Origin: a virus
Lineage: Duplodnaviria > Caudoviricetes
IMG/VR virus record: IMGVR_UViG_3300032330_001063
Location: 1 to 36,456 of that record
Length of the DNA: 36,456 nucleotides
Reading direction: 5' to 3' (one strand)
A program made the position numbers and the translations under genes. Positions 1-36,456 of the stretch are shown here, one piece after another. The notes under the pieces are model-generated. The model was not told the origin of the DNA. It saw only the letters and a list, made by a program, of their open reading frames with translations, and made no database searches. Numbering within the stretch: position 1 is the first letter of the stretch; every line of letters starts with the position of its first letter.

Positions 1-123
1 CTCATTTCTGTTTCTCCTGAACTTTCTGGACGGCTTGCCATGTCTTTCTGATGTCGGTCTTGCGCAAGTTGACGGGGAACCCTTTCACGCGCTGGTCGCA
101 CCAGCCCAAGACGGGCGCGCGGC
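1..123. repeat. Terminal direct repeat, left copy (circular overlap)
   Basis: 1-123 is identical to 36334-36456; leftward ORFs read through the join. Confidence 0.97.
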
Positions 124-154
124 CCGCCTGCTCAAGTTGTTGGCGTGCAGTCAT
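2..154 (-). CDS. Small early hypothetical protein (MTARQQLEQAG...)
   Basis: ATG at 154 overlaps the upstream stop (TGATG); its own stop overlaps the next ATG (ATGA) across the circular join. Confidence 0.6.
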   Translation of the reverse strand: MTARQQLEQAGRAPVLGWCDQRVKGFPVNLRKTDIRKTWQAVQKVQEKQK

Positions 155-504
155 CAGGCACCCCACCGAATTGCGGGAAACGCGGGTTGAGCGCACACAT
201 CGCTGAAAGCGTCGAACGCCAGCTCTTCGTCGTCACGCCACTGGCGGCGCAACTGACGTGCGCGACGGTCAGCCCAGTCGCGTGCAAACTCCAGAAACCA
301 GGGCTGCAAGCTGCCGGCCTGAACGGCGCGGGCGAGCTGGAAGGGGTCAACTTCGCGCTCAGTGACCAGCCACTGGCACAGATCAACCAGGGCCGGAACT
401 GATTCGCCGAGGGCGTACAAGGCGGGGATGTAGTCGTTGTTCTGAAGCGCGTCCCAGATCTGATCGTGGGCGTCGCTGTGTGCTGCGTCGAAGTCGAAAT
501 TCAT
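154..504 (-). CDS. First gene of the leftward early operon, hypothetical
   Basis: ORF 154..516; GGAGAG RBS favours the start at 504 (MNFDFD); lies just downstream of the PL-like promoter. Confidence 0.7.
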   Translation of the reverse strand: MNFDFDAAHSDAHDQIWDALQNNDYIPALYALGESVPALVDLCQWLVTEREVDPFQLARAVQAGSLQPWFLEFARDWADRRARQLRRQWRDDEELAFDAFSDVCAQPAFPAIRWGA

Positions 505-541
505 CTTTCTCTCCATGCCGCTGTCTGTGCGGTGTGAAGAG

Positions 542-581
542 AGTGTAGTCGAACTACACCATGTGTCAAGTCAAACATTAC
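542..581 (-). promoter_or_regulatory. PL-like sigma70 promoter with overlapping operators
   Basis: Minus strand TTGACA (569-564), 16-nt spacer, TACACT (547-542); palindrome GTGTAG-N5-CTACAC at 543-559; degenerate copy GTCAAG-N5-CATTAC at 565-581. Confidence 0.7.
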
Positions 582-599
582 TCAGTGGGCAAAAATTTT

Positions 600-998
600 T
601 TACGAACTCACTTTGTTCAAGTTTTTTGAGAGTTCGGTGAGCAGGTTTGAGAACTCAACGTAAGTCTCAGTCGTCGGCGGGCGCAAGAACTTTGCAGGCG
701 TCGATGTTTGCACGCGCTCTGCTAACAGCAACGCTTCAACAACGTATTCACGAAGAGCGTCTGGCAGCTCTCTAATGCGCTTGTCGTACCCGGCGCTTGG
801 CTCCCGGCCAAATACAAGCCAATCAAGAGAAACGCCGGTTTGCTCACAAAATGCAATTGCGGCAGCCAGGCTTGGCGTATGCCTATTTTTTTCGTACTGA
901 GACACGTTCGATTTTGTCACGCCGAGCGCGTCAGCAATTTGCTGCTGAGTCTTTCCAGACTGCAGCCGTGCTGACTTCATGCGCTCGCCGGTGCTCAT
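600..998 (-). CDS. cI: CI-like repressor (XRE helix-turn-helix)
   Basis: RMKSARLQSGKTQQQIADALGVTKSNVSQYEKNRHTPS...VSLDWLVFG is a typical XRE HTH; divergent from a cro-like gene. Confidence 0.88.
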   Translation of the reverse strand: MSTGERMKSARLQSGKTQQQIADALGVTKSNVSQYEKNRHTPSLAAAIAFCEQTGVSLDWLVFGREPSAGYDKRIRELPDALREYVVEALLLAERVQTSTPAKFLRPPTTETYVEFSNLLTELSKNLNKVSS

Positions 999-1052
999 CC
1001 TTTAAGAGTACGGCATGAAACATGCCCGCAAGGCGGGTTCAACTTCACCCAC

Positions 1053-1082
1053 TTGCGGCGTATCGTAAAGATGGACTAAACT
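1053..1082 (+). promoter_or_regulatory. PR-like promoter with operator
   Basis: TTGCGG (1053-1058), 18-nt spacer, TAAACT (1077-1082); operator-like GTAAAG-N5-CTAAAC at 1065-1081 resembles the PL palindrome. Confidence 0.55.
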
Positions 1083-1088
1083 TCCATC

Positions 1089-1286
1089 ATGAAATCACAA
1101 TGCAGCGCACTTCTCAGGGCGGTTCAGGCCGCCGGGTCTTATGCCGCTTTGGCCAGAGCGCTTGGAGTGACAAAGGGCGCTGTTCATCAGTGGGCTCGCG
1201 TCCCAGCCGAGCGTGTATTGGCAGTCGAAGCGGCAACTGGCGTCCCGCGCCAGCAATTGCGGCCCGATCTGTACCCGGCGGAATAA
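1089..1286 (+). CDS. cro: Cro/YdaS-like regulator
   Basis: AAGSYAALARALGVTKGAVHQWARVPAERVLAVEAATGVPRQQLRPDLY, with the RPD motif typical of YdaS/Cro. Confidence 0.9.
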   Translation: MKSQCSALLRAVQAAGSYAALARALGVTKGAVHQWARVPAERVLAVEAATGVPRQQLRPDLYPAE

Positions 1287-1481
1287 CTGTATGCATACCC
1301 AGCAGTCTGATCTGCCGGTGGCTCATGAAATGAGCCTGCAGTCGAGCTGTTGGCTGCGCTGTTTTTCCCCTAGCCCAGTCGGGGGGGGGCTGCTGTAGGC
1401 ATTTCTTTGTCTCCTACAGCGAAGTTACCGCCCCCCCTGAATGATTAGGCAATTGCTCTAACGGATTAGGCCGTCCTAGCT

Positions 1482-2321
1482 ATGCCGAACAGAATTCTTA
1501 GAGATGGAATCCTCCAAAGCGAGATGGTGGCTTCGCTTTCGTGGGCGCATGAGGTCTTTTACCGCAGGCTGATGTCTGTGGTGGATGACTACGGGCGCTT
1601 TCACGCTTCGCCGAAATTGCTTCGTTCGGCGTGCTACCCGTTGCAGATCGACAAAGTATCCGACGCGGACATTGGCAAGTGGCTCTCCGGTTGCGAGACA
1701 GCGGGCCTTGTAAGTGTGTACCCGGCTCAGGACGGGAAGCGATACGTTCAGATTCACAAGTTCGGTCAGCAACAGCGCTCCCGCAGCAAGTTCCCAGACC
1801 CGATACCACCTGCAAACAGTTGCTATCAATTGCTAGCAGATGCGCACCTAGACGGAGGCGTAGTCGAAGGCGTAGTCGAAGTCGATATTGAAGTACCTAC
1901 GGTACTTGGTGATCTGCCTGCGGCCGATCCCCCATCGGCGACGGTCATTGAGCTTACAAAGCCCAAAAAAGAGCCTGCAGGAGTACCGCAGTTTCCCTTT
2001 GAGGAACTGATCGGCCTGTACCACCAGCGTCTGCCCATGTGTCCGCGTGTGCAGTTGTTGACCGAGCAACGACGCAAGTTCGCTGCTGCGCGCTGGAAGG
2101 CTTGGGCGGCCATGGACGGCTGGGAATCTCAAGAGCAAGGGCTAGGCGAATGGGCTGCGTTCTTCGACTTGGTGGCGAAGAGCAAGTTCCTGACGGGCAG
2201 GACGCAAAACCACGACAACAGCAGGCCGCCGTTCATTGCGGACTTTGACTGGCTGATGCGCCCGATGAACTTCCAAAAGGTCTTTGAAGGCCGCTACTCC
2301 GAGCAAAGGCTTGCGCGATGA
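1482..2321 (+). CDS. Phage replication initiator (O/DnaT-like)
   Basis: N-terminal MPNRILRDGIL...DDYGRF and C-terminal ADFDWLMRPMNFQKVFEGRY motifs of lambdoid initiators; follows cro. Confidence 0.82.
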   Translation: MPNRILRDGILQSEMVASLSWAHEVFYRRLMSVVDDYGRFHASPKLLRSACYPLQIDKVSDADIGKWLSGCETAGLVSVYPAQDGKRYVQIHKFGQQQRSRSKFPDPIPPANSCYQLLADAHLDGGVVEGVVEVDIEVPTVLGDLPAADPPSATVIELTKPKKEPAGVPQFPFEELIGLYHQRLPMCPRVQLLTEQRRKFAAARWKAWAAMDGWESQEQGLGEWAAFFDLVAKSKFLTGRTQNHDNSRPPFIADFDWLMRPMNFQKVFEGRYSEQRLAR

Positions 2322-2749
2322 AACGAGTCGGATCAATGGTCGAGGTGACGCCACAACGTCAACCTGTTGCAGACCAAAACCCATACCGGTGCCGAGTACC
2401 TGGTTGCCAAGTGCCTGCGGCGATCAATGACGGCTCACAGGCTCGGATCTGCGGGCTTCACTTCGGAATACCGGAGGACGTGCAGAACGCCGTGGTGCGC
2501 AGGATGCGGGCGAACCCTTTGCTGCTGGACGCCTTACTGGTGACTGAGGCAACGAGCCAGCACGCCATTCGCAACCTTGCCGAGCAGATGGTGGCTGCGG
2601 GCATGGCCGACTTAGCGCCCCAGCCCGAGGTGGTGCTGAAGCATGACGGCTATGGGCGGCACGGCGAAGGGCTGACGGTGCGCCGCAGTGAGTTTGAGCA
2701 CCCCAAGCTCTATCGGCAACGCCTGCAGTCAGCACTGAGGTCTGCATGA
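2318..2749 (+). CDS. Hypothetical protein (possible Zn-binding CxxxxC...CxxH)
   Basis: ATGA-coupled to the initiator gene. Confidence 0.65.
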   Translation: MKRVGSMVEVTPQRQPVADQNPYRCRVPGCQVPAAINDGSQARICGLHFGIPEDVQNAVVRRMRANPLLLDALLVTEATSQHAIRNLAEQMVAAGMADLAPQPEVVLKHDGYGRHGEGLTVRRSEFEHPKLYRQRLQSALRSA

Positions 2750-2864
2750 CTTGCAGATCCTGCTTGCACTCAGCCTGGGCGCGGGTGGGCGTGTGGTGCA
2801 ACAAATGGAAAACCGTGCCGCAACGGGTCTGCGGTGACTTTGTATACGAACCTGGGACAGACGA

Positions 2865-3146
2865 ATGATTGAACAACTGATGATTCAGCGAGCAGAAATT
2901 GACGCGGCAATTGAAGCCGAGCGCAAGGCCATGTCGGCCGTTGCCATTGCCCGGGTGCGCGAGATAGTGGCGCAGCACGAGCTGAGTGCTTCGGACATTT
3001 TCCCTGGCCGCTCTGCCGGCATGAAGTCGGCAGCGAAAAAGGTGGCCGCAAAGTACCGCGATCCGTCGTCGGGCAAGACGTGGAGCGGGCGCGGCGTGTC
3101 GCCGAAATGGTTCGACAAGAGCCGGCCACAGGACTTTGCGCTGTGA
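2865..3146 (+). CDS. hns: H-NS family nucleoid-associated protein
   Basis: N-terminal coiled coil plus the C-terminal signature KYRDPSSGKTWSGRGVSPKWF. Confidence 0.92.
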   Translation: MIEQLMIQRAEIDAAIEAERKAMSAVAIARVREIVAQHELSASDIFPGRSAGMKSAAKKVAAKYRDPSSGKTWSGRGVSPKWFDKSRPQDFAL

Positions 3147-3222
3147 TTGACGTGCTACTGCTGGACTTGCTTTACAGCGGCGCAGGTGCTGCGTTGGGTG
3201 CCGTCTGCGTATTCGGGCTGAT

Positions 3223-3435
3223 GTGGCTCGCAGACTGGCCCTGAGAGACGACAAGCCGCCGTGTCAACAATGTCTACACGCCCGTCAGCACAAGCCCGAG
3301 TTCCTGAGCGAGCGGGCTCCGTATGCGTGGGTGTGCTTGCATCCTTCTGCGCTGCGGATCAACGACGGTGCGGTGTGGTCGATCACGCTGACGCGGCCAA
3401 TCTGCAGGGGTAAGCGGTTTGAACATAAGCGCTGA
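3223..3435 (+). CDS. Small Cys-containing hypothetical protein
   Basis: CQQCLH...CLHP...C pattern; in operon order. Confidence 0.55.
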   Translation: MARRLALRDDKPPCQQCLHARQHKPEFLSERAPYAWVCLHPSALRINDGAVWSITLTRPICRGKRFEHKR

Positions 3436-3601
3436 CCTAGAGAGGGTGCTTGAGCTGCTAGCCCAAGCCGCGATAGATGCGGAAAAGATTGGCGCGGTGA
3501 GTTGCGAGCTGTCTCTTCTTGATTCACACGGTGCGGGCATTTTGTACAGAATCGTTGGACGGTCCGCTGAGTTCAAACCTGCGGAGCCGGAATGGCACTG
3601 A
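3419..3601 (+). CDS. Small hypothetical protein
   Basis: Overlaps both neighbours on the operon strand. Confidence 0.4.
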   Translation: MNISADLERVLELLAQAAIDAEKIGAVSCELSLLDSHGAGILYRIVGRSAEFKPAEPEWH

Positions 3602-3915
3602 CACCGACGCAGCGCAGCACGCGCCATTTGCAGGAAGAGGGCTACCACGTTGAGCTGGTTGAGCAGACCAAGCGCGTCGGCCAGCCTGGGGCGATGAAGG
3701 TGTGGAAGGTGGATCTGTGGAATTTCATTGATCTGCTGTGCATCAAGCGAGGGGAAGTCTTGGCTGTACAGGTTACGTCGGCAAGCAACGTGCCCGCCAG
3801 GGTTCGCAAGATTACCGATTCGCCCCTGCTGCCGTTGGTGCGTGAGTCCGGCGTGCGAATCGTCGTCCACGGCTGGCATCCAGATGGGCGCCTGCGATTG
3901 GTGGACTTGTCGTAA
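3592..3915 (+). CDS. PD-(D/E)xK nuclease, Holliday-junction-resolvase-like
   Basis: LQEEGYHVE...FIDLLCIKRGEVLAVQVTS fits the D...QxT variant motif; nin-region position. Confidence 0.65.
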   Translation: MALTPTQRSTRHLQEEGYHVELVEQTKRVGQPGAMKVWKVDLWNFIDLLCIKRGEVLAVQVTSASNVPARVRKITDSPLLPLVRESGVRIVVHGWHPDGRLRLVDLS

Positions 3916-3963
3916 GAACATGGAGCAAATATGAGCAGAAAAATAATAAGAGAGTCGAATTAA

Positions 3964-4116
3964 ATGCGTGCGAAAAAGAGTCAAAAAGAAATCATGCGTG
4001 AGTTCGGAATATCAAAAGCATTTATTGCTTACGCGAAACGATACGGCAGCGACGCAGAGGCAATGCGGATTGAGTTTAGGAAGGCAGCGACTCCCGTTGT
4101 TCGTGACCGGCGCTGA
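3964..4116 (+). CDS. Small hypothetical protein (50 aa)
   Basis: Translated by hand: MRAKKSQKEIMREFGISKAFIAYAKRYG...; below the ORF-track cut-off. Confidence 0.4.
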   Translation: MRAKKSQKEIMREFGISKAFIAYAKRYGSDAEAMRIEFRKAATPVVRDRR

Positions 4117-4122
4117 CTTGTT

Positions 4123-4296
4123 GTGAAGGAACGCTTGCGAGCGCTGATGCCACTCATACCGCCGATGGAGTACCGGGCGGTTCGCACTGCAATCAAGGAA
4201 GCCATCACCTACATCGCGCGGCTAGAGGAACGGGTAGCCGAGCAAGAAAAGCATCTGTCCATGCTGCGTGCGCAGTTGCTGAAGGATCGCAAATGA
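4123..4296 (+). CDS. Small coiled-coil hypothetical protein
   Basis: GTG start; ...IKEAITYIARLEERVAEQEKHLSMLRAQLLKDRK; stop overlaps the next ATG (ATGA). Confidence 0.5.
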   Translation: MKERLRALMPLIPPMEYRAVRTAIKEAITYIARLEERVAEQEKHLSMLRAQLLKDRK

Positions 4297-4622
4297 CGGA
4301 CGACAGGCTGTCTTGGTTGCTCGATCTATGGCGGGACTGGATGCGGCGCTCAGATCACCGTCACGAGCTGGGCTACCCGTCCACCGCTGCGGGCATCCGG
4401 TTTAGGGCTGGCAGCGATTTCGACAGCATGGTGGACAACGTTGACAACACCCAGGCGCTTGCTGTGGATGCGGCTATTGACAGCCTGCCGCACCTGGAGC
4501 GCGTTGCTGTGCATCACGTCCTAATCGCCAGCATCTACCGGGCACGGGAGCCACTGCAAGACGTTTATCAGCGCGCTCGGGAGCGCCTGAAGATCAGCCT
4601 GCACGCAAGGAACATCGAATGA
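4293..4622 (+). CDS. Q-like late antiterminator
   Basis: LLDLWRDWMR...LGYPS...AVDAAIDSLPHLER pattern; lies before a terminator and the terminase genes. Confidence 0.7.
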   Translation: MTDDRLSWLLDLWRDWMRRSDHRHELGYPSTAAGIRFRAGSDFDSMVDNVDNTQALAVDAAIDSLPHLERVAVHHVLIASIYRAREPLQDVYQRARERLKISLHARNIE

Positions 4623-4822
4623 GTGACGAATACCTAAGTACCGCTGACTTCGCTGACGCGATTGGCGTTGAGCACCGCACCATCCACGACGCCCGTACGA
4701 AAGCTGGCCACTTCCACAACTTCGAGCCGATTGAGTTGCCCAATGGCCGCCTTGCATGGCCACGAAAGTTTGTTGATGCGTGGTATGGCCGACGCACTGA
4801 CAAAACCGACGAAACTAAGTAA
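4619..4822 (+). CDS. Small winged-helix DNA-binding protein (AlpA/Xis-like)
   Basis: YLSTADFADAIGVEHRTI...PNGRLAWP...VDAW. Confidence 0.6.
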   Translation: MSDEYLSTADFADAIGVEHRTIHDARTKAGHFHNFEPIELPNGRLAWPRKFVDAWYGRRTDKTDETK

Positions 4823-4938
4823 TCACACGGTTTTACACGGTTACTTTGCGGAACTAGGCGTGATGTAATTCTTGCGGGAAGGTGTCTTCGGAACTTTCCC
4901 ATCTGTCTCCTCCTTAGTGGCCTGACGACCACTTTCAG

Positions 4939-4961
4939 CCGCCGCCTTGGCGGTTTTTTTT
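4939..4961 (+). terminator. Intrinsic terminator ahead of the late genes (tR'-like)
   Basis: CCGCC-GCCTT-GGCGG hairpin followed by a T run, just upstream of terS. Confidence 0.7.
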
Positions 4962-4989
4962 CGCGGAATAATCCCAAGGGAACTCCGAA

Positions 4990-5235
4990 ATGGCAGCACG
5001 TTTGCGCGCCCGGCATCAAGACGAAATCCGGGAAAAGATTAAGACAAGTCAGCTGATAAATCGGCTTACCGATTGCGGACTTGGCGATCTGGAATTGACT
5101 GCTCAGCAGTTAAAGGCAATTGAGATTCTATTGCGCAAGTCGTTGCCTGATTTATCTGCCGTCAGCATTGAAGGCACGGGCGAAAACGGCGACATACCGA
5201 TCACGTTTACATGGGCGAATCAGCCCGCATCGTAA
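4990..5235 (+). CDS. terS: Terminase small subunit
   Basis: REKIKTSQLINRL...AIEILLRKSLPDLSAV; overlaps the terL start. Confidence 0.8.
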   Translation: MAARLRARHQDEIREKIKTSQLINRLTDCGLGDLELTAQQLKAIEILLRKSLPDLSAVSIEGTGENGDIPITFTWANQPAS

Positions 5236-6479
5236 TTCCTTACTCGCCAAGGACGGCATTCCTGCCGTTCCACCAGCGCACCCAGCGTTGGTCGGTGATG
5301 GTCTGCCATCGCCGCGCGGGTAAGACGGTCGCGTGTATCAACGATCTGCTGCGTAGCGCGCTGACGACGAATAAGCCGGATTGGCGGGGCGCATACATCG
5401 CACCGTTTTTTGGGCAAGCCAAAGACGTTGCGTGGAGCTACCTAAAGAAATTTGCATCGGTTGTGCCTGGCGTGCAGTTTTCTGAAGTGGAGCTGCGCGC
5501 CGACTTTCCGAATGGTTCGCGGATTCGCTTGTATGGCGCTGACAATGCAGACGTAAGGCTGCGCGGGATTTATCTAGACGAAGTGGTGCTGGACGAATAC
5601 GCCGACTTTGCTCCACAGATATGGGGCGAGGTAATTCGCCCGCTGCTAGCTGACCGAAAAGGTAGCGCCATCTTTATTGGCACGCCTAAAGGGCACAACA
5701 GTTTCTACCGGCAGTTTCAAGACGCAGACGGCAAACCGGACTGGTTCCGATTGATGCTGCGGGCCAGCGAAACGGGGATTCTGCCTAAGGAAGAGTTGGA
5801 AGCCGCTGCCAGCCAGATGACTGCCGACCAGTACGCGCAAGAGTTTGAGTGCAGCTTCGAAGCCGCAATCCAAGGCGCGTATTACGCGAAGGATTTGCAG
5901 GCCGCTGACACGGACGGGCGCATTACCGATGTGCCGATTGATCCGGCAACGCCAGTGCATACCGCGTGGGACTTGGGTGTGGCTGATAGCACCACCATCG
6001 TGTTCTTCCAAGCGCCTAGAGGCGGCTCTGTGCGCATTGTCGATGCGTATGAAGCCAGCGGGTTCGGTCTGGATCACTACGTGCGCGTGGTGAAGGATCG
6101 CGGCTACAGCTACGGCGACCACTGGGCACCGCACGACATCGAGGTGCGCGAGTTGGGTAGCGGTCGCAGCCGACTGGAAACCGCTGCATCACTGGGCATC
6201 AAGTTTCGCGTGGCACCAAACCTGCCGGTCGCTGATGGCATCAATGCGGTTCGGATGTTGCTGCCACGCACATGGTTCGACAAACGCCGATGCGCTGGCC
6301 TGCTGGATGCGCTGCGCCAGTACCGCGAAAAGATCGACGACAAGCGGCAGATATCGCTCGGCCCGCTGCATGACTGGACAAGCCACCACGCCGATGCGTT
6401 TCGCTATCTGGCGGTGGCGCTGAAGGAACAACAACCGGCCCGCAAGCCTGCGGATGCCGAAATTCATTGGATGTCCTAA
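5211..6479 (+). CDS. terL: Terminase large subunit
   Basis: Walker A variant HRRAGKT, LRGIYLDEVVLDEY (Walker B), GTPKG, nuclease motifs AWDLG and HHADAFRY. Confidence 0.97.
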   Translation: MGESARIVIPYSPRTAFLPFHQRTQRWSVMVCHRRAGKTVACINDLLRSALTTNKPDWRGAYIAPFFGQAKDVAWSYLKKFASVVPGVQFSEVELRADFPNGSRIRLYGADNADVRLRGIYLDEVVLDEYADFAPQIWGEVIRPLLADRKGSAIFIGTPKGHNSFYRQFQDADGKPDWFRLMLRASETGILPKEELEAAASQMTADQYAQEFECSFEAAIQGAYYAKDLQAADTDGRITDVPIDPATPVHTAWDLGVADSTTIVFFQAPRGGSVRIVDAYEASGFGLDHYVRVVKDRGYSYGDHWAPHDIEVRELGSGRSRLETAASLGIKFRVAPNLPVADGINAVRMLLPRTWFDKRRCAGLLDALRQYREKIDDKRQISLGPLHDWTSHHADAFRYLAVALKEQQPARKPADAEIHWMS

Positions 6480-8728
6480 TGGCTGACAAAGACACTCTTG
6501 CTGATGCGAAGGAGCGATTCCGTCTCGCTCACGACGCAGAAGCCGAGAATCGCAAGTGGGCCATTGATGACCTGATGTTTGCGCGCATGGGCGAGCAGTG
6601 GCCGCTGCATGTGCGCAAACAGCGCGAATTGGAAGGCCGCCCGTGCCTGACCATCAACCGCATGCCGGCGTTTGCGCGCCAGGTGGTGAACGATGCACGG
6701 CAGAACAAGCCCGCCATCCGCGTGCGGCCTGCTGACAGCGAAGCCGATCCGGACACGGCCAACATTTACAACGGCCTGATCCGCAACATCGAACAGTCGT
6801 CCAACGCCGATGTGGCGTATGACACCGCATTGGAGTCCGCTGTCTATACGGGCTTCGGCTACTTCCGGCTGTCAACGGACTACGCGCACGAAGACACGTT
6901 CGATCTGGACATCAAGATTGAGCGCATTGCCAACCCGCTGACCGTCTACGCCGACCCAACTAGCACGGCACCGGATGCCAGCGACTGGCGCTTCGGGTTC
7001 GTCACCGACCTGATGCCGCTGACGGAGTTCGAAAGCAAGTACGGCAAAAACACGCTGGCAAGCAACTGGAGCGCGGACGGTGATGACCGCGATAGCCTGT
7101 GGCGCAATGAGGACTCTGTGCGCATTGCAGAGTACTGGACGCGCGACGAGTACATGAAGCCAATCGTGCAGCTATCCAACGGCCAAGTGCTGGATGCCAA
7201 GCTGTACGAAGCCAACAAGCCGTTGTGGGACGCGCAGCAGCTCACCGTCATTGGTGAGCGTGAGACACGCTGTTACAAAGTGCGACAGCAAATTGTAACG
7301 GGCGCAGAAGTGCTGGAGACGACAGACTGGCCGGGTAAGTACATCCCGATCATTCCCGTCTATGGCGATGAGGTCAACGTCCAGGGCAAGCGCTACTTCC
7401 GCTCACTGGTGCGTGATGCGCGCGACTCGCAGATGATGTTTAACTTCTGGCGCACCGCTTCCACCGAGTTGGTTGCGTTGGCTCCTAAGGCGCCGTTCAT
7501 TGGGCCGCGTGGGGCGTTCGATGGCGATCCCAAGTGGCAGAGCGCCAACGTTAAAAGCCACCCGTTTTTAGAGTACGAGGGCGCCGTGCCACCGCAGCGT
7601 CAGCCCTTCGCTGGCGTGCCTGCTGGTGCGCTGCAGGAAGCGCTGAATTCCTCGGATGACATGAAAGCCATCCTGGGGATTTACGACGCATCCCTGGGCG
7701 CCAGAAGCAACGAGACCAGTGGCCGCGCCATCCTCGCAAGGCAGCGCGAGGGCGACGTGTCGACGTTTCACTTCATTGATAACTTGAGCAGGGCTATCAA
7801 GTACGCGGGGCGTTGCCTAATCGACTTGATCCCAGCGGTCTATAACACCGAGCGCATGGTTCGCGTGTTGGGCGAAGACGGCGACGTAAAGAACGTGCTG
7901 GTCAATCCCAAGGAAGCCGCAGAGTACGGCAAGGTCTACGAACTCGCCCGCGGCAAGTACGACCTAGTGGTTGAGGCCGGCCCGTCGTTCAGCACCAAGC
8001 GCGATGAGACGCAAAACTTCCTGCTGGAAACCATGCGTGCAAACCCGAGCACCGCACCGTTGCTGATGGATGTGCTGGCTCGCAACATGGACTTCCCAGA
8101 AGCCGAGAAGATCGCCGCGCGGTTCAAGACGATGCTGCCGCCTGCGATTCAAAAGATGGAAGAGCAGGTCGAGGATGTCACCGAGCAGACGCTGATGGCT
8201 CAACTCTCGCAAGCGCAGATGCAAATGCAACAAATGCAACAGGCGCTGCAGTCTGCAGAAATGCAGAAGGCTCAACTGGAGTCGCAGAAAGTGCAGCAAG
8301 ACGGCCAGATCGAAGCGCAGAAGATGCAGCTACAGAAAGCGATAGAAGACCAGCGCGGCGAGTTGGAGCGCTACAAGGCCAATCTAGACGCCCAGGTTCG
8401 CGTGTACGTCGAGCAACTGAAGGCCGGCACGCAAGAGACCAGCCAACTGCGCCAGCACGCAGCAGAGGATCGCCGCGCCACTGCAGACATGCTGGGCACC
8501 GATCCGGGCACTGCCGGCACGTTGATGCAGACCACACAAGAAATTGTTGCGGGCATGCAGGCCATGCAGCAGTCGCTCGCACAGCAAGTCGCTGGGCTGG
8601 CCGATGTCATGACCGCGCCTAAGCGTGTTGTGCGCGATCCACGCACGGGCAAGGTGGTCGGCGTCGAGCCGGTCATGCCCGCAATCAATCCTGCCATCGA
8701 GGCGCAAATGCCCGATGCGCCAATTTAA
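6479..8728 (+). CDS. P22-like portal protein with Q-rich C-terminal coiled coil
   Basis: GEQW...GRPCLTINRM, IPIIPVYG, NETSGRAILARQ motifs; TAATG coupling to terL puts the start at 6479. Confidence 0.93.
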   Translation: MADKDTLADAKERFRLAHDAEAENRKWAIDDLMFARMGEQWPLHVRKQRELEGRPCLTINRMPAFARQVVNDARQNKPAIRVRPADSEADPDTANIYNGLIRNIEQSSNADVAYDTALESAVYTGFGYFRLSTDYAHEDTFDLDIKIERIANPLTVYADPTSTAPDASDWRFGFVTDLMPLTEFESKYGKNTLASNWSADGDDRDSLWRNEDSVRIAEYWTRDEYMKPIVQLSNGQVLDAKLYEANKPLWDAQQLTVIGERETRCYKVRQQIVTGAEVLETTDWPGKYIPIIPVYGDEVNVQGKRYFRSLVRDARDSQMMFNFWRTASTELVALAPKAPFIGPRGAFDGDPKWQSANVKSHPFLEYEGAVPPQRQPFAGVPAGALQEALNSSDDMKAILGIYDASLGARSNETSGRAILARQREGDVSTFHFIDNLSRAIKYAGRCLIDLIPAVYNTERMVRVLGEDGDVKNVLVNPKEAAEYGKVYELARGKYDLVVEAGPSFSTKRDETQNFLLETMRANPSTAPLLMDVLARNMDFPEAEKIAARFKTMLPPAIQKMEEQVEDVTEQTLMAQLSQAQMQMQQMQQALQSAEMQKAQLESQKVQQDGQIEAQKMQLQKAIEDQRGELERYKANLDAQVRVYVEQLKAGTQETSQLRQHAAEDRRATADMLGTDPGTAGTLMQTTQEIVAGMQAMQQSLAQQVAGLADVMTAPKRVVRDPRTGKVVGVEPVMPAINPAIEAQMPDAPI

Positions 8729-8738
8729 GGGGTAAGCA

Positions 8739-9203
8739 ATGGCAGTAGGGGATATTCGCTGGTTTGCGCAGGGTTTGCACGACCTTGGCTCAAAGCTCCA
8801 CAACCTAAGTTCTGACGCGCTCAAACTCGGACTCATTACGTCCGCAACGACGCCCACGGTTGGTACTGCAGTGCCTCATTTTGGGGGCACGGGCACGACG
8901 AACATGGCCACCAACCAAGTGGCTGCGGGCACCAGCTACACCGCTGGCGGGCCGACGCTTACTACGGTGACATGGGCCGTGGTCAGCGGTGTGCCGACGC
9001 TGCGCGCGGACATTGTGACCGTTGCGCAAGACGCCACCGGATTTACCGCCGCGCGCTGGGGAATCCTTTACAACAACACCAACGCGGCCAAGCAATGCCT
9101 AGCGTTTATTGATCTTGGTGCTGACCGCAGCATTCAGGCCGGCTCGCTGACGTTGGACTGGAGCGGCGCAACTAACGACATCCTGACCATCACCCAGAGC
9201 TAA
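8739..9203 (+). CDS. Putative virion structural protein
   Basis: Thr/Gly-rich beta protein (LKLGLITS...YTAGG...LAFIDLG) in the late operon. Confidence 0.7.
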   Translation: MAVGDIRWFAQGLHDLGSKLHNLSSDALKLGLITSATTPTVGTAVPHFGGTGTTNMATNQVAAGTSYTAGGPTLTTVTWAVVSGVPTLRADIVTVAQDATGFTAARWGILYNNTNAAKQCLAFIDLGADRSIQAGSLTLDWSGATNDILTITQS

Positions 9204-9206
9204 GCC

Positions 9207-11303
9207 ATGCCGGGTGCCGTTAACGTAAAGATCAAGTGGACAAGGGCTGGTGGCGGCGCTGCGCCTGCCATCACTTCGCCCGCGTTCCTGGTCACGGGAA
9301 CCGTTGACACGCTGTACCCGTCCACGACGTTCACGGCCACCGGCACGGCTCCGATCACCTGGAGCGTCACGGCAGGCACGCTGCCGGCTGGGATGTCGTT
9401 TAGTAGCGCAGGCGTCTTGTCTGGCACGCCGACGGCCACGGCGAGCGGGTCGATTACGTTCACGGCGACGAATGCTTATGGGTATGCGGACAGAGCGTTG
9501 ACGTTGACGGTAAATGCTGCTGGTTCATGGGCACCCACGACGCTAACTGCAACCGTTGACGGATCGGCAGCTACTCTTACTCAAATCGACGCAATCACTA
9601 CCCGCTCAGGTACATGGTGGGTTGATGGCCTCGGTCAGTTTGGCGATTCGTATGTTTATGCAATGCGGTTTTCTGGCAATTCTGCGTTTATTCGTTTGCT
9701 GGTGATGCGTAGAGTATTTACGACTGAAGCTGGCGATGGGACAACGCTAAACACCCGCACCATTGCCCTCGCTGCAACACTAAACGGCACAGCGCACACT
9801 TGGACTGCCGGATGCGTGCAGGGTTCTGTGCGTGTGGTGCAAAACCAAGACCCGGTAGCCCCGAACCCCGCTTGGATTCGCGAGGCGGTTACAAACTACA
9901 AAGTCACAGCATTTAGACGCGAAACTTCGTATAACCCAGCGACGTTTGTCCCTGCATCTCCAGACGGTTGGCGTGGCGCGTATGATCCGACAAGTCTAGG
10001 CCCAAATTCATCCGGAACAACTCCAAGTTGTAATAACAACTATGTAGGTATTACTTCCGGTCAGGGCGGTGAATACACCGCGTCTCGCAGCTTCATACAT
10101 GACATTGACGCCGGGATTATTGATCGAGCGCTTCACAATGAAGATGCACAGGTAACGTCGCTTTGGCCGCAATTTATTCAGTATACGTTCTACAGCTTGT
10201 CTCAACCGCAAGGCGCAAACTGGTCAACAACTAACCATGTAACGGCCGACCCATTTTTCCCAATTTCTGCGCCTGACAGACCATACGAAATGGCCGGGGC
10301 TGCTACACCGGTAGACCCAGCGGTTGATTCAATATGTGATGTTAGAGAAACATCTTGGAATAACGGGGGTCCATATGGCGGGCCACACCGCGACCCTTCG
10401 CATCTTGAAAATACCGGATACGTTCATTGGCTTGCAACGGAAGATCCAGTAGCCGCGCTGGTTGTTCAACGGCAGCTTGCGTACACGATAGCTAATTATT
10501 ACGAATATAAAAGGCCCGTCGGATTAACAACGTACAGATGCTTCGATGAGCAACCTCGGGGCATTTACAACGCCTTTTCTGCTTTATTTAAAAATAAAAT
10601 TATTACCGATTCGGTAGCCACGTTGAATGGAAGATGGCTTTGGGGAAGCACTAGAATAAATAAAATGGTTGCGGACTGCATTTCGTTTTATGACGGTGTT
10701 ATGTACGCTCCTATTTTTTCTGCTACGACCGCATCTCCTACACTTTATACGCAAAAAATCATTAGTAGCTATGAATCTGGTGCTTCTGGACTTGTCTTCC
10801 CGGCGTACGGTGGCCCTTATGACGGGCAAACTTTCTTTGGTACTTCAAACTATTTTATTTGGCAATACGGAACTGAGGCTCTTTATCTTTGGACCCGGGC
10901 GGGTAACGCGATAGCTACAAAATGGCTGACAAGTGCCGCGCAATTGCTGTCTAATTTGATGGTTTATATTGGCGGCGCGTCGGCTATTGACCAAACAAAC
11001 AGCACGGCGGGTTCCAATAGACCAATTATTCTTTCCTCTGCTACTACGCCTTATACTACAGTGACTGACTGGGCAAATTGGTGGAACTCTATCAACCCAA
11101 GCGCATCACGAACAAATTTTAATGCTTCATATTCGCATTCGGTAAATCGCTTTGGGAATATGTTGAGGTTAGCTCGCGGCGCAGGGATAGCGGGGCTTGA
11201 TCCGGCTATTGCGAGTTTCGATTCATTTAAGGCCGCGACTACGGCTTCTGGCCCTGATGTCGGTGTACTTGGCAATTGGCCTAAAAATTCGATGGGGCTG
11301 TAA
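9207..11303 (+). CDS. Large surface/fibre protein with N-terminal putative Ig domain
   Basis: PAITSP...ATGTAPITWSVTAGTLPAGMSFSSAGVLSGTPT is a putative-Ig (He_PIG-like) repeat; the rest is AT-richer and aromatic-rich. Confidence 0.75.
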   Translation: MPGAVNVKIKWTRAGGGAAPAITSPAFLVTGTVDTLYPSTTFTATGTAPITWSVTAGTLPAGMSFSSAGVLSGTPTATASGSITFTATNAYGYADRALTLTVNAAGSWAPTTLTATVDGSAATLTQIDAITTRSGTWWVDGLGQFGDSYVYAMRFSGNSAFIRLLVMRRVFTTEAGDGTTLNTRTIALAATLNGTAHTWTAGCVQGSVRVVQNQDPVAPNPAWIREAVTNYKVTAFRRETSYNPATFVPASPDGWRGAYDPTSLGPNSSGTTPSCNNNYVGITSGQGGEYTASRSFIHDIDAGIIDRALHNEDAQVTSLWPQFIQYTFYSLSQPQGANWSTTNHVTADPFFPISAPDRPYEMAGAATPVDPAVDSICDVRETSWNNGGPYGGPHRDPSHLENTGYVHWLATEDPVAALVVQRQLAYTIANYYEYKRPVGLTTYRCFDEQPRGIYNAFSALFKNKIITDSVATLNGRWLWGSTRINKMVADCISFYDGVMYAPIFSATTASPTLYTQKIISSYESGASGLVFPAYGGPYDGQTFFGTSNYFIWQYGTEALYLWTRAGNAIATKWLTSAAQLLSNLMVYIGGASAIDQTNSTAGSNRPIILSSATTPYTTVTDWANWWNSINPSASRTNFNASYSHSVNRFGNMLRLARGAGIAGLDPAIASFDSFKAATTASGPDVGVLGNWPKNSMGL

Positions 11304-12280
11304 TGCCAACAATATCAACCTATACCTTTGCTGGCGCGACCTCTCCAGTTGCCGGTAATAACGGTAACCCGTTTGGAAGCATTACAACTGCACTTACAAT
11401 AAACGCTCAGGGTATTGTTTCTGCTGCAAGTGGTAACGTAATCGTTACGGCAACCGGTAGTACGATTACCGGGTTTGATGCTGGTTATACGTTTGAAATC
11501 AAGTTCAAATCATCCGCTGGGCCGTCTGCGGATAGACGTATGTTTACGCCAGAAAATGCTGGAACCGCAAATGCCCCTGTTTTAATTGTTAGGCAAAGTA
11601 CACCGTCCGGTGGCGCAAACCTTATTCATTTTGGCACCTCAACAACACAAATATTTACCCCGTCTGGTTTTTTTGTTTACGACGGCGCTTTCCATACTTA
11701 TAAGTTTGTTTATAACACAACGACTATTGAATATTTTAGGGATGGAACGTCAATTGGCTCCGGTGCTATTGGCGCACCCGGAACTACACAAGCTCCAAAC
11801 CGAATATATATTGTTGGGAATCAGGGCGGCTTTGCTGCCGACACCGCCCCATCCGACCTGACGATTGAATACGCTTTTATTAGCGTCGGCTCGCCCGTCA
11901 CCTACACCTACTCCCGCCCGTCGAGCGACATCACCACGCAGTGGTCGCCCAGCACTGGCACCGATCACTACGCGCTGATCGACGAGACGACGGCCAACGA
12001 CGCCGACTACATCTACGCCACAGCTGCCGGCCAGACCGACGAAGTGCGGCTTGCGTCGATGACCGCGCCCCAGGCTGGCACCGATCTGCTTATCAACTAC
12101 CGCGTGCAGGGCATCGTTGGCAGCGCATCGGTGACACTTTCGCTGGTGTGCAACACGACCGTGCATGCAACTGACACCACACGCACTTTTAACGGCGATT
12201 ACACGCTGACCGTGCCATCGGGCACTTGGGCGTCAGTAGCCGACTGGACAAACATGCGCTTGCGCTTTGTGAGCGCCTAA
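11303..12280 (+). CDS. Putative virion protein with concanavalin/LamG-like domain
   Basis: YTFEIKFKS...DGAFHTYKFVYNTTTIEYFRDG resembles a LamG/ConA fold; TAATG-coupled. Confidence 0.65.
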   Translation: MPTISTYTFAGATSPVAGNNGNPFGSITTALTINAQGIVSAASGNVIVTATGSTITGFDAGYTFEIKFKSSAGPSADRRMFTPENAGTANAPVLIVRQSTPSGGANLIHFGTSTTQIFTPSGFFVYDGAFHTYKFVYNTTTIEYFRDGTSIGSGAIGAPGTTQAPNRIYIVGNQGGFAADTAPSDLTIEYAFISVGSPVTYTYSRPSSDITTQWSPSTGTDHYALIDETTANDADYIYATAAGQTDEVRLASMTAPQAGTDLLINYRVQGIVGSASVTLSLVCNTTVHATDTTRTFNGDYTLTVPSGTWASVADWTNMRLRFVSA

Positions 12281-12289
12281 GGGAATGAC

Positions 12290-13090
12290 ATGGCAATCAC
12301 CACACTGGACGGTCTGATCGCTGCAACCAAGCAGCGCGTGCCGATCAAGAAGACCGCATCGCGTACCGCTGTGGCCAACGGCTGGTTCTCCACGATTGAA
12401 CTGGCTGGCGACCCCGGCGCTGGCGTGCTGGCAGGATCTAGCACTACCACTGGCGTGGTGCCAGACGACACTACAGCTGGCATGCCGCTGCTCAATACGT
12501 TCGGCGCTGGCAACAACGGCCACCTCATCAACGTCGAGTATTCCAGCGTTGTCGCCAGCCGGATCATGGTCTACGACCTGCTGTGGAAGGGTGGCGCTTA
12601 CGCATTCAACGCCAGCACCACCGGCCAGACGCCGGGTTCGTTTAGCGCTAGGGTGCCAAGCGGTACGGACTTCACGAACACCGAGATTTGGGTGGAGCAA
12701 GTCACGGCTGCGACCGGCAACCAAGCTGTGAACGTGACCTACACCAACCAGTCCGGCACCACTGGCCGCAGCACGGGTGCGGTCGGTATCGGCTCTGCGC
12801 CCACCGTCGGCAGGATGTGGCAATTGCCGCTGCAGTCCGGAGACACGGGCGTGCAGGGCGTCACTGGCGTGGTCGGCACGGTGGCAACGGTCGGGACGTT
12901 CAACGTGCTGGTGATTCGTCCGCTGTGGTTGGGCCGCGTGCCGCTTGCAAACTTCAGCGACCTGCACGATTACCTGCGTGTCGGTATGCCACGGGTGTTT
13001 GAAACGTCGGCCCTGCAAATCTGCATTAACCCGGACTCAACCGCCACAGGTGCGTCCGTCGAACTGATGCTGACTATCGCCAACGGTTAA
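12290..13090 (+). CDS. Putative virion structural protein
   Basis: MAITTLDGLIAA start; T/G-rich; VTYTNQSGTTGR motif. Confidence 0.7.
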   Translation: MAITTLDGLIAATKQRVPIKKTASRTAVANGWFSTIELAGDPGAGVLAGSSTTTGVVPDDTTAGMPLLNTFGAGNNGHLINVEYSSVVASRIMVYDLLWKGGAYAFNASTTGQTPGSFSARVPSGTDFTNTEIWVEQVTAATGNQAVNVTYTNQSGTTGRSTGAVGIGSAPTVGRMWQLPLQSGDTGVQGVTGVVGTVATVGTFNVLVIRPLWLGRVPLANFSDLHDYLRVGMPRVFETSALQICINPDSTATGASVELMLTIANG

Positions 13091-13093
13091 GCA

Positions 13094-14314
13094 ATGCCGC
13101 TGCCGCCCATCCCGCCGCGAGGTGCGCGCAGGCTTACGCCTGCCATACAAAATCGCGCGCCCGGAGACATTGCGGAATCGGCAACCTTTGGGCCGAATAA
13201 GCAGTACGACTTTTTAGTCGGCAACGCTGTCGCCGCGGGCGGATCTGGCGCGGCAACCATCACTAGCGGCCTTGGTTGCGGCATTGGCAACGCAGTCGCT
13301 GCGGGCAGCGCATTTACGCTGAGCCAGTACGGCCTTCGCGTCACGTGGGCTGAGGCCGCGTACCAAGCCATTGTCAATGTCTCGTTGCCGATAAATGTCG
13401 GCAACGCTGTGGCGTCCGGCGGTGGCGCAGCGACCGTCAATGTCTCTATCGCCGGCAGTGTTGGCAACGCAGTCGCTGCGGGCAACACGGCTGGTTTTAA
13501 CCAAACGACCACCTTTGGCGTTGGCGATGCGGTGGCCGCAGGCAGCGCGGCAGGCATCACCGTCTATGACGCTGTGCGCGTCACTTGGGCAGAAGCGCAG
13601 TACCAAGCGATCCCCAACGTTACCGTCCCGTTCACGGTGGGCAATGCTGTGGCGGCTGGCGCTACAGCAGGCGTGGCCGTCTACGGCGCGGTGCGCGTCA
13701 CCTGGGCCGAAGCGCAGTATCAGGCAACTAGCGGCACCACCGTCCCGCTCTCTGTTGGCAACGCTAACGCATCAGGCTCTACCGCAACAATTAGCGGTGC
13801 CGATTTAGTCCCGCTCGGAATTGGCAATGCAGTCGCAGGCGGGCCGTCTGGCGCAACGGTCAGCGTCGATCTGACTCTGGACTGCGGTACAGGCAATGCA
13901 GTTGCTGAAGGCCAAACCTGCCTGCTGCCAGCGCTCACCGTCGCACCCAGTGCAACCCCAGGCTATGCGCCCAAGACGCGCTACCGCGTGCGGGTGGGTA
14001 CTCGGTGGATGGAGGTTGATCCGCTCGATCCGATGAGCGTGCGTAGAGCCTACGACGCTGCACAGGAAGACGCGCAAGACGCTGCCACGCAAGACGTAGA
14101 AGCACCCGCCGCTGTGGCCGCACAGGCCGTGGTGGTGCGGCCCATCAAGGGGCCGGATTACACGGGGCTTGCCAAAGAAGCCCGCCGGATTAGCGAAGAC
14201 ATCCGCAAGGTTTACGCAGACGCACTGCAAACCGCACTCATCGCGCGCCTCATGCGCGAACAGATAGAGCGCGACGACGAAGACGACATCGCCGTCCTGC
14301 TCGCAAGCATCTAA
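13094..14314 (+). CDS. Repeat-containing putative virion protein
   Basis: About 9 GNAVA(A/S)G-type repeats, 3 RVTWAEA(A/Q)YQA repeats and an acidic tail DDEDDIAVLLA. Confidence 0.75.
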   Translation: MPLPPIPPRGARRLTPAIQNRAPGDIAESATFGPNKQYDFLVGNAVAAGGSGAATITSGLGCGIGNAVAAGSAFTLSQYGLRVTWAEAAYQAIVNVSLPINVGNAVASGGGAATVNVSIAGSVGNAVAAGNTAGFNQTTTFGVGDAVAAGSAAGITVYDAVRVTWAEAQYQAIPNVTVPFTVGNAVAAGATAGVAVYGAVRVTWAEAQYQATSGTTVPLSVGNANASGSTATISGADLVPLGIGNAVAGGPSGATVSVDLTLDCGTGNAVAEGQTCLLPALTVAPSATPGYAPKTRYRVRVGTRWMEVDPLDPMSVRRAYDAAQEDAQDAATQDVEAPAAVAAQAVVVRPIKGPDYTGLAKEARRISEDIRKVYADALQTALIARLMREQIERDDEDDIAVLLASI

Positions 14315-14336
14315 CCGCAGCGCAATCGGTTAGCAC

Positions 14337-14360
14337 AAGCCGCCTTCGGGCGGCTTTTTT
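14337..14360 (+). terminator. Intrinsic terminator
   Basis: AAGCCGCC-TTCG-GGCGGCTT hairpin followed by T run. Confidence 0.85.
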
Positions 14361-14384
14361 ATTGCGCGTTCACTTCGGAAACAC

Positions 14385-15251
14385 ATGAACGACACAGAGA
14401 ACAATCTGCCGGAAGCGGCGGAACTCTCGCAGCCCGCGCTCGACCAAGCGCAGCCCGAGATCGGAAGCGACCCCACTGCAGACCAGTCCGACAACACCGA
14501 TGGCGATACGCAAGGCGTTGACCCAGAGGTTTTTGAGGAAGTCGAGTACGAGGGGAAGAAATACGCACTCCCGCCTGAGCTGAAGGACGCAATCCTTCGG
14601 CAAGCCGATTACACGCGAAAGACGCAGGAACTGGCGCAAACACGCCAACAAGCCGAGCAGACATTCGCGCAGCAGCAGGCACGCATCGAGGCTGAAAGGG
14701 CAAACATCCAAGCGGTGGCGCGACTCACTGCGCTGGATGAGCGTCTGCAGCAGTACGCAGGCGTTGATTGGGACAGCCTAAGCCAGAGCAACGGCGAACT
14801 GGCCCAGCGCGAGTTTATGAAGTACCAGCAACTCAAAGACTCACGCCAGCAATTCGTCGCACAAATCCAGCAGCACGAAGGCCAACGAGCAATGCAGGAG
14901 CAGCAGGAAACTGCCAGGCAACTGCAAGACGCAAACGAAGCACTCAGCCGCGAGATTAAAGGGTGGTCACCCGACTACGCGCAATCCCTGCGCGAAGTAG
15001 CGAAGTCACTGGGCGCAAAAGAAGAGCAACTGAACGGCATCCGCGAACCGTGGATCGTGAAGGCACTTCATGCGCAAAAAGTGCTCGCGGAGATGACCAA
15101 AAAGGCGGGCGCTGCTGCACCGGCAGTCGCTGCAAAACCTGTTCGCACCATCAGCGGCGGCAACGCAAAAGCCACTGTTGATCCGGACAAGATGAGCATC
15201 GAAGACTGGATGCGCCACGAACAGCGGCGCACGGCATCTGCACGCCGATAG
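14385..15251 (+). CDS. Capsid scaffolding protein
   Basis: Acidic N-terminus, LRQADYTRKTQELA motif, coiled coil; directly before the coat gene. Confidence 0.88.
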   Translation: MNDTENNLPEAAELSQPALDQAQPEIGSDPTADQSDNTDGDTQGVDPEVFEEVEYEGKKYALPPELKDAILRQADYTRKTQELAQTRQQAEQTFAQQQARIEAERANIQAVARLTALDERLQQYAGVDWDSLSQSNGELAQREFMKYQQLKDSRQQFVAQIQQHEGQRAMQEQQETARQLQDANEALSREIKGWSPDYAQSLREVAKSLGAKEEQLNGIREPWIVKALHAQKVLAEMTKKAGAAAPAVAAKPVRTISGGNAKATVDPDKMSIEDWMRHEQRRTASARR

Positions 15252-15283
15252 CACTCACCACAACTTAGTCACACACAAACCCA

Positions 15284-15305
15284 AGGCCGCGAAAGCGGCT
15301 TTTTT
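15284..15305 (+). terminator. Terminator-like hairpin between scaffold and coat genes
   Basis: GCCGC-GAAA-GCGGC followed by T run. Confidence 0.65.
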
Positions 15306-15323
15306 CATTTCTAGGACGCAATC

Positions 15324-15383
15324 ATGGCAAATACGATTCTTACCCCGACCGCAGTGACCCGCAAGGCGCTGCAAGTCCTCCAT
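15324..15383 (+). CDS. Major capsid protein (P22 coat family), exon 1
   Basis: AGGA RBS; MANTILTPTAVTRKALQVLH then an in-frame TAA at the intron start; joins in frame to QKLNFIGNINRTYDDSF. Confidence 0.9.
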
Positions 15384-15461
15384 TAAGTTTAGTGGCTTTG
15401 TCTCGTAAGGGACATCGAATAACGGTGTGAATTCGGTGGAAGCCTAAACCTAGTTGTCAGC

Positions 15462-15490
15462 TTGAGACTGCATCAAAAGCTGAGTATAAT
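15462..15490 (+). promoter_or_regulatory. Intron-internal sigma70 promoter for the homing endonuclease
   Basis: TTGAGA-17 nt-TATAAT, ending 5 nt before the HNH ATG. Confidence 0.75.
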
Positions 15491-15495
15491 TAGGC

Positions 15496-16197
15496 ATGGT
15501 AATACCGAGCCAAGACCTGATTGAATGCAAGACGTGTGGCAAGGCTGCAAAGCCTCATAAAGCCCACAAACTCCACTGCGATGCTTGTGCCAAAGCCAAG
15601 CAGGTGGAGTACCAGCGTCAGTACAGAGAAAGAACAAAGGCAGCAAACAAGACCGTGACCTGCAAAGGTTGCGGGGCTGAGTTCACGACGGAGCGATCCG
15701 GCAGAACTTGGCGTTGCGCAGAGTGCACTCGGGTTTATCTGGCCGAAAGGCGACAGAAAGACCAGTACAGGCACAACGTGTACGCAAAGCAGTACCGAGA
15801 GCGACTCGGTGCTGCATACACGGAGAAGATGCGCAACCGGCGCAGAGAGCTAGTTGCTACGCTACCTCCTGATGAGCTTGAAAAGTTCCGTCAGGCAGAA
15901 CGCGACAAAACGCTCCGATCGCAAGCTGTCATGAAGGAAGCGGTTTTTCAAGCATATGGCGGCTATCGCTGCGTATGCTGCGGAGAAACCGAGCCGCTGT
16001 TTCTGTCTGTAGATCACATCTACAACGACGGCAACGAAATGCGAAAGAACGGAATTCACGCGCGCGGCGGTTCAGCGTTTTATCGTTGGATAAAGCGTCA
16101 CAACTTCCCGCCCGGATTTCAAATCCTCTGTATGAACTGCAACACCGGCAAGCATCGCAACGGCGGTGTGTGCCCGCATCAATCAGGTAAGGTGTAA
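15496..16197 (+). CDS. Intron-encoded HNH homing endonuclease
   Basis: Multiple CxxC pairs; CVCCGE...LSVDHIYNDG...LCMNCNTGKH is an HNH/His-Me motif; inserted in the P6 loop. Confidence 0.88.
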   Translation: MVIPSQDLIECKTCGKAAKPHKAHKLHCDACAKAKQVEYQRQYRERTKAANKTVTCKGCGAEFTTERSGRTWRCAECTRVYLAERRQKDQYRHNVYAKQYRERLGAAYTEKMRNRRRELVATLPPDELEKFRQAERDKTLRSQAVMKEAVFQAYGGYRCVCCGETEPLFLSVDHIYNDGNEMRKNGIHARGGSAFYRWIKRHNFPPGFQILCMNCNTGKHRNGGVCPHQSGKV

Positions 16198-16354
16198 CGA
16201 CTATTCCGTAAGGAAGTAGGGCCAAGCGGCTCGAAGCGCATCGCACCCTAGCGATAGGGTGGTGAGATAGTCTGCTCTGCAACGGAAACTTGCAGCAGCC
16301 CTGTGTGATGAAATCAGGGCGGTTTAGGTCTAGCGAGCCTAAGCGAACACAAGG

Positions 16355-17497
16355 CAAAAACTTAACTTCATCGGCAACATCAACCGCACCTACGACGACT
16401 CGTTCGCCAACAGCGGCGCGAAGATCGGCGACTCGCTGAAGATCCGTCTGCCCAACGAGTACACCGTTCGCACCGGCGCCAGCTTGTCCACGCAAGACAC
16501 TAGCGAAACCAGCACCACGCTGCAGATCGCTACACAAAAGGGCGTTGATCTCACCTTCAGCAGCGCAGAACTCACCTTGAGCCTGGACGACTTCTCGTCG
16601 CGGATTCTTGAGCCTGCGATGGCTGTGCTGGCTGCGAACATCGAAGCTGATGCGCTGAACATGTACAAGGACGTGTATCAGATCGTTGACAACGACGGTT
16701 CTGCTATTTCGTTCCTGAACATCATGCAGGGCCGCAAGCTGCTCAACGACTCGCTGGCTCCGATGGACAACAACCGCACCGCGCTGTTGTCGACCGATCA
16801 CACCGCCAAGCTGGTGGATGCGCTCAAGGGTCTGTTCCAGGACTCCAACGCGATCAAGCAGCAGTACAAAGAGGGAATGATGGGCCGCACCGGTGGTTTC
16901 GACTTCTACGAAAACACGCTGCTTGCCAACCACGCAACCGGCACCGCCGCCAAGACCACCACCTACACCGTCAACGGCGCCGTGACCACCAACGGCTCGA
17001 CCGCTGTCACCGTGGCGACCGGCGCAACGACGTTCAAGGCTGGCGACATCTTCACCGTTGCAGGCTGCTTCCGCGTCCACCCCGAGACCAAGGTTTCGAC
17101 CGGTGTGCTGCAGCAGTTCGTGGTCGCCGCTGACTACGCTGGTGGCGCTGGCTCGCTGTCGTTTGCTCCGGCCATCTTCACCTCTGGCGGTCGCCAAAAC
17201 GTGGTGGCTGCCGGTATGGCGAACTCTTCGGCCATCGTGAAAGTCGGTGCTGGCAATGCTGAGCTGCTTACCCCGTCGATGGTCTTCCACCGCGATGCGT
17301 TTGCCTTTGCAACCGCTGACCTGGTGATGCCCAAAGGCGTGGACTTTGCGGCCCGTGAAGTCTATGACGGCATCTCGCTTCGTACCGTTCGCCAGTACGC
17401 AATCAGCACGGACACCATGCCTTGCCGGATTGACGTTCTGTACGGCTACAAGACGATCCGCGCTCAACTGGCCGCGCGTATCCACGCTGACGGCTGA
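16355..17497 (+). CDS. Major capsid protein (P22 coat family), exon 2
   Basis: Open from CAA at 16355, in frame with ORF 16484..17497; GAKIGDSLKIRLP and RIDVLYGYKTIR coat motifs; spliced product 400 aa. Confidence 0.92.
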   Translation, partial: QKLNFIGNINRTYDDSFANSGAKIGDSLKIRLPNEYTVRTGASLSTQDTSETSTTLQIATQKGVDLTFSSAELTLSLDDFSSRILEPAMAVLAANIEADALNMYKDVYQIVDNDGSAISFLNIMQGRKLLNDSLAPMDNNRTALLSTDHTAKLVDALKGLFQDSNAIKQQYKEGMMGRTGGFDFYENTLLANHATGTAAKTTTYTVNGAVTTNGSTAVTVATGATTFKAGDIFTVAGCFRVHPETKVSTGVLQQFVVAADYAGGAGSLSFAPAIFTSGGRQNVVAAGMANSSAIVKVGAGNAELLTPSMVFHRDAFAFATADLVMPKGVDFAAREVYDGISLRTVRQYAISTDTMPCRIDVLYGYKTIRAQLAARIHADG

Positions 17498-17564
17498 TCG
17501 GTCTAAGCGTTAAGCAGTAAGGGGCCGGCTCACAAGGCTGGCCCCACCATCACCAGAGGGAACT

Positions 17565-18197
17565 ATGGCGCTCACGACATACGCGGGACTGAAGACCGAG
17601 GTGGCCGCATGGCTGCATCGCAACGATCTAACCGACAGGATTCCCACGTTCATTGAGTTTGCCACCCACCGCCTTACCCGCACCATTACGTCGCCAAGGA
17701 TGGAAGCGTCCACGACGCTGAGCGTGGTAAACGGCACCGCAACACTTCCCAGCAATTTCCGCTCGGCTGTCGCCATGACGCTTGGCACAGTTGAGTACAA
17801 AGCCATTACTGCCGCAGACATGCGGGCAATGAATCAGGGCGGCATCCGGCCCACATACCCGGTGTATTCGATCGTTAACAACCAGTTCAACGTGTACCCG
17901 GCTGACAGTTCGTCGCCCACGCTGATCTACTCGGTACAACTAACAAACTTGGTAGCCGATGCCGACACCAACTGGGTGCTGCAGGACTACCCGGACGTGT
18001 ATCTCATGGCGGCGCTCGCCGAGGCGCGCAAGTTCGTGCTGGATGACACGCGCTTGGTGCAATACGAGCAGATGACGATTGCGCGGATCGCGGAACTGAA
18101 CCGCAACGAGCTACGCAACGTTGAGAACTCGGCCACCTGGTACAAGCAGCGCGAGTTGCCGGTGCATCTGCCGGCCTATGACATCCGGTTCGGCTGA
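17565..18197 (+). CDS. Head-tail adaptor / head completion protein
   Basis: MALTTYAGLKTEVAAWLHRNDLTDRIPTFI...TNWVLQDYPDVYL; follows the coat gene. Confidence 0.8.
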   Translation: MALTTYAGLKTEVAAWLHRNDLTDRIPTFIEFATHRLTRTITSPRMEASTTLSVVNGTATLPSNFRSAVAMTLGTVEYKAITAADMRAMNQGGIRPTYPVYSIVNNQFNVYPADSSSPTLIYSVQLTNLVADADTNWVLQDYPDVYLMAALAEARKFVLDDTRLVQYEQMTIARIAELNRNELRNVENSATWYKQRELPVHLPAYDIRFG

Positions 18198-18198
18198 C

Positions 18199-19668
18199 AT
18201 GCTGGTTCCGCTCACCCAATTCGCCCCGGACGCTGATCCGGGTGTGGCTGGCGCACTGGTGGACGCTACCGGCGTCATGCCCATCGAGCGCAGTATCAAG
18301 TCCGCTCCAGAGGCGCTGGACACTGGCATCGCTACCGCCGCATCCGAAATCTACGGCGCGGCCACTGTAGAGCGCGTAGATAGCTCCAAGACGCTATACA
18401 TGGGCACGGCCACGAAGCTGTACTCAGCCAGCGGATCGACATGGACGGACGTTACCCGCGCAGCAGGTAACTACTCCGCGCCCGCATCCAGCAGCTGGTA
18501 CTTCACCACCTTCGGCAACCAAGTGCTGGCGGCCAACAACGGCACGGTGATGCAGGTGTCCACTGGCAGCCTGTTTGCTGACATCACTGGCGCACCGCGC
18601 GCTGAGATCGTCGAAACGGTTGGCCTGTTTGTCATGGCGTTTAACGCATCCGATGGCTCGAGCTGGGACTACGACGACGGCTGGTGGAGCAGCGCGCAGG
18701 CCAACGCCACCGACTGGACGCCTGCCATTGCAAGCGGTTCTGTGAATGGGCGTCTGTACGCCACACCCGGCCCCATTCGTGCCGCCAAGCCATTAGGCGA
18801 GCAGATGGTGGTGTACAAGAACACGGGCGTGTATCTGGGCACTAATTCCGGCCCGCCGCGGTGGTGGACTTGGCAGCTAGTGCCAGGCGATGGTGGGTGC
18901 GTTGGCCGGTACGCGGTGGCGCAAATTGTGGTCAATGGTGCGCCCGCACATTTTGTTGTCGGCCCGCGTGGCATGTATGTGTTTGACGGTTCGCGGCCTG
19001 TTAAAATTGGCGACGGGATAGTACGTCGGTGGTTTTATCAGCGGCTCAATCCCACCTACCGCGAGAAAACCTCTTGCGTCGTAGACCGCGCAGAAGGCGT
19101 CGTCTACATCCTGTTTGCCAATAGCGAGTCAACGGGCAGCCTGAATGACTGCCTGATCTACTCTTACCTGACCGGCAAGTGGGGCAGGGGGCGCAACTAC
19201 GCAGCCCGCTTCGGCCTGCAGTACCTAGCGCCTTCCAGTACGTTCGACACCGTGCCGCCAGTTGGTGTGACGTATGAGGCAATCGACGCACCGAGCTACG
19301 ACGACCTGTTCCGCGACGCGGATATGGAAGCGGCGGCGATCGTCACCACTGGCGACCGCATCGCCACGCTGAACGGTTCGGCCAACAGCAGCAGCTTCCG
19401 CACTACTTACTTCGGCACCGACGGCAACTTGTCGCTGATGCGCCGGGTGCGTCCGCGCTTCATTGCCAACCCCACCACTGCCAGCATGAACTTGCTGGTG
19501 GGCGATGCGCTGGGTGATGTGCCATCGACGTATCAATCTGCCACCTACATCGACAAGAGATTTGATGTGCTCGCAGAGTCGCGTTGGCATCAGGTGGATA
19601 TGACGGTGACGGGCGGGTTTGAAATTACCGCGCTGGACGTGGATCTGTCGGGAGTCAGCGAAGAGTGA
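18199..19668 (+). CDS. Tail hub / packaged-DNA stabilisation protein (P22 gp10-like)
   Basis: Beta-propeller-like composition, about 490 aa, expected position; ATG at 18199 follows the previous stop. Confidence 0.75.
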   Translation: MLVPLTQFAPDADPGVAGALVDATGVMPIERSIKSAPEALDTGIATAASEIYGAATVERVDSSKTLYMGTATKLYSASGSTWTDVTRAAGNYSAPASSSWYFTTFGNQVLAANNGTVMQVSTGSLFADITGAPRAEIVETVGLFVMAFNASDGSSWDYDDGWWSSAQANATDWTPAIASGSVNGRLYATPGPIRAAKPLGEQMVVYKNTGVYLGTNSGPPRWWTWQLVPGDGGCVGRYAVAQIVVNGAPAHFVVGPRGMYVFDGSRPVKIGDGIVRRWFYQRLNPTYREKTSCVVDRAEGVVYILFANSESTGSLNDCLIYSYLTGKWGRGRNYAARFGLQYLAPSSTFDTVPPVGVTYEAIDAPSYDDLFRDADMEAAAIVTTGDRIATLNGSANSSSFRTTYFGTDGNLSLMRRVRPRFIANPTTASMNLLVGDALGDVPSTYQSATYIDKRFDVLAESRWHQVDMTVTGGFEITALDVDLSGVSEE

Positions 19669-19681
19669 AACTGAAAAACAA

Positions 19682-19990
19682 ATGAAGCTCAACGAAGACC
19701 CGGTGCTGCCGTCACTAACGGGGCCAACCTTCCTGCCATTTTTGAAGCACCTGCTGGCCAGCCTTGCCCGCCAAGTGAATGGGGCAACAGAGGGCCGCAT
19801 TGCCTCTATCCACGCTGCCAATACATCGTTCCCGACAACGGGGGACTGGATGCAGGGCGATGTGGTGCGCAACAGCACGCCGACGGAGCTGGGCAGCGCT
19901 GGCAGTCGTTATGTCATTACAGAGTGGGTGTGCGTTGCGAGCGGCACGCCTGGCACTTGGGTAGCCGCTCGATCATTGACGGGGAACTAG
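19682..19990 (+). CDS. Small tail-associated protein
   Basis: PTTGDWMQGDVVRN...WVCVASGTPGTW module typical of tail proteins. Confidence 0.7.
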   Translation: MKLNEDPVLPSLTGPTFLPFLKHLLASLARQVNGATEGRIASIHAANTSFPTTGDWMQGDVVRNSTPTELGSAGSRYVITEWVCVASGTPGTWVAARSLTGN

Positions 19991-19991
19991 C

Positions 19992-20957
19992 ATGGCGTTT
20001 GATCCAATCTCAGCGGGCATTGCACTGTTTGGTGGCTTGCTTGGTAACAAGTCATCCAAAAACAGCGGCACGCAAGTCACTAAGTCGGAGCTGCCGGATT
20101 ACCTGCAACCTTATGGGCCCGAATATGCCCAGCGCGTGCAGGACGTTGCAAACCTGCCGTATAACGACTACGGATACAACCGCGTCGCTCCGTTCAGCGA
20201 GGACACGCTGGCCGGCATGGACATGGCGCGCAATGCGGCCAACTACAACCAGCCGCTGTTCGATCAGGCGCAAGGCGAACTGTCCAAAACCATGTCGGGC
20301 GCTTACCTGTCGCCGGACAGCAACCCATACTTGCGTGGCACATACGACGCCGCTGCAGGCCGCATGGCCGATGCGTACAAGATGGGCACGGCAGCGCAGA
20401 CCAACGCCGCAGCGGGCTTTGGCGGCGCGTTTGGTGGCAGCGCTCAGTCGGAACTGCAAGGCCAGCAGAACCGCGCATTCGGTGACTCGCTAGGCCAGCT
20501 TGGGCTTGGGCTGTACGGGCAGAACTTCCAAGCAGAGCGCGGTCGCCAGTTGGGCGCAGTGCAGGCTGCTCCCGCCTTTGCAGGCGCACGGCAGGCGTTC
20601 GACTTTGGCAATGCCAACGCACTGAACTCCATCGGCCAGCAGCAGCAGGCGCTCGGACAGAACTATCTAAACGCCGACTTTGCGCAGTTCCAGGACGCTA
20701 ACGCATACCCGTACAAACAGCTTGATACGTTCGCATCTATGTTCAATCCCAACCTGGGACGCACGGCCACGCAGTCGCAGTCCATCAACCCGATGCTGGG
20801 TGCGTTGGGTGGTGCTGCAGGCGGGCTGGGTATGGCAAGAAGTTTTGGGCTGCTGGGCAATGGCGGCGGCGGAAACCCGTTTATGAGCGGGCTGCAAAGC
20901 GAAGCAATGTCAAACATGGCGAACCTCAATCCGTTTGATGGTCGCGGCGTTATTTAA
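19992..20957 (+). CDS. DNA ejection / internal virion protein (gp7-like)
   Basis: G/A/Q-rich with amphipathic N- and C-terminal glycine-zipper segments. Confidence 0.72.
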   Translation: MAFDPISAGIALFGGLLGNKSSKNSGTQVTKSELPDYLQPYGPEYAQRVQDVANLPYNDYGYNRVAPFSEDTLAGMDMARNAANYNQPLFDQAQGELSKTMSGAYLSPDSNPYLRGTYDAAAGRMADAYKMGTAAQTNAAAGFGGAFGGSAQSELQGQQNRAFGDSLGQLGLGLYGQNFQAERGRQLGAVQAAPAFAGARQAFDFGNANALNSIGQQQQALGQNYLNADFAQFQDANAYPYKQLDTFASMFNPNLGRTATQSQSINPMLGALGGAAGGLGMARSFGLLGNGGGGNPFMSGLQSEAMSNMANLNPFDGRGVI

Positions 20958-20966
20958 GGGGCGCAC

Positions 20967-21311
20967 ATGAACTGGTCGGATATCACTAGCGGCTACGGGT
21001 CGCAGATGGGCGGGCTGCTGGGCGGCTCGCCGCAGTTCCAAGGCATGTTCGGGCAGCGTATGCCTGCGCAGTTTGCACAACTGTTCGCCAATAGCGGCAT
21101 GGGCTTCCAGCCGCAGTTTCCTCAGTACGGCGGCAACACCCGCAGCGCGCAGATGATGAACAACTACATGGGCGGCCTGCTGTCGCGCAGACAGGGCTAC
21201 CAGCCGCCTCCTGTGCCTAGCCGACCCGCACCTGCCGCTGCACCCATGGCGCCGAGCTATGGCGGCGGCGGTACGGGCTACGACTCTTACTCTCCCACGA
21301 CGGGAGGCTGA
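20967..21311 (+). CDS. Low-complexity G/Q/M/P-rich putative internal virion protein
   Basis: Two MGGLL motifs; lies within the ejection gene cluster. Confidence 0.6.
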   Translation: MNWSDITSGYGSQMGGLLGGSPQFQGMFGQRMPAQFAQLFANSGMGFQPQFPQYGGNTRSAQMMNNYMGGLLSRRQGYQPPPVPSRPAPAAAPMAPSYGGGGTGYDSYSPTTGG

Positions 21312-21312
21312 C

Positions 21313-22794
21313 ATGCCGGGACTGTTGGATGCACGCGGTGGGTTCAATGACCCGATCACCATGGGCCTGCTGGGTGCGTCGCAGGCATTGCTGACGCCGA
21401 TGTCGCAGGGTGGCGGGCTGGGTGCTGCGTTCGGCGCGTTTCCTGCTGCACAGCAGGCTGCGCTGAAGAACAAGTATCTCCAGCAGCAGATGGAAGACCA
21501 GCAAGCGGAAACAGAGTTTCGCAGGATGCAGGTTCTGGCGGCGCAGCGTAAAGCCGAGAAAGACGCAGAACTGCAAGCCATGATTCAGCGCCGCCTTGGG
21601 TCGCCTAGCGCATCGGCGCTTGCTCATGGCGCAAATCAAGGCAGCGTCGGGCCGACAAACGCCAATGCGCAGTTGATGCAGCAGGGCGGCGGCTTCCCGT
21701 TTGCTTTTAATGATCTTCTGGCCATCAAAGCAGCCGGTGGGCCGGACTTCCTTGAAGCCTACAAGTTTGCCAACACGCCAATAAAGATGGAGTCTGGCTC
21801 CACCTACGTTGACCCTTTGACCAAGACGGAGCGTTTCATGCCTAGGGCGGGTGAAGGCATGAACCTGATAAACGGTCAGATTTCTCCGGCCCCGGGTTAC
21901 CTTCCGACGCTTGCCGCTGTAACAGAAGCGCAGGAGGGCGCAAAAGCCCGCTTCAACGTCATCCCGGTAGAGACCGCCGACGGGCGCAAGCAATTTATTA
22001 CGGCGGCTGACATTGCTCGCCGCAGCGCTGCGCCTAGCGCACCGGCTCCCACCGCGCCTCCGCCTGGAAGCTTTTTGAATCCCGCGTTGAGTTCGCCCGA
22101 AAACTTTCCGCGCGTAAGCCCCGCAACGCAGAAAGACAGGGACGGCACAAGAAGAGCAATCCTGCAGGACGAATTAAACAAGGCAATTCGCGCTGGTGAT
22201 CCAGGAACTGCGGCGTCTGTGCAACGGGAACTTGACGCCTTGGAAGGCGGTAGTGGCTTTGGTAAACCCAGCTCAGTCGCGCAAGCTGAAGTGATTCGCG
22301 CAGAGCGGGCAAGAGCTGGTGCAGGAATTGACGCTGATGCAGCAAAAAACGCAAGCGCTCAGGCATCTGGCGCCAAGGGCGTAGTGATGATTGCCGATCA
22401 AATTGAAAGGCTGATTGGAGACCCGAACGCGCCAAAGGTGTACGGCAACGCAATCCCTGACCGGATCGCAATGGGCCTGAACGCCATCGGTGGTAACGAA
22501 ACGCCAAAAGCGGTAAACACTAACCAAGTCCGAATGCTTGGCCAGCAAATGGTGCTTGCGCGTGGCTCGCTTGGTGCGGGCGTCTCAGTTGCTGACGCGG
22601 ATCGGTACGACAAGGCGGCCGGCGATTTCAGCCGGGCCAAAACTGTGCCGGACATGATTGCTGCGGTTCGCACGATGCGCGACATCGCCAAAACATACAG
22701 CAGCAACGAAACTTCCGCGCGCCAGCAACTGGAGTCTGGTCAATCAGGCAACGTACTGCGCTACAACCCAAAAAACGACACGTTCACAAAATAA
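21313..22794 (+). CDS. DNA ejection / internal virion protein (gp20-like position)
   Basis: GGGAGG RBS before MPGLLD; helical and A/Q-rich. Confidence 0.72.
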   Translation: MPGLLDARGGFNDPITMGLLGASQALLTPMSQGGGLGAAFGAFPAAQQAALKNKYLQQQMEDQQAETEFRRMQVLAAQRKAEKDAELQAMIQRRLGSPSASALAHGANQGSVGPTNANAQLMQQGGGFPFAFNDLLAIKAAGGPDFLEAYKFANTPIKMESGSTYVDPLTKTERFMPRAGEGMNLINGQISPAPGYLPTLAAVTEAQEGAKARFNVIPVETADGRKQFITAADIARRSAAPSAPAPTAPPPGSFLNPALSSPENFPRVSPATQKDRDGTRRAILQDELNKAIRAGDPGTAASVQRELDALEGGSGFGKPSSVAQAEVIRAERARAGAGIDADAAKNASAQASGAKGVVMIADQIERLIGDPNAPKVYGNAIPDRIAMGLNAIGGNETPKAVNTNQVRMLGQQMVLARGSLGAGVSVADADRYDKAAGDFSRAKTVPDMIAAVRTMRDIAKTYSSNETSARQQLESGQSGNVLRYNPKNDTFTK

Positions 22795-22795
22795 T

Positions 22796-24415
22796 ATGCC
22801 GCTAATTATTGAAGTTGATGGCGTCGGGCCGATGGAGTTTCCCGACGGGATGAGCCAGGCCGATATGGCGTCCGCAATTCAGCGGCACATGTTTCGGCAA
22901 ACCGGCACAGCACCCAACTCACCGTCATCCATCCCGCGCAGCGCACCTGCAGATCCATTGGCCGGCATGTCTCGCGCCGACATCATGGGTGCGGCTTCGG
23001 GTAAAGCGTTCCGCGATGTTTATCGCGGCGTGAAGCAGACGTTTAACATTGGCGATCAAACCGCACTTCAAGCGGAAATCGACAGGGCCAAAAAGGACGA
23101 AGCGCCCCTGATGAAAAGCCCGTGGGGCTTTGGCGCAAACCTTGCGACCAATGCGCTGATGCTTGCTCCGACTGCGCTGATCCCCGGCGTAAACACAGTG
23201 GCCGGAGCGGGCTTGCTTGGGTCGGTGCTTGGAGGCCTTCAGCCCACAGCGTCGGATGAGTCTACTGGCGTCAACATGGCGCTAGGTGCGGCTGGTGGCG
23301 CTGCGGGACAAGGCCTTGCGAACATGTTCGGAACTGCGGTTCGTGGGCTGCGTTCTAGCTACGCGCCCGAGGCAAAGCGGTTGGTTGACGAACTTTCCAC
23401 AAAAGTGCCACTTGACGCTGCGCAACGCACTGGAAACCGCACGCTGGCGTTGATTGACGCCGCCATGGAAAACCTGCCGGGCACGTCCGCGTTGATACAA
23501 AACCGGCGAGCAGGGCAACAGGCTGCGTTTAATCAGGCGGTAGCAGGCACGTTCGGATCGGCTGACGACGCGCTTACTAAGCCCGCAATGGTTGCTGCGC
23601 GAGACCGCATTGGTGGTGAGATTGGCGCCGTCGCCGAGCGCAACACAATGAATGTCACCAACGACGTTTTGGATAGGCTTGGTGACGTAGAAAAATACGT
23701 GGTCAAGAACGACAGCGCTGACATTGTTAAAGCTGTGCAGTCCCAAGTTGATGACATCCTTAGCAAGATGGCTAACGGAAAAATGTCCGGGGAAGCCTAC
23801 AAAAACAAAGACAGCGAGTTGGGCCGGTTAATTCGTGAAACCAACGATGGTGCCAAGAAAAACAGGCTAGGCGAATTGCGTGTCGCGCTACGCGAAGCAA
23901 TGGATGCAAGCATCTCGCCTGCTGATGCGCAGGCATGGGGAAATGCCAGAAAGCAGTACGCCAATCTCATGCGCGTGTCGGAGTCTGGAATTGACGCATC
24001 TGGAAACGTGTCGCCAGCCAAGTTGGCAAACACTTCCATGCGCAAAAACAACCGATTCCAGACAAACGATTTAGACGAGCTGGCGCGTGCTGGCGGTGTC
24101 GCGCTACGCAAGACAATCGGCGACTCTGGGTCGGCGCAGCGACTCATGTACCAAGGCGCATTAACAGGCGGCGGCGGCATGGCCGGATTTATGGCGGGCG
24201 ACGGCAACCCACTAGACGCGGCCACGGGGGCGCTTACTGGTTTAGCGTTTCCATTGACCGCCTATGCGGCGCTAAGGAACCCTGTAGCGCGAACAATGCT
24301 GTCTCGCGGCTTGCTTGGGCCGTCGCCAATGAGCAATGGCGCGGTGAACGCACTGACCCCATTCTTGCGCGGCGGCGGAGTTGGTTTAGGGCTTCTTTCC
24401 AATCCGAATCAGTAA
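22796..24415 (+). CDS. DNA ejection / internal virion protein (gp16-like position)
   Basis: EFPDGMSQADM N-terminal motif, glycine-zipper segments, GDSGSAQRL motif. Confidence 0.72.
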   Translation: MPLIIEVDGVGPMEFPDGMSQADMASAIQRHMFRQTGTAPNSPSSIPRSAPADPLAGMSRADIMGAASGKAFRDVYRGVKQTFNIGDQTALQAEIDRAKKDEAPLMKSPWGFGANLATNALMLAPTALIPGVNTVAGAGLLGSVLGGLQPTASDESTGVNMALGAAGGAAGQGLANMFGTAVRGLRSSYAPEAKRLVDELSTKVPLDAAQRTGNRTLALIDAAMENLPGTSALIQNRRAGQQAAFNQAVAGTFGSADDALTKPAMVAARDRIGGEIGAVAERNTMNVTNDVLDRLGDVEKYVVKNDSADIVKAVQSQVDDILSKMANGKMSGEAYKNKDSELGRLIRETNDGAKKNRLGELRVALREAMDASISPADAQAWGNARKQYANLMRVSESGIDASGNVSPAKLANTSMRKNNRFQTNDLDELARAGGVALRKTIGDSGSAQRLMYQGALTGGGGMAGFMAGDGNPLDAATGALTGLAFPLTAYAALRNPVARTMLSRGLLGPSPMSNGAVNALTPFLRGGGVGLGLLSNPNQ

Positions 24416-24538
24416 GACTCGTTTTAACCTACCGTCCGGCACCCACCGTTGTACGGCAAGCCTTACCGGAAGGCAGATCAGCCCGAGCAGCACCAACGCC
24501 GCAAACGGTCTAAGAACCATTGCCCAAAACATTGTCAT
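24386..24538 (-). CDS. Small antisense-oriented membrane protein (moron-like)
   Basis: MTMFWAMVLRPFAALVLLGLICLPVRLAVQRWVPDGRLKRVLL fills the gap between ejection and tail fibre genes. Confidence 0.55.
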   Translation of the reverse strand: MTMFWAMVLRPFAALVLLGLICLPVRLAVQRWVPDGRLKRVLLIRIGKKP

Positions 24539-24645
24539 TTGGCTTTGCGCTACGCCCTTCCATAACCGCCACATCCTGCCACGCCAACCAGCGCCGCGCT
24601 GTCGGATAACTCCGATACCGGCGCTATTTTTTGCCCGGATGAACC

Positions 24646-25374
24646 ATGCCCGTACCATCGCTAATCACCGACCTGTCAACTACAGCGGCGTCTAACTCAC
24701 CGGCAGGCGGCGAATCTGCCCGTGGAACGATAGACGACTACCTGCGCGCCCATGCGTCGTTCATCGCAACGCTACGCGACGCCAGGGTTACAAAAGCCGG
24801 CGACACCATGACCGGGACGTTGGTGGTAAACCCGGGCGACTTGCTGGTTGGCAGGACAAGCACGCCGTCAGCGAACACAAACGTAAAAGGCTCAAGTCTA
24901 GCTAATGACGGGCGAGTTATTGCAGAGTCCGACTACAGTGTCGGCGCTTCAATCTCTAGCAATGTTTTCAACGCCGGGGCAAACAACGCCAACAACATGC
25001 AGTTCTACAGGAACGGCATTGCTGCGGGTGTCGTTGTCACCAACTCCAGCGCCCAAACGTCCTACGCGGCGTCATCGGACTACAGGCTAAAGAATGACCC
25101 GCAACCTCTGACAGGCAGTGGCGCATTTATCGACGCCTTGCAGCCTAAGACATGGACTTGGGATACAAGCGGACAGCCTGGTGCCGGCTTTATTGCCCAC
25201 GAAGTAGCCGCCGTGTCGCCGTCTAGCGTGTTCGGAGAGAAAGACGCGGTAAACGACGACGGCTCGCCTAAGTACCAAAGCATGGAGTACGGGTCGCCAG
25301 AGTTCATCGCCAACATCGTTGCCGAGCTGCAGTCGCTGCGTGCCCGCGTTGCCGCGCTGGAGGCACGGCCATGA
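24646..25374 (+). CDS. Tail fibre/spike with C-terminal S74 intramolecular chaperone
   Basis: SSDYRLKND cleavage motif, GFIAHEV, terminal coiled coil ELQSLRARVAALE. Confidence 0.85.
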   Translation: MPVPSLITDLSTTAASNSPAGGESARGTIDDYLRAHASFIATLRDARVTKAGDTMTGTLVVNPGDLLVGRTSTPSANTNVKGSSLANDGRVIAESDYSVGASISSNVFNAGANNANNMQFYRNGIAAGVVVTNSSAQTSYAASSDYRLKNDPQPLTGSGAFIDALQPKTWTWDTSGQPGAGFIAHEVAAVSPSSVFGEKDAVNDDGSPKYQSMEYGSPEFIANIVAELQSLRARVAALEARP

Positions 25375-25637
25375 CGACCGATCCCGACTTCCTGCGGCTG
25401 GAAAACAAGGTAGACAAGCTGACCGACGCGGTGATGCGCCTGGTGCTGATCGAGGAGCGCCAAACGACACAAGGTGAGCGTATCGGTGCCTGCGAGACAA
25501 AGCTCGCAGTGACAGAAGCCGCCATTGTCAAAACAGAGCGCAAGGTTGACCAGTGGGTGAACCGTGGCGTGGGTGTGTGGCTCGCTGCTGTGGTGCTGTT
25601 CACGCTTGCGCAGTTCGGTGCCAAGTTCATCAAGTAG
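25371..25637 (+). CDS. Coiled-coil protein with one C-terminal TM helix (holin/XhlA-like)
   Basis: RLENKVDKLTDAVMRLVLIEERQ plus GVGVWLAAVVLFTLAQF; precedes the endolysin. Confidence 0.65.
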   Translation: MTTDPDFLRLENKVDKLTDAVMRLVLIEERQTTQGERIGACETKLAVTEAAIVKTERKVDQWVNRGVGVWLAAVVLFTLAQFGAKFIK

Positions 25638-25640
25638 CCC

Positions 25641-26705
25641 ATGCTCACCAACCAAGCTGGCGTCGAACTCATCAAAGAGTTCGAGGGGCTGCGGCTGCGC
25701 GCGTATCGGTGCCCCGCAGGCGTTCCAACCATCGGCTACGGCACCACCGTGTACCCCACGGGATACAAGGTGCAGCTCGGTGAGCAGATCACCGCAGAGC
25801 AGGCCGAAGAGTTTCTGCGCAGTGATCTGCGGGATTTTGAGCGCGAAGTCGAGCGCATGGTGCTAGTGCCGCTCAACCCCAATCAGTTCGCCGCACTTGT
25901 AAGTTTTGCTTACAACTTGGGCGCGGAAGCCCTGCGCAAGTCCACCCTGATGCGCATGCTGAACGCTCACAACTACGCGGGCGCTGTAGACCAATTCGGT
26001 CGCTGGACGTATGCCGCTGGCAAGCAACTGCCCGGCTTAGTGCGCAGGCGTGCTGCTGAGCGTGCGCTGTTTATCCAAACGGATGTAACGCCCACCAGTA
26101 CGCCAGAAGTTGGCGACTTCCCAACCATGCAGCCCGTCGCTGCGATCCACGTGGAACAACCCATGGCCCCAATCGTTGCGGCGCTCATGCCGTCGCTCAT
26201 CTCTGCCATTCCCGAGATTGCCAAGCTGTTTGGATCTGGGCCGCGAACAGATAAGACGGCGGCCATCGCGCAGAAGGTTGCCGAGACAGTGATTGCGGCC
26301 ACCAACACGCCCAACCTGCAGGCTGCTGTGGAAACCGTGCAGGCCGATCCGCAGATGCGTGCGCAGGCCACAGAAGCCGTGCAGGCCATCTGGTACGAGC
26401 TGCAAGAGATTGGCGGCGGCATCAGTGCGGCACGCGAGTTTTCCGCAAAGACTGCGGCGGACGGAGCGAGCTTTATCCGCATGCCAGCGTTCTGGATCAG
26501 CCTTGCCCTGCTGCCGTTGCTCTACGGCACCGTGTACGCGGTACTGACGGGCGCAGAGGGATTCACCAACGAGTTGCGTGCAGCCATTGCCAGCAGCGTC
26601 GTGACGGGCGTCCTGGGCGCTGTAGCGGGCTTCTGGCTTGGCTCATCGTTCACCACCAGCCGCTCCAGAGGGTTGGGCGCAACGCCCACCAACGACCAGT
26701 CATGA
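25641..26705 (+). CDS. GH24 lysozyme endolysin fused to a holin-like membrane domain
   Basis: IKEFEGLRLRAYRCPAGVPTIGYG...LPGLVRRRAAERALF, then a linker and a C-terminal half with two hydrophobic helices ending GFWLGSS. Confidence 0.88.
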   Translation: MLTNQAGVELIKEFEGLRLRAYRCPAGVPTIGYGTTVYPTGYKVQLGEQITAEQAEEFLRSDLRDFEREVERMVLVPLNPNQFAALVSFAYNLGAEALRKSTLMRMLNAHNYAGAVDQFGRWTYAAGKQLPGLVRRRAAERALFIQTDVTPTSTPEVGDFPTMQPVAAIHVEQPMAPIVAALMPSLISAIPEIAKLFGSGPRTDKTAAIAQKVAETVIAATNTPNLQAAVETVQADPQMRAQATEAVQAIWYELQEIGGGISAAREFSAKTAADGASFIRMPAFWISLALLPLLYGTVYAVLTGAEGFTNELRAAIASSVVTGVLGAVAGFWLGSSFTTSRSRGLGATPTNDQS

Positions 26706-26908
26706 AAGCCGCCCTGGCGTTTGTGGCCGTGATGGTTCCGGCCCAAGCCCAGGGGCCGACGTTCGACATCCAAGTGGCCTGTGATGGCCCGGTGCCGCTA
26801 GGCATGCGCATAAATGCGCTGCGAGCTGGCTCTGCCTTTGTTCGTGTATCTGATCTTCTGGAGTTTTGTGCGCGTGAGTACAGCGAAGAAGAAAAGAAGC
26901 GAAGCTAA
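26702..26908 (+). CDS. Small exported hypothetical protein
   Basis: Signal-peptide-like MKAALAFVAVMVPAQA; ATGA-coupled. Confidence 0.55.
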   Translation: MKAALAFVAVMVPAQAQGPTFDIQVACDGPVPLGMRINALRAGSAFVRVSDLLEFCAREYSEEEKKRS

Positions 26909-26918
26909 ACCTGCGGCG

Positions 26919-27173
26919 ATGGTTCGGGTGAAGTGGACGGACGCAGCAATGTCTACATCCCCGCATTGGCAGGAAGGTGCGCAACCCAAGCCGCCAAAAG
27001 GCAAAAGCATGCACGTCTGCCTCACTGTGGGCTGGCTGGTGCATCTCGATGAGCGTTGGTGCCAGGTGGTGGCCACGCTTACCGATGGCGGCCACGCGCA
27101 CGTCACAGAGATTCCCACAGGGATGATCGAGACGATTGAAGTGCTAGAGCCTGCGGGCGAGATGGGTGCCTGA
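26919..27173 (+). CDS. Small phage protein (VxWxDA...CxTVGW type)
   Basis: MVRVKWTDA...CLTVGWLV...IPTGMIETIE; exact start uncertain; TGATG-coupled to the next gene. Confidence 0.65.
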   Translation: MVRVKWTDAAMSTSPHWQEGAQPKPPKGKSMHVCLTVGWLVHLDERWCQVVATLTDGGHAHVTEIPTGMIETIEVLEPAGEMGA

Positions 27174-28126
27174 TGGCTGTCCGCAAATTTACCGATGACC
27201 AGCTACTGGCCGCGCTGGCAGAAACACGCAGCACCGCCGCGCTGGCAAAGAAGTTCGATGTGTCGCCACGCGCCGTGGTGACCCGCATGCGCAAGCTGAA
27301 TGTGCCGCCTGCCAAGCACGCAAAAGCCGCGCAGGGGTTGCCCACCCGGGCAGAGATAGAGCGCAGCATCGGACGCATCAGCACCACCATCACCGATGGC
27401 CGTGCGGTGATCTTTAGCGACGCCCACTTCCAACCCGACTGCATCTCCACTGCAAACCGTGCCCTGCTGAAGTTGCTGCCCGAGCTGCGCCCAAGCGTGG
27501 TTGTCTGCAACGGGGATGCGTTTGATGGGTCTGCCGTCAGCCGGCACTCGCCGATGTTCGGCGACAAGCCACATACGCCTGCAGCGGAACTGCGTGCATG
27601 TCAGGAGCGGCTCACCGAGATTGCCGAGCTATCCAAGGGTGCACTGCGCATCTGGACGCTGGGCAACCACGACATCCGGCTGCACACCTATCTGGCGACA
27701 TCGGCCCCAGCGCTTGCAGACATGCCAGGGTTGGATCTGCGAACCCTGTTCCCAGAATGGGAGTTTTGCTGGTCGCTAAGGGTGAACGACGACACGGTAA
27801 TTAAGCACCGATACCGAGGTGGCATGTACGCGCCCGCGAATAATGTCAGGGGCGCATTGGGCATGTCGTTCGTTACCGGCCACCTGCACAGCCTAAAAGT
27901 TATGCCTATTTCGGCATACAGCGACCGATGTGCCTACGGGGTCGATACGGGGATGCTGGCCGAGCCGGAGTGGAGCGCGTTCAACTACCGGGAAGACAGC
28001 CCAGCCGACTGGCGCAGCGGGTTTGTGGTGATGACGTGGCGCGGTGGCCGCCTGCTATGGCCCGAGGTGGTCAACGTGGTGGAAGAGGGCGTGTTTGAAT
28101 TTCGTGGCGAGTTGATGGAGGTTTAG
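27173..28126 (+). CDS. Calcineurin-like metallophosphoesterase with N-terminal HTH
   Basis: SDAH, NGDAFD, GNHD and GHLH motifs; N-terminal STAALAKKFDVSPRAV. Confidence 0.88.
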   Translation: MAVRKFTDDQLLAALAETRSTAALAKKFDVSPRAVVTRMRKLNVPPAKHAKAAQGLPTRAEIERSIGRISTTITDGRAVIFSDAHFQPDCISTANRALLKLLPELRPSVVVCNGDAFDGSAVSRHSPMFGDKPHTPAAELRACQERLTEIAELSKGALRIWTLGNHDIRLHTYLATSAPALADMPGLDLRTLFPEWEFCWSLRVNDDTVIKHRYRGGMYAPANNVRGALGMSFVTGHLHSLKVMPISAYSDRCAYGVDTGMLAEPEWSAFNYREDSPADWRSGFVVMTWRGGRLLWPEVVNVVEEGVFEFRGELMEV

Positions 28127-29533
28127 ATGGCAGATAGGCGTGGCGTTGGGCTGTTGGATGCGTACAGGCAGTACGTTGGCGACCCGTTTGCATCAATGGT
28201 CGGTGGCGCTGCGCGTGGCTACCTTGGGTTGGATAAGCCAACCTATGCCAACGATGAGGCGTATCGAACTGCGCAGGCCATTGGCAACATGCCAGGTGTC
28301 GGTGCCCCTGCTGGCGTTATCAAGGCCGCCATGAACACCCCGGATGCGTTGATAGCATTGGGTGGGTTGCTGGCCCCAAGGGTTGGCAGGCTAATGGATC
28401 GGGCGAAAGATGCATCGGATCTGCCTGCCGGCCCTTATATCCAAACCTCCAGCACAACCACCGGCAAGCTGCTGCCACGCTCTGACGGCATGTACACACC
28501 AGGTGTGCCTCAAGAGCAGTTACCCAGAGCGCAGCCTCGAGGCGGTGTCTACAACGAGCGCACGGAGGGGTTGCTGAACTCCCGGTCGGCCAAAGTGCAA
28601 GCGTCCAAGTTGATCGACAAAGGGCGCGACATGAAAGAGTGGTACGGCACTGAGCCGCTGCGCCAAGCCGCGATGGATGCGGGGCTTTCGCAAGATGAGT
28701 GGCGCCGGATGATGGGGCACCTAGCGTCCGCTTCGCAGCGCAACCCAGTTGACCAGCAAAACAAGATGGGGTCATTTCTGTGGTACGCGGATCAGCAGGG
28801 TCTACTTAAAGATGACCCGATGTTGCTTACCAAGAAGCTCGCCAAGAGCGGTGTGCCAGAGGGCGCTAGGACGGTGGAATTGCCGCCAGGCTACGGGTCG
28901 CTTGCGCAGTCGGCAATCTTTGATCGGGCCAAGACGATCGCCGCCGGTGGAATTGATGAGGCGCTACCGCCGGATGCGAAGCTGGGTACTTTTTACCGCA
29001 ACCTGCTCGGCAACCATGTTCCGGTAACCGTTGACGTAAACGCTCTGCGCGGGCCTGTGATCGCGTCCAAAGACCCGCGATGGCTAACGACCAAGCTGGT
29101 TGAAAAAGATGAGCTAGGAAACGTGCTTGCTGCACATACACCACGCGCTGATTTTCAGTCGGGCAAGCTGTCCATGGATGCCGCCCTAGCGCGTCCTGGG
29201 TTCTGGGAGGCGGCCCCGCAAGGTGCAGAGTACGGTGGGGTGGAGCGGTTCTGGCAGGAGGCGGCAAAGCGCAATGGGGTGCTACCAGACGAGGCCCAGG
29301 CGATGGGTTGGTACGGCAGCGGAGACATCACTGCACTCAAGACCAAGCCGGAGCTGTATGTAGATAATTTTGAGCGAATGGTCAGGCAGCGCGCAAGCCA
29401 ACTTGGGGAGCGTCCGATGAAAGTGCTAATGGATGTCTTGCAAGGCAAAAACTTCCTTAGCGCAGCAGGCACCATAGGCGCAGCCGGACTTCTTGCAGCG
29501 CAGCCGGGCCAGGAAGACCAGCCGATCCGATGA
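28127..29533 (+). CDS. Large hypothetical protein, possible DNA-glycosylase-like core
   Basis: WYG...ASASQRNPV...KLGTFYRNL...VTVDVNALR...EAQAMGW; GLL motifs at both ends. Confidence 0.7.
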   Translation: MADRRGVGLLDAYRQYVGDPFASMVGGAARGYLGLDKPTYANDEAYRTAQAIGNMPGVGAPAGVIKAAMNTPDALIALGGLLAPRVGRLMDRAKDASDLPAGPYIQTSSTTTGKLLPRSDGMYTPGVPQEQLPRAQPRGGVYNERTEGLLNSRSAKVQASKLIDKGRDMKEWYGTEPLRQAAMDAGLSQDEWRRMMGHLASASQRNPVDQQNKMGSFLWYADQQGLLKDDPMLLTKKLAKSGVPEGARTVELPPGYGSLAQSAIFDRAKTIAAGGIDEALPPDAKLGTFYRNLLGNHVPVTVDVNALRGPVIASKDPRWLTTKLVEKDELGNVLAAHTPRADFQSGKLSMDAALARPGFWEAAPQGAEYGGVERFWQEAAKRNGVLPDEAQAMGWYGSGDITALKTKPELYVDNFERMVRQRASQLGERPMKVLMDVLQGKNFLSAAGTIGAAGLLAAQPGQEDQPIR

Positions 29534-29673
29534 GCGCCGCACTGATCGCTGCCGTCGGCGTCGTCTACGCCGTCATCGCCGCCGACCTGTACCGCTCCGG
29601 CCAGCCCGGCCTGGCGCTGGCGTTTGCCGGGTACGCGGTGGCCAATGTTGGGCTGTGGATCGAGTCGAAATAG
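29530..29673 (+). CDS. Small two-TM membrane protein (47 aa)
   Basis: Translated by hand: MSAALIAAVGVVYAVIAADLYRSGQPGLALAFAGYAVANVGLWIESK; ATGA-coupled. Confidence 0.7.
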   Translation: MSAALIAAVGVVYAVIAADLYRSGQPGLALAFAGYAVANVGLWIESK

Positions 29674-29675
29674 CT

Positions 29676-29896
29676 TGTGCCCACACTGTGCCCTTTCACC
29701 CCCGTTTGTGCCCGTTTGTGCCCGTTTTTCTGGATTTCGGTTAGTGGGCGCTACCGCCGGAACCTAGTATTTTGGCGCCTCCGGCACGAATCGAACGTGC
29801 GACCCTCCCCTTAGGAGAGGCACGGACTACTAGCATTCATGCAGCTTTCAAGGGGTCGTGTGCCCCCTTGTGCCCTTCGTCCCCTAATTTGTGCCC
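29676..29896. repeat. Integrase arm-type sites, 7 x TGTGCCC flanking the att core
   Basis: Copies at 29676, 29687, 29707, 29717 and 29859, 29869, 29890. Confidence 0.8.
29773..29817 (-). other. attP: attP core: 3' half of tRNA-Arg(CCT)
   Basis: Minus strand CTCCTAA GGGGA GGGTC GCACG TTCGATT CGTGC CGGAGGC GCCA gives anticodon loop, T arm and CCA; 5' half absent; next to the integrase 3' end. Confidence 0.92.
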
Positions 29897-30877
29897 TTTT
29901 GACGGGTCAGAAACGGCATTTGCCCAGCCCTGCAAGACACTCGGCGCGGCGTGGGCGTAGACCAGAACCATGTCGAGCGTGGCCCAACCGCCCAGCTCCT
30001 GCAAAACCTTCAGCGGCATCCCCGCCTGCACTGACCATGTGGCCCAGGTGTGGCGCAAATCGTGCCACCGGAAGTCGTTGATCCCAGCCGTGGCCAGTGC
30101 AGCGCCCCAAGCTGTTTTGGGATCAATCATCGCCTTGTGAGTTGTTCCGCGCGACGTGGTTCGGCTATACGGGAACACCACCAGCTCGTGCTTGCCTACC
30201 TGCCCTTGCAGCACGGAAATCGCCCAGTCCGACAGCGGCAGGTGCAGCGTGCGCTTGCCCTTGGCCCGCTGCGCCCAAACGGTCACGGTACGGTTGTCGA
30301 TGTTGACGTTGGGCCACTCCAGCCCGAACACGTTGGCACGGCGCAGGCCGGTAGCAAGGGCAAACTCAACCGCAGGTAGTAGGTGAGCGGGCAGAGCTGG
30401 CTTCAGTCGTGACCACTCTTCTGTCGACAAGTACCTGGGAGCGCTACCGCGTGGCGTGTTCCGCTTTGTTAGCCGTTTTGGCCAATCGACTGCATTCAGT
30501 GCGGCGTTGATGACGGACAAGTAGCGGTCATAGGTGCCGTCTTCCAAGTCGCCCAAGCGCACCGCCATCTGCGCGTTGGTCACGTGCTCAAGCGGGCAGT
30601 CGGGCCATTCTTCGCAGATGACGCGCACCACGGACTTGTCTGTGCGGCCCCGTGTCTTGAGCCTGAGCCAAACCAGTAGCGCGGTGTGGAAGGTTACCGA
30701 TCCGGCTGCAACAGCGTCAGCGACGGGCTGGAGTGCTGCGGCGAGTTTGTATGCCTCGACTGTTGCCTGCTCTTGCGTGAGCTCCGAGACGGCCCCAACA
30801 GCTCGGCGAGTTCGCTCGACGCCCGCGACCCCACGGATGTCCGCATACCAGTGCGCACCACGGGCGTAGACACGCAT
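29837..30877 (-). CDS. int: Tyrosine integrase
   Basis: ALATGLRRANV (R), AKGK (K), FRWHDLRHTWATW (HxxR), LGGW, VYAH (Y). Confidence 0.96.
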   Translation of the reverse strand: MRVYARGAHWYADIRGVAGVERTRRAVGAVSELTQEQATVEAYKLAAALQPVADAVAAGSVTFHTALLVWLRLKTRGRTDKSVVRVICEEWPDCPLEHVTNAQMAVRLGDLEDGTYDRYLSVINAALNAVDWPKRLTKRNTPRGSAPRYLSTEEWSRLKPALPAHLLPAVEFALATGLRRANVFGLEWPNVNIDNRTVTVWAQRAKGKRTLHLPLSDWAISVLQGQVGKHELVVFPYSRTTSRGTTHKAMIDPKTAWGAALATAGINDFRWHDLRHTWATWSVQAGMPLKVLQELGGWATLDMVLVYAHAAPSVLQGWANAVSDPSKGHKLGDEGHKGAHDPLKAA

Positions 30878-31074
30878 CGTTCGCCCTCCTTATGTTTGGC
30901 TCGCAAGAATGCCACCAAATCCGACGCAAGAAATACCCAAGCACGGCCAACCTTGACGCCCGTCACCTTGCCTGCAGCGGCCAGCTCGCCCAGATGGTCG
31001 GCACTGCACTGCAACGCTTGCGCAGCCTCCTCGATGCCGAGGAACGTTTCTTGTGGCGTGACAACCAAAGTCAT
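30694..31074 (-). CDS. xis: Excisionase-like HTH protein
   Basis: FLGIEEAAQALQCSADHLGELAAAGKVTGVKVGRAWVFLASDLVAFL; overlaps the int start. Confidence 0.8.
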   Translation of the reverse strand: MTLVVTPQETFLGIEEAAQALQCSADHLGELAAAGKVTGVKVGRAWVFLASDLVAFLRAKHKEGERCVSTPVVRTGMRTSVGSRASSELAELLGPSRSSRKSRQQSRHTNSPQHSSPSLTLLQPDR

Positions 31075-31295
31075 TTGGCACGATCCTGCGCAGCTTGGGC
31101 ATGCTTGTTGATTACTGCGTCAATGAGCTTACTGTGCGCGTCGTCGGGGTGCCCAATGATTGATCGAGCCAGCTTCAAAGCCTCCAGCACCGCATCCGGC
31201 TCGGCCTGCTCCAGCTTGTCTCGCAATTCATCCCGCCGCCGAAGAACGCAGGCGGGGCGGATGCAGTAGTAACTGCACGAATGGATTTCACTCAT
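31071..31295 (-). CDS. Hypothetical protein (IHSCSYYCIRPAC motif)
   Basis: ATGA-coupled at both ends. Confidence 0.7.
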   Translation of the reverse strand: MSEIHSCSYYCIRPACVLRRRDELRDKLEQAEPDAVLEALKLARSIIGHPDDAHSKLIDAVINKHAQAAQDRAK

Positions 31296-31624
31296 TCTTT
31301 CCCCCTTGCGCGGATGGCAGCAGCGCAGTGGTCGTTCCCAAGCGCATCAAGCTGTTTAGCGCAGGCTTCACGCTCGGCCTCTACAGCGGCTTGCACTTGC
31401 CCGCAGAACTGTGTCGTGCGCTGGCCTTTGGCGCACTGCCGCCAGCCTTCGATCTTCATATTTATCCTTTCATCATAGGTAGCGAGGTCTATCAAGCGCT
31501 CGATGATTGGGTAAATGTTTTCTTCGTCGCCATAAATGTGCGGGGCTTCATCTGTTGATTCGTCAGGAGTCAGGCAAGAAAAACCTGCTTCCCGCGCCAT
31601 GCGGATGATGTCGTCGCGTGTCAT
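31292..31624 (-). CDS. Hypothetical protein (MTRDDIIRMAREAG...EREACAK...AAAIRARG type)
   Basis: Common mosaic early-gene motif set; start at ATG 31624. Confidence 0.75.
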   Translation of the reverse strand: MTRDDIIRMAREAGFSCLTPDESTDEAPHIYGDEENIYPIIERLIDLATYDERINMKIEGWRQCAKGQRTTQFCGQVQAAVEAEREACAKQLDALGNDHCAAAIRARGKE

Positions 31625-31806
31625 TTGGCACGATCCTGCCCAGCTTGGGCATGCCAACCGCGCAGCTTGGCAATCTCAGCGCACGCACATGCGTAATGCG
31701 CCGGCCCCCACGACCAACAGCCGTCTACGTGGGTTATTTGCGGGTTTGTAGGCACCTTTGGCGAATTATCGTCCGCTGATAATTCCGGATAACTTGGTTC
31801 GCTCAC
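31621..31806 (-). CDS. Hypothetical protein (THVDGCWSWGPAHYACA motif)
   Basis: GTGA-coupled start at 31806. Confidence 0.6.
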   Translation of the reverse strand: MSEPSYPELSADDNSPKVPTNPQITHVDGCWSWGPAHYACACAEIAKLRGWHAQAGQDRAK

Positions 31807-32138
31807 GCCGCCAGCCTCCCCGCCATCATGTGAAGCATCGCTGCCTGCGCCTTGCGCGCTCGGGCTATGCGCACCCTTGCTGGGCCTAGCGGCGCCGGTT
31901 TCTTTGCATCTCGTTCCTCGCCAAACCCCCAGACTTTTTCGCTGGCGCATCCGCGCGCATCCCTGCGCCACTCTGCTACGTGGATCACCTTTTGTTTGTG
32001 TAGCTCGCGCATGAATCGCGCCACGGTCAAGTAGTGCAGGCCAACGTGGTCAGCCATCTCCTGGTACGTCATATCGTTGTCCATGAGCGCCTTCATTAGC
32101 CGCGCGTTGGACGATGCGTTGATTCGCTTAAATCTCAC
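31803..32138 (-). CDS. Winged-helix DNA-binding protein
   Basis: MTYQEMADHVGLHYLTVARFMRELHKQKVIHVAEW. Confidence 0.75.
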   Translation of the reverse strand: MRFKRINASSNARLMKALMDNDMTYQEMADHVGLHYLTVARFMRELHKQKVIHVAEWRRDARGCASEKVWGFGEERDAKKPAPLGPARVRIARARKAQAAMLHMMAGRLAA

Positions 32139-32308
32139 CGAGGCTCCTGCACCACATATCCATGATTTCGCAGCAGGCGCGCAGCGGCACGCAACTTAGG
32201 CGTCACCGTGTCGCGCTTCTTCTTTGGCCGGCCTGCATGCGGCACCCACTGCTGTCCGAATGTCTCTTGCATTTGCGGCAAGTGCTTGGTGTCGAAAGGG
32301 CTTGTCAC
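32135..32308 (-). CDS. Small hypothetical protein
   Basis: GTGA-coupled start; ...AAARLLRNHGYVV. Confidence 0.55.
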   Translation of the reverse strand: MTSPFDTKHLPQMQETFGQQWVPHAGRPKKKRDTVTPKLRAAARLLRNHGYVVQEPR

Positions 32309-32553
32309 AGCTCCATCTCCATCTGCTGCCGCACCGCGTTGACCCGCGCCCACGCAGCGATGTCTAGCGCCAGTTCGTCATGTGAGTTTCGCCAGGGCGT
32401 CAGCGGTTTTTCTTCCGTGACGCGGAACAAGTCGTCGCGCTGCGTGACAACCATGCGCACTTGGCCGCCTGCCCGAATGCGCATTTCGTAGCGGGTTGTG
32501 GCGCTGCCGTTCATGCTGTCCAGCAGCGCGCGGGGTGATTTTTTGCCTGTCAT
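32305..32553 (-). CDS. Hypothetical protein (MTGKKSPRALLD...), 82 aa
   Basis: GGAAAGGAAAGG RBS before ATG 32553, right after the repeat array. Confidence 0.6.
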   Translation of the reverse strand: MTGKKSPRALLDSMNGSATTRYEMRIRAGGQVRMVVTQRDDLFRVTEEKPLTPWRNSHDELALDIAAWARVNAVRQQMEMEL

Positions 32554-32573
32554 GCCTTTCCTTTCCAAATTCC

Positions 32574-33018
32574 GCCACGCCTCGCCTGCCCAACCAAGCC
32601 CCGCCAGTCCGCGCCACGCCGTACCGAGCCAAGCCCAACCTAGCCGTGCCTGCCGTGCCCCGCCCATCCAATCCTTGCCGGGCCACGCCACTCCAGACCC
32701 AGCCTCGCCTGCCTTGCCGCGCCCCACCGGGCCGTGCCAATCCCCGCCATGCCCCGCCTCGCCTTGCCTGCCTAGCCTTGCCTTGCCTCGCCTAGCCCCG
32801 CCCCACCAAACCTCGCCTGCCATACCGAACTGGGCCTGACCTAGCCGCGCCCCGCCAATCTCTGCCATACCTCGCCTGCCGCTCCATGCCCGGCCACTCC
32901 CGGCCACTCCCGGCCGTGCCGCTCCGTGCCTCGCCTGCCATGCCCTGCCTGACTCGGCCCTGCCACACCGCGCCACGCCGAGCCATGCCCTGCTACGCCG
33001 TGCCTAGCCGCGCCTGCC
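32574..33018 (-). repeat. GGH-NN pentamer array 1 (putative guide-RNA array)
   Basis: 82 pentamers (58 GGC, 11 GGT, 9 GGA, 4 degenerate), each with a variable dinucleotide; eight 4-nt phase breaks (GGCAGGC) give blocks of 15, 11, 11, 9, 11, 11, 12 and 2 units. Confidence 0.92.
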
Positions 33019-33495
33019 TTACGCCGCCAGCCCATCCTCATCTGGCCGGCGACGCACAACCTTCGCGCTCATTAACCCAAGCCGCTCCACCATCTCATCC
33101 ACTTCGCGCATCAGCCCGAACATCCGCGACAGCTCCCGCGTGCGTTCCAGTAATGCGCGGGCGCGCGCAAACTCCTGCGCCAGCGTCTGGTGCTGCAAAT
33201 CCTCGACGCTAATAGAGCGGGTAGCGATATAGCTTTGTGTTGCCGGCTGCGCCTCTGGGTTGCGCACATACCTGGGGACGGTCAGCGAATAGCTGTCGGT
33301 GGTGATGACAACCTTGCGGGAAAGCAGGGTGCGGGCTTGCCACACGCGATGCGCGTGGCCCGCCTTTTCGTTGTCCCACTCAAAACAGTTATGCGCTGGA
33401 CAGTCGGGGTCTTGCGCCAACTCCACCAGTTCGTCGGGGGTGATGTTGGGATGCTCGCGCTCAATCTCATCAAGCCACTCGCTGATCGTTTCCAT
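33019..33495 (-). CDS. Partner protein of the RAMP-like gene
   Basis: ITPDELVELAQDPDCPAHNCFEWDNEKAGHAHRVWQARTLL; TAATG-coupled to the upstream gene; array 1 starts at its stop codon. Confidence 0.8.
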   Translation of the reverse strand: METISEWLDEIEREHPNITPDELVELAQDPDCPAHNCFEWDNEKAGHAHRVWQARTLLSRKVVITTDSYSLTVPRYVRNPEAQPATQSYIATRSISVEDLQHQTLAQEFARARALLERTRELSRMFGLMREVDEMVERLGLMSAKVVRRRPDEDGLAA

Positions 33496-34262
33496 TAGGC
33501 AGCCACCTTAAATCCGCGACGCTTCACCTCGACATCGAACCAGCCCATCAATTCCTCGGTCTGATCGTCATAGCACTGCGGGTCATCCATTGCCGCAATC
33601 TGCGCAGCCCTGCCGCCCGTACTCACAACCTGCGCAAACGCCGGATCGGTTTCGGCCATGCCAATGTCGAATTGGCCGAAAGTTCCGCTGCCTTTCTCCG
33701 GACGCCAATCGCCCACACCGATCGTTAGTCCCGCCTGGGTCAGCAAGTTGACGATGCTGGTGGTCTTGATGATGGACGACGCGAAATGCACGTGGATCGT
33801 TGCGGCCCACTGCGGGACGATGCAACGGGTGCGAATGTCCGGCGTGCGGTTCATGTCTGCACTGCGCACGGGCGTCATCAGAACCTTGGGGACGCCAAAG
33901 ATTTGGATGTATTCGCCTTCGATGAACGTAAGCCGGCCAATCTGCGACTTAGCCGCACCGGGCACATCAATTGCTGCTGTTCTGAGCGCGCCTTTGAATG
34001 CCGTGCTTGGCATCGCCAGCAGGGTCGCGGCGCTGTCGTCGTTGATCCGGTGCGGTGAGCTGCGAAACTCTGCCATCGGGTCATGCTTCAAACTGCTAGC
34101 CTTTTCTGCCGCGTTCTTGCGGCCCTTTGGCATCAGCAGCTCATGCAGCACTTTCTCGCTGAGTCGATTCAGAATCAGCGGGGTGCGACCAAGCACGTTG
34201 ACGGTGAGTCGCTCGCGTCGAATCTCCGGGACTTCGATTTCGGTACTCTTTGTCGTAGCCAT
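33495..34262 (-). CDS. Stand-alone Cas7/RAMP-like RNA-binding protein
   Basis: RAMP hallmarks in order: VNVLGRTPLIL (beta1-TPL), MPSTAFKGALRTAA (cf. IPGSSLKGALR) and C-terminal G-rich loop GVGDWRPEKGSGTFGQF. Confidence 0.78.
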   Translation of the reverse strand: MATTKSTEIEVPEIRRERLTVNVLGRTPLILNRLSEKVLHELLMPKGRKNAAEKASSLKHDPMAEFRSSPHRINDDSAATLLAMPSTAFKGALRTAAIDVPGAAKSQIGRLTFIEGEYIQIFGVPKVLMTPVRSADMNRTPDIRTRCIVPQWAATIHVHFASSIIKTTSIVNLLTQAGLTIGVGDWRPEKGSGTFGQFDIGMAETDPAFAQVVSTGGRAAQIAAMDDPQCYDDQTEELMGWFDVEVKRRGFKVAA

Positions 34263-34280
34263 CTGTCACTCTCCTAAGTT

Positions 34281-34318
34281 GATGCGCCATTCGCATCGGT
34301 CAGGGCTGTCCCTGACCG
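34281..34318 (-). other. Two tandem hairpins between array 2 and the RAMP-like RBS
   Basis: CGGTCAGGG-N4-CCCTGACCG (34297-34318) and GATGCG-N5-CGCATC (34281-34297). Confidence 0.7.
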
Positions 34319-34327
34319 CTGAAAACG

Positions 34328-34519
34328 GCCTGCCTTGTCACAACTCACCGCACCTTGCCTTGCCTGGCCCTGCCTCGCCCCGCCTTGCCGCGCCTGGCCC
34401 CGCCCTGCCATGCCTGCCAATCCTCGCCGGGCCTTGCGTTACCGCGCCGATCCAAGCCACGCCCTGCCTGCCTAGCCTTGCCATGCCAGGCCGCGCCGAG
34501 CCGCGCCCTGCCTTGCCTC
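34328..34519 (-). repeat. GGH-NN pentamer array 2 (putative guide-RNA array)
   Basis: 36 pentamers in blocks of 10, 10 and 16, each ended by GGCAGGC; starts 2 nt after the upstream stop codon. Confidence 0.9.
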
Positions 34520-34521
34520 GG

Positions 34522-34776
34522 CTAAAAGGGCACGTCTTCCTGATACGAACCCGCAGACTGACGACGCGGCTGCGGACGTTGCTGCTGATCGTCACGCGGC
34601 TTAGGCTCAAAGAAACTCAGCCAGCCGTCAAAGTTCACCGGCAGCGATTCCAGCTTCAGCGACAAGCCGTTTTTGCCCTCGATCACCACGCCGCACTTAA
34701 TCCATTTCTGCTTTTCCTCGCCGGATTGAGTGGTGTACTTTTCGCCGCGTGCGCAGGCTTCGAATTTGACGCTCAT
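34522..34776 (-). CDS. Small SSB-like protein
   Basis: Beta-rich core, Q-rich linker and acidic tip EDVPF like SSB C-termini; next to exo/erf. Confidence 0.65.
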   Translation of the reverse strand: MSVKFEACARGEKYTTQSGEEKQKWIKCGVVIEGKNGLSLKLESLPVNFDGWLSFFEPKPRDDQQQRPQPRRQSAGSYQEDVPF

Positions 34777-35387
34777 GCTTTCTCCGTAAGTTGTTCAAAC
34801 ATTGCTTCCACTTCCGCAAGGAATTTGCGGGCGTGTTCTTCGATCTCTTCCACTTCTTCGCGCTTAGGCGTCCACTCAACGATGTGTAAGTGCAATTGAG
34901 AGTCAAGAAGGCGCGGGGCATAGCTGCAAAAAACGGCATGCTGGCGGCCTGTGCATGCAAGCTGAACCAAAATCTGAGGCTTGTGCTGCTCTGGGATGCC
35001 GCCAGCAAGTAGCCATGAAATGTGCGTTGTGTTTGCCGGACACTTAAATTCGATAACCCCATCATCCGAGAGCAGGCCATCCGGCGATGCTCCAAAGTGC
35101 GCAATTGAGGGGTGCTCAATGAATCCGCAGTCGGAAATGATCCGGCCTGTTGCTATCTCAAAAGCCGCCTTGGCTTCATCTTCGGTTTCAATCCCCCATC
35201 GCATGTGTTCGCTGACGAAGTGCGGAGTCAGTGCACCGCTGATGCGCTCCGAAATCAGTTCAAGTTTCAGCAACTTGCGCTTTGCGCCTTCAGCGCCCTG
35301 CTTTGTCATGTCGAGCGCTTGATACATGCGCGAAGCAGTCAGCTTTCCAATCCTCTGATTCAGCCGCGCGCCCTTTTCGTCGTTCAC
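34773..35387 (-). CDS. YqaJ / lambda-exonuclease family recombination nuclease
   Basis: RIGKLTASRM, MRWGIETE, GASPDGL, IEFKCP, PQILVQL; GTGA-coupled start at 35387. Confidence 0.93.
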   Translation of the reverse strand: MNDEKGARLNQRIGKLTASRMYQALDMTKQGAEGAKRKLLKLELISERISGALTPHFVSEHMRWGIETEDEAKAAFEIATGRIISDCGFIEHPSIAHFGASPDGLLSDDGVIEFKCPANTTHISWLLAGGIPEQHKPQILVQLACTGRQHAVFCSYAPRLLDSQLHLHIVEWTPKREEVEEIEEHARKFLAEVEAMFEQLTEKA

Positions 35388-35602
35388 AGCCGCCCGTCCA
35401 GTTCGTCCAGGGCGTCCTCTGCACGGCACAGTGCCCGCCCGTACTCTTCTTCAGATGTCGGCTTGCACTGATGCGCAATCACATAGTCGGCATCCATTCT
35501 GCGCACCACATCGACGAGGTTGCGCAGCGCGCCAATGGCATCGCTACGGTAGACATCGCCACGGCGGCGCATCGGTTTGTTTGGATAGGTTTGCGTGTTC
35601 AT
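35384..35602 (-). CDS. Hypothetical protein
   Basis: Coupled to both neighbours. Confidence 0.65.
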   Translation of the reverse strand: MNTQTYPNKPMRRRGDVYRSDAIGALRNLVDVVRRMDADYVIAHQCKPTSEEEYGRALCRAEDALDELDGRL

Positions 35603-36174
35603 GCGGGCACCTTCTCTGCGGCTGACTTCAATGCGGCCTGGTGCTGCGTCCAGACGCTAGTTTTAGTCGGGCTGTTGGGGATGGACTTAAACCGAGCCTG
35701 CAACGCCTCCAGGCCGTCTACAGCGGCTTCGCGCAGTGAGTCCAAGATCAGCGCCGCTTCCTGATCGTTGGCGCGTTCTGCGGGCTTTTGCGTGGGCTTG
35801 CTGGCCACGGCGCTGTTGCCGTCGTCGTCTTCTGCCGGCACACCAAACGCGGCCATCAAGCTGTATCTGCGGGCATACGTCATCGCACTACCAAACCCCT
35901 GAGCGTCCTGCTTGCTGGCCGGCATAAACAGCGGCCCGCAGGCCAGAGATTCGCCAGATGCGTGATGAATTACCGTCTCAATGCACACACCGCCATCAGC
36001 CGGGTGCGTGATCTGCCGGAAGAACAGGCCATGCTCGGCCAGGGCGGGCTTGATCGCGTCGACCACTGCGGCCAAGTCGGCGTACTTAGAGCGGAATGCG
36101 GGATTGGTCTTGCCCTTCACCGCGCCTTCGATCTGCGCGAATGCTTTCGCCATTGCTTCGCTAATGTTCTTCAC
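35599..36174 (-). CDS. erf: Erf-family single-strand annealing protein
   Basis: NPAFRSKYADL...QGFGSAMTYARRYSLMAAFGV..EDDDGN signature; GTG start at 36174. Confidence 0.94.
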   Translation of the reverse strand: MKNISEAMAKAFAQIEGAVKGKTNPAFRSKYADLAAVVDAIKPALAEHGLFFRQITHPADGGVCIETVIHHASGESLACGPLFMPASKQDAQGFGSAMTYARRYSLMAAFGVPAEDDDGNSAVASKPTQKPAERANDQEAALILDSLREAAVDGLEALQARFKSIPNSPTKTSVWTQHQAALKSAAEKVPA

Positions 36175-36338
36175 AGCATCACTCCCCACAAAGTGGCCAC
36201 CAGAAGGCCCAAAACTGCCCAAACCACTGCGCCGGCAATCACTGCAAACAAGATCCCTTCAAAGGCATCGTGCTGTCGACGTTGCTGCTGGCACTCGCGC
36301 CAGCCCTGTCCATACCGCGTTGAATGCGCTGCACTCAT
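36171..36338 (-). CDS. Small single-TM protein (MSAAHSTRYGQGW...)
   Basis: C-terminal hydrophobic helix; ATGA/GTGA coupling on both sides. Confidence 0.6.
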   Translation of the reverse strand: MSAAHSTRYGQGWRECQQQRRQHDAFEGILFAVIAGAVVWAVLGLLVATLWGVML

Positions 36339-36456
36339 TTCTGTTTCTCCTGAACTTTCTGGACGGCTTGCCATGTCTTTCTGATGTCGGTCTTGCGCAA
36401 GTTGACGGGGAACCCTTTCACGCGCTGGTCGCACCAGCCCAAGACGGGCGCGCGGC
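36334..36456. repeat. Terminal direct repeat, right copy
   Basis: Identical to 1-123. Confidence 0.97.

Follow-up and report, generated by a model that had tools for sequence, protein, structure and literature searches.

We find that a 36,456-nucleotide phage genome (IMG/VR record IMGVR_UViG_3300032330_001063; this whole stretch is called the window below) very probably carries a VIPR locus, in which a RAMP protein would polymerise on an RNA made of repeated pentamers. Small islands integrated in the host are the likely targets, with their integrase and primase-helicase genes silenced by the guide units. From its sequence, the locus is likely to act as an anti-island silencer. VIPR systems, described in preprints of 2026 (10.64898/2026.04.26.720920), are CRISPR-related RNA-guided DNA binders. 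According to the accessible text of two of these preprints (10.64898/2026.04.26.720920, 10.64898/2026.04.26.720927), in SUSP1 and P. fulva one Vipr subunit per pentamer grips GG-Y, the other two bases (NN) pair with double-stranded DNA, and the bound DNA is not cut but transcriptionally repressed.

A 123-nt terminal repeat marks the window as a complete, circularly permuted phage genome. Its genes include those for terminase, portal, major head protein, ejection protein, endolysin, integrase, excisionase and repressor, a content that points to a temperate podophage. In the leftward early region, the cassette immediately follows erf, a YqaJ exonuclease gene and an 84-aa gene that appears to be ssb-like from its position and acidic tail (Table 1). 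On the minus strand, an upstream array (34331-34517) is followed by a hairpin leader (34281-34317), the 255-aa and 158-aa ORFs, which overlap by one base, and a downstream array (32552-33018, including its terminal run); an earlier note on this DNA had given this order and this place in the early region, and both agree with our coordinates. The leader (folding z = -3.98) is near-identical across loci L001-L007 and had no match in Rfam, and a sigma-70 promoter search of 32300-36456 gave no match. Elsewhere in the window we noted an HNH-type endonuclease gene between the scaffold and major head genes (15496-16197), a 35-nt direct repeat (97%; 31070-31104 and 31620-31654, 550 bp apart) around two small early genes, and degenerate coding repeats (13217-13844) within a 406-aa ORF (13094-14314).

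DNA runs with freshwater or lake labels contain relatives of the stretch (four runs, one possibly the source of the window DNA), and no RNA datasets containing it were listed. A search with the integrase against genomes gave only 27-50% matches over most of its length, mostly in Legionellaceae-labelled and Methylococcaceae contigs, and a cluster look-up named no host. The bacterial genomes searched below come from the order around genome G001, a guessed search space, and the matched islands may never meet this phage.

Table 1. Features of the VIPR cassette and its guide units (positions in the window)
Feature	Position	Strand	Remarks
84-aa gene just upstream of cassette	34522-34776	-	phrog_18187, function unknown
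Upstream staggered guide array	34331-34517	-	units U1-U3, GGCA slip closing each
U1	34473-34517	-	9 pentamers
U2	34419-34468	-	10 pentamers
U3	34335-34414	-	16 pentamers
U3b (last 10 pentamers of U3)	34335-34384	-	decodes to G-D-S-H-K-N-A-E-V of AAA_25 helicase, 9/10 NN
Structured leader between array and vipr	34281-34317	-	two adjacent hairpins or one long stem
vipr, 255-aa RAMP protein	33495-34262	-	fold and PHROG match
vap-type accessory gene, 158 aa	33019-33495	-	phrog_15946
Downstream staggered guide array	32587-33018	-	units D1-D7; 5-nt GG periodicity and slips
D1	32940-33014	-	15 pentamers
D2	32881-32935	-	11 pentamers; decodes to E-T-A-T-R-V-R-x-R-I of P4-type integrases, best 9/11 NN (moderate support)
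D3	32822-32876	-	11 pentamers
D4	32773-32817	-	9 pentamers
D5	32714-32768	-	11 pentamers
D6	32655-32709	-	11 pentamers; decodes to D-W-L-V-V-P-N-L-W-G of DUF3987 primase-helicases, best 9/11 NN
D7	32591-32650	-	12 pentamers; antisense to H-K-P-S-A-T-[AV]-E-K-H-Y of tyrosine integrase family, best 11/12 NN
Short conserved terminal repeat run	32552-32586	-	ends in GGAAAGGAAAGG; overlaps next gene's likely ribosome-binding site

The predicted structure identifies the 255-aa protein as a RAMP, as the earlier note had claimed, and profile matches make it homologous to SUSP1 Vipr, in line with the resemblance to VIPR that the note had pointed out. The best Foldseek matches of the structure model (pLDDT 85.5) were Csm3/Cas7 chains (E 5e-6), and VIA-align placed 149-156 residues on Csm3, Cas7 and Cmr4 chains (Z 9.5, rmsd 3.2-3.4) at 7-18% identity; the RRM core, thumb and G-loop (G182-V-G-D-W-R187) of RAMPs are all present. 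No match was found in Pfam or NCBIfam, and 1571 relatives were found. Both the window protein (3e-17) and SUSP1 Vipr (gene agp039, 1e-96) match phrog_4652, and hhalign of a 98-sequence profile against SUSP1 Vipr gave 94.5% probability over 51 columns. The key RNA-binding residues are kept, with SUSP1 R138, D177, W178 and R179 aligning to window R146, D185, W186 and R187, the last of which is Arg in 31/31 aligned proteins; the SUSP1 agp039 residues agree with the numbering in the accessible text of the VIPR structure preprint (10.64898/2026.04.26.720927). A tblastn search of cultured phages did not recover SUSP1, and the link to it came from profiles.

We also note that a C-terminal three-helix extension (residues about 203-255, some 55 residues more than SUSP1 Vipr) lies outside the fold matches; it is conserved within the clade, with invariant R218, Q221, P228, W241, E245 and R249, and is missing from SUSP1 Vipr. 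On the question of GGA tolerance and smaller pocket residues, MAFFT and a by-eye motif alignment put SUSP1 E71/M72 at differing places. Cultured Mycobacterium and Gordonia phages (H1-H32) carry Vipr homologues of 27-36% identity and would be tractable test systems.

The 158-aa protein belongs to phrog_15946, and a homologue adjoins vipr in 27 of the 48 loci described below. It showed no BLASTP similarity to SUSP1 Vap1 (phrog_5926), Foldseek gave no match at E <= 0.001 and only generic helical-hairpin matches, and its atlas neighbours are unnamed viral clusters. Profile scans of the ORFs recognised no cas gene or nuclease effector for the system, and a repeat search found no CRISPR repeat in the window, again in agreement with the earlier note.

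Both arrays are strongly periodic. The upstream array had 30 recurrences of GG at distance 5 (shuffle mean 9.0, max 17) and the downstream array 79 (shuffle mean 28.6, max 42; 1000 shuffles each), and the window held no other phased run of more than four repeats. The 5-nt phase is not strict, as had been described, since it slips by one base at every GGCA/GGC junction, and these slips bound ten units of 9-16 pentamers. A constant GG(C/T/A) triplet had also been described; the third base is indeed never G (C 86, T 17, A 12, G 0 in the 115 pentamers of the ten units), but 7/115 pentamers do not begin with GG (108/115 do). Likewise, the NN said to vary freely do differ among arrays, but their usage tracks codon positions 1-2, and which third base a pentamer has depends on the NN after it. 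In the window arrays together with those of L001-L007, GGA before TT and CT was far commoner than expected (chi-square 155, 30 df, small cells). The units abut directly, without a structured 3' tail each and with only one structured leader, and no tail, ribozyme or Rfam element was found between them. U3 is probably a fusion of two units, because U3b stands as a separate unit in L004 and L007 (10/10 NN equal), with GGCAA in the window in place of the slip.

In a set of 50 unique units, how often each NN is used goes with codon positions 1-2 of the coding strand (r = 0.76), compared to -0.33 to 0.24 for the five other registers; no target is needed for this agreement with the published one-base skip. 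At the target sites described below, the skipped base was variable (majority base 0.52-0.58) compared to read positions (0.74-0.99), and by eye the third base of the U3b pentamers is no copy of the skipped target base. The terminal NN beside slips often mismatch (first NN of D7, 0/19 sites; last NN of U3b, 0.11), and no unit matches the phage's own genome above 6/10 NN. The non-contiguous NN guide proposed earlier stands insofar as NN strings decode to genes with a one-base skip, but the 1-nt slips divide each array into several guides, where a single string had been proposed.

With two bases read and one skipped, 4/10 units match motifs conserved in integrase/primase islands. Scanning viral contigs with U3b for exact 8-NN matches gave 21 loci, 4 of which share the motif GDSHKNAE of an AAA_25 helicase; two of the four reach 9/10 NN. 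The same unit matched 9/10 NN in 55/80 metagenome loci with that helicase, a set partly seeded on the motif, and 8 or 9 of 10 NN in 12/20 genome regions, which were picked by whole-protein search (20 of 23 matches). A check on this target that is independent, in that the guide was not used in any locus selection, came from a sister guide of L001/L051/L053 that reads VWSGEDDPAD in the same helicase: it matches 10/10 in L318 and at least 7/8 NN in 76/134 loci, whereas 4 x 52 shuffles reached at most 5, and other skips at most 3.

For D7, all loci from the scan (20/20) fell in one motif, HKPSAT[AV]EKHY, of an Arm-domain tyrosine integrase, which is probably its catalytic His-Tyr stretch; the match was 11/12 NN in one locus, 10 in seventeen and 9 in two. 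The scan pattern was tuned after a first 8/12 match, and the NN left free matched in 18/20. The D6 scan gave 3/331 genomes vs 3 control matches, two of the three being DWLVVPNLWG in DUF3987 primase-helicases adjoining integrases; this motif reached 7-9 of 11 NN in 7/18 further DUF3987 regions, and the D6 locus count (8/18) equals the shuffle maximum. The D2 scan gave 19 matches vs about 25 control matches, and 8/19, both best ones included, lie in the KTETATR[VL]R motif of P4-type integrases (2/19 are in unpublished genomes, neither an integrase, and no result depends on them). Since D2 and D6 counts are no higher than controls, these assignments draw on motif identity rather than on counts, and from sequence matches of this kind we regard the D2 target as moderately supported and weaker than the other three. 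An integrase lies within 16/20 of the helicase regions and 10/20 of the DUF3987 regions, and AlpA in 3/20 and 5/20, respectively.

No target was found for six of the ten units in the sets searched, which for U1, the first part of U3, D1, D4 and D5 were the fetched loci only. U2 gave 29 viral loci, of which none extended 5' and 2 extended 3', and 8/281 genomes with unrelated proteins (4 control matches). D3 gave two viral loci, one being an unbroken match of 9 NN in an AT-rich contig of 78 kb, which we took as chance, and 3/331 genomes, all in a host cytochrome c gene at 8/11 NN (2 control matches); the recurrence of this family in three genomes indicates that conserved families can recur by chance. 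No match to the island set was found for 35 units of more distant loci. Some partial resemblances were also seen: D5 starts like the L004/L007 ssb-like guide described below and then diverges, the L006 unit at 714 resembles the integrase motif MLTDTAIRNAK (8/10), and the L005 unit at 4359 resembles the integrase motif SNAAINAA (7/10), the last two near shuffle level.

We examined 48 viral loci with a vipr homologue. At least six phased GG were present on the gene's strand in 30/48 of these loci and on the other strand in 0/48, and a more tolerant finder detected arrays in 37/48; the earlier note had called for homologues with adjacent arrays of differing NN, and such arrays were found, always on the gene's strand. 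In contrast, among control phage loci only 6/160 had any such run, each a single six-repeat run in a locus without Vipr. One locus (L008, 2812-2970) has a long unbroken upstream run, and the more distant loci (L018-L021, L028, L035-L046) seem to end their units in GGCG or other slips, not GGCA.

Close relatives bear on how guides may be gained, exchanged and lost. Seven phages have Vipr proteins 91-100% identical, yet their arrays differ; 7/10 window units share at least 7 NN in register with a unit elsewhere; D2 and D3 are identical in L002; and L057 has the empty site. Three loci that are otherwise the same phage as L001/L053 have lost vipr, the partner gene and the leader, through absence of 1406 bp (L051 and L054) or 1533 bp (L052), and keep one fused array (L051, about 2380-2750; L054, 3445-3810; L052, 2620-2860). 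The deletions end at 4-5 nt microhomologies, with two different breakpoints, and the fused array of L051 and L054 retains the guide against the AAA_25 helicase. We found no solo guide arrays among 187 fetched loci (the island and genome-hit set).

We considered that VIPR here might be aimed mainly at rival temperate phages and sister phages, with islands as one part of a broader anti-mobile-element library. An L004/L007 guide (unit at 2830) does match 8/9 NN, in frame, in an alternative ssb-like allele of L001 (2493-2519) and L051-L054, larger IMG/VR contigs also carry members of the D7 integrase family, and six window units are without a target. However, all four decodable units match integrase or primase-helicase genes, and matches in related-phage loci (both strands of 2.7 Mb, later of 5.0 Mb) were no more frequent than in shuffles, apart from that one ssb-like match, which at 1/52 real guides vs 0/312 shuffles is not significant by itself. 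We therefore think this broader aim possible but doubtful; the earlier note had suggested rival phages or host genes as targets, and the decodable units point to integrase/primase islands rather than host genes. A similarly tentative alternative concerns the guide RNA, namely that the array stays uncut, the 1-nt slip itself ending each Vipr filament on one long transcript so that the complex is a multi-guide scaffold. The bare junctions between units, the lack of a recognisable nuclease gene and the frequent mismatch of terminal NN next to slips are consistent with such a scaffold, as is the fact that the preprint text confirms by sequencing only the ribozyme and single-RNA types (10.64898/2026.04.26.720920); against it, the Fig. 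S18 legend, in the accessible part of the same preprint, has 'individual processed vrRNAs', and host RNases could trim unprotected junctions.

Two readings outside VIPR fare much worse. Non-coding G-rich repeats that expand by slippage, with island matches due to chance, would account for the low complexity of several units, for the six units without a target and for a third base that depends on NN, as in a recycled pentamer vocabulary; the strand-locked linkage to vipr, the codon 1-2 bias and matches of 10/10 and 11/12 far above shuffles make this very improbable, and the VWSGEDDPAD guide largely refutes it. Least credible of all, by a small step, is that the lone RAMP is an anti-CRISPR or the remnant of a CRISPR-Cas locus: its nearest solved folds are Csm3, Cas7 and Cmr4, but at very low identity, its sequence family is that of Vipr, and neither a CRISPR repeat nor a cas gene accompanies it among the ORFs scanned. 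One point does count against the VIPR reading itself, in that a tenth of the pentamers are GGA, while perturbing GGY, with GGA listed among the tested changes, abolished silencing in SUSP1 (10.64898/2026.04.26.720920).

If the locus is a VIPR silencer of islands, its arrays would be made within the early leftward transcript, and Vipr subunits would assemble one per pentamer, gripping GG-Y and presenting NN to double-stranded DNA so that transcription is repressed without cutting, as the accessible preprint text describes for SUSP1 and P. fulva (10.64898/2026.04.26.720920, 10.64898/2026.04.26.720927). The GGCA slip would mark guide ends, and the NN at either end of a unit would often stay unpaired; the accessory protein may help repression; the islands would be satellites or competitors of the phage; and guides may be renewed through recombination between arrays. 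We further offer, as a speculation more likely wrong than right, that the array of this staggered clade is a modular recombining library, in which tail-less guides bounded by a filament-ending 1-nt slip are traded whole between phages at GGCAGGC junctions and converge on catalytic motifs shared across families of island integrases and helicases, which would confer broad satellite immunity without an acquisition enzyme. If this is true, population data from these phages would make the origin of VIPR guides directly testable. Near-identical proteins with different arrays, shared whole units, an empty site and two breakpoints form a small natural data set on guide gain, swap and loss.

Among known systems, class 1 CRISPR RAMPs (Csm3, Cas7, Cmr4) share the RRM core, thumb and glycine-rich loop with the window protein, but the window is without a repeat-spacer array, cas genes or a contiguous guide. 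The target regions resemble PICMI/PICI-like integrase-AlpA-primase satellites as given in the accessible text of PMC10803314, where DUF3987 is one primase marker, in having a tyrosine integrase, sometimes AlpA, and a primase-helicase; unlike those satellites, many targets use AAA_25 rather than DUF3987, and AlpA was detected in few regions.

The nearest relatives are the VIPR systems themselves. With SUSP1 type II the window shares a PHROG, the G-loop D-W-R and thumb Arg, and a 1-nt skip on the wobble base. The accessible text of 10.64898/2026.10.15.759431 adds two further likenesses: SUSP1 VIPR blocks a satellite through active-site codons of its recombinase, that is, with guides on catalytic codons of a mobile-element recombinase; and relatives minus vipr-vap still keep guides, hundreds of vipr-null phages with solo guides being reported there. 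The differences are that the window Vipr has 255 aa, compared to 195 aa in SUSP1, and is alignable by BLASTP over 55 residues only; that the accessory proteins are phrog_15946 and phrog_5926, respectively; that SUSP1 guides are each tailed, whereas window guides have no pseudoknot tail and about 10% GGA; that the window phage, unlike SUSP1, is a temperate podophage; and that deletions in its clade have two different breakpoints, compared to one ancestral event in the SUSP1 type (same preprint and text). Thus, judged by its sequence, the window system is not type II, as it has neither Vap1 nor tails.

Like the staggered vrRNA arrays of 10.64898/2026.04.26.720920, in the accessible text, the window has vipr and one accessory gene in a phage, tandem pentamer guides and 1-nt overlaps, a likeness in overlap that follows the wording of the Fig. 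S18 legend alone, and the methods of that preprint permit NNNGG-type degeneracy. We conclude that the window system is, on every feature testable here with sequences and models, VIPR in the staggered-array layout. The preprints already cover VIPR, staggered arrays, the targeting of satellite recombinases and arrays without the protein, so specialists would not be surprised by this locus. The target searches of 10.64898/2026.04.26.720920 are confined to SUSP1, P. fulva and types III and V, and the accessible text of the VIPR preprints (10.64898/2026.04.26.720920, 10.64898/2026.04.26.720927, 10.64898/2026.10.15.759431, 10.64898/2026.10.21.760802) names no natural targets for staggered arrays. 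Our analysis would extend the VIPR code from tailed type II guides, the sole kind for which experiments have shown it, to a staggered clade that tolerates GGA; the natural targets named here for that clade are concrete and ready for a reporter assay.
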